The notes below the pieces were generated by a model. It saw only the letters and a program-made list of their open reading frames with translations. It searched no databases and was not told the origin of the DNA. A stretch of 64,000 nucleotides of DNA, taken from positions 1-64,000 of the forward strand of contig JBBRPR010000007.1 in the NCBI GenBank assembly GCA_038227875.1, in the 5' to 3' direction. This stretch comes from Planctomycetota bacterium (GTDB lineage Bacteria > Planctomycetota > SZUA-567 > H5-PLA8). This document shows, one piece after another, positions 1 to 64,000 of this stretch. Each line of letters begins with the position of its first letter. Within the stretch, counting starts at the first letter, position 1. Position numbers and translations under genes: made by a program.

Positions 1-2
1 AC

Positions 3-1526
3 AATCTGATTCTATTCCCGCTGCGGCACCGTCACGCGATTCATAACGCCATATATTTTGAGAATCAATCCGCGCCGTTCACACTTTCCCGCGCCGATTT
101 ATCTGAGACTCACAACGCTGAAGTACGTGATTCCCGACAGCCGTACCTCGAACGCAACGGCGGCAAGACGCAGGACTGGTACTACAAGAAACCGGATTCA
201 AACTGGAACACCGTCTGCAACGGTGGCGCAGGCATGTTGGCACTGGCCATGTATGAGCACTGTCCCGAAGCGGCGCGCGTACTGGAACTCGTAGAGCAGG
301 GCGTGGCACCGTACTTTGAGTCGATGAGCGCGGATGGTGGCTGGCCGGAAGGCATCGGCTACTGGAACTACGGCATGCGGTACGGTTTCATGTACCTGCT
401 CAGCCACGAGCGGGCGACGGGCGCGAAGCATCCGCTGATGGAGCGCGCCCCGACGCAGGCCACGCTCCTTTTTCCGCTGCTCTTTTCTCCTCACAACGAG
501 CCGTGCAGTTTCGGCGACGTCAATTCGTTCAGTCCACTTCCGTTTCACCTGGCGGTGGCGGAGCGATTCGGGCGCTGGGACATTGTCGCGGAACTACTGC
601 GGCGTCCGATGGCCCACGGCGGCTGCTGGCCGGATGAAGCCGAACTGCTTCTGTTTCATCCGCGCGGCCAATTGCCGACTGCGGCAACCCCGGAATGGAA
701 ACGCGCAGGTCTGATCGACGGCTTGGAGTGGGGCTATGCGGCCGATCGCATGCCCAACTCGTCCGTCTATTTCTCAGTCCGCGGCGGAACGACGAAAGTT
801 CCGCACAGCCATCTCGATTTGCTCACTTTCTACTGCGTAGTCGGCGACGAGAGGCTGATCGACAACACGAACATCTCGGAGTATCACGACTCGACGTTCG
901 GCCCACGCCGATTCGAGCTCTACGAAAATGCGTCGGAATCCAAAAACGGCATTTTTATCAACGGTCTCGGAATCACTCAGGATTCGACGGTGGCCACGAC
1001 GCTTGTGTCCGGAAAGGGATTTTGCGGATACCGGATCGACGCGACTGAAGCGATGGGCCGCTCTTACGATGGTCCGGCCGCGACGTTCTGCTGCCGGACA
1101 ATTTTGCTCATCGACGGTTTTGGCGTGCTGGTGTGTGACCGCATTGAACTTCCGTTTCCAGGATTGATGGAATCCCGACTGCATACATACAGTCAGCTTG
1201 AAATCGAGAGCAGCCAGGCCGTAATCCGCGGTCAGCGGCAACAGCTTCATTTGTCGTTCGCCGCATCGCATCCGGATGGACTCAAACGTGGCGAGGGCTT
1301 GCCTACTGTCGCCGCACACACGCCCGACACCATCTTGCGGCATTACGTTCAGGAAAAACTGAGAGCCGCCACACTTTGCGCCTTTCTGTCTCCAACTGGT
1401 AAGGGCAGCGTGAGACTAACCGTAAACGGCAATACCACCCAAATCGCCCTGGCCACATCCACGACAAAGACATCCGTCGAATTGTCCGCGCGCATGGATC
1501 GCATTGAAATCGTGAGCGGCAATTGA
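3..1526 (+). CDS. Heparinase II/III-family (polysaccharide lyase-like) protein, 5' partial
   Basis: Frame of ORF 234..1526 is open back to position 3 and adds WYYKKPDSNWNTVCNGGAG; DGGWPEGIGYWNYG and HSHLD motifs are typical of the family. Confidence 0.75.
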   Translation, partial: NLILFPLRHRHAIHNAIYFENQSAPFTLSRADLSETHNAEVRDSRQPYLERNGGKTQDWYYKKPDSNWNTVCNGGAGMLALAMYEHCPEAARVLELVEQGVAPYFESMSADGGWPEGIGYWNYGMRYGFMYLLSHERATGAKHPLMERAPTQATLLFPLLFSPHNEPCSFGDVNSFSPLPFHLAVAERFGRWDIVAELLRRPMAHGGCWPDEAELLLFHPRGQLPTAATPEWKRAGLIDGLEWGYAADRMPNSSVYFSVRGGTTKVPHSHLDLLTFYCVVGDERLIDNTNISEYHDSTFGPRRFELYENASESKNGIFINGLGITQDSTVATTLVSGKGFCGYRIDATEAMGRSYDGPAATFCCRTILLIDGFGVLVCDRIELPFPGLMESRLHTYSQLEIESSQAVIRGQRQQLHLSFAASHPDGLKRGEGLPTVAAHTPDTILRHYVQEKLRAATLCAFLSPTGKGSVRLTVNGNTTQIALATSTTKTSVELSARMDRIEIVSGN

Positions 1527-1545
1527 CTCCCACGTGCTGGCGTTA

Positions 1546-3093
1546 CTATTTCACGGTCGCAATTGCGAATGTAATTTCGCGGGTGTGAGCGGTTCCGAAG
1601 ATCGCGAATTTCTGAGCGATGTTGGGGTGCTTGTTGAGGAAATCCTCGCGGACGATCAAGACGTGGTCGGGCGGGAAAACACTGCTGCTCAGTTGTGCTT
1701 GCGGGCATTCCAGGATTTCTTCGTTGGGTCGATCGAAGTACCAGACAGCTTCGTGGATATCCAGGCCGCAGATCACCACCGGGCGTCCGGCGGAGAGTTC
1801 GTCCATGTGGCGGTAGAATTCGGGGCGGGCATAAAAGCGTTCGCGTGCCGGACGGATGAAAAGTTCCAGGCCAAGGGTCAGTAGCACAGCTCCGGCGAGA
1901 ATCGCGTAGGCCACTCGGTAGCGTTCCGGTTTATGCGTTACAGGTGCCTCGTCTGCCTCGGGGCGGAAGAATGCAGCGTCCAGTGCCCAAACCAGGTACA
2001 GCGACAGATACGGATAGAGCGGGACGAGGTAGACGGAGCGTTTGTTGATCGACAATCCGAACGCGGCGAACGGAAGCAGCAACGCACAGATTACGAAGCG
2101 AGCGTCATTGGTGAGCGCCCCTTTGGGTAGCGCGCGCCAGGCTCGGAAGGAACAGCCCAGCGCCACGGGCAGGAGGATGACCCACGGAAGAAACGCGTCG
2201 CCGAGCGACCAGATGTAGAACAGATACGGCCACGGATGGCCGTCGGCGCCTTCGACTTCAACGAAGCGATCAAAATTCTGGGTGGTGAAGAAGCGGTAGA
2301 CGTCGTCGCTGTAGCCGTGGCGCGCAAGATAGACGAACCACCAGAGCCCGATCGCCAGCGAAAGCGGCACGCCCCACCACACGCCGGCATGTTTCAGGAT
2401 GGCTCCGCGGCGCAACCAGAACAGGTATGCGAGCATCGGGACTACGGCGAAGACTGCGACAAGCACCGGCCCTTTGGTCATGCAGGCGAAACCGAGGCAG
2501 GCGTAAAATCCGAGCAGCGGAAACAAGGCACGGCCTCCCCCGCTCTCCCCGGCCTGCTTGCTTTCCATCCGTGGGATCAGTCGGTCGACGGCGATCAGGA
2601 AGCAGAACCACGCCCAGACAAGAAACGCAGTGAGCGTCATGTCGGTCAGCAGTTCGCGCGCGATTTCATGAAAGCGGTGCGCGGTGACCTGGACAATCGC
2701 AGCCATGAATCCGAAGCGGGCGTCACGGATGCGTCGGCCGATCAGGAATGTTCCAAGCGCGGCGAGCAGGCCCATGAAAATCGGGCCGATGTGAAGCGCG
2801 GTGAGCATCGACATGCCCAGCGCCATGCCGGCGGCAGCACCGGCGACGAGCACCCAGTAGATCATGATGGGTTTAACGAGACGCGGCTGGGTATTGAAGG
2901 TGGGGAGAAGTTTGTCGCCGCCACGGATCATGGCGCGGGCTGAGGCCGCATAAAGTGGTTCGTCGGGATTGGAGACGGATTGGTTCTGGATGCCCCACGG
3001 AGTGATCACGAGATAGATGGTTAGCAGCAGGCCGGAATAGAACCACACGCGATCATTCGGTTGACTCACCGGGCTGTGTTCGTCGGGCATCAA
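1546..3093 (-). CDS. ArnT/PMT-like GT-C membrane glycosyltransferase
   Basis: PDEPLYA...KPIMIYW, DMTLTAF, TKGPV, HPWPYLFY, KRSVYLVPLYP motifs; many TM segments. Confidence 0.85.
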   Translation of the reverse strand: MMPDEHSPVSQPNDRVWFYSGLLLTIYLVITPWGIQNQSVSNPDEPLYAASARAMIRGGDKLLPTFNTQPRLVKPIMIYWVLVAGAAAGMALGMSMLTALHIGPIFMGLLAALGTFLIGRRIRDARFGFMAAIVQVTAHRFHEIARELLTDMTLTAFLVWAWFCFLIAVDRLIPRMESKQAGESGGGRALFPLLGFYACLGFACMTKGPVLVAVFAVVPMLAYLFWLRRGAILKHAGVWWGVPLSLAIGLWWFVYLARHGYSDDVYRFFTTQNFDRFVEVEGADGHPWPYLFYIWSLGDAFLPWVILLPVALGCSFRAWRALPKGALTNDARFVICALLLPFAAFGLSINKRSVYLVPLYPYLSLYLVWALDAAFFRPEADEAPVTHKPERYRVAYAILAGAVLLTLGLELFIRPARERFYARPEFYRHMDELSAGRPVVICGLDIHEAVWYFDRPNEEILECPQAQLSSSVFPPDHVLIVREDFLNKHPNIAQKFAIFGTAHTREITFAIATVK

Positions 3094-3509
3094 TCGTCCT
3101 TGCGCGCTTTAGCGAGGGCTGCTTCAAATGTCTGGAGCCACTCGGCTTGTTGGGAGGGAGTCAGGACTAGTTCATGAATGACGTCCAGATTTCTGGCATC
3201 CCGGGTAAACGCCAGCCGAACGCCGACATCTGACCGCCGGGCATATCCAGAACAATGATCGCGAAAAAACGTCACGAAGAATTGATACGCCACGCCACCG
3301 ATAAGAACCCACGGCGTGTCCAGTCGGTCTTCCAACGCAGCGGTGAATCTCTCCGCCAGCACCGTAAACATTTCTTCGCCGAGCGGGTATGCCGCTCCAC
3401 CGCACTGAAGCACTGCTTCGCAGTTCCATTTGCTTTCAACGAAAAACGCCAGGCTGCCGTTCTCTGCGGTCAAGGTGACGGTGGCTGGCATCAACGTGAA
3501 CCCCTGCAT
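3090..3509 (-). CDS. Hypothetical protein
   Basis: 139 aa ORF; stop overlaps the ArnT-like start (ATGA coupling). Confidence 0.6.
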   Translation of the reverse strand: MQGFTLMPATVTLTAENGSLAFFVESKWNCEAVLQCGGAAYPLGEEMFTVLAERFTAALEDRLDTPWVLIGGVAYQFFVTFFRDHCSGYARRSDVGVRLAFTRDARNLDVIHELVLTPSQQAEWLQTFEAALAKARKDD

Positions 3510-3677
3510 TCCTCATTACTACTAAATTGTGTATCCCTTATTAGAGGACTGGCATCAACAATTGCAAAATTGTAAGAATGCCAGAGACGACGAGGCACTT
3601 TGGCACCCGTTTGAAACTTCCGACTAGTGATTTTCATTTCCGCATCCGCGAATCCGATCAGGGAGGTGATTAATAAC

Positions 3678-3704
3678 TAAACATACGCGTGGACAAGTCG
3701 ATGG
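3678..3704 (+). promoter_or_regulatory. Putative sigma28 (FliA)-type promoter
   Basis: TAAA-N15-GTCGATGG vs consensus TAAA-N15-GCCGATAA, just upstream of SD AGGAGG and ATG 3724. Confidence 0.55.
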
Positions 3705-3723
3705 AGTGTGCAGGAGGAACACC

Positions 3724-3918
3724 ATGACCATCGCAAGCAGTGCGGGAATAACCGGGCCAGCCCCGGCGCAAGTCCAACAGGTGAAGCCGCCTGACAGCGA
3801 CGGCGATAATGATGGGGACAAAGGCCCCAAGAAGGCCGCCGGCAACAATGCAGCTCCAACACCGCCGCCGCCCGATGCAACGACGGGAGCGGGACAAAAG
3901 CTGAACGTTTATGCATAG
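3724..3918 (+). CDS. Small low-complexity protein (DGDNDGD, C-terminal GQKLNVYA)
   Basis: Strong SD AGGAGG; hairpin at about 3923-3960 after the stop. Confidence 0.65.
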   Translation: MTIASSAGITGPAPAQVQQVKPPDSDGDNDGDKGPKKAAGNNAAPTPPPPDATTGAGQKLNVYA

Positions 3919-4185
3919 CAAATTTCTGCTCGAGTGCCCGGAAAGTGGCTCGAGCGGAAACTTATTTCAAATCCCTTCCAGCGTCCGGTTATATTCACAG
4001 TAATTCGTACACCTCTTCACTTTTCCCCTATGTCCAGCCTTGTCAACCGTCGGGATAACATCGCTTTCTGCGGTTCCATGTGTTCTCCTAATTAATGTTG
4101 ATTACCTTTGGAACAGAGCTATCGTTTTTAGGTCCCCAAGGATTTGTGCCTTGGGCCTTTTTGTGTCTGGGAGGCAGGAGTAAAC

Positions 4186-5199
4186 ATGAGCAAGAAAGCG
4201 TCGGCTCCGAGTGATAAAAAAGTTAAGATCGCATTCATTGGCAGTGGCGGCATCATGAACTGGCACGTGGACCGGCTGAAGGGTACGCAGAGCGAAATCG
4301 TGGCGCTGGCGGACACCAGCAAGCAGTCCATCGCCAACATCAAGGGCCGGCAACCGCATCTTAAGGACGTCCCGGAATTTGAAGACTGGGAAGAGATGCT
4401 GAAAGAAGTGGAGCTCGACGCGATCGAAATCGGCTCGCCCCACACCGTCCATTACGAACAGATTTGCGCCGCGCTGGACAAGGGTCTGCATGTCCTGTGC
4501 GAAAAGCCGATGACCTGTTCCTCGGCCGACGCCCGCGACGTGATCGCGCGCGCCAAGAAAGCCAAGAAGATTGTCTCGATCTCCTACCAGCGCCACTACC
4601 AGGGCGGCTACCGCTACCTGAAGGAAATCGTCGACTCCGGCAAGCTCGGCAAGATCGAATACGTCGCCGCGTTCCAGGCTCAGGAATGGCTGAAGGCCAC
4701 CAAGGGCACCTGGCGCCAGACCAAGAAGCTTTCCGGCGGCGGACAGTTGAACGATTCCGGCTCACACTTGATGGACATGCTGATGTGGACGACCGGACTG
4801 CAGGCGGAAGAAGTGAGCGCGAAGATGGAAAACTTCGGCACGGAAGTCGACATCAACGCGGCGCTGAACGTGAAGTTCACCAGCGGCGCGCTGGGTACGG
4901 TCTCGGTGATCGGAAATGCGCCCTGCTGGCACGAAGACTTCACGATTTTCGGATCGGAAGGCGCGCTCTACAACCGCAATGGCAAGATCTCCTATCAGCA
5001 GGGATTCAACCAGCCGATCGTCGACGTGGTTCACACGCGCGATTGGATGGACCCCGACAAGAATTTCGTCGGCGCGATCCTGGGGCAGTGCGAGAACGGT
5101 TGTCCTCCGGAAATTGGACTGCGCGTCATCGAAATCACGGAAGCGGCGTGGCGCAGCAATGAAAAGAACGGTCAGCCGGTCAAAGTCGAACGTAGCTGA
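4186..5199 (+). CDS. Gfo/Idh/MocA-family oxidoreductase
   Basis: IGSGGI Rossmann motif, HVLCEKPM, GGGQLNDSGSH; SD AGGAG. Confidence 0.92.
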   Translation: MSKKASAPSDKKVKIAFIGSGGIMNWHVDRLKGTQSEIVALADTSKQSIANIKGRQPHLKDVPEFEDWEEMLKEVELDAIEIGSPHTVHYEQICAALDKGLHVLCEKPMTCSSADARDVIARAKKAKKIVSISYQRHYQGGYRYLKEIVDSGKLGKIEYVAAFQAQEWLKATKGTWRQTKKLSGGGQLNDSGSHLMDMLMWTTGLQAEEVSAKMENFGTEVDINAALNVKFTSGALGTVSVIGNAPCWHEDFTIFGSEGALYNRNGKISYQQGFNQPIVDVVHTRDWMDPDKNFVGAILGQCENGCPPEIGLRVIEITEAAWRSNEKNGQPVKVERS

Positions 5200-5221
5200 A
5201 CGAGTTTGATGGCGAAAAAGG

Positions 5222-5254
5222 AGCCGCGGCGATTTATTCGCCGCGGCTTTTTTA
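5222..5254 (+). terminator. Intrinsic terminator (REP-like hairpin)
   Basis: AGCCGCGGCGA-tttat-TCGCCGCGGCT followed by a T run; preceded by an A run. Confidence 0.75.
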
Positions 5255-5417
5255 TTATCGTAATTCAATCCATTCGTGTCTCTGAAATTCGGTCAACATC
5301 CCTTGCGGTTTTTCAGAGACAAAGTCATGGCTCATCAGGGGTTCCATTTACAATTTTATATTGGAGCTCGATTTGCTCCGAACATTTGTCGGCGTCGGAG
5401 CGATAGGGAGATCACAA

Positions 5418-6044
5418 ATGCAGCCGTCTTCTGATGGAATTCCCCAAGTGGTCTGGAACGAACTGGGGCCTCGCGATCATTTCTGTCAGTTCTACGATCA
5501 GGATGAAACTCTGCTCGATACCGTGGAGGGTTTTCTGGGCCCGGGAATGGAGTGCGGCGACAGCGCAATCATCATTGCCACCACACCGCATCTGGTGGCG
5601 CTGGAGCAACGGTTTCGCGATCGGGGAATAGACATCGATCAAGCCATGGCCTGCGACCAGTACATGGCGCTCGACGCGGCGGAGACGCTGGCGAAGTTCA
5701 TGAACAAAGGCTGGCCGGATCAGGGCACATTTCTGGAAGTCGTCCACGAGATCATCGCGCGCGCCTCGGCCGGCAACCGCCGTGTTCGCGCTTTTGGTGA
5801 AATGGTGTCGTTGCTGTGGGAGTCCGGGAACAAAACCGCGACGATCCGGCTTGAAAAGCTGTGGAACGATCTGGGCAGGGCTGAAAAGTTTTCCTTGTTC
5901 TGTGCGTACCCCGCCACGGCGTTCAGCGCCGTGGGTTGCCAGGGATCGCTCAACGACATTCACGCCGCACATTCGCGCGTTATCTCCGCGACGGGAGAAT
6001 TTGAAAGTTTGGTAGCGAGGAAACGGATCGCCCAACAGTCCTGA
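5418..6044 (+). CDS. Stand-alone MEDS (DcmR-like) sensory domain protein
   Basis: HFCQFY, VRAFGEMVSLLW, LEKLWNDL, LFCAYP motifs; SD GGGAG. Confidence 0.85.
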   Translation: MQPSSDGIPQVVWNELGPRDHFCQFYDQDETLLDTVEGFLGPGMECGDSAIIIATTPHLVALEQRFRDRGIDIDQAMACDQYMALDAAETLAKFMNKGWPDQGTFLEVVHEIIARASAGNRRVRAFGEMVSLLWESGNKTATIRLEKLWNDLGRAEKFSLFCAYPATAFSAVGCQGSLNDIHAAHSRVISATGEFESLVARKRIAQQS

Positions 6045-6064
6045 ACTTTCGAATTTAAGGCGTG

Positions 6065-6091
6065 AGCCGCGGCGATTTTGTCGCGGCTTTT
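6065..6091 (+). terminator. Hairpin terminator related to the 5222 hairpin
   Basis: AGCCGCGGC-gatttt-GTCGCGGCT followed by a short T run. Confidence 0.6.
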
Positions 6092-6142
6092 GTTGCTGCC
6101 CGTAAACTTTACACCTTTTCCACGCTGCGGTAGAGTTCGGGC

Positions 6143-6346
6143 ATGGAAAAGAAACCGCCCGGGCCCTTTGCACTAATTATGGAGCTTGGACAGAGCATGC
6201 TGCGGTGGCTCTTTCCCGATCACACGCCCCATGAATTCAAGAACAGGACGTTTCTCTGCGATGAGTGCAAGTACAACGATAGCCGCAATTGCAGCCGACC
6301 CGATCGCCCGAATGCTGTGAAGTGTCCCGACTACAAGAAGCAGTAG
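6143..6346 (+). CDS. Small Cys-rich protein, possible Zn binder
   Basis: CDECKYNDSRNCSRPDRPNAVKCPDY with four Cys. Confidence 0.6.
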   Translation: MEKKPPGPFALIMELGQSMLRWLFPDHTPHEFKNRTFLCDECKYNDSRNCSRPDRPNAVKCPDYKKQ

Positions 6347-6452
6347 TCGTTATTTGTGTAAAATTTACAACAACGTCGCCACTTCTAACCTGATGCCTTC
6401 AAAAAGGTCTACGTTTCACCGGGGAATACCAACGGACAGCAGGACGAGTGGA

Positions 6453-6478
6453 ACCTTTGTGCCTTTGGGCACAAAGGT
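6453..6478 (-). terminator. Hairpin downstream of ligD-pol
   Basis: ACCTTTGTGCC-tttg-GGCACAAAGGT, 11 bp stem just past the stop. Confidence 0.5.
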
Positions 6479-6489
6479 ATGCCGCCCTG

Positions 6490-7407
6490 TTACGCGAGGA
6501 CTTTCGGGATTTTCTGTTTCAAGCTCAACACCGGTTCAAATAGATCGCCGAACTTCTTTACCCGCGCCACGACAGCGGGTGCTTCAAACGAGAGCAGCTC
6601 GGGCTTGTCCGCTTTCAAGGCCGCTTCGACTTCCTTCCACGTGACCGGAGTCGAAACCGTGGGGTGTTCGCGGGCGCGCATTGAATAGACATTTACCGTG
6701 GTTTTGTGCATGTCGTTCTGGCTCCAATCGATAAATACTTTGTTCGTGCGCAGCGCTTTCTTCATGTTGGAGACCACGTCCTCGGGATGTTCGCGCTCCA
6801 ATTCCTGCGCGAGGGCATGCGCGAATTCCTTCGTGCCGTCGTAGGTCGCCGCGGTATTGAGCGGCACGTAAATCTGGAGACCTTTGGACCCTGACGTTTT
6901 GGGAAAGGACTTCAACTTCATCGCCTCGAATTTCTCGCGCAGCCACAGACCGACGCGGGCGCATTTCAGAATTGTGGCTGGCGGGCCTGGATCGAGATCG
7001 AAAGCAATCGCGGTGGGACGTTCATTGCGCGGTGCTTTCGCCAAAGACGTGTGCAGTTCAATCGCGGCGAGGTTGGCGGCCCAAACCAGCGCTGGGAGCG
7101 AATCGATGACGCAGTAGTTCACGTCGCGCTGATTGCCTTCGCTCCACATGGGCGCGGTGCGAATCCAATCCGGCCGATTTGCAGAGCAATTCTTTTCGTA
7201 AAAGAACATGCCCCCCGATCCGTCGGGGTAGCGCTTCAGCGTGACCATCCGGCTCTTCAAGTGAGGCAAGATTGCTGGAGCAATGTCAGTGTAGTACTGG
7301 ATCATCTGTCCCTTGGTAAAACCGGTCTGGGCATAAAATACTTTCTCAAGATTGGTAAGCCGAAGAGACTTGCCGGCGATATCCACTTCGACCGCTGTTT
7401 TCATCAC
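6490..7407 (-). CDS. ligD: NHEJ LigD polymerase (primase-polymerase) domain, stand-alone
   Basis: LTNLEKVFY, RYPDG, FFYEKN, FDLDPGP, KTSGSKGLQIYVP, FIDWSQN, VSTPVTW. Confidence 0.92.
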   Translation of the reverse strand: MMKTAVEVDIAGKSLRLTNLEKVFYAQTGFTKGQMIQYYTDIAPAILPHLKSRMVTLKRYPDGSGGMFFYEKNCSANRPDWIRTAPMWSEGNQRDVNYCVIDSLPALVWAANLAAIELHTSLAKAPRNERPTAIAFDLDPGPPATILKCARVGLWLREKFEAMKLKSFPKTSGSKGLQIYVPLNTAATYDGTKEFAHALAQELEREHPEDVVSNMKKALRTNKVFIDWSQNDMHKTTVNVYSMRAREHPTVSTPVTWKEVEAALKADKPELLSFEAPAVVARVKKFGDLFEPVLSLKQKIPKVLA

Positions 7408-7590
7408 GAGCTCCTTATTTCAAGACTGCAATTGGGTCTGAATATATCGCGAAACCCGCCCGGGTAAGTCACGGCCCTCGTTTTGCAATTCGCGCTCCAG
7501 TGGCGACTTGAAATGTACAAAGATTCATAACCCAACGGCACAACCTTTGTACTTACCCCATCCGTCAGGTTGTTGGATGGAGGCATTAAA

Positions 7591-8193
7591 ATGCACAAGC
7601 AAACACATTTCACACTTCTGCTCGCTGTTTCATTCTGCGGAATTCTATCAATCGCCGGTGCAAGTGACGCCATGGTGGTACGTTCTGGGAGCGGTGCCGA
7701 GGTGCATGTAGCTCTTGACGCGAACACACGACCGGTGACGTGGTCGGCTTCCATAGCTGATGCGCAGCGTATAGCGACCGAAAAGCAGAGACCGTTTATC
7801 ATATACTTCTGCCCGGCAGATCTGGCGGCGGTTGCAGGTGGTGATGAGCAAGCCTTCTCGGACTACCGAAAATCGCACAGTGGCGATTCGCCCGATTGGA
7901 CGGTTTTCGATTCGCCTCGCATGACCGCCGAAATGAATAAAATCGGTATCGCAGCATACGTCAAAATCGCAGACACGGCCGGCAATGCGAAACTTTTGGC
8001 CCGATATGGCGTAAAGCCTGGGACGGCGGGCGGCACACTGGTCTACTGTACTCCCGAGGGTGAAGCGTTTACCCGTTCAGGTGCGTCGCAGGAAGACGTA
8101 CTCGACGCAATCTTCTCGCTTCATGAACGCTACGTGGATTGGCGCGATCGAGACACCAACGTTGCACTGGCAGACGACATGCGGTTTCGTTGA
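7591..8193 (+). CDS. Secreted hypothetical protein, possibly thioredoxin-like fold
   Basis: SD GGAGG; signal peptide; W...A...A..KQRPFIIYF pattern. Confidence 0.6.
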   Translation: MHKQTHFTLLLAVSFCGILSIAGASDAMVVRSGSGAEVHVALDANTRPVTWSASIADAQRIATEKQRPFIIYFCPADLAAVAGGDEQAFSDYRKSHSGDSPDWTVFDSPRMTAEMNKIGIAAYVKIADTAGNAKLLARYGVKPGTAGGTLVYCTPEGEAFTRSGASQEDVLDAIFSLHERYVDWRDRDTNVALADDMRFR

Positions 8194-8260
8194 GCTACCA
8201 GCGGTTTGACAGCAGAGCGCTCAAGGGTTATGAACCCTTCATAAAGACCGGGAGCGCTCG

Positions 8261-9100
8261 ATGAAGATTTTCAAAGTCTTACCCGACCTGAAAAAACGTC
8301 GTCACATGACCTTGTGGCATAAAGCATTGCGCGCGCAATGGTCCGCAGAAGATTTAAACTGGAGCGCGCCACACCGGCTTACTTCGGATACCACAAAAGA
8401 CAGCTTGGCTCGTATTCTTACTCCCATTTTGATGGGCGAGCAGTCAGCGCTCTATTCCGTTTCCGCGTTGATTCCCATTCTTGGCAAGACCTCCGAAGTC
8501 GAAAGCCAGTTTTACCTGACCACCTGGGCGGTGGATGAAGCGCGCCACACGGAATTGTTCGCGCGCTTTTATCAGCGCATCGAACGCGAACCGCTCCCAA
8601 TTCGGCGTTTCCCCAGCGGGTATCTCTTCCAGAGCACGATCGTCTCCAACGAACCGGCGGAGTGGCTGGCGGGCGTGCTGGTCAGCGAATGCATGGCGAA
8701 AATCGCTGTGGAAGAATTCAAGCGTTTGGATATCGATCCGGTGTTGAGCGAAATTTCGCGTGGCATCCTCGAGGACGAAGCGCGGCATCTCGCGTTCAAT
8801 CACATCTACCTGGAAGACCGTTTCAGCGAGCTCTACCAAAAAAGCGCGACGGACGGGAAGACGTTCAGCGAGCATCTCCGTCAGCGCATGGAAAATGTGC
8901 TCGCCACGGTGCCGGCGATTCTGAATGCGCTTGAACCGGATTTGAAGCAGGTTGGCATGTCACGCGAGTCGATGTTCGACCGCCTCAAGACCGACGCGAT
9001 GCAGCGGCTGGACCGCAGCATTACGGCTGGAGCCAACGTAGCTTCCGGCAGCGCGTCCGGAAAATTTGAAGACAAGATCGAGCGCGCGATTACGCCGTGA
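8261..9100 (+). CDS. Ferritin-like diiron-carboxylate enzyme (AurF/desaturase-like superfamily)
   Basis: Two E...DExRH sets: GEQSA...VDEARH and SECMA...EDEARH. Confidence 0.85.
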   Translation: MKIFKVLPDLKKRRHMTLWHKALRAQWSAEDLNWSAPHRLTSDTTKDSLARILTPILMGEQSALYSVSALIPILGKTSEVESQFYLTTWAVDEARHTELFARFYQRIEREPLPIRRFPSGYLFQSTIVSNEPAEWLAGVLVSECMAKIAVEEFKRLDIDPVLSEISRGILEDEARHLAFNHIYLEDRFSELYQKSATDGKTFSEHLRQRMENVLATVPAILNALEPDLKQVGMSRESMFDRLKTDAMQRLDRSITAGANVASGSASGKFEDKIERAITP

Positions 9101-10767
9101 CGCACGACTCGATCAACGCCAGACCAGCGTTAACCCAAATTCTTGAACAGGTGGCCGAAGACGCGCCGCACCGCGGCATTGCCGTCTACGATCGGCGCGG
9201 CCAGAATGCCGAGCGCCGCACGTATCCGGAAATCGTCGAGCTTGCGCGCGGCCGCGCGGCGCGACTGGCTGCTGCGGGTGTGTCGCGCGGCGACCGACTG
9301 CTGCTGGCGCTGCCAACAAGTTGGGAATTGCTGGAGTCGTTTTTCGGCGCGCTGGAACTGGGCGCGTTGCCGGTGATGGTGCCGCCGTCAGGCCCCATGG
9401 GCAGCGCTGACGCGCATTTGGCGAAATTGGAAGCACTGATGCAGGTGCTTACGCCGACGCGGCTGATCTGTGATTCGGCGTTGCGCGATCATTTGCGGGC
9501 TTCCAAAGATTCGCCCATCGCGGGCGCCGCAGCGATGACCCCGACGGAACTCGGTGCGCTGAGCGCTGGGACGTACGCGCGCGGAGAATCTGACGGCAGC
9601 ACGACGGCCTTTCTGCAACTCACCAGCGGATCGACGGGTCGGCAGCGCGCCGTACAGGTCACGCATGCATCCGCGATCCACAATGCGCAGGCCATCGGCG
9701 ATTTCGTGAGCTGCCGCCACGACGATGTGGTCGTTTCCTGGCTGCCGCTCAACCACGACATGGGGCTGGTCGGTTGTCTGCTCTTTTCGATGGTCCACGG
9801 CATCGATTTGTGGATGCTGCGCCCGGAGACGTTCCTCGCGCGGCCGGCACTGTGGCTCAAAGCCATTTCATCGCGGCGCTGCAGCTTCACCCCCGCGCCG
9901 AATTTTGCGTATCAGCTCTGCGTCGAACGAATCGAAGCAGAAGAACTTCGCGGCGTTGACCTCTCCGCGTGGAAAATTGCAATCACCGGCGCTGAGATGA
10001 TCCGGCCGGACACCTGCACGGCATTTGAGCGGAAGTTCGGACCGTTTGGATTCAACGCAAACAAGTGGGTCTCCTGTTACGGCATGGCTGAATGCACGCT
10101 TGCCGCGACTGCGGATCGCCAGCACAAAGGCATCCGCACCGTCAAGCTGAACACCGAGAGTGCCGGGCCGGCTCAGGAAATTGTATGCACGGGCGGGACG
10201 GTCACTGAGACCGAGGTCCGTATTTCGTCCACCGCGACGCCGGGAGAATTTGTACCCGACGAGACGATCGGTGAAATCTGGGTGAAAGGGCCGGGCATCT
10301 TCGCTGGCTACTACAACAATCCCGCCGCCACCGCGGAGACGCTGCACGACGGCTGGCTGCGCACGGGCGATCTGGGCTTCTTAAAAAACAAGGAGCTCTA
10401 TATCACCGGCCGCATCAAGGACCTGCTGATCATCCACGGTCACAACTGGATGCCGCATGAATTGGAATGGGAGGCCGATGCCGCCACTGGCGGCGGCGGC
10501 GCGGAACGTTCTGGCGCGTTCAGCGTCGACGGCGGCCCCGATGGTGAGAAAGCTGTGATCGTGATCGAGTACACACCGATCGAAAATCGCACCCTGGCGG
10601 AGCTCGACCATGATGTGCGCAGTCGTGTGGGCCGGTTGCTCGGCTTGCCGCTGGCCGACGTGGTCTTCGTCAAGCGAGGCCAGATCCCCAAGACCACGAG
10701 CGGGAAAGTGCAGCGCGGGGAATTGCGGCGGCGGTATTTGGATGGGAAGCTCGAACGGTTGGCGTAG
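9097..10767 (+). CDS. Fatty acyl-AMP ligase (FAAL)
   Basis: FLQLTSGSTG, WLPLNHDMGLVG, PNFAY, YGMAE, RTGDLG, IPKTTSGKVQR; GTGA overlap with the upstream gene. Confidence 0.9.
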   Translation: MTHDSINARPALTQILEQVAEDAPHRGIAVYDRRGQNAERRTYPEIVELARGRAARLAAAGVSRGDRLLLALPTSWELLESFFGALELGALPVMVPPSGPMGSADAHLAKLEALMQVLTPTRLICDSALRDHLRASKDSPIAGAAAMTPTELGALSAGTYARGESDGSTTAFLQLTSGSTGRQRAVQVTHASAIHNAQAIGDFVSCRHDDVVVSWLPLNHDMGLVGCLLFSMVHGIDLWMLRPETFLARPALWLKAISSRRCSFTPAPNFAYQLCVERIEAEELRGVDLSAWKIAITGAEMIRPDTCTAFERKFGPFGFNANKWVSCYGMAECTLAATADRQHKGIRTVKLNTESAGPAQEIVCTGGTVTETEVRISSTATPGEFVPDETIGEIWVKGPGIFAGYYNNPAATAETLHDGWLRTGDLGFLKNKELYITGRIKDLLIIHGHNWMPHELEWEADAATGGGGAERSGAFSVDGGPDGEKAVIVIEYTPIENRTLAELDHDVRSRVGRLLGLPLADVVFVKRGQIPKTTSGKVQRGELRRRYLDGKLERLA

Positions 10768-10942
10768 TTCAAACCTCTCATTATTTCGAATGGGTTAGCA
10801 GCCGGTAATTTTACCGGGTGTTGGCTATTAACCAGCGGCCAAATTTGAAACTTGTCGCTCGCAAAGCCGCATCGAACGGCCATTGTGGATGTAACATTTG
10901 GGGCGGATTGCGCGGGGTGAAGTACCACACCTCCTCATAGGA

Positions 10943-10972
10943 GAATGTGACCAAATGTTACCGAATGTTACA
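10943..10972. repeat. Three tandem 10-bp direct repeats (RAATGTKACM)
   Basis: GAATGTGACC AAATGTTACC GAATGTTACA; inverted copy TGTAACATTT at 10890-10899. Confidence 0.6.
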
Positions 10973-11180
10973 TGAATTCGGGGTTTTTCAATTTCCCGTA
11001 CAACAGTGTTGTTGTACGTGGAGTTCGTATCAATACACACGTAACAAATCTCTCGCAAAGACGCCAAGACGCCAAGAACGGCACCGGCGGTTCGTAACGC
11101 GGGCGTGCCTGCCCGCGATACGAACTCTGAACACGAAGGGGCTATTCGGTTTTCAGAGAACCGTGGTGATTCAACTAATA

Positions 11181-11209
11181 ACTATAGACCGTGAAATGCG
11201 TAAAGTCAA
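11181..11209 (-). promoter_or_regulatory. Near-consensus sigma70 promoter with no convincing downstream CDS
   Basis: Minus strand TTGACT-N17-TATAGT with AT-rich upstream sequence. Confidence 0.6.
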
Positions 11210-11541
11210 CAGGGAAATTAGAAAAATATTAGGGATTGGACGCCCTGAGGTTTACCGGCGCTAGCAACGCACGCGCGGCTAGAAATGCCGCGAGCCTTAC
11301 TGGCATTATGGCGCAAATCAAAACAAGATTTGATCTCTCCCGAGGTCCGAAGAGATTAAAGCAATGCTCGTAAAAAGCGTTGGAGTGAAGAAATCAGGAG
11401 TGGAATCTCGCCCGAAAGAGTAACGCAGGCCAATAAAATATTGCCGTTCCGCAAGGCCGAACAGGGGTGCGTCTGTCCTGGAGCTTCTTGTTGCCAAGGC
11501 AACCCGGCCCGAGGGGCCGGGCCACCCCTCGCGGGATTATC

Positions 11542-11570
11542 AACGCGCCGCTTTTGGCGGCGCGTTTTCT
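11542..11570 (+). terminator. Intrinsic terminator, possibly bidirectional
   Basis: AACGCGCCGC-ttttg-GCGGCGCGTT followed by TTCT. Confidence 0.6.
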
Positions 11571-11604
11571 CGGTCCTCAGTCCTCAGCCCTTTTTGTTGT
11601 CCAG

Positions 11605-12426
11605 TCAGCCACCGTGGGGGCGCAGGGAGGACGGGTCGACTTCGTCCTTGGCGCGCTGGTAGCGGTAGTCGAGTGACAGGCGCAGGCGGTCTTGCGTGTG
11701 GTTGTCGAGGGCGCCGTGGATCGTGTAGCTGTGGAAGAGGACGATGTCGCCGGCTTCGTAGTCGGAACTCAGCCACTTCAGGCCCAGCGTTCCGGTGCGG
11801 ACGCCGTTGCCGCCTGCGCCGATGGCCGGCTCGTGTTTCATGAAGCCGAGCTTGTGGGAGCCTTCCAGCAGCGCCAGGCCGCCCATCTCTTGCGGGCAAT
11901 CGCCGATGGGAATCCAGGTCGTGAAGGTTTCCGGCGTGCCGCGAATGTAGAAGAAATCCTGATGCGGCTGCGTGGTGTTGCCATAGTGCCGCGGAAAGGT
12001 GATGCGCGCGATATTGCGCGGATGCGCCAGGATTTCGCTGTTCAACACAACTTCGAAAAGCTTGATGATTTCAGGAGACAGGGAGAACGAATTGAAGCGC
12101 TCAAGCTTCTGCAGCTTGCGGTAGAGCGTCATGTAGTCGCCGTGGTGTTCCGGAAATGGGCCGCCGTAGTAAACGCCATCCATCAGGGGCGCCGACGGCA
12201 ACAGCCAGCCGTGCTCCTGGCAGAGACCCAGCACATCGCGACGCAGATTCAGTAACTCGTCCTTGTTCAGCAGTCCCTTGAAAAACAGGTAACCGGAATC
12301 CGCCAGCCGGCGCTGCAGCTCCTCAGGCGATTTCAAAGCGTCGTTGGAGACCTGGTAAGGTCCATCGAGCTTGATGCGGTCGGCGAGACGTTCGGGCTGC
12401 GCGGGTTGAGCTACTGCGGTCATCAT
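11605..12426 (-). CDS. Phytanoyl-CoA dioxygenase (PhyH)-family Fe/2OG oxygenase
   Basis: PHQD (HxD), WIPIGD, GSHK, GDIVLFHSYTIHG, RLSLDYRY. Confidence 0.9.
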   Translation of the reverse strand: MMTAVAQPAQPERLADRIKLDGPYQVSNDALKSPEELQRRLADSGYLFFKGLLNKDELLNLRRDVLGLCQEHGWLLPSAPLMDGVYYGGPFPEHHGDYMTLYRKLQKLERFNSFSLSPEIIKLFEVVLNSEILAHPRNIARITFPRHYGNTTQPHQDFFYIRGTPETFTTWIPIGDCPQEMGGLALLEGSHKLGFMKHEPAIGAGGNGVRTGTLGLKWLSSDYEAGDIVLFHSYTIHGALDNHTQDRLRLSLDYRYQRAKDEVDPSSLRPHGG

Positions 12427-12496
12427 GTTCTCCTTTTGGTAGAATTCGCTAAGGTCGGCACATTCAGTTGCGCAAATAATACTCTCGACAGGCCCA

Positions 12497-12525
12497 TTGA
12501 CACAATGGACTCAAAGACATATTTT
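12497..12525 (+). promoter_or_regulatory. Putative sigma70 promoter of the AraC gene
   Basis: TTGACA-N17-TATTTT. Confidence 0.4.
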
Positions 12526-12559
12526 TGTACTATTCGACAAATCTTGAGGGATACCTTTT

Positions 12560-13447
12560 GTGCCCAACTTCGACCCGCTGAAGACCCCTCCCCATGTAAC
12601 CCTGGCGAACTTCTATCCGTTCAAGCCACAGGAGGTGGCGGCACCACGCTGGAGCGAGAGCAATCTGTTTCTGCCCGTCACCAGCGGCCGCGGCGTGGTC
12701 CAGGTCGGGCCGGAACGCTTCGAGCTTTCCCAGGGTCAGGTGCTGCAGATTCCGTGGGCTTCGCCGATCCACTATCGCGCCGATGCGCGCGACCCGTTTG
12801 TGCTGATCGGATTGCACTTCAAATATCTGCCGTGGTCGGACGTGTCCACTCCGCCGTTGCACACGTACACGAAGCTGGACATGTCAAAGCGATCGATGCA
12901 GGCGCCGCCGGTGCCGCAGCCCTTTGATGAGGCATTCGTTTTCACTCCCCCACCCCAGTCGCGCATTTTCGACACGGCCATCGCGATCGCCAAAGCGTTT
13001 GAACACGAACGACTGCGCAAATCTGATTCGGACTGCGAAGCGCGGCTGCGCGCGCTGGCGCTGGAATTTCTGATTCTCGTACGCGACCTGCGCCACGGTT
13101 CGCGCGTGCTGGACACGCATCCTCAGGCGGGCGTCGTGGCGGAGTTGATGTCCTTCATCGATCTGTCGTTCGCCCAGCGTCTCAAGCGCTCGGATCTGGC
13201 GGAACGCGCCGGCATTAGTGAATCGTCGCTGGCTTCCGCGTTCCGCGCGGTCACCGGAAAATCGCCGATCGATTACCTGATCGATATTCGCCTCGCGCAT
13301 GCTCGTACACTGCTGAGCGCCAGCCGGCAGCGCGTGAGCGAAGTGGCGGAACACGTGGGCATTCCGGACGTGTATTATTTTTCGAAGCTCTTTAAACGGA
13401 GGCTGGGCGTGTCTCCGTTGCAGTACCGGCAACAGAGGAGACTGTAA
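12560..13447 (+). CDS. AraC-family transcriptional regulator
   Basis: C-terminal double HTH ending YYFSKLFKRRLGVSPLQYR; divergent from the PhyH gene. Confidence 0.92.
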   Translation: MPNFDPLKTPPHVTLANFYPFKPQEVAAPRWSESNLFLPVTSGRGVVQVGPERFELSQGQVLQIPWASPIHYRADARDPFVLIGLHFKYLPWSDVSTPPLHTYTKLDMSKRSMQAPPVPQPFDEAFVFTPPPQSRIFDTAIAIAKAFEHERLRKSDSDCEARLRALALEFLILVRDLRHGSRVLDTHPQAGVVAELMSFIDLSFAQRLKRSDLAERAGISESSLASAFRAVTGKSPIDYLIDIRLAHARTLLSASRQRVSEVAEHVGIPDVYYFSKLFKRRLGVSPLQYRQQRRL

Positions 13448-13548
13448 TTGGCTCTTGGGAGTCCTGGCGGGACAAGTTGGTGCCAGTGCCTTGGCCGGAC
13501 GGATTATCGAATTGCGATTCCACTGCGATCACACTGGTACCAAAGTCA

Positions 13549-14406
13549 CTACGCAAACACCACCGTCTTTTGCTGGTGCAGCAACACGCGATCCTCGACG
13601 TGATATTGCAAACCTCTCGCAAGGACGGTTTTTTCGACGTCGCGGCCGAGGCGCATCATGTCTTCGGCGGAGTGGCTGTGGTCAACGCGGATGACGTCCT
13701 GATCGATGATCGGGCCGGCGTCGAGCTCCGCTGTGACGTAGTGGCAGGTTGCGCCGATCAACTTCACGCCGCGTTCGAACGCCTGATGGTACGGCCGTGC
13801 GCCGGCAAACGACGGCAGGAAGCTGTGATGAATGTTGATGACGCGGCCGGCGTACTTTTCGCAGAGTTCCGCCGGGAAAACCTGCATATAGCGCGCGAGG
13901 ACGACGCAGTCGGCGCGGTGTTCCGTGCAGAGGCGGTCGATTTCCGCGAAGGCAGAGGCGCGGTTATCCGGCGTAACCGGGACGTGGAAGAACGGAATGC
14001 GGTGCCATTCGACGAAGCCGCGCAAGTTTTCGTGGTTGGAGATGACGCACGGGATTTCGAAATCGAATTCCTGGTTGCGCCAGCGGTAGAGCAGGTCCGA
14101 AAGACAATGGTCCTGGCGGCTGACGAGGACGACGACGCGCTTCTTCACGGCCGAATCGGACACGTGCCATTGCATCTGAAACGGCTGCGCGACGACGGCG
14201 AATTTTTCTCGAAAGGTGTCAATGCCGAACGGCAGCGAGTCAGCAAGGATCTGCTGGCGCATGAAGAACCATTTCGATTCGTCGTCGGCGTGGTGATTGG
14301 CTTCGACGATCCAGCCGTTGTTCGACGCGATGAAATTGGCGACGGCAGCGACCAGACCGACGCGGTCCGGGCAGGCGATGGCCAGGGTGTAGCAGCGATG
14401 CTTCAT
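13549..14406 (-). CDS. purU: Formyltetrahydrofolate deformylase
   Basis: ACT domain CPDRVGLVA; INIHHSFLPSFAGARPYHQA; GVKLIGATCHYVT. Confidence 0.96.
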   Translation of the reverse strand: MKHRCYTLAIACPDRVGLVAAVANFIASNNGWIVEANHHADDESKWFFMRQQILADSLPFGIDTFREKFAVVAQPFQMQWHVSDSAVKKRVVVLVSRQDHCLSDLLYRWRNQEFDFEIPCVISNHENLRGFVEWHRIPFFHVPVTPDNRASAFAEIDRLCTEHRADCVVLARYMQVFPAELCEKYAGRVINIHHSFLPSFAGARPYHQAFERGVKLIGATCHYVTAELDAGPIIDQDVIRVDHSHSAEDMMRLGRDVEKTVLARGLQYHVEDRVLLHQQKTVVFA

Positions 14407-14444
14407 TTTCTCTCCAGTCGCGCCAATCTATAGGCTCGAACGGA

Positions 14445-14559
14445 CATTTTCCATTTTCCATTGATCATTTTCCATTTTTCCATCGGAACGACTGCGCGCA
14501 ATCAGACGGGCTCGTCGTTCAATGGAAAATGAAAAATGGGAAATGGAAAATGGAAAATG
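14445..14559. repeat. Inverted heptamer-repeat element (CATTTTC)n/(GAAAATG)n
   Basis: About five units per arm around an inner stem GAACGAC/GTCGTTC. Confidence 0.85.
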
Positions 14560-14628
14560 ACTCAGTGCTTGACAGGTAGCGTAAGATCAATTCTGATACT
14601 CAGCTTAACCTGAAAGCGAGGGACGTGC

Positions 14629-15828
14629 GTGGCTCAAGTCACTTTGAAAAATGTCTGCAAGGAATACCCGGGCGGCGTGCGCGCGGTGAATGATGCGAAT
14701 CTGGAAATCGCCGACCGCGAATTCGTGGTGCTCGTCGGGCCGTCCGGCTGCGGCAAATCGACGACACTGCGCATGATCGCGGGCCTCGAAGAAATCAGTT
14801 CTGGCACCATTTCCATCGGCACTCGCATCGTGAATGACGTGCCGCCGAAGGACCGTGACATCGCGATGGTCTTTCAGAATTACGCGCTCTATCCCCACAT
14901 GTCCGTCTACGACAATATGGCCTTCGGCCTGAAACTGCGCGGCCGTCCGAAAGAAGAGATTCAATCACGCGTCGATGAAGCGGCGCGCATCCTGGGCATC
15001 ACCGATCTGCTCGCGCGCAAGCCCAAGCAGCTTTCCGGCGGACAGCGCCAGCGCGTCGCAGTCGGCCGCGCGATCGTGCGCAAGCCGGCGGCGTTTCTCT
15101 TCGACGAACCGCTCTCGAATCTCGACGCGAAGCTGCGCGCGGAAATGCGCGTGGAACTCAACAAGCTCCACCAGAGCCTCGCGACCACGATGATCTACGT
15201 CACGCACGATCAGGTCGAAGCGATGACGCTGGCTGACCGCATCGTGATCATGAGCAAGGGCATCATTCAGCAGGTCGCCGATCCGTTAAATCTCTACGAT
15301 CAGCCGCTCAACCAGTACGTCGCCGCCTTTATCGGCTCACCGCCGATGAACTTCCTGAAGGGCAACCTGACGCGCGCGGGCGGAGGCGCGGTGGTCTTCA
15401 GCGACGGCGGCGGGATTACGGTGCCGCTAGTGCCGGAATTCACCAAGAAAGTCGAAAGCGCGATCGATAAGCCGGTGCTGCTGGGCATCCGTCCGGAGAT
15501 GATTTCGGACGCGGCCTCCGCGCGCTGGGCGAATTGCGTGAAGTTGGAAGCGCGCGTCGATGTCGTCGAAGCGCTGGGTGACACCAAAGTCGTTTATTTT
15601 TCGACGGCGAAGAATTCGTTCATCGGCAAGTTGGAAGGGCACGTCAGTGTGCACGTCGGTGAGAAGATGGAAGTCGCGTTCAACAGCGCCAAGTTGCACA
15701 TCTTCAACTACGTCTCGTCGGACGCGAAGGATACCGACAAGAATGTGAACCTGACCTGCACCGCGCAGCAGTACGAACCCGCTGATCTAACACATCTTCC
15801 GACCGCGCACGCGGCGGCGGCGAACTGA
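14629..15828 (+). CDS. Carbohydrate ABC transporter ATPase (MalK/MsmX/UgpC-type)
   Basis: GPSGCGKST, VFQNYALYPHM, LSGGQRQR, DEPLSNLDAKLR; TOBE-like C-terminus. Confidence 0.95.
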   Translation: MAQVTLKNVCKEYPGGVRAVNDANLEIADREFVVLVGPSGCGKSTTLRMIAGLEEISSGTISIGTRIVNDVPPKDRDIAMVFQNYALYPHMSVYDNMAFGLKLRGRPKEEIQSRVDEAARILGITDLLARKPKQLSGGQRQRVAVGRAIVRKPAAFLFDEPLSNLDAKLRAEMRVELNKLHQSLATTMIYVTHDQVEAMTLADRIVIMSKGIIQQVADPLNLYDQPLNQYVAAFIGSPPMNFLKGNLTRAGGGAVVFSDGGGITVPLVPEFTKKVESAIDKPVLLGIRPEMISDAASARWANCVKLEARVDVVEALGDTKVVYFSTAKNSFIGKLEGHVSVHVGEKMEVAFNSAKLHIFNYVSSDAKDTDKNVNLTCTAQQYEPADLTHLPTAHAAAAN

Positions 15829-15836
15829 ATAAAGGC

Positions 15837-15872
15837 GTTTAGCCTGGGCACCAATTGGTGCCCAGGCTAAAC
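15837..15872. repeat. Perfect 36-bp palindrome (terminator or REP-like)
   Basis: GTTTAGCCTGGGCACCAA|TTGGTGCCCAGGCTAAAC. Confidence 0.85.
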
Positions 15873-16011
15873 AAACGAAGTTGCTCAAAATTCACAAATA
15901 ATTCACTTTGTGCGCTTGAACAGTTCTGCACTCTATATATCTTAAATGCACTTCGTAAAAATTGTGTGAATTGTCAAGTTTGGGACTCACTAGCAGAGGG
16001 GATCACACGAC

Positions 16012-16995
16012 ATGGCTGCGGACAAGAAGAGTGCTCATCGCGGGTTGGTACTTGGCATCGATCTCGGCGGAACGAAGATTCTGTCGGCGGTCGTGAATCC
16101 CTACAACAAGATCGTGGCGAGCTGCAAGCGCGCGACACCCTTCGCCAGCAGCGAACGTGTGCTGACCGATGAGATCATCGGCTGCGCGGAAGAAGCGATG
16201 CGCGGCGCCAACATTACCGCCAAGGACATCAGCGGCATCGGCATGGGATCGCCGGGCCCGTTGAATCCGGAAACCGGCGTGGTTCTGCGCACCGGCAACA
16301 TCGCGCTCGAAAATTATCCGATCGGCCAGATTCTCTCCAAGCACTTCGGCAAGCCGGTGACGCTCGACAACGACGTCCACATGGGCTGCTTCGGTGAATT
16401 CAAAGCGGGCGCCGCGGTCGGCTGCCGCAATGTCATCGGCCTGTGGATTGGAACGGGCGTGGGCGGCTGCGTGATTCGCGACGGCGAAGTCGTGCACGGC
16501 GCCAACCGCAACGCCGGCGAAATCGGGCACATCATTCTCGACGTGAAGCAGCGCCTGGAAGACAAGAAGCGCGGCACGTTGGAAACGGAAGCCAGCAAGA
16601 CCGGCATGACCGAATTCATCCGCCGCAAGGTCAAGGCGGGCGCCAAGACGAAGCTGGCGAAGTTCGTCAAAGGCAAGAAGGACCGCATGAAGAGCGGTGA
16701 TCTGGCCAAGCTCTATAAAAAGGGCGACAAGGTTGCCGTGGCCGCCGTCGAACATTCGGCGCAGTACCTTGGCTTCGCGATCGCCAATTTGTTCAACATC
16801 CTCAGCCCCGAACTGTTCGTGATCGGCGGCGGCGTGATGGTGAACCTGGGCGCCGACTACCTGAAGCTGGTGCAGAAGGTCGCCGACAAGTACGCGTACT
16901 CGACGGAACTGGCGAGCATCAAGATCGTGCAGGCGACGCTCGGCGACGATTCCGGCGTGCTCGGCGCGGCCATCGCGGCGCGCGAACGGATCTAA
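16012..16995 (+). CDS. ROK-family sugar kinase (glucokinase-like)
   Basis: GIDLGGTK, LDND, GTGVGG, AGEIGH, GVLGAA. Confidence 0.92.
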   Translation: MAADKKSAHRGLVLGIDLGGTKILSAVVNPYNKIVASCKRATPFASSERVLTDEIIGCAEEAMRGANITAKDISGIGMGSPGPLNPETGVVLRTGNIALENYPIGQILSKHFGKPVTLDNDVHMGCFGEFKAGAAVGCRNVIGLWIGTGVGGCVIRDGEVVHGANRNAGEIGHIILDVKQRLEDKKRGTLETEASKTGMTEFIRRKVKAGAKTKLAKFVKGKKDRMKSGDLAKLYKKGDKVAVAAVEHSAQYLGFAIANLFNILSPELFVIGGGVMVNLGADYLKLVQKVADKYAYSTELASIKIVQATLGDDSGVLGAAIAARERI

Positions 16996-17036
16996 TACGA
17001 CAACCGATGAACGATGAGTTATGTATAATGAATACG

Positions 17037-17070
17037 GAACTGCAGGCGTTACGCCTGCAGTTCTTTTTTT
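17037..17070 (+). terminator. Intrinsic terminator built on a REP-like hairpin
   Basis: GAACTGCAGGCG-tta-CGCCTGCAGTTC plus a T run. Confidence 0.8.
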
Positions 17071-17530
17071 ATTGCTTGGGTTCTTTGGAGAGTTTGCGTT
17101 GGATCATCTGGATGCGGGCCGGATCGATCTCATCGCGATGCTCTTCCGAGAAAAGTCGATCCATTACCACGGAACCGACGACCATTCCAGTTGAGAGGAT
17201 AAGCCCGAGCAACGAGACTCCGCCCAGGCCCATCAGCATGGGCTCCTGCGTTTGACAGAATAAGGATCCGGTCAGTCCGATCCAAAGAACGACGAACAGC
17301 ATCGCGCGAAGACTGAATTGCGGTCTGACTCTGAGCTCATGAAAAATACCAATCATGAACAAAACGACGATGGCGAAACCGACGGCCAGAAGCCAGGGAT
17401 TCCAGCGCGCAAGAAACAACACGATGGGAAGTAAGATCACCAGTCTTCGTAAAAAGAAAAATCCTCTTGGCGGGTTGGGCTGGTCGGCGGTATCGGAATG
17501 TTCGTCTTGAAATCCAATGTTCATAGGCAA
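17069..17530 (-). CDS. Hypothetical membrane protein (about 4 TM)
   Basis: Hydrophobic segments; QFSLRAML motif; start uncertain. Confidence 0.6.
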   Translation of the reverse strand: MPMNIGFQDEHSDTADQPNPPRGFFFLRRLVILLPIVLFLARWNPWLLAVGFAIVVLFMIGIFHELRVRPQFSLRAMLFVVLWIGLTGSLFCQTQEPMLMGLGGVSLLGLILSTGMVVGSVVMDRLFSEEHRDEIDPARIQMIQRKLSKEPKQ

Positions 17531-17647
17531 TCAAGACTAGTGGACCGATAGCGCGAATGCTAAAGATTTCTGAGTTGGGCAAGCCCGATGGCGCAACACG
17601 AATCATCAGTTTAATTTCACAATCCGAGGTGGTAAAAGTTCGCGACC

Positions 17648-19195
17648 ATGAGCCTGAGCCCCGATCTTAAAAACTTTGAACGTCTTGCGGCGCAGAATCC
17701 CGGGATGCTGATCCCGGTGACTCGCCAGTTCCTCGCCGATGGCCTGACACCGCTGGCGGCTTTCCGGCGCATGCCGGCGAGTCCGTATGCGTTTCTGCTG
17801 GAATCGGTGGAGCGCGGCGAGCGCATCGGCCGCTACAGTTTCGTCGGTAGCGCGCCAGATCTGATTTTCCGCGGCGAAGCGCTGCCGAAGCCGCGCTACA
17901 CGCTGGAGACGTCCGACGGCAAACGCACCGAACACGATGGCGATCCGCTCGTGGCGCTGGAACAATTTCTGCAGAAGCACAAAGCCATCGCCAATTCCGG
18001 CGCACCGATTCCGCCCTTCTGCGGCGGCGCGGTTGGATATCTGGGTTACGACGTCGTCCGACTGATCGAACCTCGACTGGCGGCGCACCCGCCGGCCAAG
18101 GCAGGAATCGAAGGCATTCCCGATCTGCTCGTTCCCGTGTACCGCACCGTCCTGGCGTTTGACCACGTGCTGAATACCGCGACGGTGGTGCACTACGCCG
18201 ATCCGTCGCAGGGCGCTCGCGCGGCGCATCAGAACGCCGAGAAGGCCATCGAAACCGTCGTCAACAGCCTGCGCGCGCCAAGCAGCGAGCCGCTCGACGA
18301 AATCGTCACACCCAACGAAGGGGTCGCGGAAGCGGCGGTGACGTCCAACATGACGCCCGACGCGTATATGAAGTCGGTCGAGAAAGCGAAGGAGTATATC
18401 GGCGCGGGCGACATCACGCAGGTTGTCCCGTCGCAGCGCTTCTCGCGCTCCACGAAAGCATCGCCGTTTGAAGTGTACCGGAGCCTGCGCGCGATCAATC
18501 CGTCGCCGTACATGTTCTACCTGCACTTCGGACCGCTGCATCTGGTCGGCAGTTCGCCGGAAGTGCTGGTGCGCGTGCACGACGGGGGGATCATCGTCCG
18601 TCCGATCGCAGGAACGCGACGGCGCGGCAAGACGCCAGAAGAAGATGCGGCGCTGGCCAAGGAACTTCTCGCCGATCCCAAGGAACTGGCCGAGCACACG
18701 ATGTTGCTGGACTTGGGCCGCAACGATGTCGGCCGCGTCGCGGAATTCGGCAGCGTCAACGTGACCGAGCAGATGATCATTGAAAATTACTCGCACGTGA
18801 TGCATATCGTCTCGAACGTGCGCGGAACGATGCGCAAAGATTCGAATGTGTTCGAAGTGCTGCGCTCCTGCATTCCCGCCGGTACGCTATCGGGCTCGCC
18901 GAAGATCCGCGCGATGGAGATCATCGACGAGATCGAACCGGATCGCCGCGGACCTTATGGCGGCGCGGTGGGCGTGATGGATTTTCACGGCAACCTGAAC
19001 ACTGCGATCGTCATCCGCACGTTCATCATGAAGGACCGCGGCGACGGCACGTACGACGCGCATGTTCAAGCCGGTGCGGGAGTGGTCGCGGACTCGGTGC
19101 CCAAGGTTGAGTACGAAGAGACGGTGAGCAAGGCCAAGGCGCTGTTGCGAGCGCTGAGCATGGCCGAGGCACGCCTCGACAAGTCCAAGGCGTGA
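17648..19195 (+). CDS. trpE: Anthranilate synthase component I
   Basis: LLESVE, GRYSF, NPSPYMFY, GSSPE, PIAGTR, AEHTMLLDLGRND, GTLSGSPKIRAMEII, QAGAGVVADS. Confidence 0.95.
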   Translation: MSLSPDLKNFERLAAQNPGMLIPVTRQFLADGLTPLAAFRRMPASPYAFLLESVERGERIGRYSFVGSAPDLIFRGEALPKPRYTLETSDGKRTEHDGDPLVALEQFLQKHKAIANSGAPIPPFCGGAVGYLGYDVVRLIEPRLAAHPPAKAGIEGIPDLLVPVYRTVLAFDHVLNTATVVHYADPSQGARAAHQNAEKAIETVVNSLRAPSSEPLDEIVTPNEGVAEAAVTSNMTPDAYMKSVEKAKEYIGAGDITQVVPSQRFSRSTKASPFEVYRSLRAINPSPYMFYLHFGPLHLVGSSPEVLVRVHDGGIIVRPIAGTRRRGKTPEEDAALAKELLADPKELAEHTMLLDLGRNDVGRVAEFGSVNVTEQMIIENYSHVMHIVSNVRGTMRKDSNVFEVLRSCIPAGTLSGSPKIRAMEIIDEIEPDRRGPYGGAVGVMDFHGNLNTAIVIRTFIMKDRGDGTYDAHVQAGAGVVADSVPKVEYEETVSKAKALLRALSMAEARLDKSKA

Positions 19196-19966
19196 TCAGG
19201 GGATGATGTTGTTGTGCGCCGGGTCGTAACGCGGCGCAAGCTTGCTCATGGCCGGAGTGGCTCGCGAGCCGTCGCAGTCTTCCAGATCGGCGCCCAAGCC
19301 GATGCGGATGAGATTCCGTCCGCCTTGCGAGGCGCGCAGCACCTCGAGAGCGTTGAGCGATGTGCCGTCGGGCTTGCGTGCGTGAAAATGGTTCAGCGCG
19401 AGTGTGGCGCTGTCGTCGAGTTCCCACGCCCCGAGTTCCAATGCGGCCGCGATGATCGCACCGGCGCCGTAGGCGTCGTCGGTGCCTTGCGTGCCTTCGG
19501 TGCCAGCTCCAACCAAAACGGCATCGGTGCCTGAGTCTTGAATCGCCTGGGCAATGGCGCGGGCGTTAAGCAGCGAGCCGACCCAGATCGATGTGGCGCC
19601 TTCGCGAGCACAGCCTCGCAACGCTTCAGTACCGTTGGTGGTCGTGAAGACGATCGTCTTTCCGTGAACGGCATCACGCGAGTATTCGCGGGGCGAATTG
19701 CCGAAATCGAAGCCCTCCAGACGTACGCCGTGGCGTTCGCCGCCCAGCGCGAAGGAACCGGCGGGGAGTTTCGCGGCGTGTGCGCGGGCCTCATCTGGCG
19801 TGGCAGCGAGCACGATTTCGCGCGCGCCGTTGGCCAGTGCGGTGACCATGGTGCTGCTGGCGCGGAGGATATCGAGCACAACGGCGGCGCGGCCGGTCAC
19901 GGGCGGTTTTGCGCCGACGATGTTTTCCTTGCGGAAGATCACGGAAAGAGTGCGAACGTTGGTCAT
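19196..19966 (-). CDS. comB: 2-phosphosulfolactate phosphatase family protein
   Basis: VVLDILRASST, GGERHG, FDFGNSP, TTTNGT. Confidence 0.9.
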   Translation of the reverse strand: MTNVRTLSVIFRKENIVGAKPPVTGRAAVVLDILRASSTMVTALANGAREIVLAATPDEARAHAAKLPAGSFALGGERHGVRLEGFDFGNSPREYSRDAVHGKTIVFTTTNGTEALRGCAREGATSIWVGSLLNARAIAQAIQDSGTDAVLVGAGTEGTQGTDDAYGAGAIIAAALELGAWELDDSATLALNHFHARKPDGTSLNALEVLRASQGGRNLIRIGLGADLEDCDGSRATPAMSKLAPRYDPAHNNIIP

Positions 19967-20128
19967 TAGTCCTCATCTGGCGGCAAGTCGCCGTTTGAAC
20001 TTGCGCGCGACATGTTTCCACGCAAAATACCGATGATACTGATCAGCGCAGCGTGTGCAAATTGTGGTACAGGAGTCGAAGCCTGTACGGTCGTCGAATA
20101 AATTCGGCTCCGTTGCGTCAATTCGAAA

Positions 20129-20154
20129 GGAGTATGGACTGCTGTCCATACTCC
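20129..20154. repeat. Palindrome with core TATGGACTnnWGTCCATA (copy 1)
   Basis: GGAGTATGGAC-tgct-GTCCATACTCC; same core at 43708-43725. Confidence 0.6.
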
Positions 20155-20179
20155 CCACTGAGTACTGAAAGGAATTTCA

Positions 20180-20995
20180 ATGAAAGCGATGTCGTGCCTG
20201 AAGGTGGTCGCAGCTCTGGGGCTGCTGTTCGCGGCGGCGAGCATGCGCGCCGAAGATACGTTGGAGAAAGTGAAAAAGGCTGGTGTGCTGAAATGGGGCG
20301 CAGATCCCAGCGGAGGCGCGCCGTACGTGTTCTTCGATCCGAAGGATCCGGACAAGATCATCGGCTTTGAAGTCGACATCATGGACAAGCTCGCCGAGCA
20401 TCTTGGCGTGAAGCACGAGATCGTGAAGAGCGACTGGGCGGCACTGCTCGACAATATGAAGTCCAAGCGCACCGACCTGGTGATGAATGGCGTCGAAATC
20501 AACGAGGACCGCAAGAAGGTCGTCGCGTTCACGGAACCGTACTACGTCTATGAACAGCAGTTGACCGTCCGCGTCGGCGACAAGGATAAGTTTAAGTCGC
20601 TGGAAGATCTGAAGGGGCACAAGATCGGGACGCTCAACGCCGCAGAAGCGAACAACGTGGTCAAGCGCGCAGGTTTCGCCGATGACGATATTCTCCAGCA
20701 CGACGATTCTCTGACACCGTACACGGACCTGGAACTGAAGCGCTGCGATGGCGTGGTTCAGGAGTCGATCATCGCTTCGTTTTACGCGGGCAAGAATGCA
20801 AAGTTGTTTAACGTTGAGAAGACCTTCAGCCCCGGCAAGTACGCCGTCGCTGTGCGCAAAGAGGACGCGACGCTGCTGGCGGAAGTCGACAAGAATCTGA
20901 AGTTGATGAAAGAGAATGGCGAACTGGCTGCGATCTACAAGAAGTGGGCGATCTGGACTGATGCGCAGAAGTCGATTGGCGTCGGCGAAAAGTAA
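20180..20995 (+). CDS. Polar amino-acid ABC transporter substrate-binding protein
   Basis: Signal peptide; IGFEVDI, FTEPYY, ENGELAAIYKKW. Confidence 0.92.
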   Translation: MKAMSCLKVVAALGLLFAAASMRAEDTLEKVKKAGVLKWGADPSGGAPYVFFDPKDPDKIIGFEVDIMDKLAEHLGVKHEIVKSDWAALLDNMKSKRTDLVMNGVEINEDRKKVVAFTEPYYVYEQQLTVRVGDKDKFKSLEDLKGHKIGTLNAAEANNVVKRAGFADDDILQHDDSLTPYTDLELKRCDGVVQESIIASFYAGKNAKLFNVEKTFSPGKYAVAVRKEDATLLAEVDKNLKLMKENGELAAIYKKWAIWTDAQKSIGVGEK

Positions 20996-21100
20996 GGGAG
21001 ACGTACGACGGACGCATCATCCCAGACTCCCGGCATCCCTGCCCCGCCCTCCCCGCAGGCCGGCGAAGCCGTTGCGCCTGTGCCTGGCGCGGGGACGGGC

Positions 21101-21871
21101 ATGACATTTGTCCGGCTGCTGACGCTGATCCTGACGGTGGCGCTTGGACTGGTGCTGTTTTTCTGGCCGAAAGACTGGCTGCCGGAAATGCATATCCCGA
21201 AGCTGCTCTACGCGGCGCGCTACACGCTGTACCTCACGGCGCTGAGCATGCCGCTGGCGGTGATTTTCGGACTGTTCCTGGCGCTGATGCGCTCGTCGCG
21301 GTTTCTGTTTCTTTCGATTCCGGCCTCAATCTATGTCGAAGTCGTACGCGGCACGCCGCTGCTGGTGCAACTGTATCTCGTCTACTATTCGCTGCCGCAG
21401 ATCGGGCAGTATTTCGATACGGACAAACTGACGCTCGATAATTTTTTCGTCGGAGTGATCTGCCTGGCCGGAAATTACGCGGCGTACGAATCGGAAATTC
21501 ACCGCGCCGGATTGCAAGCCATCGACAAGGGCCAGCGCGAAGCCGCACTCTCGATCGGCATGAGCGAACGGCAGTCGTTCTTCCGCGTGGTGCTGCCGCA
21601 GGCATTTCGGATCATCGTGCCGCCGATCATCAACGACCTGATCGCCATGTTGAAGGACACGTGTCTGGTCAGTGTAATCAGTGTGAGTGAACTGCTGAAC
21701 GTGGCGACGGGTATCGGCAAAACCACCGGCACGGTTGCGCAGATGTTGATCGCGGCGGCGATCATTTACCTGATCCTCTCGCTAATCTGCTATGTCTTCG
21801 GCAAATGGGTCGAGAGCAAACTGAAAGTCGCCGGCGCGGCGGAGATTCAGGTCGACCAGGTCCGGCATTAG
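21101..21871 (+). CDS. Polar amino-acid ABC transporter permease (start may be further upstream)
   Basis: YVEVVRGTPLLVQL, AAYESEIHRAG, GQREAA, VVLPQAFR, LKDT. Confidence 0.93.
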   Translation: MTFVRLLTLILTVALGLVLFFWPKDWLPEMHIPKLLYAARYTLYLTALSMPLAVIFGLFLALMRSSRFLFLSIPASIYVEVVRGTPLLVQLYLVYYSLPQIGQYFDTDKLTLDNFFVGVICLAGNYAAYESEIHRAGLQAIDKGQREAALSIGMSERQSFFRVVLPQAFRIIVPPIINDLIAMLKDTCLVSVISVSELLNVATGIGKTTGTVAQMLIAAAIIYLILSLICYVFGKWVESKLKVAGAAEIQVDQVRH

Positions 21872-21885
21872 TATCACAAATCACT

Positions 21886-24800
21886 CTAATTGGATTTAAA
21901 TTCAAGAGCGATCTGATCGCCGTTTGAAGTAATATTTTTTACATTCAAATCCGGAAAGATTTCTTTCAATTTCGTTCCGCACTTTCGATACAATTCGCCG
22001 GACATGAACACCGAGCTGGGACGCGCGAGCGACTTTAACGACTCGGGATTCTCAAGGAATGTCGACGAGGGCAACAGTTCCACCTTCTGACATTTAGGCA
22101 CAAAATATTCAACCCACATTTTCCAACTCTTCTTGCCAAACCAGAAATATGGATACTGCTCGTCCATTACAATATAGAATGAATATTCCGGGGCTGAATG
22201 CTGTGACCGCGCGTAGCGGACCGTCGACCCCACGACGTCTCCCTGCGCCACGCCGCGATGGACATACGAGGCGTAAATAATTCCATTCCAAATGCAAATG
22301 GACGCCACCATCGCAAACAAAAGACCGATACGAATTCGCCGCGTTGGCCGCGCGATCAACAGCGACGTCATTTTCCATATAAAGGCCCGTCCACCGTCCA
22401 GGGCCAGTACAATCGCAATCGGCAGAAGAAACAAGTAGCGTGAATAGCATGGATTTTTCGTGAGCAAGAATGTAAGCGGAATCCAGATCACGCCAAGTGC
22501 GCTCAGGGCGAGGATATCGCGCGCGGTTCTTTTCCGTTTGCACCAGATCTGAACGATGCCAATCCACAACAATATTCCCGTGAGCGGATCGACAAAACCG
22601 TAGCCAATATTGCTATAGATATTTCCGTGGTCGGAAAGATTGTTATTGAACATCGTCAGGCCTTTGCCGGCGTTTCGGGCAAAGGCCAATTTTGTATCCG
22701 TGGTTCCTTCCCATTCACGCAACAATTGTTGGCCTTCAGGAAACACGATGATTTGACTTCGCGGATAGTCCATGATTGCGGGAGGCGCTTTGTACGTGGC
22801 GACCGCCATCGGCGCGGAAGCCACTGCAAATCCAAGCGTCGCAACGGCAGCTGCTTTGAACGCTCGAATAAAGCATTGGGTTGTTCGCTCCATTACAAAC
22901 TGTCCGGCAATAAATCCAAACCAGAGCGCGAGAATGATGCGCGCCGAAAAGTAATTGTAGACGCCCAGCCCCGCCACGATTCCGCCCAGCAGCATGAGCC
23001 CGGAATGCCTCCGCCGCCATGCAGAAATAAACAGCGAAAGTGCAATCAGTTCGAAAAGCAGGGGAAGATTGTCGCGCAAAACCATACGGCTGAGACCCAG
23101 CAGCACGTGGCTTGCACCCAGCATTCCCGCGCCAAGAAATGCAATCTTTCGCTCGAAGAACTGCCGAAAGAAGACGAATCCCGCCACCACTGCACAGACG
23201 CCAAAAAAGGCGCTGACTTGTCGAGCATGCTCCAAGGTAATGCCGCCCAGCGCACGGCTCAGAACGCCGATGAGCATGAAACTGCCATTGGGAAATCCGT
23301 AATATCCAAGATCGACTCCAAACCAGTCTCCACGATCATTGAGGATTCTATTCATCGCGTGGAGAATGTTCATTTCGTCGGTATTGATCTGCACGGGATA
23401 GTCGTAAAGGCGGAACAAATACGGCGGAAAGAAGACGAGTGCGAGCACCAACGCGATCAGGGCGTCTCGACGCGTAAATCGCGAGGTACGTACAATACAA
23501 GGGGACGCATTGAGCGGCCGCAATCCCGCATAAAGAAGGACCATGGTCAGAAGCCACGCGCCAACCATTGTCAGTCCCGGACCAAAATGTGCATAAGTAT
23601 GGAGGAAATACCCTGTCGGAATGAGCGCAAACGCACAGAGCGCGTAGCGTTCAGTAGCGAATGAGGAAAGAATCCGGCCGACTCTCCCACCAGTATTAAC
23701 GCCCGCCACGGATTCTGAAATGGTTTTGGAGTTGAACTTCCAGAGCAAACATCCGATGAGCAGAATTAAAGTTCCCATGCCTGAAGTTGCAAATGGAAGG
23801 AGGGCGCTCTTCGCGGGTTCGAAATCAGCGATGAAAGATTGCGTCAAAACCCAGCCAACTACGGCCAATCCAATACAGGCGCGTTGAACTCGATTGACAC
23901 TTAAATTCCAAAGTGCAACGAATACGGGAATCATCAAAAGTTCGAGAGTTAGTGCATGCGGGCTAACGGTGAGTGGCACTGCCAGCACAAAGGGAACGCA
24001 CGCCGCAAAAGAGAGCACGCTTCCCCTTGGCTGCGCACCGACCTGCGATTTCCGGTCGGCAACAAGCGTGCTCAGAAGCAACACCGCCAACCCGACGATG
24101 GCTTCGCGTCGTGGCAGAGGTGCATATGGAATAATTCCGGGACCCGCGGAATGCCCTAGCAAATGCACGGCGCCGAGCACGCTGGCGTTGTCCGGGCCTG
24201 CAAAGTAAAAATCCGGCGAGTCCAGGTGACTGATTACGAACGCATGCCACAGTGAAGGCGAGAATGCGTAGACCAATCCAAGGCCCGCAATCGCGCCAAT
24301 GGCCACACGAAAGCGAGCCAGGCAGAGCGCGGGAATCAAAAGGATGAGGCAAAACGGATTCAGTCCGGTCGCCAAAGCCAACGCAGCGCCTGCTAGTAGG
24401 TCGAGATTCGCGCGGGCGCGCGGTGAGGTCTCGTCAGCTTCCGGCTTCTGGGAGGCATTCATCAGAAATAGCGCTGCGGCAACCAGCATCAGGACAAAGC
24501 AGTCGATGCTTCCCGCGTAGAAAACGTGAAACAGTGGCGCGCTGAGCGCGGCCATCGCCGCGGCGAGCGCGAAGAGCTTGCGTCGATCATGGAATTCCGG
24601 CAATGACACGCCCAGGGCGGTGAATGACAACCAACCTGCTCCGAGCAATGCGGCGACGCTTAAGGCTTCGAAAATTCCGAGCGCGATCGACTTCGGCAGC
24701 ATGGTTAGCGAAGCGTTGCCGAGAATGGCGACCGGGGTGAAATGGTTGTCCGGGACGTTGTACGCGAATTCTCGGTTGCTTGAGGCTTCGTAGAGCGTCG

Positions 24801-24939
24801 CGTACTCCGTGAATCGGTGCTCGGAATCGGCAATCGACAGTGGACCCTGAACGTGGAACGACGCGACGACGAGCGTCAGCAGCAGGCCCGCCTGCAGCAC
24901 CAGCCCAAGAATGAGCGGCGCTGCGCTCCGGTTCTTCAT
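21886..24939 (-). CDS. Large GT-C membrane protein: GT87-like N-domain fused to an ArnT/PMT-like domain
   Basis: Start MKNRSAAP at ATGA overlap with the upstream stop; very many TM segments; INTDE and YNYFSAR motifs in the second half. Confidence 0.75.
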   Translation of the reverse strand: MKNRSAAPLILGLVLQAGLLLTLVVASFHVQGPLSIADSEHRFTEYATLYEASSNREFAYNVPDNHFTPVAILGNASLTMLPKSIALGIFEALSVAALLGAGWLSFTALGVSLPEFHDRRKLFALAAAMAALSAPLFHVFYAGSIDCFVLMLVAAALFLMNASQKPEADETSPRARANLDLLAGAALALATGLNPFCLILLIPALCLARFRVAIGAIAGLGLVYAFSPSLWHAFVISHLDSPDFYFAGPDNASVLGAVHLLGHSAGPGIIPYAPLPRREAIVGLAVLLLSTLVADRKSQVGAQPRGSVLSFAACVPFVLAVPLTVSPHALTLELLMIPVFVALWNLSVNRVQRACIGLAVVGWVLTQSFIADFEPAKSALLPFATSGMGTLILLIGCLLWKFNSKTISESVAGVNTGGRVGRILSSFATERYALCAFALIPTGYFLHTYAHFGPGLTMVGAWLLTMVLLYAGLRPLNASPCIVRTSRFTRRDALIALVLALVFFPPYLFRLYDYPVQINTDEMNILHAMNRILNDRGDWFGVDLGYYGFPNGSFMLIGVLSRALGGITLEHARQVSAFFGVCAVVAGFVFFRQFFERKIAFLGAGMLGASHVLLGLSRMVLRDNLPLLFELIALSLFISAWRRRHSGLMLLGGIVAGLGVYNYFSARIILALWFGFIAGQFVMERTTQCFIRAFKAAAVATLGFAVASAPMAVATYKAPPAIMDYPRSQIIVFPEGQQLLREWEGTTDTKLAFARNAGKGLTMFNNNLSDHGNIYSNIGYGFVDPLTGILLWIGIVQIWCKRKRTARDILALSALGVIWIPLTFLLTKNPCYSRYLFLLPIAIVLALDGGRAFIWKMTSLLIARPTRRIRIGLLFAMVASICIWNGIIYASYVHRGVAQGDVVGSTVRYARSQHSAPEYSFYIVMDEQYPYFWFGKKSWKMWVEYFVPKCQKVELLPSSTFLENPESLKSLARPSSVFMSGELYRKCGTKLKEIFPDLNVKNITSNGDQIALEFKSN

Positions 24940-26345
24940 TTTTTGCGGCCCGCAAAGGCGTTGGCTTTGCCGGGGTGAAAGTATGTCAGTTCCGGTTCTC
25001 CCGTCAGCGCCCAGTTCACCCACTCCACGCCCTGCATTAATGAATGATCCTGATTGGAAACTTCGTATTTCCACCCGCCGAAGCGCCCGCGGCTGGAGAT
25101 GCCGCGCTTTTCCAGTTCCGCGTGCACCGTCGCGAGGATCGTGTCGCGTTCCAGCGACGGTGTGGGATAGCCGTGGCCGACGCGGATCGTCCATTGGCTG
25201 ATGATTTTGGAGCAATCATCGATCAACCGCGTGCTGCGCAAACCGGCGATCACGTCTTGTTGAAGCGAGGCCTGATCGACAGGCTTGAACGGCGATTCGG
25301 AGACCTCGGCCATCAGCGACCAGTGCTTCTTCGGGTCGGGAACATTGCCGGGCGAGTAATTCGAGAAGACAGTGACGCGGTAGAACGGGCAATCGTTTTC
25401 AGGAAAATACATCCAGCACTTCTTCTGCAGCGCCTCGGGCGGACGGCCTTCCAAGCCGACGCCCATGATGTTTGATGTCGAAAATTTCAGACGGTGCGCC
25501 GCCGCACAGATCTCTGCGGGAAAGCTGTCGATAACGTCGGTCAGCAGGTCCAGCGGCATCGTATTCAGCAATCTCTCGTAGCGGATTTCCGTTCCAGCTT
25601 TGAGCGTCACGCATTTCTGAACGGCATCGATGGACTGCACGGCACTGTTGAGCCGGATGGAGTCGCGTCCGACCAGATCCGCGACGCGTTCCCAGATCGC
25701 TCCGGTGCCTCCATTCTTGGGAAACTGAAACGTATTGTTTGGTCCCCAGGAGACATCGTCGGTTTCGAAGAGAATATTCTTGAGCACGCGCTCGAGATCG
25801 GTCACGGCGACGCGTTCGCCGATCCAGTTGTACGAGAGTTGCTCCAATGGAAAGGCCCAGACTTTGAAGTTATAGGGCTCCATGAAAACGCGCGAGAGCC
25901 CCTCCCCGAACGTGGCGTGAATCCACTCCTTAAAGTTTGCAGGCAGAGTTTTCGTGGGCGATTTGTAGAGCGCGATGAGACCTTGCAGGCATTCCCAAAG
26001 TTCTTCTTTCGGCAAACGACGGATATTGTTCTGAAACGGATACGGGAGGAATCGTTCGCGCATCCATACCCAGGATTCGCGCTCGTGATGAAGCCAGCCA
26101 TCGGCGCCCAGCGCCCGGGTCATCAACTCGTCGAAATATGTGTAGTGCGAGAACTGGACGTGCCCGCCGACGTCCCACAAGAACCCCTGCTCGTCTTGGA
26201 ACGTGGACGCCAACCCACCAACGTGCGGCGAGGCCTCCACGATGAGGACATCGCTGACGCCCAGTTCCTTGAGACGGTAAGCCGCGCCCAATCCAGTGGG
26301 GCCGGCGCCGATGATCAGGAATTTGACGTGATCAGGATACGGCAT
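24936..26345 (-). CDS. FAD-dependent UDP-galactopyranose mutase, eukaryotic type
   Basis: GAGPTGLGAA, DVGGHVQFSHY, YPFQNNI, PYNFKVWA, WIGERVA, WGPNNTFQFP, YFPENDCPFYR, GYPTP, SRGRFGGWKYEVSNQDHS match fungal/trypanosomatid UGM motifs as I recall them. Confidence 0.8.
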   Translation of the reverse strand: MPYPDHVKFLIIGAGPTGLGAAYRLKELGVSDVLIVEASPHVGGLASTFQDEQGFLWDVGGHVQFSHYTYFDELMTRALGADGWLHHERESWVWMRERFLPYPFQNNIRRLPKEELWECLQGLIALYKSPTKTLPANFKEWIHATFGEGLSRVFMEPYNFKVWAFPLEQLSYNWIGERVAVTDLERVLKNILFETDDVSWGPNNTFQFPKNGGTGAIWERVADLVGRDSIRLNSAVQSIDAVQKCVTLKAGTEIRYERLLNTMPLDLLTDVIDSFPAEICAAAHRLKFSTSNIMGVGLEGRPPEALQKKCWMYFPENDCPFYRVTVFSNYSPGNVPDPKKHWSLMAEVSESPFKPVDQASLQQDVIAGLRSTRLIDDCSKIISQWTIRVGHGYPTPSLERDTILATVHAELEKRGISSRGRFGGWKYEVSNQDHSLMQGVEWVNWALTGEPELTYFHPGKANAFAGRKK

Positions 26346-27078
26346 AGCGCGTGCGGAGACCCTTGAGCTGCGTGCCGTGTCCCACCAGCGACAACCGGAA
26401 ACGCAACAGTTCGTAAGCGCTGCGGAAACAGACTTTAATTAATCGCCATTTCACGATGCTAACCGTTCCCGTTTTGCGCTCCACATGTGAAATGGGAATC
26501 TCCTGCAGGTCCGCTCCGGCTTTGGACGCCAGGACGCTAAGCATAATGTTCGGCGTGAAAATTCCCGGTGGAATCAGCGGCAGCAATTCGCGCAGGTAAT
26601 CTGCGCGCATCAGACGAAACGGAATATTCGAATCGCGGAGCCAGCAGAAGAAGAACAGAAAATTCAGGACTCTGACAATACGCGTGATGAGCAGCCGCGC
26701 GAACGCATCGTGACGGACTTTGCGGTAGCCAATGATGAACGGTGAACTGTCGCGGCGCTCCCAAAGTTTCGGAAAGTCGACCGGTAGAAATTGATCATCG
26801 CTGTCGGTTTGAAAAATGTAGGGCTCGCCGGTCTGTAGCGCTTCCTGGTAGCCTCGCATTACCGCCGCGCCGTGGCCGGCATTTTTCTGATGAATCACTT
26901 TTAGCCGCGGTTCACGCAATGCGACAGCGTCGAGAATTTTTCCCGTGTCGTCTTTTGAGCCGTCGTTCACCACAATCAGCACGCCGGGAACTGTATCGAA
27001 GACGGTGAGCCACGATTGGACAACGCTTTCGATGCAGCCGGATTCATTATAAGCCGGCATCACGATCGCTAAGCTCAT
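26332..27078 (-). CDS. GT2 glycosyltransferase (polyprenyl-phosphate sugar synthase/DPM1-like)
   Basis: VMPAYNE, VNDGSKDDT, NAGHGAA, TDSDDQF, DSNIPFRL. Confidence 0.9.
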   Translation of the reverse strand: MSLAIVMPAYNESGCIESVVQSWLTVFDTVPGVLIVVNDGSKDDTGKILDAVALREPRLKVIHQKNAGHGAAVMRGYQEALQTGEPYIFQTDSDDQFLPVDFPKLWERRDSSPFIIGYRKVRHDAFARLLITRIVRVLNFLFFFCWLRDSNIPFRLMRADYLRELLPLIPPGIFTPNIMLSVLASKAGADLQEIPISHVERKTGTVSIVKWRLIKVCFRSAYELLRFRLSLVGHGTQLKGLRTRYAVS

Positions 27079-27228
27079 TACTCATCTCCGTTTATGGACC
27101 CGTGAAGTGTAGTGGTTTTCAGGCGATTCGTACAGACAGCGATCTTTCTTGAGGGCCAGGCGACGGCATGAATTGTATGTCGCGATCCGTGAAAAAATAT
27201 ACAATCGCTCGCGTGGAGGGATTCGACC

Positions 27229-27495
27229 ATGCCGCAGTACCAAATCATTTTCATGACCAATTCATTCTATCTCGGCGTGACCGCCGCAACAGACGCGCAG
27301 TGGCTGCAGAATCTGATCGACCTCGGTGCTCTGGTGAAGACCGACATCCAGGTCACAGCAGGCCGCAATCAGACCCAACCGTACGCGGCTGTGTATTGGA
27401 TCGACGAAGTTCGGGCGAAAGGACACTTGGAATTGCCACAGCGTCCGCACGTTCCCGAACAGTACAGTGTTAACCTCAAGCCCAACCTCAACTAA
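27229..27495 (+). CDS. Hypothetical protein
   Basis: SD GGAGG; coding-like codon usage. Confidence 0.6.
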   Translation: MPQYQIIFMTNSFYLGVTAATDAQWLQNLIDLGALVKTDIQVTAGRNQTQPYAAVYWIDEVRAKGHLELPQRPHVPEQYSVNLKPNLN

Positions 27496-27621
27496 GTCTT
27501 TTCGCAGACGCCGCTCCGCCGGCCAACTCAGCGCACACGTGCTTCATTTCGTTGAGATTTTTTTGCCTAATTGTACCCGCCTCCATCACTAAGTTCAGAA
27601 AACACATGGAGGTCTTTCGTG

Positions 27622-30222
27622 ATGCGGCGAATTGTTCGAGGCATGGTACTGAGCGTCGTGTTGGCGATGAATTATGCGGTGCCTGCGGCGACTACCTATT
27701 TTGTTGACCCGAGCGGTCTCGACACCGGCAACACGGGACTGTCCGGTTCGCCCTTCCGCGAGATTCGAAAAGCACTGACGAAAGTCGTCGCCGGCGACAC
27801 GGTATTAGTGAGCGATGGCCAGTACAAGGGCTTCGACGTCGACAATATTCACGGCACGCCGTCCAATCCAATCACGATTAAAGCGGTAGGAACGGGCGCC
27901 CTCGTCACTATCACCACCGACCGCTCCGACAATCGCGACACGATCTTTGTGACGAACACCTCAACCTATGTCGTGATTGACGGACTTCGTTCTTTCTCCG
28001 CCAATCGATCGGCGGTGCGCATTGACCAATGCGCATTCATCACGATACGCAACGGCGTCTTCGGCAACAATGCGACGTGGGGAATATTTACGGACTTCTC
28101 CGACAATCTTCTGCTGGAAGGCAACGAGTGCTATTCCAGCGGCACGCAGCACGGCATCTATGTCAGCAACACCTGTACTGGTGCGGTCGTGCGCGGAAAT
28201 CTGCTCCATGACAATTTCGCCAATGGTCTCCACATGAACGGAGACGTCAGCCAGGGCGGCGCAGGGATCATCACCAACGCGCTGGTCGAGAATAACATCA
28301 TTTACAGCAATGGAGCCGGCGGTGGCTCTGGAATCAATTGTGACGGCGTGCAGAACAGTGTCATCCGCAACAATCTGATCTACAGCGCGGGAGCCGCGGG
28401 AATTTCGCTGTACCAGACCGACGCTTCCGGTCCTGCGAAGAACAACCTCGTCGTCAACAACACGATTGAAGTTGCGGCCACCGGCAAGTGGTGCATGCAG
28501 ATTCATCGAAGTTTCGATCCGGGCGCGCTACCAAATACGGGAAATGTATTGTTCAACAATGTCTTCCTGACGCTACACGCCACTCGCGGCAGTATTCATA
28601 TCGACGACGCGAGCAATCTCACCGGACTGATCAGCGATTACAACATCCTCACTACTAACGCGCATTGCGTTACGACGGATGACGACACCACTAATCTCAC
28701 CCTCGCGCAGTGGAAGGCACTGAACTTCGATACACATTCGATCTCTTCGACCGAAGCCGCCGTCTTCGTCAATCCCTCTACGCACGACTATCACCTGAAG
28801 ACCGTCAGCACGGCGCTGAACATCGGCATCTCAACGTTAAGCAGCAACAACGCGCCAACGACGGATATCGAAGGCAATCCGCGTCCCTCCGGAGCGGGCT
28901 TCGATATTGGCGCGTACGAATTGCAACCGGTCGTGCTGACGATCAACACCGCCTCGCCGCTGGCCGCAGCGACGAAAGGTTCGCCGTACATCACGACGTT
29001 GAATGCGAGCGGCGGCACAAAACCCTATACGTGGACTGTCACCGGTGGAGCATTGCCCGCGGGATTAACACTGAGCAGCGCCGGAGTGATCAGCGGCACA
29101 CCGACGGGATCGGGCGCTGCAAGCTTCACGGTCACGGTGACCGACAATGTGGCGGCCACGGCGAACAAGACCTACAGTCTGACGGTCAACGTCGTCTCGA
29201 TCACGACGGCCTCTCCCCTCCCCGCCGGCACAGTCGGCACTGCGTACTCGAAAGCACTTATCGCCATCGGAGGAACGCAAACGTTTACATGGTCGGTGAC
29301 GGCGGGAGCACTTCCGGCAGGGTTGACGCTCTCGACGGGCGGCGTGCTTTCGGGAACGCCGACAACCGCGAGCACGGCCAACTTTACACTTCAAGCCAAG
29401 GACGGCGGCGGCGCAACGGCGACAGCGGTATTTGCGCTCACGATCAACGCATCGGGAGGATCCGGCGGAGGCACGCCGACGCCGCCGACCGTCACATCTC
29501 AGCCCAACGCGAGCACCTCGCCAGTAGTGGTCAATGTGCCGGTGACGTTCGGCGCGGGAGCCACTGACGTGGCAGGCGGCACGGTGACCTATGCGTGGGA
29601 TTTCGGCGATGGCACAACCGGATCTGGCGCAACTGTCACGCACATCTACACGACTCCGGGATCGTTCACGGTGACTGTGACAATGACCGGATCGAACGGT
29701 GGAGTTACCACTGCAACGCTACCGATCACTGTGGTTTCTGCCGGAGGAGGCGGCACACCGACCACAATTCCAATGACCATTTCAAAGTTACAAGGCGCGG
29801 CGAATTTCAAGCTCTCCGGCAAGGACAGTTGCTCGTTCAGTGGTGTGCTGCCGAATTTGCCAACGACATTCACATCCACATCAAAAGTTGTAGTGTTGAA
29901 TGTTGACGGTGTGAACGTCTCGTTCACTCTAGACGCCAAGGGCCGCGCCAAGTCGGTTCAAGGTTCGATGATGTTGAAGTTGAAGACCAAGCGCGACAAG
30001 GCGACGAAGAAGGTGAGCTTCATCGGCGGGAATGTTCCGTTCAGCGTGAAACTGACTAAAGGCACGTTCGCCGCGACGTGGAATTTTGATTCCAACACCA
30101 CGATTCTCAAGTCGAGCCTGGTGTTTCCAATCACGCTGCAGCTCGACGGCAACACCTATGCTGCCAGTGTGACGGCAAGTTACTCGTCGAAAGCAAAAAC
30201 GGCGGCAAAGTTCAAGAAGTAG
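27622..30222 (+). CDS. Secreted modular protein: right-handed beta-helix, two Ig-like (He_PIG) domains, PKD domain and basic C-terminal domain
   Basis: Signal peptide; HGIYVSN and NNIIYSNG repeats; DIGAYE; GALPAGLTLS twice; YAWDFGDG. Confidence 0.85.
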   Translation: MRRIVRGMVLSVVLAMNYAVPAATTYFVDPSGLDTGNTGLSGSPFREIRKALTKVVAGDTVLVSDGQYKGFDVDNIHGTPSNPITIKAVGTGALVTITTDRSDNRDTIFVTNTSTYVVIDGLRSFSANRSAVRIDQCAFITIRNGVFGNNATWGIFTDFSDNLLLEGNECYSSGTQHGIYVSNTCTGAVVRGNLLHDNFANGLHMNGDVSQGGAGIITNALVENNIIYSNGAGGGSGINCDGVQNSVIRNNLIYSAGAAGISLYQTDASGPAKNNLVVNNTIEVAATGKWCMQIHRSFDPGALPNTGNVLFNNVFLTLHATRGSIHIDDASNLTGLISDYNILTTNAHCVTTDDDTTNLTLAQWKALNFDTHSISSTEAAVFVNPSTHDYHLKTVSTALNIGISTLSSNNAPTTDIEGNPRPSGAGFDIGAYELQPVVLTINTASPLAAATKGSPYITTLNASGGTKPYTWTVTGGALPAGLTLSSAGVISGTPTGSGAASFTVTVTDNVAATANKTYSLTVNVVSITTASPLPAGTVGTAYSKALIAIGGTQTFTWSVTAGALPAGLTLSTGGVLSGTPTTASTANFTLQAKDGGGATATAVFALTINASGGSGGGTPTPPTVTSQPNASTSPVVVNVPVTFGAGATDVAGGTVTYAWDFGDGTTGSGATVTHIYTTPGSFTVTVTMTGSNGGVTTATLPITVVSAGGGGTPTTIPMTISKLQGAANFKLSGKDSCSFSGVLPNLPTTFTSTSKVVVLNVDGVNVSFTLDAKGRAKSVQGSMMLKLKTKRDKATKKVSFIGGNVPFSVKLTKGTFAATWNFDSNTTILKSSLVFPITLQLDGNTYAASVTASYSSKAKTAAKFKK

Positions 30223-31006
30223 CGGTCTTGACCGTGTTGCGCAGCGCGCCGATGCCTTCGATCTCCACCACGACGTCGTCGCCGGGCTTGAGCCACACCG
30301 GCGGCTTTTTTGCGAACCCACAGCCAGCCGGAGTACCCGTCAGGATCACCGTGCCAGGCTGCAGCGTGAAACAGCGCGAGAGATAGCTGATCAGAAACGG
30401 CACGCTGAAAATCATCATCGACGTCCGCGCGTCCTGCATCACCGTGTTGTTCAAGCGCAGGGAAATCTTGAGATCGGCTGGCGAGACGGCAGTATCAATC
30501 CACGGACCCAGCGGCGCAAACGTATCGAACGACTTGCCGCGCGCCCACTGTGGATCGTTGCGCTGGCAGTCGCGGGCGCTCACATCATTGGCGCAGGTGT
30601 AGCCGAAGACATATTTCAGCGCGTCCGCTTCACTGACCTGCTTGGCGGTCTTGCCGATGACCACGGCGAGCTCCGCTTCGTAGTCAACGGCTTCCGGCGC
30701 CATCTCCGGCAGCACGATCGCTTCGCCCGCGGCGATGATCGTGGTCGTCGCCTTCAAGAACACAATCGGCGCTTTGGGCGGCACATCGTTGCCTTCTTTG
30801 GCGTGCTCAACGTAGTTGCGGCCAATGGCGATCAGGTTGGGCGGGATGATCGGCGCGAGCAGCTTCGCCTGCTTCAGCGGAACTGTGGCGCCACCGGATT
30901 TCTTCACTGCTTCAATCGGGTTGCCGTCGAGCGGCACGATGGCATCGCCCTCTACAATTCCGTACTGCGGCTGGTGGACTGAGTTTTCAAAACGAACGAT
31001 GCGCAT
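30212..31006 (-). CDS. Fumarylacetoacetate hydrolase-family protein
   Basis: IGRNYVEH, DYEAELAVVIG, NDVSARD, GKSFDTFAPLGP, ILTGTPAG. Confidence 0.93.
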   Translation of the reverse strand: MRIVRFENSVHQPQYGIVEGDAIVPLDGNPIEAVKKSGGATVPLKQAKLLAPIIPPNLIAIGRNYVEHAKEGNDVPPKAPIVFLKATTTIIAAGEAIVLPEMAPEAVDYEAELAVVIGKTAKQVSEADALKYVFGYTCANDVSARDCQRNDPQWARGKSFDTFAPLGPWIDTAVSPADLKISLRLNNTVMQDARTSMMIFSVPFLISYLSRCFTLQPGTVILTGTPAGCGFAKKPPVWLKPGDDVVVEIEGIGALRNTVKTATS

Positions 31007-31022
31007 CGCAATGTCTCCAGAA

Positions 31023-31850
31023 TTATTTTGCTTCGGTCTTCGAAATCGTAAATGGTTCACCGTGTTTCGGCAAACGGTACGCGTTACCGATGCCTTCCAC
31101 TTTCAGGTTTGTGTGGAAAATTTCCGGCGGAATCGAATTGCATGGAAAAAGATCGTAGTGGCACGGAATGACATACTTAACGCCGAGCTGACACGCCAGT
31201 CGCGCGGCCTCGCCGGGTCCCATGTTGCGGAACGCCGGATTGATTACCGTCACCATCGCGTCCGGCTTATGCGGCTCAATGGAGATGCGCAGAATGTCGT
31301 GATAGCCCGTGTCGCCGGTGAAGTAGACCGTCGGGCCGTCTTTGATGGACGCGAGATAGCCGATGTGCGTGAGGTCATCGCCCCCGAACGGAATCGCGAA
31401 CGTCGCGCGCAAAGTCACATCGCCGACCGTGACGGATTTGTTCGGCCAGACCATTGTGATGTCCTTGGCCGATACATCGAGCGATTGCAATTTCTCCACT
31501 GCTTCAGCCGGAGCGAAATACGGTCCGTGTCCGCCCGCGCGCTGATACGCCGCCAGCGTTTCAGGGTCGAGATGATCCTGATGCGTGTGCGTCAATACAT
31601 ACGCGTCGATACCATTCATTTCCCCGCCCGTGAGCGGCGGCGGCGTGCGGCGCTTCATGTCGAAATCCGGCGAGAGCGTGCTGCAACTGTCAGAGAGATA
31701 CGGATCGAGCGCGATGATTTTTCCACCGGGCGTTTTGAAAATCCAACTGGCCTGGCCAAGCCACCAGAGCGTGATCGCACCCTTCGGCACCGAGTACGCA
31801 CGCAGTTCCTTCATCGTCATCGTCGACATAGTGGAATTCTCTCCCTTCAT
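31023..31850 (-). CDS. MBL-fold metallohydrolase, UlaG-like lactonase
   Basis: WWLGQAS, DPYLSD, THTHQDHLD, YFTGDT, IPCHYDLF. Confidence 0.85.
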   Translation of the reverse strand: MKGENSTMSTMTMKELRAYSVPKGAITLWWLGQASWIFKTPGGKIIALDPYLSDSCSTLSPDFDMKRRTPPPLTGGEMNGIDAYVLTHTHQDHLDPETLAAYQRAGGHGPYFAPAEAVEKLQSLDVSAKDITMVWPNKSVTVGDVTLRATFAIPFGGDDLTHIGYLASIKDGPTVYFTGDTGYHDILRISIEPHKPDAMVTVINPAFRNMGPGEAARLACQLGVKYVIPCHYDLFPCNSIPPEIFHTNLKVEGIGNAYRLPKHGEPFTISKTEAK

Positions 31851-32677
31851 ACCAGCAGCGCCGCAGGCTGTTCCAGAACGCGGATGATCGCGCCAAGGAA
31901 TTCCGCGCCGGGCGCGCCGTCGTGAACGCGGTGATCAAGCGCCAGCGACACGCGCATCGTCTGGCGCAGTTCCAGTGTGTCATTTACGACGAACGGCCGC
32001 GGAGCGATGCGGCCAACCCCAAGAATCATACTTTGCCCGGTGGGAATGATCGCGTCAAACTCGTCGACGCGTGAATTGCCAAGATTGCTCAGGGAGATCG
32101 ACGCGCGATGCGTCGAAAGTCGTTTGCGCAGGTCGCCATCCTGCTGCAACGCAATACGTTCGCGAGCGACGTCGACGATGCTCCGCGCCGCAGAATTGCC
32201 GATGACGGGAATCATCAGCCCATCCTCCAGCCCAACGACCAACCCAACACTGGCGTTCGGCAACGCAAGCAGCGCATTGTTTTCCCAGATGGCGTTATTG
32301 CGCGGGATTTCCTGCAGCGCCAACGCAATCGCGCGCACGAGAAAATCCGTGTACGTGATTTTCACGCCGTCGCGCTTTTCAATGTTCGCGACGATCTGCT
32401 TGCGCGTGTCCACGAGCGCCGAGACATCAACTTCCGCGCGCAGATAGAAATGCGGAATGGTTACCGCGCTCTCCGTTGTCCGCTGCGCGATCGTTTGCCG
32501 CATACTGGACGTGGTGCCGTTGGCAGCAGGAGCACGCCGGGAAAACGCGATCACGTCAGCTTCAACGACGCGACCGTTCGGACCGGAGCCCGTAACGCGG
32601 GCACCTTCAAGGCCGAGTTGACGTAATGCACGGCGCGCGCGTGGAGTGGCGGCGAATCGAGTCGACAGGTCACGCAT
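31847..32677 (-). CDS. 2-oxoacid dehydrogenase E2 (binding and catalytic domains, no lipoyl domain)
   Basis: ATPRARR...GSGPNGRV binding domain; IPHFYL, SNLG, DHRVHDG. Confidence 0.88.
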   Translation of the reverse strand: MRDLSTRFAATPRARRALRQLGLEGARVTGSGPNGRVVEADVIAFSRRAPAANGTTSSMRQTIAQRTTESAVTIPHFYLRAEVDVSALVDTRKQIVANIEKRDGVKITYTDFLVRAIALALQEIPRNNAIWENNALLALPNASVGLVVGLEDGLMIPVIGNSAARSIVDVARERIALQQDGDLRKRLSTHRASISLSNLGNSRVDEFDAIIPTGQSMILGVGRIAPRPFVVNDTLELRQTMRVSLALDHRVHDGAPGAEFLGAIIRVLEQPAALLV

Positions 32678-35084
32678 GTTTTCCCTTCCGCACCGTGCCC
32701 ACGTGTGCGCCAAGTTTCACCACCGCGCCTTCCTGCGCGAGAATTTCCATCAGCACTCCGCTGGCCGGCGCTTCGACCTGGACGACGGACTTCTCCGTCT
32801 CGATTTCCAAAATCGCATCTCCACTTTTCACCGATTGCCCGACCGCCACGAGCCACTTCACGATCTTGGCCTCGGTAATCGTCAGATCGCCGTGGGGAAT
32901 AGTGACCGCTTCGCAACCTTCAAGACTGGTCGCGGGTGCCGCGGGAGTTGCAGCCGCCGCTTTGGAAGATGGTTTCGATTCCGGCTGCGCGGGCGCCAAG
33001 GCACTGCGCACCCCAGCCTTCACGCGGCGTGCGATCGGCGCGCGACCGGCGAGAATCTCATGTGCGCCGTGGACGATCTTGTCCGTCGTTACGATCACCT
33101 CGCGTTCCAGAATGGCACTGAGCGGATGCGTGGACGCGGCCGTATGCAGGCGGCCGACGGGCGCATCAAGATCATCGAAGCAGTGCTCCATCACGACTGC
33201 AGCGATTTCGCCGCCGACACCGCACATGGCATGGCCTTCGTCAACGACGAGGATGCGGCCGGTCTTCTTGACGCTCGTCGCGATTGTTTCAACATCCAAC
33301 GGCACAATCGTACGCAGGTCGATCACTTCGCATGAAATGTTTTCTTTCGCCAGGGCTTCCGCCGCTTCAAGCGACCGATGGAGCAATAAACCACTGGAGA
33401 CTATTGTCAGGTCTGTCCCCGTGCGGGCAATCCGCGCGACGCCGAACGGCACGCAATGCTCTCCGACCGGAACTTCGCCCTTCATTCCGAAAAGCGATTT
33501 ATGTTCGAGAAAAATCACCGGGTCGTTGGCGCGCAACGCCGTCTTCATCAGCCCTTTTGCATCAGCGGGCGTCGACGGAACGGCGACGATCAGTCCCGGC
33601 ACCTGCGCCCAGATCGGATGGTACGTGCCGCTGTGATGCGGACCGGCGGTCTTGATTTCACCCGACCCGGCGAGCACGACCATCGGCACGCGCATCTGCC
33701 CGTTGCTCATGTAGCGCAGTTTCGACGCTTGATGAATGATCTGGCTGGCCGCCTCGAAGAGAAAATCAGCGAACATCAAATCCGCTACCGCACGGCAGCC
33801 GGTCGCCGCCGCGCCGATGGAGGCTCCAGTAAAACCCAGTTCGCTGATCGGCGTATCAATGACGCGGTGACCGCCAAACTCCGCCCACAAGCCTTTGGAT
33901 TGCGCGAAACTGCCGCCGCGCTCACCAATGCCTTCGCCGAAATAAATAATGTGCCCGTCTTTGCGCATTTCCTCCGCCACACCATCGCGGACAGCTTCCA
34001 GCCAGCCTTGTGTGACGGTCTTGGAGCCTGGTGCCGCCTCGCGGCAATTTTCGGGATTGATCGGCTCCGCGTAGACGTGGTCGCCAAACGTCTCAGCTTT
34101 TGGGTCCGGTGAGTTCTGCCCGAACTCCGAGGCTTCAGTGATAATCTTCTCGATTTTCGCGTCGATGGCATCGAACTCCGACTCTTCCGCCACGCCAAAA
34201 TCATTTACCAGACGCGAGCGGAACGACGCGATTGGGTCACGCAACTTCCACGTCTCCAGTTCTTCCTTCGAACGGTACGTGCCGCAGACCGGATCGCCTT
34301 CGTGATGTCCGACGGTGCGATATGTCCGCGATTCGATTAGCGTCGGCCCGTGTCCCGCGCGCGCGTGCTCGACGGCCTTCTTGGCTGCCGCCCAGACGGC
34401 GAGCACATCGTTGCCGTCGACGGCGATGGACGGAATGCCGTAGGCGGCGCCTTTGCTGGCGACGTCCGTGTTCTTCGTCGCCATCGCCAGCGGAGTGGCC
34501 GTGGCGTAGAGATTATTCTCGCAGACGAACACAATCGGCGCATTTTGAATCGTGGCGAGATTGACGGACTCGTGGAACGCGCCGTGATTCACCGCGCCAT
34601 CGCCGAAGAAAGCGACGCTGACGCCCTTGGTCTTGCGCACCGACGCGCTGATCGCCGCGCCGACCGCCGACGGAATGCCGCCGCCCACAATTCCATTCGT
34701 GCCGAACAAACCGCTCGCCTTGTCGTACAGATGCATGCTGCCGCCACGACCACCGCAGCAACCGGTGACCTTGCCGTTGATCTCGGCCATCAGCGCCTTG
34801 GGCGACGCGCCTTTCGCCAGCGCGTGTCCATGACCGCGGTGCGTACTGGTGACCCAGTCGTCGGAATTCAAATGCGCGCACACGCCGACGGCGGTCGCCT
34901 CTTCACCGATGTAGAGATGAAGAAATCCGGGGAGCTTACCGTTTCGGTTGAGCACCTGCGCTGTCAGTTCAAACCGGCGCAGCAGCACCATCTGTTCGTA
35001 GAGTTTCAGCAGCGCTTCTTTGGACTGCAGCAATTCCTGGGGGGCGTGTGCAGGGGGCACAGCCACGGGCGAACTCGTCGGCAT
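32670..35084 (-). CDS. Fused TPP-dependent dehydrogenase E1alpha-E1beta with C-terminal lipoyl domain
   Basis: THRGHGH, GDGA...ENN TPP motif; DTPISELGF, EHK; lipoyl motif EIETEKSVVQVEAP. Confidence 0.92.
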   Translation of the reverse strand: MPTSSPVAVPPAHAPQELLQSKEALLKLYEQMVLLRRFELTAQVLNRNGKLPGFLHLYIGEEATAVGVCAHLNSDDWVTSTHRGHGHALAKGASPKALMAEINGKVTGCCGGRGGSMHLYDKASGLFGTNGIVGGGIPSAVGAAISASVRKTKGVSVAFFGDGAVNHGAFHESVNLATIQNAPIVFVCENNLYATATPLAMATKNTDVASKGAAYGIPSIAVDGNDVLAVWAAAKKAVEHARAGHGPTLIESRTYRTVGHHEGDPVCGTYRSKEELETWKLRDPIASFRSRLVNDFGVAEESEFDAIDAKIEKIITEASEFGQNSPDPKAETFGDHVYAEPINPENCREAAPGSKTVTQGWLEAVRDGVAEEMRKDGHIIYFGEGIGERGGSFAQSKGLWAEFGGHRVIDTPISELGFTGASIGAAATGCRAVADLMFADFLFEAASQIIHQASKLRYMSNGQMRVPMVVLAGSGEIKTAGPHHSGTYHPIWAQVPGLIVAVPSTPADAKGLMKTALRANDPVIFLEHKSLFGMKGEVPVGEHCVPFGVARIARTGTDLTIVSSGLLLHRSLEAAEALAKENISCEVIDLRTIVPLDVETIATSVKKTGRILVVDEGHAMCGVGGEIAAVVMEHCFDDLDAPVGRLHTAASTHPLSAILEREVIVTTDKIVHGAHEILAGRAPIARRVKAGVRSALAPAQPESKPSSKAAAATPAAPATSLEGCEAVTIPHGDLTITEAKIVKWLVAVGQSVKSGDAILEIETEKSVVQVEAPASGVLMEILAQEGAVVKLGAHVGTVRKGKHA

Positions 35085-35117
35085 CGGTCGCAATCTCCTC
35101 TGAAGTATAGTCGAATA

Positions 35118-36194
35118 TCAGCGACGCAACGCGTCGAGGTCGAGCTTCAATTCATCGCACAACTCGCGCAAACTCAACACCACGTCGGCCGGCAACACAA
35201 TCCCGTCGCGCAACGCGCGGTCGCGGGTGTCCCATTCACGTTCGCCGGGCATCAGGATGCGGTCTTTGGAAGTGCGCGTCGGCGACGCTTTGATGCGCGC
35301 GGCCATTGCTTCGGCGCGCGACTGGTACTGATCCATCGGCATCATTTTTTCGACATCGATCGCGATGAACGCCGCGCCATGTCCGGTAGGCGTCGCCACA
35401 TTGTCGATTTTCCAACGCAGCACATCGGCAAGCATCGAAGCGCCAGGCATCACGGCCGCGAGTGTCTCGACCACGATGGCCATGCCGTAGCCCTTGTATC
35501 CGGCCATCGGCGAAAGCGATCCGCCATTCACGAATGCAGCCGGGTCGCTGGATGGATTGCCGTCCATGTCGACGACCCAGTCCGGCGGAATCGGCTTACC
35601 GTTAATGTGTGCCGCAGAAACCTTGCCGCCGGCCACGGTGCTCAACGCCATGTCCAGCACGATCGGCTTGCGGGGGCTCATGGGAATCGCAAAGGCCAGT
35701 GGGTTGTTGCCGGTCACGCGGCCACGCGCACCGGGAGCGTTCATCGACGGCGCATCATTGGCCATGGCGACGCCGAACATATTCTGCTCGGCGGCCATCG
35801 TAGCGTAGTAACCGGCAGCACCAAAGTGGCACGTGTTGAACACGCCGACATAAGCGATGCCACACTGCCTGGCCTTGGCGATGGCAATCTCCATCGCGCG
35901 CACCGACGTGACCATCGCGACGGAATTCTGCCCGTCGACGCGCGCCCACGCCGGACCTTCAGCCACGATGGTCGGAACGCCGCGCGGATTCAACCCGCCC
36001 GCGATCAAGCGCTGAATGTAGCGGTGCAAACTGTTGACGCCGTGCGTGAAAACGCCCCACGTGTCGGTCGTCACCAGCACCTGCGCCGTCGTGCGCGCAT
36101 CGGCGGCGGAAAGCCCCGCCTTCTTCAGCGCATCCACGGTGAAGGCTTCGAGCGCTTCGGCACTGACGGTCAATTCGGATAATGTCGAGTTCAC
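35118..36194 (-). CDS. Ldh_2-family oxidoreductase (AllD/YiaK/ComC-like)
   Basis: GVFTHG, HFGAAGYY, GNNPLAFA, LDMALS, GYKGYG, MPGERE. Confidence 0.9.
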   Translation of the reverse strand: MNSTLSELTVSAEALEAFTVDALKKAGLSAADARTTAQVLVTTDTWGVFTHGVNSLHRYIQRLIAGGLNPRGVPTIVAEGPAWARVDGQNSVAMVTSVRAMEIAIAKARQCGIAYVGVFNTCHFGAAGYYATMAAEQNMFGVAMANDAPSMNAPGARGRVTGNNPLAFAIPMSPRKPIVLDMALSTVAGGKVSAAHINGKPIPPDWVVDMDGNPSSDPAAFVNGGSLSPMAGYKGYGMAIVVETLAAVMPGASMLADVLRWKIDNVATPTGHGAAFIAIDVEKMMPMDQYQSRAEAMAARIKASPTRTSKDRILMPGEREWDTRDRALRDGIVLPADVVLSLRELCDELKLDLDALRR

Positions 36195-36301
36195 GGCAAT
36201 CTCCTAAAATTTGCGGGGCAGTCCGTTAAAAAGTCGTTTCAGCCAAGAGTTCCGGGAAACGCCTGGCTGTTGAGGCGTTTCCCGGCGTAGCCCATGGGTT
36301 A

Positions 36302-37282
36302 TCAACGGACTGCCATCGCTTCGGGTCTAACACCATTGACGATGCTGATGAGCGGCTGGCCCTTGATGTGTCGGACAATGTGTGCCGCGACCCCTTCCCG
36401 CAGCAACCGCGACGCGGTGGGCGTCGCCGATGCATTGTGCGGCGTGAGAATAACGTTCGGCATCTGGCGAACAGGATGGTCGGCGGGAATCGGTTCTGGA
36501 TCGAAAACGTCGAGACCGGCACCCAGTAAATGTCCGCTCTTCAACGCGCTGACCAGGTCGTTGCTGTCCACCAGATCGCCACGCGCAACATTAACGAGCA
36601 ATGACCCACGTTTCATCTTTGCAAACGACGACGCATTCATGATTTTTCGCGTCGACGCCAGGCTTGGGCAGTGCAGCGAAATGATGTCGCTGTGCGTGAG
36701 CAGTTCGTCGAGCGTCGACGGAATATACCCTTGCGATTGAATCGCATCGGCAGGCACCCCTGGATCAAAAACGCGAATCGCACACTTGAAGCCCCTTAAC
36801 CGCGCGCAGACTTCCCGTCCGATGCGGCCGAAGCCCAGGACGCCGACAGTCTGCTCCTTCAACGCGCGGTAGCTGGTGAGCGGAACATCCACGCCTTTGT
36901 TTGCGTGCATCGCGACACTCGCCGGCTGGATCTGACGCGAAAGCGACAGCAGCAGAGCGAGCGTGTGGTCGGCGACCTCGTCGATGCAATAGTCCGGCAC
37001 ATTGCAGACGGGAATCCCCTTCTCTTTCGCGGCGGCGAGGTCAACGTTGTCGACGCCGATGCCGTAACGCGCGATCAGCTTCGCGTTTTTCATCGCGCCG
37101 ATGACGCTCGCGTCCACGCGCGCAAACTGCGTGATGACGAAATCCGCCTCGCGCGTGAGCTCGATCAACTCCGCGGCCGTCTTGCACTGCAGGCCAACGA
37201 CGCTGCAGCCCAGCGGCTTGAGCATCGCCTCTTCGACCTGGAGATCGGGAAACGTGTAATCCGTGACGACAACTGTTGGCAT
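36302..37282 (-). CDS. D-2-hydroxyacid dehydrogenase (SerA/CtBP-like)
   Basis: RYGIGVDNVD, GFGRIG, NVARG, LDVFDPEP, TPHNA. Confidence 0.92.
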   Translation of the reverse strand: MPTVVVTDYTFPDLQVEEAMLKPLGCSVVGLQCKTAAELIELTREADFVITQFARVDASVIGAMKNAKLIARYGIGVDNVDLAAAKEKGIPVCNVPDYCIDEVADHTLALLLSLSRQIQPASVAMHANKGVDVPLTSYRALKEQTVGVLGFGRIGREVCARLRGFKCAIRVFDPGVPADAIQSQGYIPSTLDELLTHSDIISLHCPSLASTRKIMNASSFAKMKRGSLLVNVARGDLVDSNDLVSALKSGHLLGAGLDVFDPEPIPADHPVRQMPNVILTPHNASATPTASRLLREGVAAHIVRHIKGQPLISIVNGVRPEAMAVR

Positions 37283-37322
37283 GGGGGATTCCTTTGGGGG
37301 AAATCGGGAAACTTCAATACGT

Positions 37323-38102
37323 TTAGAATTCGCGCGCAAATCCGGCGGTCCAGCCGCCGTCCACCGTCAGGCAGACGCCAGTGATGTAGCTGCTTTCTGG
37401 CGCGGCCAGAAACAGCGCGGCATTGGCGATCTCTTCGACTTCACCCGGCCGCCCGAGCGGAATGTGGGCGATCATCGCCTTGGCCATTTCAGTGCCCTTC
37501 TGGTCTTCGCCGTAGAATAATTTGCGGGTGCCGTCGGTCAGAATCGATCCCGGCGCAATCGCGTTGACGAGGATGCCGAACCCGCCAAGCTCAATGGCCA
37601 TCGCCTTTGAAAAGTGGACGACCGCAGCCTTGGCGGACGCGAAGGCCGATTGATTGCGCAGAGGCACGGTGCCGACGATCGATGAAATGTTGATGATGCG
37701 ACCGGACTTCTGAGCTTTCATCACTTTCGCACAAGCTCTGCTGACGTAGAAAAGCCCATTCAGATCGATGTCGATGATGCGGTGCCACTCTTCCGTCGGA
37801 AATTCGTCGACCGTCGTGCGGACGCGCGTGTTGACGCCGGCGTTATTGACCACGATGTCGATCCTGCCGTAGGTCTTGACCAGTTCCTCAACGAGCTGGT
37901 TGACGCCGAGTTCCGACGTGACGTCCAGCCGGCGTCCGACGCAACCTGGGCATTCGGCGGCGGCCTCTTCGGCGTTCTTCTGGACGATGTCGGTGAAGAT
38001 CACCGTCGCACCGTTGTCAGCCAGGGCGCGCGCGATGGCACGGCCGATGTTCTGACCGGCGCCGGTGACCAACGCCACTTTCTTATTCAGATCAGTTTTC
38101 AT
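37323..38102 (-). CDS. SDR-family oxidoreductase
   Basis: TGAGQNIG, NNAG, INISS, NAIAPG; FASAK where YxxxK is usual. Confidence 0.92.
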   Translation of the reverse strand: MKTDLNKKVALVTGAGQNIGRAIARALADNGATVIFTDIVQKNAEEAAAECPGCVGRRLDVTSELGVNQLVEELVKTYGRIDIVVNNAGVNTRVRTTVDEFPTEEWHRIIDIDLNGLFYVSRACAKVMKAQKSGRIINISSIVGTVPLRNQSAFASAKAAVVHFSKAMAIELGGFGILVNAIAPGSILTDGTRKLFYGEDQKGTEMAKAMIAHIPLGRPGEVEEIANAALFLAAPESSYITGVCLTVDGGWTAGFAREF

Positions 38103-38824
38103 GACGTGTGCCCTTCGGGCTTGGCGACCACCACGACGCGCTCAAGTCGGCGGGTGAGCAGGTCCATGTGGAATCGCATCGCTTGTTCGGCCTTGTCTGG
38201 ATTGTGTTCGCGGATCGCCTGCAGAATGTCGAAGTGCTGGTCGCCGGCGTACGGCACGTCTTGTTCAACCGGCCGCGTCTGAACCATTCCGGCGTAGATG
38301 AATTCCTGGATTACCTGCATCACGTTGGACATCAGCGCGTTGTCGGAAATCGAGACGATCTTTAAATGGAACGCGAGATCGTGCTGCATTGCTTTCACAT
38401 CATCGGTCTCGTTTTTAAATGTGTCGTAGAGTTTCTGAAGTTCGGCGAGATCTTCGTCGGTGGCATTGGCTGCAGCGGCGCGGACGCAATCGCATTCAAT
38501 CGCGCGCCGCAGCTCCGCAACCTTGGTCACATCGCGTGGCGAGAAAGCCATCGCGCTGCGCACCAGCTTTGTGGTGGTCGAAAGCGTTCCGCCGTCGCCG
38601 ACAAACGTGCCCAGTCCGCGGCGGACACTGAGTAAGCCGATCGACTCCAACCGCTTGATCGCTTCGCGCAGAACGTTGCGGCTGATCTGAAGCTGGCCAG
38701 CCAGCTCCGGTTCGCTGGGCAACCGTGCGCCGGGGAGCAGTTCCCCCTTCTCTACGATCTCGCGGATCCGCGCGGCAACCTCGTCAACGCGGGACTTTTG
38801 AGTGGCCAAAGGTCGAACTTGCAT
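38099..38824 (-). CDS. FadR/GntR-family transcriptional regulator
   Basis: LPSEPELA..LQISRNVLREA..L...GL...RGLGTFV plus FCD domain. Confidence 0.92.
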   Translation of the reverse strand: MQVRPLATQKSRVDEVAARIREIVEKGELLPGARLPSEPELAGQLQISRNVLREAIKRLESIGLLSVRRGLGTFVGDGGTLSTTTKLVRSAMAFSPRDVTKVAELRRAIECDCVRAAAANATDEDLAELQKLYDTFKNETDDVKAMQHDLAFHLKIVSISDNALMSNVMQVIQEFIYAGMVQTRPVEQDVPYAGDQHFDILQAIREHNPDKAEQAMRFHMDLLTRRLERVVVVAKPEGHTS

Positions 38825-38840
38825 AGGCAGCGGCTCCACT

Positions 38841-38856
38841 TGTTGGACATCCAACA
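38841..38856. promoter_or_regulatory. Putative FadR operator
   Basis: TGTTGGA-ca-TCCAACA palindrome directly downstream of a minus-strand TTGCTT-N17-TAGGAT promoter. Confidence 0.6.
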
Positions 38857-39044
38857 TCCTACATTGTAAATTTACCATAAGCAAGCAAATTCCCGATGGT
38901 TTTGATCGTCAGTTGAGACGAGTCGCTCAAGAACGGCACCGGTCCCAAACTATCAAACACTTGACTTTATAGTCACTTACATGTATTGTTTTTCGAATTC
39001 CGTCTGTCGAAATATTATCCCGTTCGCCTTCTAGGAGGTACGAA

Positions 39045-39563
39045 ATGCGTCCTGTTCAAGTTGTTACGTGCATACTTCTGGCTTTTGGCGCGACCTTTGT
39101 CGTGCGCGCCGCGGAACCCGCGGACACTGAAAAGCCGAAGCACGTGGCCCCGGCCGACCGCTTCTGGCCGCGCGGTCCCGCCATTGCCGAATTGAAAAAG
39201 GACCTGGACCTCACCGACGACCAGCTCGCCAAGTCCAAGGCCGACGTCGATGCGGTGAAAAAAGCCTTCGATGCCAAGCCCGAAGTCATCGCCGCCGAAG
39301 AAGAATTGAAGAAGAACGAAGAAGCATACAAGGCTTCCGAGCAGAAGGTCCGCGCGCTCAAAGAAGGCAACATGTACCTCGACGAATTGAAGAAAGCGCT
39401 GCTGAACTCCCTGCCCGACGACAAGAAAGAAAAGGCGTTGCCGCTGCTGCACATCAAGGGCGCTCCCAAGGCCGAAAAGGGTGACAAGAAGGAAGCTCCG
39501 AAAGAAGCGCCCGCGAAGCCCGATGCCCCGAAAGAGAACGCCGGCGGAGAAATGAACAAGTAA
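39045..39563 (+). CDS. Secreted helical protein, loosely Spy/CpxP-like
   Basis: SD AGGAGG; signal peptide; LDLTDDQ motif; Lys/Glu-rich. Confidence 0.7.
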   Translation: MRPVQVVTCILLAFGATFVVRAAEPADTEKPKHVAPADRFWPRGPAIAELKKDLDLTDDQLAKSKADVDAVKKAFDAKPEVIAAEEELKKNEEAYKASEQKVRALKEGNMYLDELKKALLNSLPDDKKEKALPLLHIKGAPKAEKGDKKEAPKEAPAKPDAPKENAGGEMNK

Positions 39564-39603
39564 CGCGGATCAAAACTCAAACCGGGAACTCATAAAGGAG
39601 AAC

Positions 39604-39632
39604 GAAAGACGCGGCGGCTTGCCGCGTCTTTC
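39604..39632 (+). terminator. Hairpin terminator
   Basis: GAAAGACGCGGC-ggctt-GCCGCGTCTTTC. Confidence 0.6.
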
Positions 39633-39643
39633 CATTTCAAACC

Positions 39644-40381
39644 ATGACGCTAACCGAAGAAACCGTCGACCTGCCCACCGCCACCGGACCGATGCGGACG
39701 TCGATTTTCCGACCTGTGGCGCCGGGAAAGTACCCTGGCCTGCTTTTCTTCTCTGAGATCTTCCAGATCACCGCGCCCATCCGGCGCATGGCCGCGATGC
39801 TCGCCGGCAACGGTTTCGTCGTCGCGGTTCCCGAGATTTTCCACGAGATGGAAACGCCCGGCGCGGTGCTGGGCTACGACACCGCCGGCGCCGACCGCGG
39901 CAACAAGGACAAGATTACCAAGACCATCGCATCGTATGACGACGATGCGCGTGCCGTGATCAAGCACCTGCAAACCGCTCCGTACTGTTCCGGCAAGATC
40001 GGAAGTTTCGGCGTCTGCATCGGCGGCCATCTCTCATTCCGCGCCTCGATGAACCCCGAGATCCTTGCCGGAGCGTGCTTTTACGCGACGGACATCCACA
40101 AGCGCAGCCTCGGCGCCGGAATGAACGACAATTCGCTCGACCGCATCCCCGAACTCAAATGCGAGATGCTGATGGTCTGGGGCCGCCAGGATCCGCACAT
40201 CCCCACCGAAGGCCGCGCCTTGATCTACCAGAAGATGACGGAAGCCAATGTCAGCTTTACCTGGCACGAATTCAACGCCGCTCACGCCTTCATGCGCGAC
40301 GAAGGCCCCCGCTACGACCCGGAAATCGAGCTGACCTGCTGGCACCTGTTGCTGTCGCTGTTCAAGCGCAAGTTGATTTGA
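39644..40381 (+). CDS. Dienelactone hydrolase-family protein
   Basis: SEIFQ, GVCIGG nucleophile, QDPHIP, AHAFMRD. Confidence 0.92.
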   Translation: MTLTEETVDLPTATGPMRTSIFRPVAPGKYPGLLFFSEIFQITAPIRRMAAMLAGNGFVVAVPEIFHEMETPGAVLGYDTAGADRGNKDKITKTIASYDDDARAVIKHLQTAPYCSGKIGSFGVCIGGHLSFRASMNPEILAGACFYATDIHKRSLGAGMNDNSLDRIPELKCEMLMVWGRQDPHIPTEGRALIYQKMTEANVSFTWHEFNAAHAFMRDEGPRYDPEIELTCWHLLLSLFKRKLI

Positions 40382-40397
40382 GTTTGGCCACGTTTTT

Positions 40398-40561
40398 TAA
40401 TCTCACGCAAAGCCGCAAAGACGCAAAGAACAGCAAAGAACGACGGGATTCGGGATTCGGGATTAGGGATTCTGGATTCCCCGTTGTCTTCGAATGCGAA
40501 TCCCGATTCCCGAATCCCGCGTCCCGCCGTTCGTAGTTCATTGCGGCTTTGCGTGAGATTA
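40398..40561. repeat. MITE-like nested inverted repeat element
   Basis: Perfect 21-bp terminal IR TAATCTCACGCAAAGCCGCAA/TTGCGGCTTTGCGTGAGATTA around (CGGGATT)n/(AATCCCG)n arms. Confidence 0.85.
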
Positions 40562-40990
40562 GAACCCAAAGTTGCGCGAGCGTTCCTTCTTAATCTTGCT
40601 GTGCGCCTTTTTCTCGTCGATGCGACGTTGCACGCTGCCGCGCGAGGGTTTGCTTTTTTTGCGGATCTTCGGGTCGCGGTAGATGCTCATCACGAGCATC
40701 GAGAGGCGCTCCACGCACGCGCGGCGGTTGGCTTCCTGCGTGCGCGCGGTGTCGGACGCGATCAGCAAGTCGCCGTCGGCGGTGATCTTATTGGCCGCGG
40801 CGCGGCTGAGTCGCTGACGGGCGCCATCGCTCAGGCCGAGAATCTCCTCCGGCCGGATGCGCAACTCCGCCTTGGTGTTGACCTTGTTGACATTCTGGCC
40901 GCCGGGCCCGCCGGAGCGCGCGTAATGGTAGCGCAACGCGGTGCGGGCGAGCGTAATGCCGGGGGCCAGGGAGATCGTCGCGCTTTCCAT
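40559..40990 (-). CDS. arfB: Alternative ribosome-rescue peptidyl-tRNA hydrolase
   Basis: RSGGPGGQNVNKVNTK (GGQ), RTQEANR, basic C-terminal tail. Confidence 0.93.
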   Translation of the reverse strand: MESATISLAPGITLARTALRYHYARSGGPGGQNVNKVNTKAELRIRPEEILGLSDGARQRLSRAAANKITADGDLLIASDTARTQEANRRACVERLSMLVMSIYRDPKIRKKSKPSRGSVQRRIDEKKAHSKIKKERSRNFGF

Positions 40991-41063
40991 GGAGAGTAGT
41001 ATACCACACGCGCGCTTCCGATTCGACAAGCGTGGCCAAACTGCTATGCTCCCGGCATCCAAA

Positions 41064-41091
41064 AATTGTGGTGCAGGCGTCCCGCCTGCAA
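41064..41091 (+). repeat. REP-like 28-bp repeat (copy 1)
   Basis: AATTGTGGTGCAGGCGTCCCGCCTGCAA, identical at 42266-42293. Confidence 0.9.
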
Positions 41092-41138
41092 ATTTCCGCG
41101 CCGCTGAAGTAACGATTTAAAATAAAAAAGGGGACGCC

Positions 41139-42215
41139 ATGAGCCTGCTCGCCTCACCCACCGTTGAACTTTCACCGGACAAGATGCTTGAAAAATACAT
41201 CCTCGCCACGGCCTCGCGGCACGAGCCGATCCCTGTCGATTCCGACGACGGCAAGCGCCTCTACCGCGCGCTGGCCCTGCACATCTGGAACCAGCATCAG
41301 CGCCCCGTCATCGCCAGCGATATCCGCGACCTGTGGGAGAAGATTGATTCGATTAAGCGTGGCGGCGCCGTCGGTTACGGACTCACAGGCATCCACTTCT
41401 GGGCCGCCGACTTCGCCAACGCGCTGGCCAGCGACACTCTGGCGCTCGACGCGTCGGCGCAGGACCGCCTCTCGGCGTGGCTCAACGACTGGCCCAACAT
41501 CTGCATTCTCGGCCACACCGGCCGCGGCAAGTCCTCGACGATCAACCGCCTCTTCGGCCTTCGCATGGCCGAGATCGGCCATCACCGCTCGACAACGCAA
41601 ACCGTCTCCGATTACCGTCTAATCACGGGCAGTTTCCTCGGCAAGCCCACCGGCGTGGTCCTGTGGGACGTTCCCGGCTACGGCGACGACCGCATGCCGT
41701 TCGAACGCTCGGTGAAACTATACCGGCGCATGGCGCGCAAATGCGACGTCGTTGTCTTCATGCTCGACAACGACCGCAGCGCGCAGCTCGACTTGAAGAT
41801 GTTCAAGAAACTCAACAAGCGCGTACCGTCGCTGCAGAAGAAGCTCGTCGTCGCCGTCAATAAGGCCGACCTATTCCATCCGTTCAACTGGGACGAGAAA
41901 GCCGGGACCCCCAGCGTCGCAATGCAGGAGAACATCAGCCAGCGCGTGGCCGTGGTCGCCGACTCCCTGGAACTGCGCCACAGCGACCGCATCGTCGCGA
42001 TCTCCGCATTGCGCAACTGGAACATCTTCTCGCTGCTGAGCGCCATGGTCGACGCCGCCGGCGAGACGAAGGGCGCGAGTCTGCTGAAAGCCGCGCATCC
42101 CGACGACACCGGCACGGAAGACAGCAGCGGCAAGAGCTCTGGCGACGCCGAAGGCCGGCAGCACGGCATCAACCGTTCGCTGCGCCGCCATTTCCGCGCG
42201 ATGATCGAGCGTTAA
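41139..42215 (+). CDS. YeeP/YfjP/YkfA-like (Era-related) GTPase with N-terminal extension
   Basis: GHTGRGKSS, DVPG, NKAD..HP..WD...PS, ISA. Confidence 0.8.
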   Translation: MSLLASPTVELSPDKMLEKYILATASRHEPIPVDSDDGKRLYRALALHIWNQHQRPVIASDIRDLWEKIDSIKRGGAVGYGLTGIHFWAADFANALASDTLALDASAQDRLSAWLNDWPNICILGHTGRGKSSTINRLFGLRMAEIGHHRSTTQTVSDYRLITGSFLGKPTGVVLWDVPGYGDDRMPFERSVKLYRRMARKCDVVVFMLDNDRSAQLDLKMFKKLNKRVPSLQKKLVVAVNKADLFHPFNWDEKAGTPSVAMQENISQRVAVVADSLELRHSDRIVAISALRNWNIFSLLSAMVDAAGETKGASLLKAAHPDDTGTEDSSGKSSGDAEGRQHGINRSLRRHFRAMIER

Positions 42216-42220
42216 AGACC

Positions 42221-42293
42221 AGCAGGCAGGACGCCTGCTCCAAAATTTTGCATCAGCGCGTCATGAATTGTGGTGCAGGCGTCCCGCCTGCAA
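42221..42293. repeat. REP doublet (degenerate inverted copy plus exact copy 2)
   Basis: 42221-42247 reverse-complements to AATTTTGGAGCAGGCGTCCTGCCTGCT; 42266-42293 is exact. Confidence 0.85.
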
Positions 42294-42296
42294 TAC

Positions 42297-43604
42297 TTAC
42301 TTGCTAGCCACCACCGCGCCCGCCGGGCGGTTGTCCATCACGGGCGCCGAGGCGCTCTGCTCCAGCGCCATCTTCGGTAGCCGCCATGCAACCCACAGCG
42401 CCATCAGAAACAATCCCGCGCCGGCAGCCGTAAATGTCGGCCAGAAAACCGGCATGAACTTTCCATTCGCGATCGGAATCCGAAACGCCGCGCCCAACTG
42501 AGCGCCGGCCTGCACTCCCAGCGACTGTCCCAGAAAAAAGAAGAACGCGAAAAGCGATACCGCCGTGCCCCGCGCTTTTGGCGCCAGTTCCGTGGCCTTT
42601 GTCTGCAGCGTGCTGTGCAGCGAATTGAAGCCGAAGCCCAGCATCATCGCGCCAGGGATGATCGGCCACCAAACCTGCATCTTTCCCAGCAGCGCCGCGA
42701 TAGCGAACCCGCCCAGCAGCAACGTCCCACCCATCAGTGCCAACTGCCACTGCTTCAGATTTCTCACAATACGCTTGGCGGTGAAACTGTAGATCAGGCC
42801 GCCCAGCCCATAGCAACTCAGCAGCATGCCCGCCTGCAACAGGCTCAGCGGGAACAAATTCTGCAGCGAACTGCTGATGTAGACGAAGCCGCCAAAGAGA
42901 AAAAAACCTTCCAGAAAAATGGCCGGATAGACAATGCGCGAATTGGGATTGGCCAGCACGTTCATGTACGCCTGGATCGGCGGCGTGCGCGGCTTGTTCG
43001 GATCGTGAACCGGTTTCGGTTCGCTGCGAGCGCCATTCCAATAGGCCACCACGACGATCATCGAGAGTCCACCGAGCACGATAAAGACGTTGCGCCAGCC
43101 GATGTACTCGCCGCAACCACCGCCCAGCGGCCCGCTCAACACGCTGCCGAGCATCAATGCGCTCATGAATTGTCCGAGCATCGCCTGGCGCTTGTCCGGC
43201 GCGAACTTGTCGCCGATGTAGGCAATCGAAAGCGGAATGATCGAAGCGGCGAACACGCCCGTGATGAAGCGCAGTGCAATCAGAAGGTACAACCCGGCCA
43301 TGTGCTGCGGCACGAATGCGCAGGCCAGCGTACCGAACGCGAAACAGGTGAAGCCCAGCGCCATCACGTGAACTTTGCCGATGCGATCGCCCAGCGGACC
43401 GTAGATCAACTGGCCGAGGCTGTACGGCAGCGCATACGCCGAAACCACATACGCAGCGGTCCCAATAGTAACGCCGAATTCGTCTTTGATCGTATTGAGG
43501 AGCGGATCGACAACGCGGGCGTCGGAGGCCACCATGAAGGCCGCAGCGCCGAGCATCAACAGCGACATGCGTTTGCCGGAAGATTGATCGGACGGGTTAT
43601 CCAC
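42297..43604 (-). CDS. MFS transporter
   Basis: GPLGDRIGK motif A; about 12 TM; ARGTAVSLF. Confidence 0.92.
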   Translation of the reverse strand: MDNPSDQSSGKRMSLLMLGAAAFMVASDARVVDPLLNTIKDEFGVTIGTAAYVVSAYALPYSLGQLIYGPLGDRIGKVHVMALGFTCFAFGTLACAFVPQHMAGLYLLIALRFITGVFAASIIPLSIAYIGDKFAPDKRQAMLGQFMSALMLGSVLSGPLGGGCGEYIGWRNVFIVLGGLSMIVVVAYWNGARSEPKPVHDPNKPRTPPIQAYMNVLANPNSRIVYPAIFLEGFFLFGGFVYISSSLQNLFPLSLLQAGMLLSCYGLGGLIYSFTAKRIVRNLKQWQLALMGGTLLLGGFAIAALLGKMQVWWPIIPGAMMLGFGFNSLHSTLQTKATELAPKARGTAVSLFAFFFFLGQSLGVQAGAQLGAAFRIPIANGKFMPVFWPTFTAAGAGLFLMALWVAWRLPKMALEQSASAPVMDNRPAGAVVASK

Positions 43605-43703
43605 GCAGTTCTCCGGAAGAGGACTGCACCATAAATATACTACGCGTACGTATTTTCCAGCAAAATCACGTCGGTACTTTTTGTCGTCTGCGGACGGTCA
43701 GAT

Positions 43704-43729
43704 ACCATATGGACTACAGTCCATATGGT
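43704..43729. repeat. Palindrome with core TATGGACTnnWGTCCATA (copy 2)
   Basis: ACCATATGGACT-ac-AGTCCATATGGT. Confidence 0.6.
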
Positions 43730-43742
43730 TAAAAGCCACCAG

Positions 43743-46700
43743 TCAATTCGTCTTACCGTTTTCCGGATCTGGCTTTTCAGTCGGCGGCGGATCGTCGGAC
43801 GGGCCGTGCGCGGCCAAGCGCAGCAACTGCGACGCAACGCCCGTCACCCACGAATGATCGCGGCTGGCTTTCTGGATTGCGCTGTTCCAGTTCGCCTGAG
43901 CATCAGCGGTCCGCTGGTCGGCAAAGGCGCGGATGCCGCTAAGCAGTTCCCACTCGGCGGCACTAAACAGGCGCGGCCCGGGCAGTGCCTTCAACTTGTC
44001 GCCCAATTCCGCGGGATTCAGTAGCGTCGGCGCGGAGAGCAACTTGGCGGCGAGCTTCACTTCGTCCGGCGTCTTGTCGCGTGAGATCAATCCCGAGAGC
44101 GCGTTGTAGCCCGTGCCCGTGCGCGCGATCTGCAGTGCGCAGAGCCGCACGGAAACCTTGCCGAACAGTTCCGGGTTCAAATCGGCCGTGGCCGAAAGCC
44201 CCTGGTATTTCTCATGCGCCTTGTCCATTTGCCCCAGCGCCATCAGCATGTCGCCGTATTCCAGAGCCCAGGCTCTGTCAGAGTCGTCGTTGGCGGCTTT
44301 CAGCGTCTGCGTCACGCTGTCGGAAATCGCGGCCAGGAATCGATCTCTCTTGTCGGCACTGACATTCTCCAGCGCAGCGAGCACACCGGGCGTCAACGCG
44401 GTGCCCGCGTTGCCAAACTCGCCGCGCGCACGCTGGTAGAAGTTGATCGCGTCTTCGTAGCGCCGCGCGGCCAGCATGTCGTGCATGGCTTCGTCGGCCA
44501 TCTTCACCAACCCCGGCGACGGGTACACGTGATAGACTTCGATCAACGCCTGATAGTTGGGATCGCCACTGGCCGTCGTCATGCGCCGCCGGCCCAGCGC
44601 CTCGGCGCTCTGCTGGATCTCCGGATTATCCTGCGCAATGAATTTGCCGGCGTGGTTAAGCAGATCCAGCGCGGTGGATTGCGATTCCGGATCGTTGGCG
44701 GCGGCCAGCACGCCCACGGCCTCGGCAAACGCGGACGCCAGGCGCGTTTCGGTCGGTGACTTGGCGCGCAAAACATTATGCAGCTTGACCAGATCAGTGA
44801 AGCGTCCGCCTTTGATCAGCAATCGCGCGATCTTGTCGATCGAGTTGCCGATCTGCCCCAGCGCTTCGTCGTCTTGCGGCAGATACGCGACCATGACCGG
44901 CAGCAGCGAATCGGTGAACGCATTGAAATTCTCCCGGCCGGCGAGCATGCCGGAGTGCTTCTCAATCTGAGCGCAGACCTTCGCCAGCAATTGACGCGAC
45001 TGCCCGGCCGCGCGCGCAGGCGCTACGATGTGCTTGAGCAGCCGCGTGGCATCGACCATCTTCCCCTTCTCCACCGCGCGGTCGATGCCGTCGACGAACG
45101 ATTGGAACATGTATGCCGACGGGTACGCGGTGTGCAACGCGACCAGATCGTCGAAGCGGCCGCCGAAGCTCAACAACAGTCCCAGTTCGTTGGCCACCTT
45201 GCCGATGTGTTCAGAACCGGCGGTGATGCCCAGTTTCTGGAACAAGGCCAGAGCCGTTTCGAGTGGCAGGTCCGGATCCTCGTCGGCAGAGTGGTGCACG
45301 GCGGCGACGAGCACCGAATCGAGATTCCAGGCCAGCGGTTCGCCGATGGTGCGGTCGGGCCAGCCAACTTTCAATTCGCTCTGCACGCCCTTCCAATCGC
45401 GCGTCTTGGCCAGGCGCAGGATGCGGCGCAAATGGAGTTCGGTCGCCAGGGACACGGCTTCGCGTTCGGCGTTGTCCACTTCCTGCAGAAAACGATCCGC
45501 GCTGCCGGGTTCCTGGTGATCGTACTTGGCGCGGTCGCGGGTCAGTTCCTGGCGGCGCTGCTTGATCTGATCGCGGAACGTGTCCAACTCCCGTAACGCT
45601 TCTTGAAACATGTCGGGCTTTTCGAGCCACCACGAATTGATGTGGGTAATCTGGTTGATCAACCCCAGGGACAGATACGCCTGTGCGCTTTTGAAATGGT
45701 CGTCGCGCGTCGCCAGATCCTGCAGCCCCTTTTCCGCGGCCTGGTATTCGCCTTCGCGGAACTTCATGAAGCCCAGCTCTTCTTCCGGAACGTCGCGATG
45801 TCGGACGTCGACGGACTGAATCTCAATCGGCGGCACCAGCGACGGCGTGCGGAACACCAACCGCGTGTCCTTGAAGACCCAGTTGCTCAGATCGATGTCG
45901 TCGATCGCAATCGAGACGGAACGCGAGCCGCGATCGGGCATCAGCTGAAAGCTGAGCTTCGTGCCTTCGCGGTGGATGTTGAGCGTGTATTTTCCTTCGT
46001 CGAGTTCCGGGGCCTGTTTCTCAGCCTTCACTTCCAGTTCGATCATTCCGGGATCGCCGCTGGTCGTGCGCGCGTTCAGGTTTTTCGGCCCGATGATGCG
46101 CACCGTGCTGGGATTCGTGCGGTATTCGAAGAGGAACGGAATTCCTGCATACGGCTTCAACACGCTTTCGATGCCCACGCGCACGCCGGCTTCCGCAATC
46201 GCTTCGGGAATTTTGAAATGGATATCGGCATCCACGTCGCCGAAGCAATCTTCGCGAATCGACATCGCGTCTTTGCGCGGAAGGTGAATCGTCTTGCCGT
46301 CGACAAAATCCCAACCGTCGACTTCACTGCCGATGAAGCCGGTGGTGTTCTGGCACTTGTTGCCCGTCAGCTTGACGTGATCGCGCTGTTCGTCGTTCAA
46401 TTGCGCATCGTCGCGCAACGGGAACCACCAGTCCGGCCGCCAACGGGGCTTCTTGTTGATCTGTTCGTTGAAGCGCGCCTGCTTCAGCTCGATCTCTTCC
46501 TGCTTGGATTTCTGCACGCGCAGGTACGAAAACCCCAGCGCAAAGAGTACCACGAAAATCGCCGCGATCAGGGCGCTCTGCCGCCGCACGAACCGCGCGC
46601 CGAGGCGCACGAAGCCCGCCGGCTTGGCGCGGATCGCTTCTCCGGAGCGGAAACGCCGCAGGTCGTCGCGCAGGTCCGCCGCCGACGCGTAGCGCAGCCG

Positions 46701-47870
46701 CGGGTCCTTCTCCAGGCATTTCAAGACGATGGTCTGAATGTCGCGATGGATCTTGGGATTAAGCTGCCGCGGCGGCCGCACCGGCTCGCTGATCACCGCG
46801 ACGACGACTTCCAGCAGTGAGCGTCCCGCAAACGGAGTTTTGCCGGTCAGCATTTCATACAGCACCGCGCCGATGGCGTAGACGTCAGATCTCGCGTCGA
46901 TGCGGTCGATTTCACCGCGCGCCTGCTCCGGAGGCATGTATGCCGGCGTGCCAAGCGTCGTGCCGGACATTGTGTACTTGGTGTCGAGATCGACCTGCTT
47001 GGCCAGGCCGAAGTCAGTAATGTGTGGCTGATTCTGGGTGTCGAGCAGAATGTTGGACGGCTTGATGTCGCGATGAATCACGCCGGCCGTGTGTGCAGAG
47101 TGAAACGCATCGGCCAGCGATTCGGCGATCGCCAGCGCCTGTGAAATCGAGATCTTTTCTTCCGTGATCAGCGTCGAAAGCGCATGGCCTTCTACAAATT
47201 CCATCGCGAAATAATGATGTCCATCATGCGTGCCGATGTCGTAGATCGGCACGATGTTCGGATGTTTCAAGCGCGCCACCGCTTTGGCTTCGCGGTGGAA
47301 GCGGGCTACCGCTTCAGCCGATGCGTGCTGCCCGGCGAGCAGGACCTTCAACGCGACGACGCGGTCGAGACCCTGCTGGCGCGCTTTGTAAACGACGCCG
47401 AAGCTGCCACGGCTGATTTCTTCAATGATGTCGTAGCTGTTGACGCGGCGGCGCTGCGAATGTGCATCGCCGGGCGGCGCAAAGGAACCGGAGACAGAGG
47501 ATTCACCGCGAGCCCCGGAAACTCCCCCGGAACCGGTCACCAATGAATCAGAATGCTGCGAACCGGAATCGCCCTTGATCGACAAGGGTGGCGTCGGCGA
47601 AGTGATCGCGGCCAACGGATCGCTGGAGATGGGTTGATCGATCGCCGCTTCCACGATCGGGCTGCCGCCGACATTCAACAACGGGCGCAGAATCGTCGTG
47701 CGGTGCGTGGAACCCGTGGTGCTGGAGCTGAGCTTCTCGATGCAGGCGTTGCAGACTGGGCGCTCGCTGAGCAGCGTGTCTTGATCGGTATGTGACGATG
47801 CCTGGACCGCAGGGTCCGGCAAGGGCAGCAATTGCCCGCACACCGAACATCGCAACACCGTCACAGCCAA
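43743..47870 (-). CDS. Membrane Ser/Thr protein kinase with N-terminal CxxC pair and large extracytoplasmic region
   Basis: RGSFGVVY, VALK, HRDIKPSN, DFG, GTPAYMPPE, DVYAIG; TM after the kinase; helical repeats at the C-terminus. Confidence 0.92.
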   Translation of the reverse strand: MAVTVLRCSVCGQLLPLPDPAVQASSHTDQDTLLSERPVCNACIEKLSSSTTGSTHRTTILRPLLNVGGSPIVEAAIDQPISSDPLAAITSPTPPLSIKGDSGSQHSDSLVTGSGGVSGARGESSVSGSFAPPGDAHSQRRRVNSYDIIEEISRGSFGVVYKARQQGLDRVVALKVLLAGQHASAEAVARFHREAKAVARLKHPNIVPIYDIGTHDGHHYFAMEFVEGHALSTLITEEKISISQALAIAESLADAFHSAHTAGVIHRDIKPSNILLDTQNQPHITDFGLAKQVDLDTKYTMSGTTLGTPAYMPPEQARGEIDRIDARSDVYAIGAVLYEMLTGKTPFAGRSLLEVVVAVISEPVRPPRQLNPKIHRDIQTIVLKCLEKDPRLRYASAADLRDDLRRFRSGEAIRAKPAGFVRLGARFVRRQSALIAAIFVVLFALGFSYLRVQKSKQEEIELKQARFNEQINKKPRWRPDWWFPLRDDAQLNDEQRDHVKLTGNKCQNTTGFIGSEVDGWDFVDGKTIHLPRKDAMSIREDCFGDVDADIHFKIPEAIAEAGVRVGIESVLKPYAGIPFLFEYRTNPSTVRIIGPKNLNARTTSGDPGMIELEVKAEKQAPELDEGKYTLNIHREGTKLSFQLMPDRGSRSVSIAIDDIDLSNWVFKDTRLVFRTPSLVPPIEIQSVDVRHRDVPEEELGFMKFREGEYQAAEKGLQDLATRDDHFKSAQAYLSLGLINQITHINSWWLEKPDMFQEALRELDTFRDQIKQRRQELTRDRAKYDHQEPGSADRFLQEVDNAEREAVSLATELHLRRILRLAKTRDWKGVQSELKVGWPDRTIGEPLAWNLDSVLVAAVHHSADEDPDLPLETALALFQKLGITAGSEHIGKVANELGLLLSFGGRFDDLVALHTAYPSAYMFQSFVDGIDRAVEKGKMVDATRLLKHIVAPARAAGQSRQLLAKVCAQIEKHSGMLAGRENFNAFTDSLLPVMVAYLPQDDEALGQIGNSIDKIARLLIKGGRFTDLVKLHNVLRAKSPTETRLASAFAEAVGVLAAANDPESQSTALDLLNHAGKFIAQDNPEIQQSAEALGRRRMTTASGDPNYQALIEVYHVYPSPGLVKMADEAMHDMLAARRYEDAINFYQRARGEFGNAGTALTPGVLAALENVSADKRDRFLAAISDSVTQTLKAANDDSDRAWALEYGDMLMALGQMDKAHEKYQGLSATADLNPELFGKVSVRLCALQIARTGTGYNALSGLISRDKTPDEVKLAAKLLSAPTLLNPAELGDKLKALPGPRLFSAAEWELLSGIRAFADQRTADAQANWNSAIQKASRDHSWVTGVASQLLRLAAHGPSDDPPPTEKPDPENGKTN

Positions 47871-48129
47871 AATACCGCTCCTGCTTTCAGTCGTGTGTCG
47901 TACCTAACTACCGCACTTCGTCCAGACGGATTCCCCGGCCATTATAGTGCATCTAAGGATAGGCGTTCTTTGGATTTATTACAATAACCTACCCCGTAAA
48001 GTAGCACCCGAAAATGCACCTGTTCCACCTCTATAGACAACTCAAAATGTGTAGTGTCCACAGAAAGACGCTAAAATTGTGCGTTCCCTGTAAACGATCG
48101 GTAATATTTTTGAGGAAGTTGAAACGTGT

Positions 48130-48363
48130 TTACTGGCCGTCATTACCGATAGCTTCAACCGGACATTCTTCCAGCGCCTGCTGGCAGAGCGTCTTCTCGT
48201 CGTCAGTGACGGGCTGTTTGGAGACAAACGAATACCCGCCCTGCGCATTGCGTGAGAAAAAATCCGGCGCCGTCTGGCGGCACAGATCGCAATCGATGCA
48301 CTGCGTATCCGTGTAGAAGGATCCGGCGACATTGTCTTTATATTTGTCAGCGGCGCTGGCCAT
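48130..48363 (-). CDS. Ferredoxin (single cluster)
   Basis: CIDCDLC...CPVEAIG. Confidence 0.9.
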   Translation of the reverse strand: MASAADKYKDNVAGSFYTDTQCIDCDLCRQTAPDFFSRNAQGGYSFVSKQPVTDDEKTLCQQALEECPVEAIGNDGQ

Positions 48364-48936
48364 TTACTTTTTCCTGTTCTTCTTGGCCTGCGCCAATTCG
48401 TAATCCTCTTCCAATTCGCCCAGTGACCGGCGCAACATCGCGCGCGAAGCCATGCCCAGCTTATTGATGAAGAGTATCCCGTTAAGGTGGTCATTCTCGT
48501 GCTGGCAGACGCGCGCCATCAGATCCGCCGCGTCAAATTCGATCTGGTCGCCCTTCAGATTTGTTGCCGCGACATGCAGCGACGCAAAGCGTTTCACTTT
48601 CGCGCGAATACCGGGAATCGAAAGGCAGCCTTCTTCTTCCGTCAGCGTGCCTTCCAGCTTCGAAAGCACCGGGTTAATCAACGCCATGCATCCGGATTTG
48701 TCTTTCGATATGTCGACCAGGAAAATGCGCAACCCCACGCCCACCTGCGGAGCGGCCAGGCCGATGCCCTCCGCGGCGTACATCGTTACCTTCATCCGCT
48801 CGATCAAATCGGCCAGCACCCAGCCGCCGGCCTTGCCTTCCTTGAGCTCATCCGGTTTGATGGCGCGCGCCGTCTTGCCCAAAAAAGGATCGGGATACAG
48901 GACGATTTCAAGCGGTTCTGCGGTGGTGGTAGACAT
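48364..48936 (-). CDS. def: Peptide deformylase
   Basis: GIGLAAPQVG, EGCLS, QHENDHLNG. Confidence 0.96.
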   Translation of the reverse strand: MSTTTAEPLEIVLYPDPFLGKTARAIKPDELKEGKAGGWVLADLIERMKVTMYAAEGIGLAAPQVGVGLRIFLVDISKDKSGCMALINPVLSKLEGTLTEEEGCLSIPGIRAKVKRFASLHVAATNLKGDQIEFDAADLMARVCQHENDHLNGILFINKLGMASRAMLRRSLGELEEDYELAQAKKNRKK

Positions 48937-48974
48937 GTGTGTGAATCTCGTTAACAGCTCATCGAAGCTTCAGA

Positions 48975-49460
48975 TTAACGCGAGATGTCCTCCAACGTCA
49001 ACCCCAACCGCGTCTCTTCTTTCGGCGAACTTAAGATTACACTGGTGCGCGTCGAGACCACACCATCCAGAGGCCGGAGATCGCCGGAGATCAGCGACTC
49101 CAGCGAGGTCGTAGACCGAGTCCTCACTTTCAACAGGTAGTCCATCTCGCCGGTAACGTGGTAACACTCCAGCACGTCTTCCAATTCCGAAATGCGCTGT
49201 AAAAAAGCCTTGGCGTGAATGGGTTTATCCAGCGACACCGCGATAAATGCCGTGATCGGCCGGTTGACCTTGTTGGGATCCAGCAAACCCACGTAGCGGC
49301 GGATGATGCCCGACGACTCAAGCTTCTTGACTCGCTCACCGACAGAAGGCGCCGACAAACCCACGAGCTTTGCGATCTCCGAATGACTCGTTCGGCCATC
49401 TTTTTGTAGGATGTCCAGAATCTTCAAGTCGATAGCATCCAAAGTGCACCTCGCGGACAA
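48975..49460 (-). CDS. Lrp/AsnC-family regulator
   Basis: LDAIDLKIL..LQKDGR, HTH, VTGEMDYLLKV. Confidence 0.93.
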   Translation of the reverse strand: MSARCTLDAIDLKILDILQKDGRTSHSEIAKLVGLSAPSVGERVKKLESSGIIRRYVGLLDPNKVNRPITAFIAVSLDKPIHAKAFLQRISELEDVLECYHVTGEMDYLLKVRTRSTTSLESLISGDLRPLDGVVSTRTSVILSSPKEETRLGLTLEDISR

Positions 49461-49698
49461 AAAGTAGAGCCAGTGTTTACATTAAACCTGTAGCCAAACG
49501 CTACCCGAATCCGCAGTTTTTAAGGCATGGTCCGTTGAATTTCAACCTACGATTTTAAGCCGAGACGAAATATGCCGCTTTCCGCCTTCCGAGTCGCAAG
49601 TCTTGTTTTCAGACTTTACCTAAAAATTGTTGGTGAAAACGCCGCCGCTGCGGATTTCTTCTTCAAATCTTGCGACGCACTTGTATCCTCTTGACCCC

Positions 49699-50733
49699 AT
49701 GACAAAAGCCGAATACGGACAGCCTATTTTTTTAAAGCCAGTGCTGATGGAGAAAGTCTGGGGCGGCAATCGCATCGCGTCGTTCGGACCGGGTAAGCGT
49801 GCCGAACCGGGAAAGATCATCGGTGAAAGCTGGGAGCTGGTCGACCGCCCGGAAGCGCAAAGCGTCGTGGTGGGTGGTCCGTGGAATGGCAAAACGCTCC
49901 GGACGCTGATGGAGGAAGACGCGATTCTCGTGTTGGGCGCCGAATTCGCCGCTGCCAAGCCCGCGCGCTTTCCGTTGCTGTGCAAGTACGTCGACGCCGG
50001 TTCCGCGCTCTCGGTTCAGGTTCATCCCGACGACATCGGCGCCAAAGCGTTCAACGACCGTGGCAAAAGTGAATGCTGGATCGTTGTCCATGCAGAACCA
50101 GATTCGAAGATCATCCGCGGCCTGCGTCCCGGCACCACTCGCGCGGCATACGAACAAGCCGTCGCGAAGGAGTGCGTGGAAGACGTGCTCTGTTCGTTTA
50201 CGCCGAAAGTGGGCGATGTTCTCGCTCTTCCGCCTGGGATGGTGCACGCAATCGGCGCCGGCATCATGGTCGCTGAGATTCAGCAGAATTCCGACCTGAC
50301 GTTGCGTATCTACGATTACAATCGCGTGGGCCTGGATGGCAAACCGCGCCCGCTGCATGTCAAAGAGGCGCTGGAAGCAGTCCGTTTCGGCGAACCGGGA
50401 TGCGAATTTACCGGGGACATGCGCGCAAACACGGTTACGCCGTTGGCCGAACTCAAGGCCGGGCCGTTGCTCACGCAAAAAATGTTTCAGGGGAAGTACT
50501 TTGATCTAACCCGCTTCATATTGGCCGCCGGCACGTCGTTCGAACTACAGGCCAACCCCGACGCGCCACGGATTATGATGTGCGTGGCGGGCCACGGAAA
50601 GCTCGCCGGCCGCACGCTGGATGAAGGACAGACGGTGCTCGTACCTGCCTGCGCGCCGCCACTTCTGGTCGAGTCTTCTCCACAAGCGGAGTTAGTGCTG
50701 CTGTACAGCACGCCAACTCTGGCGGCGTGTTAA
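49699..50733 (+). CDS. manA: Type I mannose-6-phosphate isomerase (cupin)
   Basis: EKVWGG, GESWE, LSVQVHPDD, KSECW, HAIG, EIQQNSD..RIYDY. Confidence 0.88.
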   Translation: MTKAEYGQPIFLKPVLMEKVWGGNRIASFGPGKRAEPGKIIGESWELVDRPEAQSVVVGGPWNGKTLRTLMEEDAILVLGAEFAAAKPARFPLLCKYVDAGSALSVQVHPDDIGAKAFNDRGKSECWIVVHAEPDSKIIRGLRPGTTRAAYEQAVAKECVEDVLCSFTPKVGDVLALPPGMVHAIGAGIMVAEIQQNSDLTLRIYDYNRVGLDGKPRPLHVKEALEAVRFGEPGCEFTGDMRANTVTPLAELKAGPLLTQKMFQGKYFDLTRFILAAGTSFELQANPDAPRIMMCVAGHGKLAGRTLDEGQTVLVPACAPPLLVESSPQAELVLLYSTPTLAAC

Positions 50734-50737
50734 TGCA

Positions 50738-51073
50738 TTACTTGTGATCGTCGTTGTCGTCGACGTGATTACGCTCGTCTCGCTTTCTAAGGGAACTTTC
50801 CGCTTTCTCCCACTGTTCCTTGGAGAGGATGGCCTGAACCCTATCCTTAATTTTGCCGTATTCCGCGCGGGTCTTAGGCATCGGCAAATCGAACAGGTCG
50901 TTAAGTTTGGCCTTCTGCTCTGCGCTCAAATTCAACTCCTCGCCGTGATTAATAATCTCGCGGATCCATTTAAATTTTTGCGGTGCAGCATTCTCTTCCG
51001 CACGTGTGCTGTATTGAACGGAAATTATGCAAGCAACCGCGATGGCGCAAATCCGGACGAATCGACAGATCAT
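50738..51073 (-). CDS. Small secreted helical protein
   Basis: SD GGAGG; signal peptide; LNLSAEQ and ILSKEQ motifs. Confidence 0.6.
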   Translation of the reverse strand: MICRFVRICAIAVACIISVQYSTRAEENAAPQKFKWIREIINHGEELNLSAEQKAKLNDLFDLPMPKTRAEYGKIKDRVQAILSKEQWEKAESSLRKRDERNHVDDNDDHK

Positions 51074-51323
51074 GCTCAAGCCTCCACTAAAAAGAGTCGC
51101 AAATTCAAACAGGACATGCAAAAATCAGGGCGCGCCAAGGGTGAATGGCACAATTCGTTCCAAAGGGTGCGATAATCTAACGTGCCACAAGTGAGTGATA
51201 GAAATTCTCAAGACAGTGACATTATTTGACAGTACTACTGACAACTTCCCGACGTGCGTGAATCGAGATTTTAAAACATATTGATTTTAAAGGATTTAAA
51301 AATACGAAAAGATATCTAAGACG

Positions 51324-51339
51324 TGGAATTGTGTTTGCT
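51324..51339 (+). promoter_or_regulatory. Putative sigma54 promoter of the pilin gene
   Basis: TGGAAT-TGTGT-TTGCT with exact GG-N10-GC spacing; AT-rich IHF-like tract and three TGACA repeats upstream. Confidence 0.6.
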
Positions 51340-51438
51340 TATCCTAACTTTGTCAAAGCGCAGAAGACTCAGACTCGCGGTTGAGTGTGGGAGCGGTTCC
51401 CACCTCTGGGTTAGGCGACTGATAAGGAGAAAGACACC

Positions 51439-51999
51439 ATGAGGAGTAAGGGCTTCACACTGATTGAGCTGATGATCGTAGTCGCGATCATCGCCATTAT
51501 CGCGGCAATCGCCATCCCCAGCTTGCTGAGATCGCGAATGGCCGCCAACGAAACAGCTGCCGCCGCCGCCTGCAAGGCGTTCGCGGAAGCGCAGGAAATC
51601 TACCATCGCACGGACTATACCAAGTCCGCGGTGCTTCAGTATTCGCAGCATCTGTCGGGCGTGAACAGCTTGCTCGGCGTCAGCGGCGAACTCGCCCTGA
51701 TCGACAAGACGTTCGCCACCGCCGAAGGTCCGGCCACGTCGGCCACGCCGAAGGCTGGTTACGTCTTCACCGTCATGACCTCCCAGGCTGCCGCCGCCAC
51801 GGGTGGTGCCCGCAACTACGTCGTGAATTCGTTCATGACGCTGGGCTACGCAGTCAATGCCGTCCCGGGTGCGTGGGATAGCACGGGCCGCGATCAGTTC
51901 ATCATCAACAACAACGGTACGATCTTCCAGCAGGACACGGGCAACTCCACCCTGTTGACCCTGTTCAACCCGGACACGAACTGGGTTCCGACTCAGTGA
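51439..51999 (+). CDS. Type IV pilin-like protein
   Basis: Prepilin G|FTLIELMIVVAIIAIIAAIAIP; SD AAGGAG; own terminator. Confidence 0.92.
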   Translation: MRSKGFTLIELMIVVAIIAIIAAIAIPSLLRSRMAANETAAAAACKAFAEAQEIYHRTDYTKSAVLQYSQHLSGVNSLLGVSGELALIDKTFATAEGPATSATPKAGYVFTVMTSQAAAATGGARNYVVNSFMTLGYAVNAVPGAWDSTGRDQFIINNNGTIFQQDTGNSTLLTLFNPDTNWVPTQ

Positions 52000-52021
52000 G
52001 ATCCGCTCGTACTGCGCTTTG

Positions 52022-52056
52022 AAAAGGACGGCCCTTCGGGGCCGTTCTTTTTTTTA
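52022..52056 (+). terminator. Intrinsic terminator
   Basis: GGACGGCCC-ttcg-GGGCCGTTC plus a long T run. Confidence 0.9.
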
Positions 52057-52165
52057 TGAATGAATAACTTATCTTCCCGCCTCTGCTTGACGCCGCGCCC
52101 ACTCCTCCTACGGTTCTGAACTATCATGACCGCTGGTTCCCAATTCCCTGGAGGAAGTTCAAGAC

Positions 52166-53512
52166 ATGGCCGGTATCTTCAAATCCTATGACGTCCGAGG
52201 CACCGTTCCCGCGCAACTCACCACCGGCGATGCGTACAAAATCGGCAAGGCCACCGCTGCATACTTGAAAGCAAAAACACTGGCCGTGGCCCGTGACGCC
52301 CGCATTCAGTCTCCGGCGATGGCTCATGCGCTGATGGCCGGCATCAATGCCGCCGGATGCGATTGCATCGATCTGGGCATGAATCCCACCCCCATGACCT
52401 ATTACGCCACAGGCGTGCTCGGCAAGCAGATTCAAGGCGCCATTCAGGTTACCGCGTCGCACAATCCCTCTCAATACAGCGGCTTCAAATTCACCCGCGG
52501 CGGCGCGCTGCCCATGAGCTACGATTCGGGCATCGGCGAGATTGAAACGCTCTTCAAGTCCGACCTGCCGGACCTCGCCAGAAAGCCGGGCAAGACGACC
52601 GTCAAGAACATGCGTGCCGGCTATGTCAAGCTCTGCAAGCAGTACGCGAATTTCAAGCGCCCGCTCAAAGTCGCCATCGACACAGGCAACGGCATTATGG
52701 GCGATATTCTTCCGGAGCTCTTGAAAGGCCTGCCGCTCAAGGTCACCCCGCTCTTCTTCAAACCCGACGGCACGTTCCCCAACCACGAAGCCAATCCGCT
52801 CAAGCTTGAAAACCTCGTCGACCTGCAGAAAGCAGTGCTCGCCAAGAAATGCGAAATCGGAGCCGCGTTCGACGGCGACGGCGACCGCGTGGCCTTCGTC
52901 GACGAAACCGGAGCAGCCGTGCCCGGCGACATCGCCGGCGCGCTGATGGCGCAGGTGCTGCTCTCGATTCCCGAAAACAAAGGTGCGACCGTCTACTATG
53001 ACGTTCGCGCCACCAAGGCCCTGCCGGAAGCAATCCGGGCCGCCGGCGGCATTGCGTTGGAATCCCGCGTCGGCCACAGCCACATCAAGAAAAACATTCG
53101 AGAGAAAAAGGCGATCATGGCCGCGGAACTCAGCGGACACTATTACTTCCGCGACTTCTTTTACTCCGATTCGGGCGAGTCGGCATTCTTCCTCGTCTTG
53201 AGCCTGCTCAGCCAGCAGGCCACACCGATGAGCGAGTTGGTAAAGCCGCTCATGCGCTATCACCACACGGGCGAAATCAACTTCGAAGTCCACGACGCCG
53301 CCAAAGCCATCGCTGCCGTCGAAGCGAAGTACGGCGCTCAGGCGAAGATCAGCCGCATCGATGGTGTCTCCCTCGACTTCGGTTCGTGGTGGTTCAACCT
53401 ACGCATGAGCAACACCGAGCCGGTCGTGCGCTTGAACCTGGAAAGTTTGACGTCGAAAGATGAGATGGAAGCGAAGAAAGCGGAAGTCTCTCAGCTCATT
53501 ACCAGCGCGTAA
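52166..53512 (+). CDS. Phosphomannomutase/phosphoglucomutase
   Basis: FKSYDVRG, TASHNP, FDGDGDR, ELSGHYYF, RMSNTEP. Confidence 0.93.
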   Translation: MAGIFKSYDVRGTVPAQLTTGDAYKIGKATAAYLKAKTLAVARDARIQSPAMAHALMAGINAAGCDCIDLGMNPTPMTYYATGVLGKQIQGAIQVTASHNPSQYSGFKFTRGGALPMSYDSGIGEIETLFKSDLPDLARKPGKTTVKNMRAGYVKLCKQYANFKRPLKVAIDTGNGIMGDILPELLKGLPLKVTPLFFKPDGTFPNHEANPLKLENLVDLQKAVLAKKCEIGAAFDGDGDRVAFVDETGAAVPGDIAGALMAQVLLSIPENKGATVYYDVRATKALPEAIRAAGGIALESRVGHSHIKKNIREKKAIMAAELSGHYYFRDFFYSDSGESAFFLVLSLLSQQATPMSELVKPLMRYHHTGEINFEVHDAAKAIAAVEAKYGAQAKISRIDGVSLDFGSWWFNLRMSNTEPVVRLNLESLTSKDEMEAKKAEVSQLITSA

Positions 53513-53576
53513 TGAGGGTGGAGCATGCATGGATGACCCCAGGGACAGCTGCCCCTGAGGGTGAAATTCGAGCTCG

Positions 53577-54719
53577 TTACTTGCCGAAGACGTCGCGAAT
53601 CGCATTGACGTACGCATCGCCGGTCACCGTGTCCGGCAACAGGTAACTGCCTTCGGTCCATTCGTTCCACGCGTTGATCGTCAGAATGCGCTGCTTCACG
53701 TCCGGGCCTTCGAGGAACGATTTGGCTTTCTGCAGCGCCGTTTTAAATGCCTCCGGCGTGTTGCCATCGAGCATCGCCATCCACGGGTAGCCGCGATTTT
53801 CAAACGTGTCGCTCTGAATGGTGCGCGGCGACGAATCCCAACCCATCGACACGTTTGGATGGTACGGCACCGGGAACAGTTTCAAATTCTCGCCCCAGAC
53901 CTGCGCGTTGCGTTCGAAGGCTTTCTGGTAGCTGCTCTTCGGGAAGCCGACGCTGTGCGCATCGAAATGATGTACCCAGCAGTAGCTCCCGACGCTGGTG
54001 ATGTCGAGCAGTTCGATCACCTGAGCCGGATTGGAGAGTTTCACTTCGCTGGGCAGCACCTGCACGCCCCACGTAATGCCATTGAGATGGATGTCGAAGC
54101 CCTTCTTCGCCGCGCGCGCCCGGAATCCGTCAATGGCCTTGCGCGCCGCGTCAACGCCCCCGATCCCGGCGATGAACGTACCCATCTCGTAAATCGAAAA
54201 GTAGACCGCGTTGTCGATGCGCCAGTAGTTCGACCGTGGGAAGTATTCGTTGATCGCGTGGTCGGTCAGCCGTTCAAACGCCACAGCCGAAACGCGCCCC
54301 GGAGCCATCAGCTCAGGCTTGTTGGTGAACTTGGAGGGATGAATGTTGAGCCAATCGTGATTGGCCCACATCAGCGCGAACTTCATGCGCGTGTTGTTCT
54401 TCGCTTTCAGGAAACCACTTTCTAGTCCGTGCTCGAGAAACGGGCCGTCTTCGTACCAGTACCAGTCGTAGATGAAACAATCGAGCGCATGGTCGGCCGC
54501 ATAATCGATCTCGCGCGCCGTCCATTCAGGATTTGCCTCGTCGAAGTAACCCCACGCCGGAACAATCGGCTGACGATGCCCCGGAAAGCGCGGCCGCGCG
54601 GCTTTGACCAGATCCCATTCGGTCCAGCCTTTGCCGTGCCACTTGTCGTTGCGCGGATCGGGATGGTATTGCGGAAAGTAGTACGCTGCGACCGTGAAAT
54701 CCCGACTCATCCCGCTCAT
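53577..54719 (-). CDS. GH99-like (WbsX-family) glycoside hydrolase domain protein
   Basis: YYFPQYH, WGYFDE, YDWYWY, WANHDW, INAWNEWTEGSYLLPD. Confidence 0.85.
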   Translation of the reverse strand: MSGMSRDFTVAAYYFPQYHPDPRNDKWHGKGWTEWDLVKAARPRFPGHRQPIVPAWGYFDEANPEWTAREIDYAADHALDCFIYDWYWYEDGPFLEHGLESGFLKAKNNTRMKFALMWANHDWLNIHPSKFTNKPELMAPGRVSAVAFERLTDHAINEYFPRSNYWRIDNAVYFSIYEMGTFIAGIGGVDAARKAIDGFRARAAKKGFDIHLNGITWGVQVLPSEVKLSNPAQVIELLDITSVGSYCWVHHFDAHSVGFPKSSYQKAFERNAQVWGENLKLFPVPYHPNVSMGWDSSPRTIQSDTFENRGYPWMAMLDGNTPEAFKTALQKAKSFLEGPDVKQRILTINAWNEWTEGSYLLPDTVTGDAYVNAIRDVFGK

Positions 54720-54737
54720 CCCCCGCCCACCTTTGTC

Positions 54738-56552
54738 TCAGTTACCTGGCTTCTTTGCTCCAATGAGCTTGTCTGCGATTCCACGTATTGCATCCGGTCT
54801 GGTAATCGGCAACGAACATCGGAGGTTGGCGCAAACAAACGCCACTACGTCTTTCCGGTCCGGATATTCAATGCCACCAGGATTGGGCAGCGGCCCTTCC
54901 GATCGGTCATACCATTCCACTCGCCGGTACGGCGCACCATAGCTGAGCGCCGACTTGAACATCGCTTTCGCCACCTCGTCGCTCTTGGAGCCGACGACGA
55001 CTAGGTGTACCGGTTCGTTCTTCTTCGACAACTCGTAATCGGCCATCAAAACCGCTGCGGCCGGAAGCCGATTGGCAATCTCGGGCGCCGTCAGAAACTT
55101 AAACGCTCGGTCTGACAATTCGCGGTACTCTTTCTTGCCTGTGTAATAGAAGAGCAGATTTCCAAAGCGCGCCGCGTCGACGTTCTCCTCGCGCAGTGGC
55201 CGCTGCGGAGCCAGCAAGCCGTTGGCCGGCGGCACTACCGTCGCCAGGCCCGCTTCGCTGCCTGAAAATGTTTTCGCGATGTACCCGGCGGTCTCCTCCG
55301 CATGCGCCAGCCACGCGCGGTCGCCGCTCACCGCATACAAGCTCAAGAACGCCTGAGCCATCGCCAGCGAATCGCTGAGGTACGGGCCGCTCACGTCTTT
55401 CTCGTCGTGCCGGAATCCGCCGCCGGGAAGCGCGCGGTTGGCCTGGACCCACTTCGCCGCCTTGATCGCGCGCTCCAAATACTGCGCATCGCCGGTCGCC
55501 GAATATAACTGGCACACCGCCGCAATCGCCCAGCCGTTGTCGCGGGAGTACACATGCCTGTCGATGCGCGGCATGCCCACTTTCCGGCGGCCCGCATCGT
55601 CCAGCTTGAAGTACTCCGCACTGTGCTCGCCCTGCACCACGTCCGCATCCTGGCTCACGTAAAACGCGCCATCGGGGCTGCTCAGAAACGTGTTGAGGTA
55701 CTTGTAAATATCCTGCGCCGCTTTCAGGTACGCCGGGTCGCCGTACTTCTGAAATCCCAGCGCAAACAGCCGCAGATTCGGAGCTTCGTGCTGCATGATC
55801 TTTTCGAAGTGCGGCTCGTCCCACCTGCCACCGGTTGAGTACTGATACACGCCGCCCCAGACCGGATCGATCAGCGCCAATTGCGCCGTCAGATTGCCCT
55901 TCGCCATCGCGTCCGATTCCGCATCGCCCTTCAGCATGCAGTATTCGACGCTGTCCCATTGCAGATACTTGTGCGAAAAGCCCCAGCCCTGATTGACCTT
56001 GTCGTAGCGACTCAGATGATCGGCTTCGAGCTGCTTTCGCAATTCTTCCGGCAGCGCTCCGGAGTTCTGAAATCGCAGCTCCGGCGCAGCCTGAACGGAC
56101 GGCCCCGGCGACGGATCGTCGATGATCGCTTGAAGAATGCTGGCCATCGGCTTGGGCGGAATGTACGCCGAACGGATGATGATCTCTTTGCCGTCCTCAC
56201 CGAACACCACTGTCGCGGGCCAGCCGTAATCTTCGTAGCGATTGGACAGATCGGGCCGCGAGTCCTGATCGACGCGCACCGCGATGTAGCGCGACTTCAT
56301 CAGGCGGATCACGTCGGGATCCTTGTACGTCACTTCCGCCATCACGTGGCACCAGTGACACCACACCGCTTCCAGGTCGAGCAAAACGAATTTGTGTTCC
56401 TTTTTTGCGCGCGCGAAAATGTCATCCGACCACTTTTCCCAGACGATGCCATCCTTGTCGGGGGCAGCCTCTTCGCCGGCTTTCAATTCAGAAATGGAAG
56501 TGAATGAAAACATCAGTCCGCATACCAACAGCAATGGCCACAAACCACGCAT
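54738..56552 (-). CDS. YyaL/SSP411-like protein (DUF255 thioredoxin plus alpha-barrel), secreted
   Basis: WCHWCHVM, VDQDSRPD, GWP, PHFEK, SQDAD. Confidence 0.88.
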   Translation of the reverse strand: MRGLWPLLLVCGLMFSFTSISELKAGEEAAPDKDGIVWEKWSDDIFARAKKEHKFVLLDLEAVWCHWCHVMAEVTYKDPDVIRLMKSRYIAVRVDQDSRPDLSNRYEDYGWPATVVFGEDGKEIIIRSAYIPPKPMASILQAIIDDPSPGPSVQAAPELRFQNSGALPEELRKQLEADHLSRYDKVNQGWGFSHKYLQWDSVEYCMLKGDAESDAMAKGNLTAQLALIDPVWGGVYQYSTGGRWDEPHFEKIMQHEAPNLRLFALGFQKYGDPAYLKAAQDIYKYLNTFLSSPDGAFYVSQDADVVQGEHSAEYFKLDDAGRRKVGMPRIDRHVYSRDNGWAIAAVCQLYSATGDAQYLERAIKAAKWVQANRALPGGGFRHDEKDVSGPYLSDSLAMAQAFLSLYAVSGDRAWLAHAEETAGYIAKTFSGSEAGLATVVPPANGLLAPQRPLREENVDAARFGNLLFYYTGKKEYRELSDRAFKFLTAPEIANRLPAAAVLMADYELSKKNEPVHLVVVGSKSDEVAKAMFKSALSYGAPYRRVEWYDRSEGPLPNPGGIEYPDRKDVVAFVCANLRCSLPITRPDAIRGIADKLIGAKKPGN

Positions 56553-56690
56553 GCTTCAGCCTCCAGAAATAACCGCGCGAAAGCGTTCATAGTGCACCAG
56601 CGCACAGACGCCAGTGAAGCGCAGTTAAAGGATGGATGTAGTGGACGGTGGAAAATGTTTCTTAAATATGGTTGAGCAACGACGCTCGAT

Positions 56691-57464
56691 TCATTTCTCC
56701 ATATCTGCTTGCAAGCGCAGCATGCTACCCTGAGTTACAGTAATGAACCCGCGGCGAGGCCGATCGATATCGAGGATCACCGTCAGCACCACCGCGATCA
56801 AGAATGCGAAGATCGCCGTCGACCCGGCCCGGCGTTTCCCCGTGAGCCCCGCGCCATAGGCAATGAAACCGAGAGCCGCGATTGAATTGATAAACAACAG
56901 GTAAATTACAATCTCGGGTACGTGATTCTCCAGCGCCACCCGGTGCGTTTCGCTCACGTCAATCATCGCGTTCACGGCCTGGACAAACAGACTCCCAGAA
57001 ATCGGAGTCGGACTTTGTACGGACGCGGCGGCAGTCGCCTTCCAAATCTGGCTCTGCGTGCGTGATACCGCGGCGAACGCGGCATCCAGGCGCTCCTGGT
57101 CCGCACCGGCTTCGGCACACGCCAGGCGCTGCGCTACGTACACCTTGAGCAGGTCCGACAATTCCTTCTGCTGGGGATTGGGCAGGAGCTGCACGCGCAG
57201 ATAGACCGTGCCGATCGCGTTCGCCTCATCCACGACCAGCGATTTGCGAGTGTCAAAGCGCGTCACGGCCATGGAGAACGTAAAGCCAAACAAAAGCGCA
57301 AGCAACCCGAGCAGGGCTGCTTGCAGCGCGTTGATATGGCCAATTAACGTACTGTCGTTGTGTTCGCGGTGACGAAAGCCGAGTCGAAAGGTAAGTTCAA
57401 TGACGATCAGGAAAGCGGCATACGCCAGAACCAGAATCAGAAATTCGTTGGTAGCCCAGAGCAT
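56691..57464 (-). CDS. Bestrophin-like (DUF4239-type) membrane protein
   Basis: LLALLFGFTFS..RFD.R...EANAIGT; DIDRPRRGFI. Confidence 0.75.
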   Translation of the reverse strand: MLWATNEFLILVLAYAAFLIVIELTFRLGFRHREHNDSTLIGHINALQAALLGLLALLFGFTFSMAVTRFDTRKSLVVDEANAIGTVYLRVQLLPNPQQKELSDLLKVYVAQRLACAEAGADQERLDAAFAAVSRTQSQIWKATAAASVQSPTPISGSLFVQAVNAMIDVSETHRVALENHVPEIVIYLLFINSIAALGFIAYGAGLTGKRRAGSTAIFAFLIAVVLTVILDIDRPRRGFITVTQGSMLRLQADMEK

Positions 57465-57574
57465 CTCAGCACCAGTACTTCCTCGAGAAACGCCCGCAAC
57501 GGCACATCGGCGTTTTTCCCGGCAGACCAGCGTTCAGGCACACAACCGAATCAAGTCCGATGCAACGTTCAACT

Positions 57575-58528
57575 TCAGGCTTTGGGATGGGCCGTCAGGT
57601 AAATATCCTTCAACCGCGACGGCGTGAGATGCGTGTAAACCTGCGTCGTCGAGAGACTGGCGTGGCCGAGCAACTCTTGAACACTGCGCAGATCGGCGCC
57701 GCGCTCCAGCAGATGCGTGGCATAACTGTGGCGGAGCGTGTGCGGCGTAGCGCCCGGGGGCAGGCCGGCTTCAGCCAACCTCTTCACCAGGATGCGACGC
57801 ACGCTACGAACGTCCAACCGCGTGCCAAATCGATTTACAAAAATCGGCGAGGTCGGAATGGCTTCCGACGCGGGCAAATCCGTCCGGCCATTGGCCGCTT
57901 CCAACCGGCGCAACAACCAGCCGTGCAATGCCTGCATGGCGCAGTTTCCAACTGGAAGCATTCGTTCCTTCTTGCCCTTGCCGCGAACCTTGAGGAGCCC
58001 GCGCTCCTGATCCACGTCTTCCATGTTCGCGCCAACCAGTTCCGACACGCGAACACCTGCGCCATAGAGCAATTCGAGAATGCAGCGGTCGCGTATATCG
58101 AGCCAGTGAGCCCCACTGACCGATTCAACCAGCGTGCGCACTTCCGATTCCGAAAGACATTTCGGCAGCGTGCGCGGCATCTTGGGATTGTGGATGCCTT
58201 CCAGCGGTGAATTTTCAACCAGCTTGCGCTTCACCATGAATTTGTAAAAGCTGCGCAGCCCCGACAGGCGACGACCCAGCGTCCGCTTGCTCGTACCCTT
58301 GGAATTCTGGTCGGCGAGAAAGGCGCGGAGGCGGTTGCGTTCGACGTTCTGCGGAAAGCTGATGATGTCGCCGCGTTCTTCAAGGAAGTTGACGAACGCA
58401 GAGAGGTCTTCCGAATACGCTTTAATCGTATGCGGTGAGCAGCCACGTTCGTTGGTGAGGTAGGTGAGGAAGAGATCCACAAACTTCTCGGACCCGTTTC
58501 CCCCCCGGGACGGTTCGCGTTCGATCAT
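57575..58528 (-). CDS. xerC: XerC/XerD tyrosine recombinase
   Basis: SPHTIKAY, G.RVSEL, GKGKKER, PHTLRHSYATHLL, QELLGHASLSTTQVYTH. Confidence 0.85.
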   Translation of the reverse strand: MIEREPSRGGNGSEKFVDLFLTYLTNERGCSPHTIKAYSEDLSAFVNFLEERGDIISFPQNVERNRLRAFLADQNSKGTSKRTLGRRLSGLRSFYKFMVKRKLVENSPLEGIHNPKMPRTLPKCLSESEVRTLVESVSGAHWLDIRDRCILELLYGAGVRVSELVGANMEDVDQERGLLKVRGKGKKERMLPVGNCAMQALHGWLLRRLEAANGRTDLPASEAIPTSPIFVNRFGTRLDVRSVRRILVKRLAEAGLPPGATPHTLRHSYATHLLERGADLRSVQELLGHASLSTTQVYTHLTPSRLKDIYLTAHPKA

Positions 58529-58584
58529 GTAGAATCAATCGGCGCGATCTCTGAGCAGCTTGATCGAAATCCGTATAACGGCAC

Positions 58585-58709
58585 TTCAAAAGTATAAATT
58601 CAAAATTCAAAAACGCACGCGTTGGGGATGTGATTCAAACAAAAAGACGCACCAACGTGTGTCAGGAGCAAGCGGCGCGCGTTTTGAATTTTCACTTTTG
58701 AATATTGAA
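58585..58709. repeat. Inverted heptamer-repeat element (TTCAAAA)n/(TTTTGAA)n
   Basis: Imperfect arms at 58585-58620 and 58675-58709 with an inner hairpin. Confidence 0.7.
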
Positions 58710-58715
58710 ATTCGT

Positions 58716-58991
58716 TCAGCGCATACCGCGAAGAATCGCCGCAGCCGTGATCTTGTCTTTGACGTGAACCTTCTCCGTCGAGATCGGCGACGATCCGGTC
58801 ATCTGCGGATGCTTGGCCGCCGCCTGGCCGGAATACTCCAGCTGCGCCTCGCCCTTCGAAATGGCTTCAATCAAATTCCAGTGCTTATGTTCATCGCCCG
58901 CGGACACATGCATCTCATGCGCCTGCATCGTGACCCGTACGCCCATCAAGAACGCACTGAACATCGCGTTTTCCGCTTCGTCTCTCGTCAT
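58716..58991 (-). CDS. Hypothetical protein
   Basis: SD AGGAG; 91 aa. Confidence 0.55.
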   Translation of the reverse strand: MTRDEAENAMFSAFLMGVRVTMQAHEMHVSAGDEHKHWNLIEAISKGEAQLEYSGQAAAKHPQMTGSSPISTEKVHVKDKITAAAILRGMR

Positions 58992-59206
58992 TTCTCAAAA
59001 TCTCCTGCTGATACTTCTAAGCGAAAACGCGGACGGAGCAAACCCACATCGACGACGGATCCATGCTTAAATGCGTACACGCATATTTAGCGGTGATGCG
59101 AAATTGGGAAAACTTTTATCATTCTTTGCGCGTGACACCGGAATAGCCACACCGTTCGATGGCACTACACGCTATGGGACCGGGCAGGTTGCGAGGATCG
59201 GAAACC

Positions 59207-59554
59207 ATGAAGATCATTATTGTCGACCGGCACGCCAGCAGCGCCGAACTGCTGCGCGTGACACTCAGCAGCCGCGGTTATCCAACTATTGTCGTCGAGG
59301 ACGCGAAGGACGGACTGGCCGCAGTGCGAGCGCACTGGCCCGATGTGGTGATCTTGGACCATGATGTGCCTGGCTTCCCGGCAGGACAATTCATCAAAAC
59401 AACGCGCACGATTGTTCCGGATGTGGACATCCTGCTGCTGTCGGAATCTCCGAATATCGCCGATATCGCGCAGGGATTATCCGTACGCTATGTCTCGAAA
59501 CCCTGTCACCCCACGCACGTACTCGGGCTGTTGCCGGCCGTGGCGAAGCATTGA
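59207..59554 (+). CDS. Single-domain response-regulator receiver (atypical)
   Basis: IIIVD, PDVVILD, LLLS, KP. Confidence 0.8.
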   Translation: MKIIIVDRHASSAELLRVTLSSRGYPTIVVEDAKDGLAAVRAHWPDVVILDHDVPGFPAGQFIKTTRTIVPDVDILLLSESPNIADIAQGLSVRYVSKPCHPTHVLGLLPAVAKH

Positions 59555-59566
59555 TTCTGCCGCGGA

Positions 59567-60217
59567 TCACACTTTGATTTGCGCCAGCGAGCCAATCAGG
59601 AGCGCCGTGACCTGGTAGAAATTCGTATGCGCACGCCTCAACAACGCATCGCCGATCGGCGGCACCCAGACCGACAAATGGGCTCGCGTGAAGGATACGC
59701 AGCGGTGCCGTTTGATCGAAAGGTCTTCCGCTGAAACCGCATTAGCCAGATCCGACCAGAGTTGCGACGCGATCCCCAGCGCAGCGGAGACATGATCGCA
59801 GGGAGAACCCATCCGGTACGCGCAGTACCAGTCGCCAAACGGACAGGGCTTGCCCGACTCCAGCGTACACGCTTCTTGATTGAGCTGGTCTGGATCGCAA
59901 TGCTTTGAAGCCCAGGGTTGAATGTTCACTTGGCTCATGGGGTTCAGGAGTTCATGATATTCGCGCCAGACCGCTCGGTAATACTCTTCGTCATTCTGCG
60001 CGCGTTCCAGTTCCCGCGAGAGCAGCAGACCCACTTGCGCGGTGGGCACTTTGCTGTCGGGCAGCACAGACAGTCCGTCGTTTAATTCCTTCAGCAGAGT
60101 TGCCGTTGGCGACTGACTCAGTAGTTCCGCAGCGATTCCAAACAGCATGGCGTGCATGGCATGTACCGAGGAAACTTCCAGAGTTTGAGAAAGCTGCAGT
60201 CCGTGCTGGGTTTTCAT
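59567..60217 (-). CDS. Hypothetical protein with a Cys cluster
   Basis: SD GGAGG; 216 aa; CTLESGKPCPFGDWYC...CDH. Confidence 0.6.
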   Translation of the reverse strand: MKTQHGLQLSQTLEVSSVHAMHAMLFGIAAELLSQSPTATLLKELNDGLSVLPDSKVPTAQVGLLLSRELERAQNDEEYYRAVWREYHELLNPMSQVNIQPWASKHCDPDQLNQEACTLESGKPCPFGDWYCAYRMGSPCDHVSAALGIASQLWSDLANAVSAEDLSIKRHRCVSFTRAHLSVWVPPIGDALLRRAHTNFYQVTALLIGSLAQIKV

Positions 60218-60249
60218 GGCTCGATGCCTCCGCTAGTTGCGAAATGCAG

Positions 60250-60265
60250 CGCAGTCGATGTGCCA
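60250..60265 (-). promoter_or_regulatory. Putative sigma54 promoter
   Basis: Minus strand TGGCAC-ATCGA-CTGCG, GG-N10-GC, about 30 nt upstream of ATG 60217. Confidence 0.45.
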
Positions 60266-60501
60266 TTCCAACAATGCCGCAAGATCCTGCAACGAATTGT
60301 TTATTCGGCAGTTGCAAGATTATCTAAAATTCGGATCTGGGCCGATCTGAGAAACCATTCCGATTCATGCAAAACAATTTCAAATGCGAATTAATGCAGG
60401 TATGACCGCGCGAACACGCGAGACGCGACTTGATGAAAGACAGTCTGCTTGCATAATGTCGATTACGAAGATTACATTCCGACGTCAGCCCTGCAACATC
60501 C

Positions 60502-60549
60502 GCCATCTTAGCTCAGCGGTAGAGCAACGGTTTTGTAAACCACCGTAGG
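60502..60549 (+). pseudogene. tRNA-Thr(TGT) 5' fragment, probable att junction
   Basis: GCCATCT TA GCTC AGCGGTA GAGC A ACGGT TT TGT AA [ACC] ACCGT AGG, then no T-arm or 3' acceptor strand. Confidence 0.85.
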
Positions 60550-60631
60550 CACTTTATGTATACTTTCAAAGTCTTACTTCATAGGTAAACGGCGTTCAAC
60601 GCTTTCAATAACTTTACTCCGACTTTCGCAA

Positions 60632-60653
60632 AACCACCTCACAACCGCCTCAC
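60632..60653 (+). repeat. Tandem 11-bp direct repeat, putative integrase arm sites
   Basis: AACCACCTCAC AACCGCCTCAC, about 85 bp from the tRNA break. Confidence 0.55.
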
Positions 60654-60765
60654 ACGATTACCTACGGTTTTCGCAGCGGGAATACGTGCCCGGCGTCCGT
60701 GCTTCCAGGCGGCCGGTGCGCCTGTAGGACTTGCCGGGCGCGTCGGCTGTGATAAAACTCGAACC

Positions 60766-60990
60766 ATGAGCCAACAAGGGACACTTATCGAATTTCTGAG
60801 AGCACAAGGACTGAGCGAGTTGCACGCGAAGGTGATGAGGGTGCGGTTCTACGAATGGATGAGTAAAAGCGGGAGGATGCCAGATTCAGTCGGCAGCGCT
60901 CTGCGCGCGCATACATACGCCTTCAAGAATCTTGAGGGACCGTGGGCGGAGTACCAGGCCATGAGGGCAGCGCGCGGCCGCAAGCCATAG
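60766..60990 (+). CDS. Hypothetical element protein
   Basis: 74 aa ORF; weak SD. Confidence 0.45.
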   Translation: MSQQGTLIEFLRAQGLSELHAKVMRVRFYEWMSKSGRMPDSVGSALRAHTYAFKNLEGPWAEYQAMRAARGRKP

Positions 60991-61027
60991 TTTTACTGCG
61001 CCACTCCTCACCGCCCCTACTGCTGGT

Positions 61028-61606
61028 TCACGCCACCGCAAACGTACAGCCTGTCCCTGGCGTGTTATCCCAGTCCACGAGATGGTTGTCTACGCCGACG
61101 TTGGACGACGCTTGCGCCAACGCGATGTCATTGTCCATCTCGGCATATACGCTGAATGTCTGGCCTGCGCTGGCGACGACTTGGCCGGTGTCGTATAGAA
61201 CCGTCCCGGTCGCCGGCGTGATGGCACTGGCGAAAGCGGTGCCGCCTGTCACATGCGCGAAGTCGAGCGCAGGCGTGGGAGTCAGCCAGTAAAGAGAGTA
61301 GGCCGACGGCGTGCCGCCAAACGCGCTAGTGTTCACCTGAAACCATATCTCTTTGCCCACATCCCCGGAGCCGGCCGTGAAACTCCAGATGCTGCGGTCT
61401 AGCTTGATGGTCGCGCTGTTGTGCTCCCAGCCCATCTTCAACGGCGTGGTGTATGTGCCGTCAGATGCGAAGTTCCAGCCACCAGAATAGGTGTAGTTGC
61501 GAAGTACACCCTGAAAGCTCGTTGTGATTGGGACTGGAACAGGGGTGATCGGCGAGCGCGCATACGTTCGCGGTCCCCAAAATGCCATCGCGTAGCCGCC
61601 AGCCAT
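61028..61606 (-). CDS. Phage hypothetical protein, beta-rich (virion/fibre-like composition)
   Basis: Rich in G/T/S/aromatic residues; TGATG coupling to the upstream ORF. Confidence 0.65.
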   Translation of the reverse strand: MAGGYAMAFWGPRTYARSPITPVPVPITTSFQGVLRNYTYSGGWNFASDGTYTTPLKMGWEHNSATIKLDRSIWSFTAGSGDVGKEIWFQVNTSAFGGTPSAYSLYWLTPTPALDFAHVTGGTAFASAITPATGTVLYDTGQVVASAGQTFSVYAEMDNDIALAQASSNVGVDNHLVDWDNTPGTGCTFAVA

Positions 61607-61800
61607 CAGTTTAGTTCCGCCCGTAGATTTATCGCGTCGATTCTCTCGTTAATGGTGTCGATATTCTTCTGCTCAAGTGGCGAGACTGGACGCCCTTCGT
61701 TTCGCGCAGCATCGCGCATGGCCGCAATACACATCTGCATGAGTCGCAGTGCTTGGGCACGAGGGAGATCTTCAGTCTTGAAAGTTTTCGGGCCAGCCAT
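61606..61800 (-). CDS. Small helical phage protein
   Basis: SD GGAG; coupled within the operon. Confidence 0.6.
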   Translation of the reverse strand: MAGPKTFKTEDLPRAQALRLMQMCIAAMRDAARNEGRPVSPLEQKNIDTINERIDAINLRAELN

Positions 61801-61802
61801 TT

Positions 61803-61952
61803 TTATTTACTCCATCGCCATCTGCGCGTTGCCGTCGTTCGACACTTCGGACAATCCGTCTTTTCAAGGTCGCGGCGGGCCTTCGCTGCGTCGCCAAATG
61901 TCGTGTGCTGCGCGGAATGTCCGCAACGGTGTTTAGCTACGATGCGTGCCAT
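61803..61952 (-). CDS. Small Zn-ribbon-like phage protein
   Basis: CGH...CPKC; ATG one nt after the terL stop. Confidence 0.55.
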   Translation of the reverse strand: MARIVAKHRCGHSAQHTTFGDAAKARRDLEKTDCPKCRTTATRRWRWSK

Positions 61953-61953
61953 A

Positions 61954-63234
61954 TTAGTACCAGCTCCGTGCTGGCCGATCGGTGGGCACACTTACCCAGC
62001 CTTCCTTACGTGCGAATGCTGCCATCGAGAGCGCCGACACAAGATTGTCCGGCTCTCCGTGGTAGCGCCAGATTCCGCCCTTGTACTCACATTTGTAGTT
62101 CCGCATTTCTTCGAGCAGATTGGTCAAGCATTCCGGCACGCTGATTTCCTGCCGTTCGATGATCAGCGCCAGGGCTTCGACAATGGCGGTTTTATTCTGC
62201 CACACTTGATAGATAAGCCGGTGTTTCGGGCACGCTGCTTTGTAGAGCTTCAAATACTCGTCGCCCTTGCCCTTTGCCGGCGCGCCGCCGCCGGTCGCGT
62301 CGAGTACGACCAGCGCATCGCCCCATTGCCGCGCCAGCGTGCCTACGCGTTTAGCCTGTACCGCGTGCTCCATGCCGAGCGGAAATATCTCGGTGTACTC
62401 AATCACGCCGGTTTCGATGTTGAGCACGACCACGGCAGACGGGTCGCGCGTCTTGCCTATGTCACAGCCGATGACGAAACAACCGGGGCGGGCTTCCAGC
62501 GCCTCACCGCGGATAATCCGGTCGATCTGCGAGCCGGGGAAACAGGTATCGGGCGCGTCGCCTTTGAGCGTTCCCTCCCATTCGAGTTCAAATCTCCATT
62601 TTACGGTTTGAGATTTTGCGATCTCTAATTCCAGCTTGCCGCGCTCCGTCATGAACGCCGGGCCCATGCGCGAGGGGATGAGCCAGCTTTTGTAGCGCGG
62701 CGCGCCGAAGTCCACGGGGTTCGATTCCGTGCCGGGTTCCGCCTGCCCCGGCGCGAAGTAGCCTTTTGCGTACCATGAACCGGGGCGCATCTGGCCGAGC
62801 ATTAATATACGTCCCTGCGTCGCGCCGATGACGGGGCGGATCACGCTTTCATAGTCGTCTTGGGACACGTCTTGAATTTCGTCGATGATCACCAGATGAC
62901 AGCCCTTTGAGCGAATATTTTTAGCGCGTTCAAGTGAGCGGAATTCGGCTTTGGATCCATTTTTGAAGAATATGCGCGTGGGTCGCGTGAGCGTTTTTTC
63001 AACGTGCTGCTCGATGCCTTCAACCTTCCAGAATGCTTCAAGTATTTCTGTCTCTTGGCTGCTCGTCGGCGTGGCAATCAAAGTCTTACCCCCACGCCGG
63101 CGATGCAAGCTTTGAACAATGATTTCATCAGCGGCAACATAGCTCTTACCCAGCTTGCGCCCACCTGCGAGCAAACGGAATCGCGCCGGGCTGAAAATGA
63201 TTTCTTCCTGCCAATCGCTAAGACATAATTCCAC
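61954..63234 (-). CDS. terL: Phage terminase large subunit
   Basis: GGRKLGKS Walker A, IIDEIQD Walker B, GCDIGKTRDPSAVVV nuclease motif, DATG. Confidence 0.9.
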   Translation of the reverse strand: MELCLSDWQEEIIFSPARFRLLAGGRKLGKSYVAADEIIVQSLHRRRGGKTLIATPTSSQETEILEAFWKVEGIEQHVEKTLTRPTRIFFKNGSKAEFRSLERAKNIRSKGCHLVIIDEIQDVSQDDYESVIRPVIGATQGRILMLGQMRPGSWYAKGYFAPGQAEPGTESNPVDFGAPRYKSWLIPSRMGPAFMTERGKLELEIAKSQTVKWRFELEWEGTLKGDAPDTCFPGSQIDRIIRGEALEARPGCFVIGCDIGKTRDPSAVVVLNIETGVIEYTEIFPLGMEHAVQAKRVGTLARQWGDALVVLDATGGGAPAKGKGDEYLKLYKAACPKHRLIYQVWQNKTAIVEALALIIERQEISVPECLTNLLEEMRNYKCEYKGGIWRYHGEPDNLVSALSMAAFARKEGWVSVPTDRPARSWY

Positions 63235-63237
63235 ATG

Positions 63238-63561
63238 CTAGGTTCCAAGTAGTTGAGCCGTGCCCGGCCGCACAATTTTCAGTTCAGCAATGGCGGGCTT
63301 TTCGTCGACTACTTCCGGCGTGTCGGACTGCCCCAGCTCATTCTTCCCGAGCCATATCAACAGCGCCGGGTTGCCCTTTTTCGCTGACTCCCATTGCAGC
63401 TCGAGCAGCGCGATACGACGCAGCGCCCGAGCCTTCTTGACGATTTCAGGGAATCCCCGGCGGATTGTCGTCTCGTCAACGCCCAGCGCGTCGGCAATCA
63501 TCACGTTGGAAGCGCCGGCGGTTGCCATGCGTTCGACTTCGGCGGGGTCAAGGTTCTTCAT
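63238..63561 (-). CDS. terS: Phage terminase small subunit-like HTH protein
   Basis: IADALGVDETTIRR HTH; GNPALLIWLGKNELGQSD; directly upstream of terL. Confidence 0.75.
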   Translation of the reverse strand: MKNLDPAEVERMATAGASNVMIADALGVDETTIRRGFPEIVKKARALRRIALLELQWESAKKGNPALLIWLGKNELGQSDTPEVVDEKPAIAELKIVRPGTAQLLGT

Positions 63562-63654
63562 GTTGCAGCGCTCCAGATTTGCGCCGCCCGCGCGCCGCCC
63601 TAAGATGACAGCGCGCAGACGGTTCGGACCCCGCACACATGCGGTGCCCTATCT

Positions 63655-63942
63655 TTAAGCCTTGCGAGGACCACAGAAGGCTTGCATCCGGGCATAGAGC
63701 GCCGCGTCGCTGGCGTTGATTGGAACGGCGGTCGGCACGTCCAGATTTTTGCCACCGGGCGCCGTCGGGGAGTCCATGCCGCTGGGTTCTGCCGATGGCG
63801 TGACGATCCTGCCGCCGCCGGGCGGGATCGGTGTCGGAGCGCTGCCTGCTGAAGACTTGCGAACTTCAGCGAACACTGCCGCCATCATTGCCGGAAAGGG
63901 TGCTGGCGGCTGCCGGGATGCTTCCGTTGCTGACTGGTACAT
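63655..63942 (-). CDS. Hypothetical Pro/Ala-rich phage protein
   Basis: SD GGAGGAG; 95 aa. Confidence 0.55.
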   Translation of the reverse strand: MYQSATEASRQPPAPFPAMMAAVFAEVRKSSAGSAPTPIPPGGGRIVTPSAEPSGMDSPTAPGGKNLDVPTAVPINASDAALYARMQAFCGPRKA

Positions 63943-64000
63943 TTGGGACTCCTCCGTTTGTGGTTACCGTTGCCGTCGCGGTCAATTGCCGCTCAAGGGT

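Follow-up and report, generated by a model that had tools for sequence, protein, structure and literature searches.

A predicted long-form UDP-galactopyranose mutase coupled to a polyprenyl-phosphate-type GT2 in a Planctomycetota operon: a candidate route to a lipid-linked galactofuranose donor

Three overlapping genes

The window analysed here is a 64,000-nt stretch of DNA from a Planctomycetota bacterium (assembly GCA_038227875.1, contig JBBRPR010000007.1), and the locus under study consists of three overlapping minus-strand open reading frames encoding a GT2, a flavoprotein and a GT87 + ArnT/PMT-like GT-C fusion (Table 1). An earlier note on this DNA had described three overlapping, coupled genes, and this is what we observe: the GT2 and flavoprotein genes overlap by 14 nt, and the flavoprotein stop and the P0003 start overlap as ATGA. 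The open frame of P0003 extends further upstream, to a TTG at 25215 within the flavoprotein gene, and the boundary between its two halves is approximate. A GGAG lies 7 nt before the ATG of the GT2 gene. The promoter scan yielded 2 sites versus 2.9 expected, none of them upstream of the GT2, and terminator-like sites numbered 13 versus 7.1 ± 2.6.

Table 1. Genes and domains of the operon; positions are those of the window.
Feature	Position	Strand	Description
P0002	26332..27078	-	248 aa GT2 resembling ArnC/GtrB/DPMS (polyprenyl-phosphate glycosyltransferase type), a short form lacking membrane helices at the C-terminus; candidate synthase of polyprenyl-P-galactofuranose
P0001	24936..26345	-	469 aa FAD-dependent long-form ('eukaryotic-type') UDP-galactopyranose mutase, predicted
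P0003, whole	21886..24939	-	1017 aa membrane protein, counted from the ATG overlapping the flavoprotein stop
P0003, N-terminal half	23680..24939	-	GT-C domain of GT87-like type, probably degenerate, with Arg42 in place of the Asp of its GT87 relatives
P0003, C-terminal half	21886..23652	-	ArnT/PMT-like GT-C domain; intact DE pair D521-E522 after membrane helix

Near-identical contig pieces matching the locus occur in three other sequencing runs; among the pieces listed, the GT-C/GT-C junction of P0003 is spanned only in the possible source run, and the fusion is therefore without independent confirmation. No RNA runs are among the sequencing runs listed as carrying the locus, and the GT2 has no plasmid matches at E 1e-30.

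The flavoprotein as a predicted long-form mutase

In a structure-database search, P0001 matched the UDP-galactopyranose mutase (UGM) of T. cruzi (4dsg) over residues 8-463 with an E-value of 2.4e-137 and that of A. fumigatus with 3e-131; the next family, the amine oxidases, followed at 6e-7, and none of the bacterial Glf chains reached E 0.001. P0001 is about 100 aa longer than Glf and similar to the A. fumigatus and T. cruzi enzymes over its whole length. All seven UGM motifs quoted in the earlier note could be located (at 60-68, 102-107, 158-163, 174-180, 200-209, 313-323 and 419-435), and the identification of the flavoprotein as a UGM made there is well supported by a structure-database match far beyond chance, by the active-site residues and by the position of the protein in the tree.

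To compare active sites, we mapped A. fumigatus UGM positions, taken from PMC3624792 and PMC3322874, onto P0001 through the A. felis UGM, calibrating on the GGH loop. Identity extends to 30 of the 32 positions checked, the two differing ones being D38 (E in P0001) and G456 (S in P0001). The histidine loop G61-G62-H63, V64, F66, H68 corresponds to G60, G61, H62, V63, F65, H67 of P0001, and the UDP-Galp contacts are identical at 14 of 14 positions (Y104, F106, Q107, F158, N163, W167, R182, N207, W315, Y317, R327, Y419, Y453, N457), the galactose- and uracil-contact residues R182, N207, W315, R327, N457, Y104 and Q107 all being retained. The equivalents of R91, S93, Y104 and R447, residues with a role in NADPH binding, are kept as well. 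P0001 very likely converts UDP-Galp to UDP-Galf and back, using reduced FAD.

Against the Glf model TIGR00031, P0001 scores 27.2 bits (cut-off 303.75), and the best PRK07208 (NCBIfam) score, 183 bits, is likewise below its cut-off of 389. PF03275 (Glf) has no match anywhere in this genome, in which P0001 is the only mutase found. The suspicion that automatic annotation would mislabel such a protein proved justified: databases list its close homologues under the names protoporphyrinogen oxidase, amine oxidase or FAD-dependent oxidoreductase. These names, together with a Pfam Amino_oxidase match (E 1.8e-20), would speak for a protoporphyrinogen or amine oxidase whose place in the gene order is incidental; this is, however, highly improbable, given that UGM structures match more than 120 orders of magnitude better than oxidases, that the UGM active site is conserved, and that Glf replaces the long form in place at a related locus.

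P0001 shares with the T. cruzi (PDB 4DSG/4DSH) and A. fumigatus (3UKA, 3UTE, others) UGMs the length class, the G-G-H loop, the 200s flap with WGPN, W315, Q107 and the catalytic arginines, but is a bacterial gene coupled to a lipid-carrier GT2 and lacks the Aspergillus insertion (~22 residues, near residue 345). Bacterial Glf (TIGR00031, PF03275), the exchangeable partner of the same GT2 subfamily (see below), has the same predicted reaction but aligns with P0001 over the FAD-binding start only.

Long-form UGM is present in many bacterial phyla and in one archaeal MAG, and P0001 is 43-46% identical to Aspergillus, Leptomonas, Carpediemonas, Euglena and Mataza proteins. In a 35-sequence IQ-TREE the query and all 6 eukaryotic rows form one clade (ultrafast bootstrap 84, falling to 68 once L085, its deepest member, is included), Glf and both PRK07208-like groups being supported at 100 each, so that P0001 groups with moderate support with the eukaryotic UGMs, apart from Glf and PRK07208. 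The eukaryotes in this tree group together with poor support (32), enclose one actinobacterial row and stand as sister to most of the bacterial ones; in a 215-sequence FastTree, built without 20 near-redundant or short loci and without any fragments, the named eukaryotes are scattered over several places between prokaryotic rows and rows lacking a name. Since its nearest relatives are bacterial, we reject a recent transfer from a eukaryote to a bacterium at this locus, and we claim no donor from these trees. One review assigns the long class to eukaryotes and puts its identity to prokaryotic UGMs at 14-18% (PMC3624792). The earlier note's eukaryotic-type UGM, distinct from Glf, thus stands as to match and tree but not as to a eukaryote-bound class: as judged by these homologues, the 'eukaryotic' form is a broad prokaryotic family, mislabelled there, rather than a eukaryotic oddity.

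The GT2 and its mutase partners

P0002 matches PF00535 (Pfam, E 3.6e-18). A profile of its subfamily ranks ArnC and GtrB first and is matched nearly full length by DPMS; full-length matches are limited to polyprenyl-phosphate transferases and one marginal glucosyl-phosphoglycerate synthase entry, the remaining GT2s matching over the N-terminal 110-120 positions only. As a single sequence P0002 is distant from ArnC (E 1.9e-10). Its residues D92, D94, Q96, R119, R128 and R201 align with ArnC D100, D102, Q104, R128, R137 and R205, the DxDxQ motif reading D92-S-D94-D-Q96 versus DADLQ, and the three arginines occur without exception in all 95 subfamily sequences aligned, a set that left out 25 listed loci and ORFs below 200 aa. 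In ArnC, R128 and R137 hold the lipid phosphate (bioRxiv 10.1101/2025.01.29.634835, from which the residue roles are taken). Around 125-148 and 208-235, hydrophobic/basic stretches are aligned to the corresponding ArnC/GtrB region, and there is no C-terminal membrane domain. Residues specific to the subfamily are W23, H69, D-S-D and D149-x-N151-x-P153. By its profile matches and conserved residues, P0002 is a GT2 of the polyprenyl-phosphate glycosyltransferase type, which supports the enzyme type behind the proposal that the GT2 loads a polyprenyl-phosphate carrier. Its subfamily appears distinct and tied to a UDP-Gal mutase of either class.

This tie is seen in co-occurrence. The GT2 is carried by 15 of 201 Cytophagales genomes, each of which has exactly one mutase type: seven the long form (adjacent), eight canonical Glf and none both. 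With a Glf background of 40/186 among Cytophagales non-carriers, the GT2-mutase co-occurrence gives a Fisher p of 8e-10, a value overstated by kinship; elsewhere, carriers number 3 of 350 other genomes of the query's own phylum and 3 of 191 Chitinophagales, a replication with little power. Two of 21 GT2-carrying genomes (G443 and G714) are without either recognised mutase, and both have a PRK07208-like flavoprotein instead, adjoining the GT2 in G443 and on another contig in G714. At locus L103, Glf (441 bits) occupies the slot held by the long form in L002, L008, L104 and L111; the genes on either side are orthologous, and the GT2s are 73-90% identical. On the GT2 tree, moreover, at least two changes of partner type are seen. 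The long form and Glf would thus seem to be exchangeable partners of one GT2 subfamily.

The GT2 lies directly upstream of the mutase in 39 of 80 mutase loci (forward neighbourhood), adjacency counts of this kind standing without a matched control of other DPM-like GT2s. Another 40 of the 80 long-form loci are without this GT2, which suggests that the mutase also serves ordinary cytoplasmic pathways. When the GT2 alone was used to retrieve 80 loci, the long form turned up in 14 of them, Glf in 15, GtrA in 22 (9 with both Glf and GtrA) and PMT/PMT_2 matches in 12; 51 of the 80 have no mutase in the examined DNA, and 17 of the 80 are under 3 kb. The neighbourhood check suggested in the earlier note accordingly came out in favour of the GT2-mutase pair but not of the third gene, which is not conserved with it.

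The known Galf transferases, several of them GT2 enzymes, take UDP-Galf itself as donor. P0002 could accordingly be a cytoplasmic galactofuranosyltransferase passing Galf directly to a glycolipid, phospholipid or lipid-pyrophosphate-linked glycan, with no monophosphate carrier and independently of the GT-C; the distant similarity to ArnC and the lack of a GtrA match in this genome would fit. Set against the near-exclusive full-length match to polyprenyl-phosphate transferases, the invariant phosphate-binding arginines and the GtrA genes at 22/80 subfamily loci, such direct transfer is quite improbable, and we favour loading of a polyprenyl-phosphate carrier.

The sugar on that carrier may also be questioned, since flavin mutases are known that accept or specialise on arabinofuranose-, fucofuranose- and GalfNAc-type sugars, and the PRK07208-like proteins paired with the two GT2 carriers mentioned above differ in sugar-contact residues. 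The same pathway with L-arabinofuranose, D-fucofuranose or GalfNAc is nonetheless unlikely: the galactose and uracil contacts of A. fumigatus UGM are all kept, and the partner is interchangeable with a Glf scoring above the curated UDP-galactopyranose mutase cut-off. Of the two donors named in the earlier note, Galf or Araf, these residues and the Glf interchange favour Galf.

The GT-C fusion and the proposed pathway

The N-terminal half of P0003 matches GT87 (PF09594) at 67-321 (E 1.1e-12, 48.6 bits versus a cut-off of 25), and its nearest Atlas clusters are GT87 (score 0.98). In a small and rough alignment with five GT87 proteins, all five carry an Asp after the first membrane helix at the position of Arg42, which has D38, E40 and E45 in its vicinity. 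Such an Asp is described as catalytic for GT-C enzymes in general (PMC11127046), so that only one half of P0003 is clearly intact, the GT87 half probably being a non-catalytic or altered module. The C-terminal half matches PMT_2 at 561-708 with E 5e-5, a match that falls short of the Pfam cut-off in one search and passes it in another, and D521 is invariant in a 15-sequence alignment. A Foldseek search with its predicted model (pLDDT 70.7) gave 23 matches at E <= 0.001, every one of them a GT-C enzyme (AglB, ArnT, PglB, STT3, ALG12, Pmt4), the top ones at a TM-score of about 0.5; as modelled, this half has a GT-C fold in which an acidic residue follows the first conserved membrane helix. Compared with each other, the halves are not a duplication. 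The double GT-C of the earlier note is thus right as to architecture (GT87 + PMT_2), but its GT87 half is without the conserved Asp.

No solved structure matches the P0003 sequence at E <= 1, and none of the 80 mutase loci contains a homologue of P0003; its C-terminal half has none in 200 phylum genomes, and shorter homologues of that half amount to 2 proteins among 8000 candidates. The fusion is local and, in the loci compared, is not conserved with the mutase-GT2 pair. We also considered the GT87 half as the missing flippase and left this at low odds: the only hint, a weak match of the other half to Agl23 (20 bits versus 126), gives it no support.

Taken as a whole, it is reasonably likely that the operon supplies extracytoplasmic glycosylation with galactofuranose. 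UDP-Gal would come from galE, encoded elsewhere in this genome, and the flavoprotein with reduced FAD would convert UDP-Galp to UDP-Galf. At the inner membrane face the GT2 would then move Galf to polyprenyl phosphate with inversion; this formation of polyprenyl-P-beta-Galf is probable and would also pull the unfavourable mutase equilibrium. The lipid donor would next be flipped, for which relatives use GtrA; none is encoded in the operon, and PF04138, the model used in the flippase search, has no match in this genome (88% complete). Finally, the C-terminal GT-C domain of P0003, possibly with other GT-Cs, would transfer Galf to an envelope acceptor, a step we hold somewhat likelier than its negation; if the GT-C inverts like most GT-C enzymes, the product would be alpha-linked Galf.

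The GT-C user of the donor is the weakest link, with the third gene unconserved, no GtrA found and other donor synthases present: the GT2 profile finds 9 further proteins in the genome and PMT_2 has 19 matches there, which means that P0003 could draw on a different donor. Conversely, the pair may make polyprenyl-P-Galf chiefly for other GT-C proteins of the genome, which has those 19 PMT_2 and also 4 GT87 matches. The pair often occurs without a neighbouring membrane protein (e.g. L001, L013, L061, L069), relatives of P0003 are few, and the G+C of its region is below that of the flanks (0.52 in 22001-24000). We nevertheless regard this as rather unlikely, since P0003 is coupled to the mutase gene through ATGA and GT-C-type neighbours recur at the pair elsewhere (e.g. 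L037, L051, L071, L105). Of the carrier-borne furanose transfer by GT2 and GT-C put forward in the earlier note, then, the GT2 type and the GT-C fold hold, and the user and the flippase are where it is weak. A lipid-donor synthase and a GT-C are both in the operon by sequence and fold; with no flippase found, the locus is like a three-component system and is not filed as a complete member.

The GtrB/GtrA/Gtr* systems of Shigella and Salmonella and ArnC/ArnT likewise combine a GtrB/ArnC-like GT2, using a UDP-sugar, with a GT-C, and GtrA occurs at many loci related to ours. This operon differs in that the predicted donor is a mutase-made hexofuranose, that no flippase gene is included, and that P0002 has no C-terminal membrane helices and its own subfamily-specific residues. 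Citrobacter youngae O1/O2 and mycobacterial DPA/Emb/Aft also provide GT-Cs outside the cytoplasm with a lipid-linked furanose donor. There, pentofuranose donors are made from PRPP by polyprenyl phosphoribose synthase, with epimerases, the synthase being unrelated to GtrB-type enzymes (PMC11127046, whose main text mentions neither galactofuranose, Galf nor mutase). In searches of a literature collection with few subscription papers, no listed paper is described as dealing with a bacterial long-form UGM or a polyprenyl-P-Galf donor.

All parts of the pathway belong to known folds, and its route to a galactofuranose donor does not appear in the papers searched. We give slightly better than even chances to a broader reading, in which P0002 founds a widespread polyprenyl-phosphate galactofuranose synthase subfamily, an undescribed lipid-linked hexofuranose donor is fed interchangeably by Glf, long UGM and perhaps PRK07208 as a third mutase class, GT-Cs put alpha-Galf on envelope glycans or proteins, and the long UGM, as a prokaryotic family of old standing, probably gave rise to the drug target of fungi and trypanosomatids. 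As a rule, transfer of Galf takes place in the cytoplasm, with UDP-Galf as the donor. If true, our reading would add a sugar donor to bacterial glycobiology, predict alpha-linked Galf added outside the membrane, give the GT2 subfamily and orphan GT-C proteins a testable function, and offer a new glycoengineering tool. It would also correct thousands of entries labelled protoporphyrinogen or amine oxidase and undermine the prokaryotic-versus-eukaryotic UGM split of PMC3624792. Direct tests would be possible in the cultured environmental carriers Flectobacillus, Spirosoma, Pseudarcicella and Flavipsychrobacter.

The flavoprotein and its operon

The genes for the GT2 (P0002, 248 aa), the flavoprotein (P0001, 469 aa) and the membrane protein (P0003, 1017 aa) overlap by 14 nt (P0002/P0001) and by an ATGA (P0001/P0003), bearing out the earlier note's description of three overlapping, coupled genes, and each is present in a single copy in the source genome (9.3 Mb in 176 contigs, 88% complete). 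The cumulative GC skew climbs to about 22–26 kb of the window and falls steadily after, placing the operon at a turning point that may stem from gene orientation or mark a replication terminus. The neighbouring 883-aa protein is of secreted type, with right-handed beta-helix, Ig (He_PIG) and PKD domains; it is possibly a polysaccharide lyase-like surface protein or a glycosylation target.

Features of the window and of related loci
Feature	Location	Strand	Remark
GT2 P0002	27078-26332	minus	first in transcription order
Flavoprotein P0001	26345-24936	minus	second in transcription order
Membrane protein P0003	24939-21886	minus	third in transcription order
Amino-acid ABC transporter pair	20180-21871	plus	convergent with operon, one flank
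Beta-helix/Ig/PKD surface protein	27571-30222	plus	divergent from operon, other flank
ArnT-like GT-C gene	1546-3093	minus	stands alone
LigD primase-polymerase domain protein	6490-7407	minus	stand-alone
Di-iron protein and acyl-AMP-ligase-like enzyme	8261-10767	plus	coupled pair
DUF3431 gene	L066:8523-9158		downstream of mutase
PRK07208-like gene	L183:7355-9280		genome G443, adjacent to GT2
945-aa GT87 protein	L041:11289-14123	minus	near long-form UGM
PMT_2 in 1184-aa frame	G000:C19:85258-85740		source genome

A comparison of P0001 with every PDB sequence gave 27 matches. The top 14 are UDP-galactopyranose mutases (UGMs), from T. cruzi or A. fumigatus, at E 2e-137 to 2e-129, and amine oxidases follow at 6e-7; P0001 scores 27 bits on the model of the canonical bacterial enzyme, Glf, and falls under every PRK07208 cut-off. 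UGM contact positions came from PMC3624792 (Table 3) and from PMC3322874 (the source of R91), with S93 added, and were transferred through the A. felis enzyme. P0001 is identical at 30 of the 32 positions so mapped. Among 203 homologues, H63, Q107, R327, Y419, Y453 and N457 are kept in all, R182 in 202 and N207 in 197, and six distant PRK07208-like proteins retain H63, W167, R182, Y317, R327, Y419 and R447 and deviate at V64, Q107, N163 and N207. In both trees P0001 groups, with moderate support, with eukaryotic UGMs, separate from the Glf and PRK07208-like groups, and so the claim of a eukaryotic-type mutase withstood the tree comparison with the Aspergillus and T. cruzi enzymes. We conclude that P0001 is very probably a UDP-galactopyranose mutase, as judged by its sequence. 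The named proteins among the best 120 of 7987 P0001 matches (59–89% identity; 8000 candidates scored) carry oxidase labels, just as had been predicted for automatic annotation.

Association of the GT2 with mutase genes

The best solved relatives of P0002 are ArnC and then GtrB, the match to DPMS also being nearly full length. In ArnC, according to bioRxiv 10.1101/2025.01.29.634835, D100 is the base and R128 and R137 hold the lipid phosphate; D92, R119 and R128 of P0002 occupy these positions, with R201 for R205, and all four are invariant in 95 subfamily sequences. W23, D149, N151 and P153 are found in 94–95 of these 95 sequences; 10 outgroup GT2s lack all four, and one of the 10 has H69. The coherence of the subfamily is partly by construction, as the set was picked by similarity to P0002. 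About 926 database proteins match P0002 at E <= 1e-30.

Among 80 loci found with the mutase (forward loci), a P0002-like gene lies directly upstream of it in 39 and anywhere in 40, about 16 of these being related Cytophagales; the others lie mostly among GT2/GT4, ABC-export, Wzx-like or methyltransferase genes (119 selected neighbours scanned). The 80 metagenome loci retrieved with the GT2 alone (reverse loci) hold a long-form mutase in 14 (about 12 distinct, L101 being L080), Glf above cut-off in 15 (22 candidates scanned), GtrA in 22 (25 small candidates scanned) and Glf together with GtrA in nine; no recognised mutase is seen in 51 of the 80, and 17 of all 80 loci are under 3 kb. P0003 is not conserved with the GT2-mutase pair: a fusion of this type was found beside no other such pair in forward or reverse loci.

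In one locus, L103, Glf occupies the exact slot of the long enzyme in L002, L008, L104 and L111, with orthologous flanking genes on both sides; its GT2 is 73–90% identical to theirs and nests within the long-form clade of the GT2 tree (0.995), and L169 represents a second partner switch. The conserved Cytophagales locus (L002, L008, L016-L028, L035, L102-L112), which offers the best cultured model, contains orphan membrane proteins of 550–620 aa (one with PMT_2), an acyltransferase-3, the GT2, a mutase slot filled by the long form or Glf or left empty, an orphan 900-aa protein and, often, MBOAT.

We also searched 201 genomes of the Flectobacillus order, whose centre genome was selected for having the mutase. 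The GT2 is present in 15: in seven the long mutase lies next to it and Glf is lacking, and Glf is found in all the remaining eight (one adjacent, seven elsewhere). Non-carriers have no long mutase, and Glf in 40 of 186 (Fisher p 8e-10 overall and 9e-6 for the eight Glf carriers alone, both inflated by kinship). Smaller samples agree in part: the own phylum has three other carriers in 350 genomes, two with the long form and one with an adjacent PRK07208-like gene (24% identity), and Chitinophagales has three in 191, two with an adjacent long form (one being the centre genome) and a third with neither mutase and a PRK07208 member on another contig. Overall, a recognised mutase accompanies the GT2 in 19 of 21 carriers other than the source genome. 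The dependence runs only from GT2 to mutase: the same-family genome G001 has a long mutase without this GT2. The two carriers without a recognised mutase have PRK07208-like flavoproteins (in G443 and at G714:C197); since UGM's catalytic arginines and tyrosines are conserved in other proteins of this kind, PRK07208 is a possible third class of NDP-sugar mutase.

The GT-C fusion and the proposed pathway

The C-terminal half of P0003, in which D521-E522 follows a membrane helix, was modelled with pLDDT 70.7 and pTM 0.75 (15-sequence alignment), and all 23 structural matches of the model at E <= 0.001 are GT-C enzymes; stand-alone relatives of this half have 546 aa (39%) and 427 aa (36%). The N-terminal half is GT87-like, but in an alignment with five GT87 proteins, three of them from the source genome, its Arg42 stands against Asp, the Arg codon being more than one base from any Asp codon. 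The earlier note's 'double GT-C' therefore stands as architecture, but the active site is clearly intact in one half only. With the fusion not found at other pairs, 19 PMT_2, four GT87 and nine further GT2-profile matches in the source genome, and no GtrA found in this 88% complete assembly, the pairing of P0003 with the donor of this GT2 rests on translational coupling and on recurrent GT-C neighbours elsewhere. Among the larger membrane neighbours in reverse loci, 13 of 52, in 12 loci, match PMT/PMT_2 at E <= 0.001, most under cut-off, and DUF2298, a family related to GT-C enzymes, is found in four loci. DUF2298 membrane proteins recur next to the GT2 (L080/L101, L105, L113, L145, L165) and are candidate GT-C users of the lipid donor.

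The locus combines a predicted UGM-type active site, a polyprenyl-phosphate-type GT2 found with UDP-Gal mutase and a GT-C domain, which supports, with these qualifications, the lipid-linked pathway first proposed. A galE of the source genome would supply UDP-Galp, the mutase would form UDP-Galf against an opposing equilibrium (93:7, PMC3308961), and the GT2 would trap galactofuranose (Galf) as polyprenyl-P-Galf, with inversion; a flippase would move this lipid and the GT-C would add Galf, probably alpha-linked, to an acceptor. We regard the donor step as likely and the full pathway at this locus as fairly probable. The three-component systems of PMC11127046 follow the same logic; there, the lipid-linked furanoses are PRPP-derived pentoses, GtrB-type enzymes have Glc or Gal as their hexose donors, and the main text mentions neither Galf nor a mutase. 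Searches of openly accessible literature turned up no account of a long-form UGM in bacteria and none of a polyprenyl-P-Galf donor.

Spread of the long form and further observations

P0001 is no eukaryotic stray: its closest relatives on the tree are bacterial, and the best 80 long-form loci are spread over Bacteroidota, Planctomycetota, Verrucomicrobiota, Myxococcota, Armatimonadota, Desulfovibrionaceae, Actinobacteria, Leptospiraceae, a cyanobacterium, Chromatiaceae, Bdellovibrionales and an archaeal MAG. With sequences clustered at 50%, matches at E <= 1e-30 number 1106 clusters, a count that takes in PRK07208-like proteins. Strong matches occur in two of 16 same-family genomes (51–52% identity), under the 67% to a Cytophagia MAG protein; because of this patchiness and this order of identities, lateral movement of the GT2-mutase pair would fit.

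The sea cucumber Apostichopus japonicus has a long-form UGM on a 20 Mb scaffold (P0160 cluster; P0288, P0289; 44% identity to P0001), making it a deuterostome with a possible Galf pathway. In Carpediemonas membranifera P0124, a DUF707 domain is flanked by two near-identical UGM domains. Other long-form fusions involve NDP-sugar epimerase domains (Euglena longa has one such fusion) and, repeatedly, DUF3431, once together with GT90 (proteins listed: P0161, P0171, P0194, P0199; P0162, P0167, P0168, P0180, P0196, P0198 and others); L066 also has a DUF3431 gene downstream of its mutase, and DUF3431 is a candidate Galf transferase.

The stand-alone ArnT-like GT-C of the window (515 aa, PMT E 3.6e-7, DE motif) is possibly another user of the lipid-linked donor. 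The 945-aa protein of L041, with GT87 at its C-terminus, and the 1184-aa frame of the source genome each have one recognised GT-C domain and may be further double GT-C fusions. The window also encodes a LigD primase-polymerase domain protein, and an AurF/ferritin-like di-iron protein (279 aa) coupled to a fatty-acyl-AMP-ligase-like enzyme (556 aa), possibly a small lipid-tailoring unit.

Follow-up and report, generated by a model that had tools for sequence, protein, structure and literature searches.

The analyzed DNA, hereafter the window, comprises 64,000 nt (64 kb) and represents the first part of a 215,837-nt contig (C7), so that C7 numbering and window numbering are identical. Near its right end, it carries the 5' part of a tRNA gene, a promoter-like site in front of it and the beginning of a cluster of phage-type genes that continues beyond the window. 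The following features define the left side of this locus:

60430..60457, plus strand: promoter-like site TTGATG-16-CATAAT (the scan returned one site against 0.7 expected, which alone is not significant)
60502..60549, plus strand: tRNA-Thr(TGT) 5' part, assigned as attL (exact repeat, 100% over 40 nt; Rfam 26.4 bits)
60542..60544 (equally 60539-60541), plus strand: extra ACC compared with the intact copy, the lone three-column gap of the attL/attR alignment
60550..64000, no strand: in-window part of the element, which has 13.0 kb in all and extends to C7:73499

The fragment at 60502-60549 consists of the first 41 nt of a tRNA-Thr(TGT) gene, the extra ACC and a terminal GTAGG. In order, it comprises the 5' strand of the acceptor stem (GCCATCT), the D-arm and the anticodon arm (ACGGT-TTTGTAA) followed by ACC-ACCGT-AGG, after which the sequence is no longer tRNA-like, exactly as the first-pass annotation of this DNA had described it. 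The same annotation had reported the T-arm and the 3' strand to be missing from the window, and this was confirmed: the corresponding parts of the cognate tRNA gave no match in the window at up to three mismatches, ARAGORN called no tRNA gene within the 64 kb and Rfam returned no match there at gathering thresholds. Applying relaxed thresholds, the fragment reached 26.4 bits with the Rfam tRNA model, short of the gathering score (29), and its RNA was predicted to fold no better than shuffled sequences (z 0.07).

Extension of the tRNA search to the whole assembly (9.34 Mb in 176 contigs, 88% complete) revealed 81 tRNA genes according to ARAGORN, two of them being of the Thr(TGT) type. One belongs to a 30-tRNA array on contig C25, while the other is the only ARAGORN tRNA gene of C7, with none other inside the element, and is found 13 kb downstream of the fragment:

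C7:73500-73572 (approximately; ARAGORN start 73499), plus strand: intact tRNA-Thr(TGT), assigned as attR (ARAGORN; Rfam tRNA 72.1 bits; cloverleaf)

This gene is predicted to fold into a cloverleaf with -28.8 kcal/mol (z -3.99). The genome-wide tRNA search suggested along with the first-pass annotation thus revealed a complete tRNA-Thr(TGT) gene 13 kb beyond the fragment. Fragment and intact gene are linked by an exact direct repeat of 40 nt on the same strand (L001 2502-2541 and 15500-15539, spacing 12,998 nt), a match far beyond chance inside 19 kb. Identity in the alignment of both copies begins exactly at tRNA position 1 and covers 40 exact nt up to the ACC gap, behind which five more nucleotides (GTAGG, within the eight aligned columns ACCGTAGG) are identical before the copies diverge. 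The sequences upstream of the fragment and of the intact tRNA are unrelated. Besides the fragment, Thr(TGT)-type sequence is limited to the intact gene and, on other contigs, a Thr(CGT) fragment; C7 itself harbors a single Thr(TGT) 5' fragment.

In addition to the integrase, the DNA between the two copies encodes the following proteins:

60766..60990, plus strand: 74-aa ORF, with which the ORFs of the element begin downstream of the fragment (coding-like, with a codon-position GC of 0.56/0.48/0.68)
61954..63234, minus strand: terminase large subunit (Pfam Terminase_6N, Terminase_6C and Terminase_3 above cut-off; phrog_2, E 2.6e-25)
63238..63636, minus strand: HTH protein of 132 aa, encoded upstream of the terminase (weak matches: GerE 16.1 bits, phrog_664 at 4e-4)
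C7:63866-65389 (3' end at 63866..64000 within the window), minus strand: portal protein (phrog_145, E 7.5e-18)
C7:67284-69313, minus strand: primase-helicase in two overlapping frames (PriCT_2, AAA_25, RepB_primase)

The 74-aa ORF runs in the same direction as the fragment and its promoter; it has no family match in Pfam or PHROGs and nothing usable in the ESM Atlas. The 132-aa HTH protein may be a small terminase or a regulator, and the primase-helicase gene is probably frameshifted. XRE-type and other HTH proteins are additionally encoded in the element (Pfam, PHROGs). By contents of the same databases, no capsid or tail family was recognized within it, and neither were protease or known interference genes. 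For a 192-aa element ORF, the ESM Atlas gave only a 0.86 match to phage-associated hypotheticals. A SymR-like Rfam match (L001 13897-13967) reached 32.7 bits, the gathering score being 61, and was taken as a chance match. Phage satellites of the PICI-like kind are about 13 kb in size and carry an integrase, a primase-helicase, regulators and some packaging genes, with no tail genes. The element resembles them in size and in its integrase, primase-helicase, TerL, portal and lack of a recognized tail family, two of its genes looking broken. Judged by this gene content, it represents a phage-derived island, being either satellite-like or a prophage remnant. The left flank is assigned to the host core by its predicted proteins, an XerC equivalog 2 kb from the fragment (338 bits, cut-off 335) and, further left, a glycosyltransferase and a thioredoxin-domain protein; a Kelch-repeat protein is encoded on the right flank. 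The XerC-like gene was considered as the integrase of the element and rejected for being the XerC equivalog.

The integrase gene is instead located at the right end of the element, and short repeats occur inside both junctions:

60634..60654, plus strand: tandem pair of CCNCCTCACA, candidate arm-type sites for the integrase on the P' arm, approximately 95 nt inside the left junction
C7:72295-73477, plus strand: tyrosine integrase with a frameshift near 72985 (phrog_1, 5.3e-11; PF00589, 22 bits)
C7:73433-73454, plus strand: second pair (CCGCCTCACA), approximately 50-65 nt before the intact tRNA, in the 3' end of the integrase gene

The match to the phrog_1 integrases (5.3e-11) is provided by the N-terminal 230 residues of the protein. 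Past residue ~230, the three-frame translation turns into arginine-rich nonsense in this frame, and the catalytic domain appears in the +1 frame with LRPRE..., ...LRRT... and ...HGL-x5-KHY. The catalytic frame aligns to homologues of the family and scores 22 bits against PF00589, under the cut-off of 27.1, two of the homologues (L008 and L006) scoring 38.3 and 25 bits. As read from the deposited sequence, the gene carries one frameshift. Its stop codon is positioned 22 nt upstream of the intact tRNA, both integrase frames being on one side of attR. The repeat CCNCCTCACA is present in four copies within 19 kb, compared with 0.14 expected, arranged as two same-strand tandem pairs. With one pair inside each junction, they are arranged as arm-type sites would be on both arms of a single attP. 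Since the integrase is frameshifted and the primase gene probably is as well, the element is probably immobile and stuck in place.

Considering the 40-nt repeat shared with the intact tRNA, the phage genes and the integrase between both copies as well as the paired repeats at the inner ends, we interpret the fragment with high confidence as the attL of a 13.0-kb phage-derived element residing in the tRNA-Thr(UGU) gene, integrated in reverse of the usual orientation by an attP carrying this tRNA's 5' half. The free element would have the order integrase gene end, 22-nt spacer, tRNA positions 1 to approximately 46 and left-end sequence. Recombination with the chromosomal tRNA-Thr gene would occur inside the shared 40 nt, the crossover most likely falling into the anticodon loop, 7 nt enclosed by the inverted halves of the stem, by analogy with anticodon-centered sites. 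Upon integration, the left end would receive the host promoter and the original host 5' half (attL), and the right end (C7:73500-73572) would become a complete chimeric gene consisting of the element 5' half and the host 3' half. The locus has the features of this reverse orientation: the block of identity covers the 5' part of the tRNA from position 1, element-derived DNA stands before the rebuilt tRNA, and the probable native promoter, with a -10 box of the family type, is found beside the fragment. The first-pass annotation had described the ACC as a duplication at the junction. Tyrosine recombinases act without target duplications, and the ACC distinguishes one repeat copy from the other and is not a target-site duplication. 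As attL to the right of the crossover would stem from attP, the extra triplet may be either a difference between attP and attB in this part or the result of later slippage in a functionless copy.

The site TTGATG-16-CATAAT probably represents the native tRNA-Thr promoter, remaining with the fragment, since four further tRNA-Thr genes of the family (L030, L032, L038 and L040) are preceded by TTGCAx-N17-(G)CATAAT boxes at comparable spacing and TGCATAAT is likewise found ahead of the 5' fragments of G000:C68 and G008:C106. The promoter proposed for this position before (TTGCAT-N18-TACATT) is probably out of register, its TTGCAT overlapping the -10 box CATAAT. The plus strand of the 500 nt preceding the rebuilt tRNA showed no sigma-70-like site, so that transcription from element DNA would have to be served by read-through from the integrase gene or by an unrecognized or non-consensus promoter. 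The suggestion that the element carries a replacement 5' half together with a promoter at its far end is therefore borne out for the 5' half, with 40 identical nt behind an integrase gene ending 22 nt upstream, and not for the promoter.

The same annotation had alternatively considered a disruption of the ACA-decoding tRNA, switched off until excision of the element, to which a variant with a separately imported replacement tRNA can be added. Lysogeny depending on tRNAs is described for actinobacteriophages (PMC10865867), and the second tRNA-Thr(TGT) call in the C25 array would be compatible with such a scenario. However, a complete tRNA-Thr(TGT) with a high score (72.1 bits, z -3.99) is rebuilt at the right end of the element and the integrase is frameshifted, which refutes the switch and leaves this explanation extremely unlikely; tRNA-Thr(TGT) is not lost. 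For the same type of reason, tRNA-dependent lysogeny was rejected as a model of the locus, the target gene itself being rebuilt and ARAGORN finding no separate element tRNA. A group I intron or a split tRNA was likewise rejected, as Rfam gave no match to introns or tRNAs behind the fragment and a second half was absent nearby. A plain decayed tRNA duplicate arising without any mobile element would account for the truncation and for nothing beyond it. Against it stand the break exactly at the anticodon arm, the integrase and phage genes between the copies, the arm repeats at both junctions and the recurrence of the pattern at other tRNAs, by which its probability becomes negligible.

Evidence from related and environmental DNA was sought at several levels. 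The source organism is alone in its genus, and comparison of the left flank (1202 nt) with the DNA of 40 relatives gave only one weak match of 97 nt. Searching five flank proteins against 29 tRNA loci of relatives by tblastn resulted in no matches and no flank synteny. The left-junction pattern was absent from metagenome contigs and the attL/attP core pattern from viral contigs. Metagenome contigs yielded 202 pattern matches for the N-terminal part of the integrase, none of which was confirmed; an integrase alignment returned nothing beyond four loci already known in genome contigs and two short matches of the arm-binding domain in viral contigs, neither being beside a target tRNA. Viral contigs contained no match to the terminase. 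In a second public run, belonging to another study, short contigs with 95-99% identity cover the flanks (L001 179-719, 1710-2406 and 16261-19000), with almost no element contigs and none joining across; this hints at an island-free relative and was not counted as evidence.

All sampled words of the region are contained in one public run, likely to be the source of the assembly and thus not an independent sample. In the Logan contigs of this run, L001 is split into seven pieces, which match it without gaps and with a single base difference, record 6 (L001 9035-15529) reproducing the frameshift site. They reproduce the sequence on both sides of each junction but break inside both 40-nt copies, none of them bridging a junction, and no attP or attB joint is among those listed. 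Hence, the comparison with an empty site and the search for attP/attB joints, as proposed in the first-pass annotation, gave no empty site in 40 relatives and no junction contig in the likely source run, and the basis for the integrated order is the deposited assembly, along with the parallel cases at other loci. This bears on the possibility of an assembly chimera, in which the tRNA gene would be uninterrupted in the cells and the 13-kb element, present as a free attP circle, would have been threaded through the shared 40 nt. The breaks in both repeat copies (records 1/2 and 6/7) are what such a chimera would leave. Yet the deposited contig runs through both junctions, 40 nt are far below read length and resolvable by a normal assembler, flank and element pieces have a similar word depth per contig (9.4-12.3, a weak measure), and the integrated layout is also found on single contigs (G000:C54 and G008:C106). 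We therefore regard an assembly chimera as very unlikely and retain the integrated element.

In order to estimate how common such fragments are, the 81 tRNAs were compared with their own genome, keeping matches of at least 20 nt and at least 90% identity that lie outside annotated tRNAs and reach one tRNA end. Internal matches were dropped by this census, nearly all of them tracing to a single ARAGORN call on C24 (83 nt) with the behavior of a dispersed repeat. The genome harbors 18 tRNA fragments, 14 of the 3' type (one of them, on C76, at a contig end) and four of the 5' type, to which, besides the C7 fragment, belong:

C54:33317-33363: 5' fragment of Pro(GGG), positions 1-47, the intact gene being 20 kb downstream on the same strand
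C68:6569-6607: 5' fragment of Thr(CGT), partner at C11:13695
C95:18916-18956: 5' fragment of Ser(CGA), partner at C52:3817

In each of these three cases, the inner flanks of the fragment and of the intact gene share a repeat of their own (CTATCACA, GTTACACA or CCTATCAGATTA). The 17 family genomes contain additional 5' fragments of tRNA-Thr whose ends fall at tRNA positions 38-41, located at G013:C9, G008:C38, G003:C234 and G008:C106. An intact Thr(CGT) gene is located 21.3 kb downstream on the same contig in the case of G008:C106, and matching arm repeats occur before intact Thr(TGT) genes on other contigs in the cases of G008:C38 and G013:C9. At G008:C106, moreover, 30 residues of an integrase N-terminus persist as a remnant immediately upstream of the 5' fragment, suggesting reuse of such sites. 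Transferred to C7, where two element genes look frameshifted, the fragment could be an older scar of an earlier element, with the 13 kb being the remains of more than one insertion and the integrase not being its partner. The single Thr(TGT) 5' fragment on C7, the matching pairs of arm repeats at both junctions and the identity of the fragment, still 100% over 40 nt, speak against such a composite origin and render it improbable to a high degree, leaving one element with its own integrase as the preferred reading.

The integrases of the 5'-type loci fall into three groups (A, B and C) according to BLASTP. Group A contains the C7 integrase and a 396-aa gene of G004, its nearest homologue in such an orientation, which ends 21 nt before a tRNA-SeC gene; a second copy of the first 77 nt of this tRNA-SeC is found at a contig end of G004. 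Relatives of group A in G006 and G012 show classical arrangements. With the own genome included, group A occurs in 4 of the 17 family genomes and in 4 of 401 phylum genomes. Group B consists of proteins of ~550 aa (C11 and G008:C106, 39% identical) and is present in 7 of the 401 phylum genomes, all belonging to this family. At the 16 distinct loci compared, the integrase start faces the tRNA 5' end in 11 cases and the 3' end in four, with no tRNA nearby in one, these orientations being derived from coordinates and the 5' fragment being confirmed at 4 of the 11 loci. Group C comprises the genes of C54 (499 aa, 30.9 bits against PF00589) and C95 (526 aa), the products of which are 31% identical; both genes have the orientation of the 5' fragment and start approximately 105 nt behind it. 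Groups A and B thus include both polarities, with the integrase gene at an equally short distance from the tRNA.

The mode of integration itself is known, having reportedly been described by Zhao and Williams in 2002. Krupovic et al. cite this work together with archaeal cases (PMC6563490). Table 1 of the Islander study assigns 3760 of 3919 islands to the 3'-fragment type and 159 (4%) to the 5'-fragment type, and counts 2083 of the 3919 as having anticodon-centered sites (PMC4383910). As on C7, the 5'-fragment islands described there combine an intact tDNA, a cognate 5' fragment upstream, a tyrosine integrase in between and an anticodon-centered attP, at sizes of 2-200 kb (PMC4383910). Of the Islander signature, our locus shows intact tDNA and cognate fragment in direct orientation on one contig as well as the configuration with the 5' fragment upstream of the tDNA, its 13.0 kb complying with the size rule (2-200 kb, PMC4383910); unlike in these islands, the integrase-like gene in between is frameshifted.

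Compared with classical anticodon-loop integration (Williams 2002, as cited in PMC8371274 and PMC4383910), the locus shares the anticodon stem-loop as likely core, an integrase abutting attP and arm repeats. It differs in that the block of identity extends toward the tRNA 5' end and not the 3' end, as a consequence of which the native promoter is displaced and the residual fragment is of the 5' type. According to PMC8371274, bacterial recombinant tRNA genes keep their original promoter "with very few exceptions", whereas pTN3-like archaeal integrases target the 5' half and the gene is expressed from the promoter of the integrase, a mode which is "seldomly encountered in bacteria". Similar to our case, the attB of pTN3-like elements is the tRNA 5' half, an uninterrupted tRNA is restored and the integrase is co-oriented directly upstream (Cossu et al. 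2017, as reported in PMC8371274). In contrast, the pTN3-like integrases are of the SSV-type 'suicidal' kind with attP inside the int ORF, while the C7 integrase gene stops 22 nt earlier and is unsplit; furthermore, C7 stems from a bacterial host and its integrase has an unrelated N-terminal domain of the phrog_1 type.

The instance is new, and the integration mode is known and uncommon. The new part is the frequency of this mode here, with 4 of the 18 fragments, three integrase groups and the pattern recurring in relatives. Set against the Islander share (159 of 3919), the share of 4 of 18 has a binomial tail of 0.005, a rough comparison given that the filters differ, our census having neither integrase nor coding filters. 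Tentatively, and with less than even confidence, we propose this planctomycete family as a hot spot of 5'-half tRNA targeting, in which, given both polarities at equally short distances between integrase and tRNA in groups A and B, the attP half may flip easily around the symmetric anticodon-arm core, and the displaced native promoters may reach element genes solely while the element is integrated.

For annotation, this means that a 5' tRNA half behind a good promoter is to be read as the upstream end of an island rather than as a broken essential gene or a switch. Likewise, island finders and tRNA counters must allow for the 5'-fragment orientation. In the organism itself, the sole canonical tRNA-Thr(UGU) gene would now be a chimera, taking its 5' half and its transcription signals from a decaying mobile element. 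On family level, the frequency of the 5' type and the occurrence of both orientations within single integrase groups provide a natural data set on how an attP gains either tRNA half, which could also show whether the elements make use of the displaced tRNA promoters.

Some 2 kb to the left of the tRNA-Thr(TGT) 5' fragment that marks the left end of the phage-derived element lies a recombinase gene:

window 57575-58528, minus strand, XerC equivalog (TIGR02224, 338 bits)

As the XerC equivalog, the gene was ruled out as the element integrase; its product is a host dimer-resolution recombinase. Within the element itself, the primase-helicase is split over two open reading frames:

L001 9284-11313 (C7:67284-69313), primase-helicase of the element, two ORFs

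These lie in different frames with an overlap of 270 nt, and the initial ~110 residues of the long ORF resemble out-of-frame sequence. Judged from these features, the gene probably carries a second frameshift of the element, in addition to that of the integrase.

All loci with group A integrases, i.e., those related by BLASTP to the integrase of the element on contig C7 (L006, L007, L008, L005, and L001), contain short tandem repeats adjoining the tRNA segment, either inside the final ~40 nt of the integrase gene or directly behind them. The motifs across loci are CCGGCACA, GTGCCGG, AGCCTCAA or CCGCCTCACA, and their placement at the integrase 3' end is the same for either tRNA direction.

The source genome G000 additionally hosts a dispersed repeat of ~35 nt, found in the window and in about 70 other places, with inverted pairs being common (~100 nt between copies):

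40400-40431, minus strand, window copy
40543-40568, plus strand, window copy

Since the middle of an 83-nt ARAGORN call for tRNA-Lys(ctt) (C24:109711-109793) matches this repeat, the call is probably not a tRNA. The second Thr(TGT) call of the genome sits in an array outside the window, which may be of mobile or phage type, with many of its genes being short (69-73 nt):

C25:15917-21842, 30 tRNA genes on a single strand within 6 kb (ARAGORN)

Besides the C7 element, the genome contains three further islands with a 5' tRNA fragment, with type I restriction-modification and umuDC-like genes among their cargo:

C54:13170-33363, Pro-GGG island
C68:6569-6607 with C11:13695-13766, Thr-CGT island
C95:18916-18956 with C52:3817-3906, Ser-CGA island

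Of these targets, the C11 gene for tRNA-Thr(CGT) seems to have served for integration on either side. Its 5' fragment lies on C68, and two 3' fragments are found elsewhere:

C135:3760-3801, 3' fragment, 42 nt
C24:117780-117804, 3' fragment, 25 nt

Similar sequence follows downstream of both the C11 gene and the C135 fragment. In the family relative G008, an integrase remnant is located immediately upstream of a 5' Thr(CGT) fragment, a possible trace of another element that occupied this site earlier:

L050 1441-1530 (G008:C106:41441-41530), minus strand, N-terminus of a group B (~550 aa) integrase, 30 residues, 73% identical

The Pro-GGG and Ser-CGA islands encode group C integrases:

C54:31711-33210, minus strand, 499-aa integrase gene
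C95:19061-20641, plus strand, 526-aa integrase gene

The start of each gene lies ~105 nt beyond the displaced 5' fragment of the tRNA, and gene and fragment point in the same direction; therefore, the native tRNA promoter could drive integrase expression at these two sites in the integrated state only.
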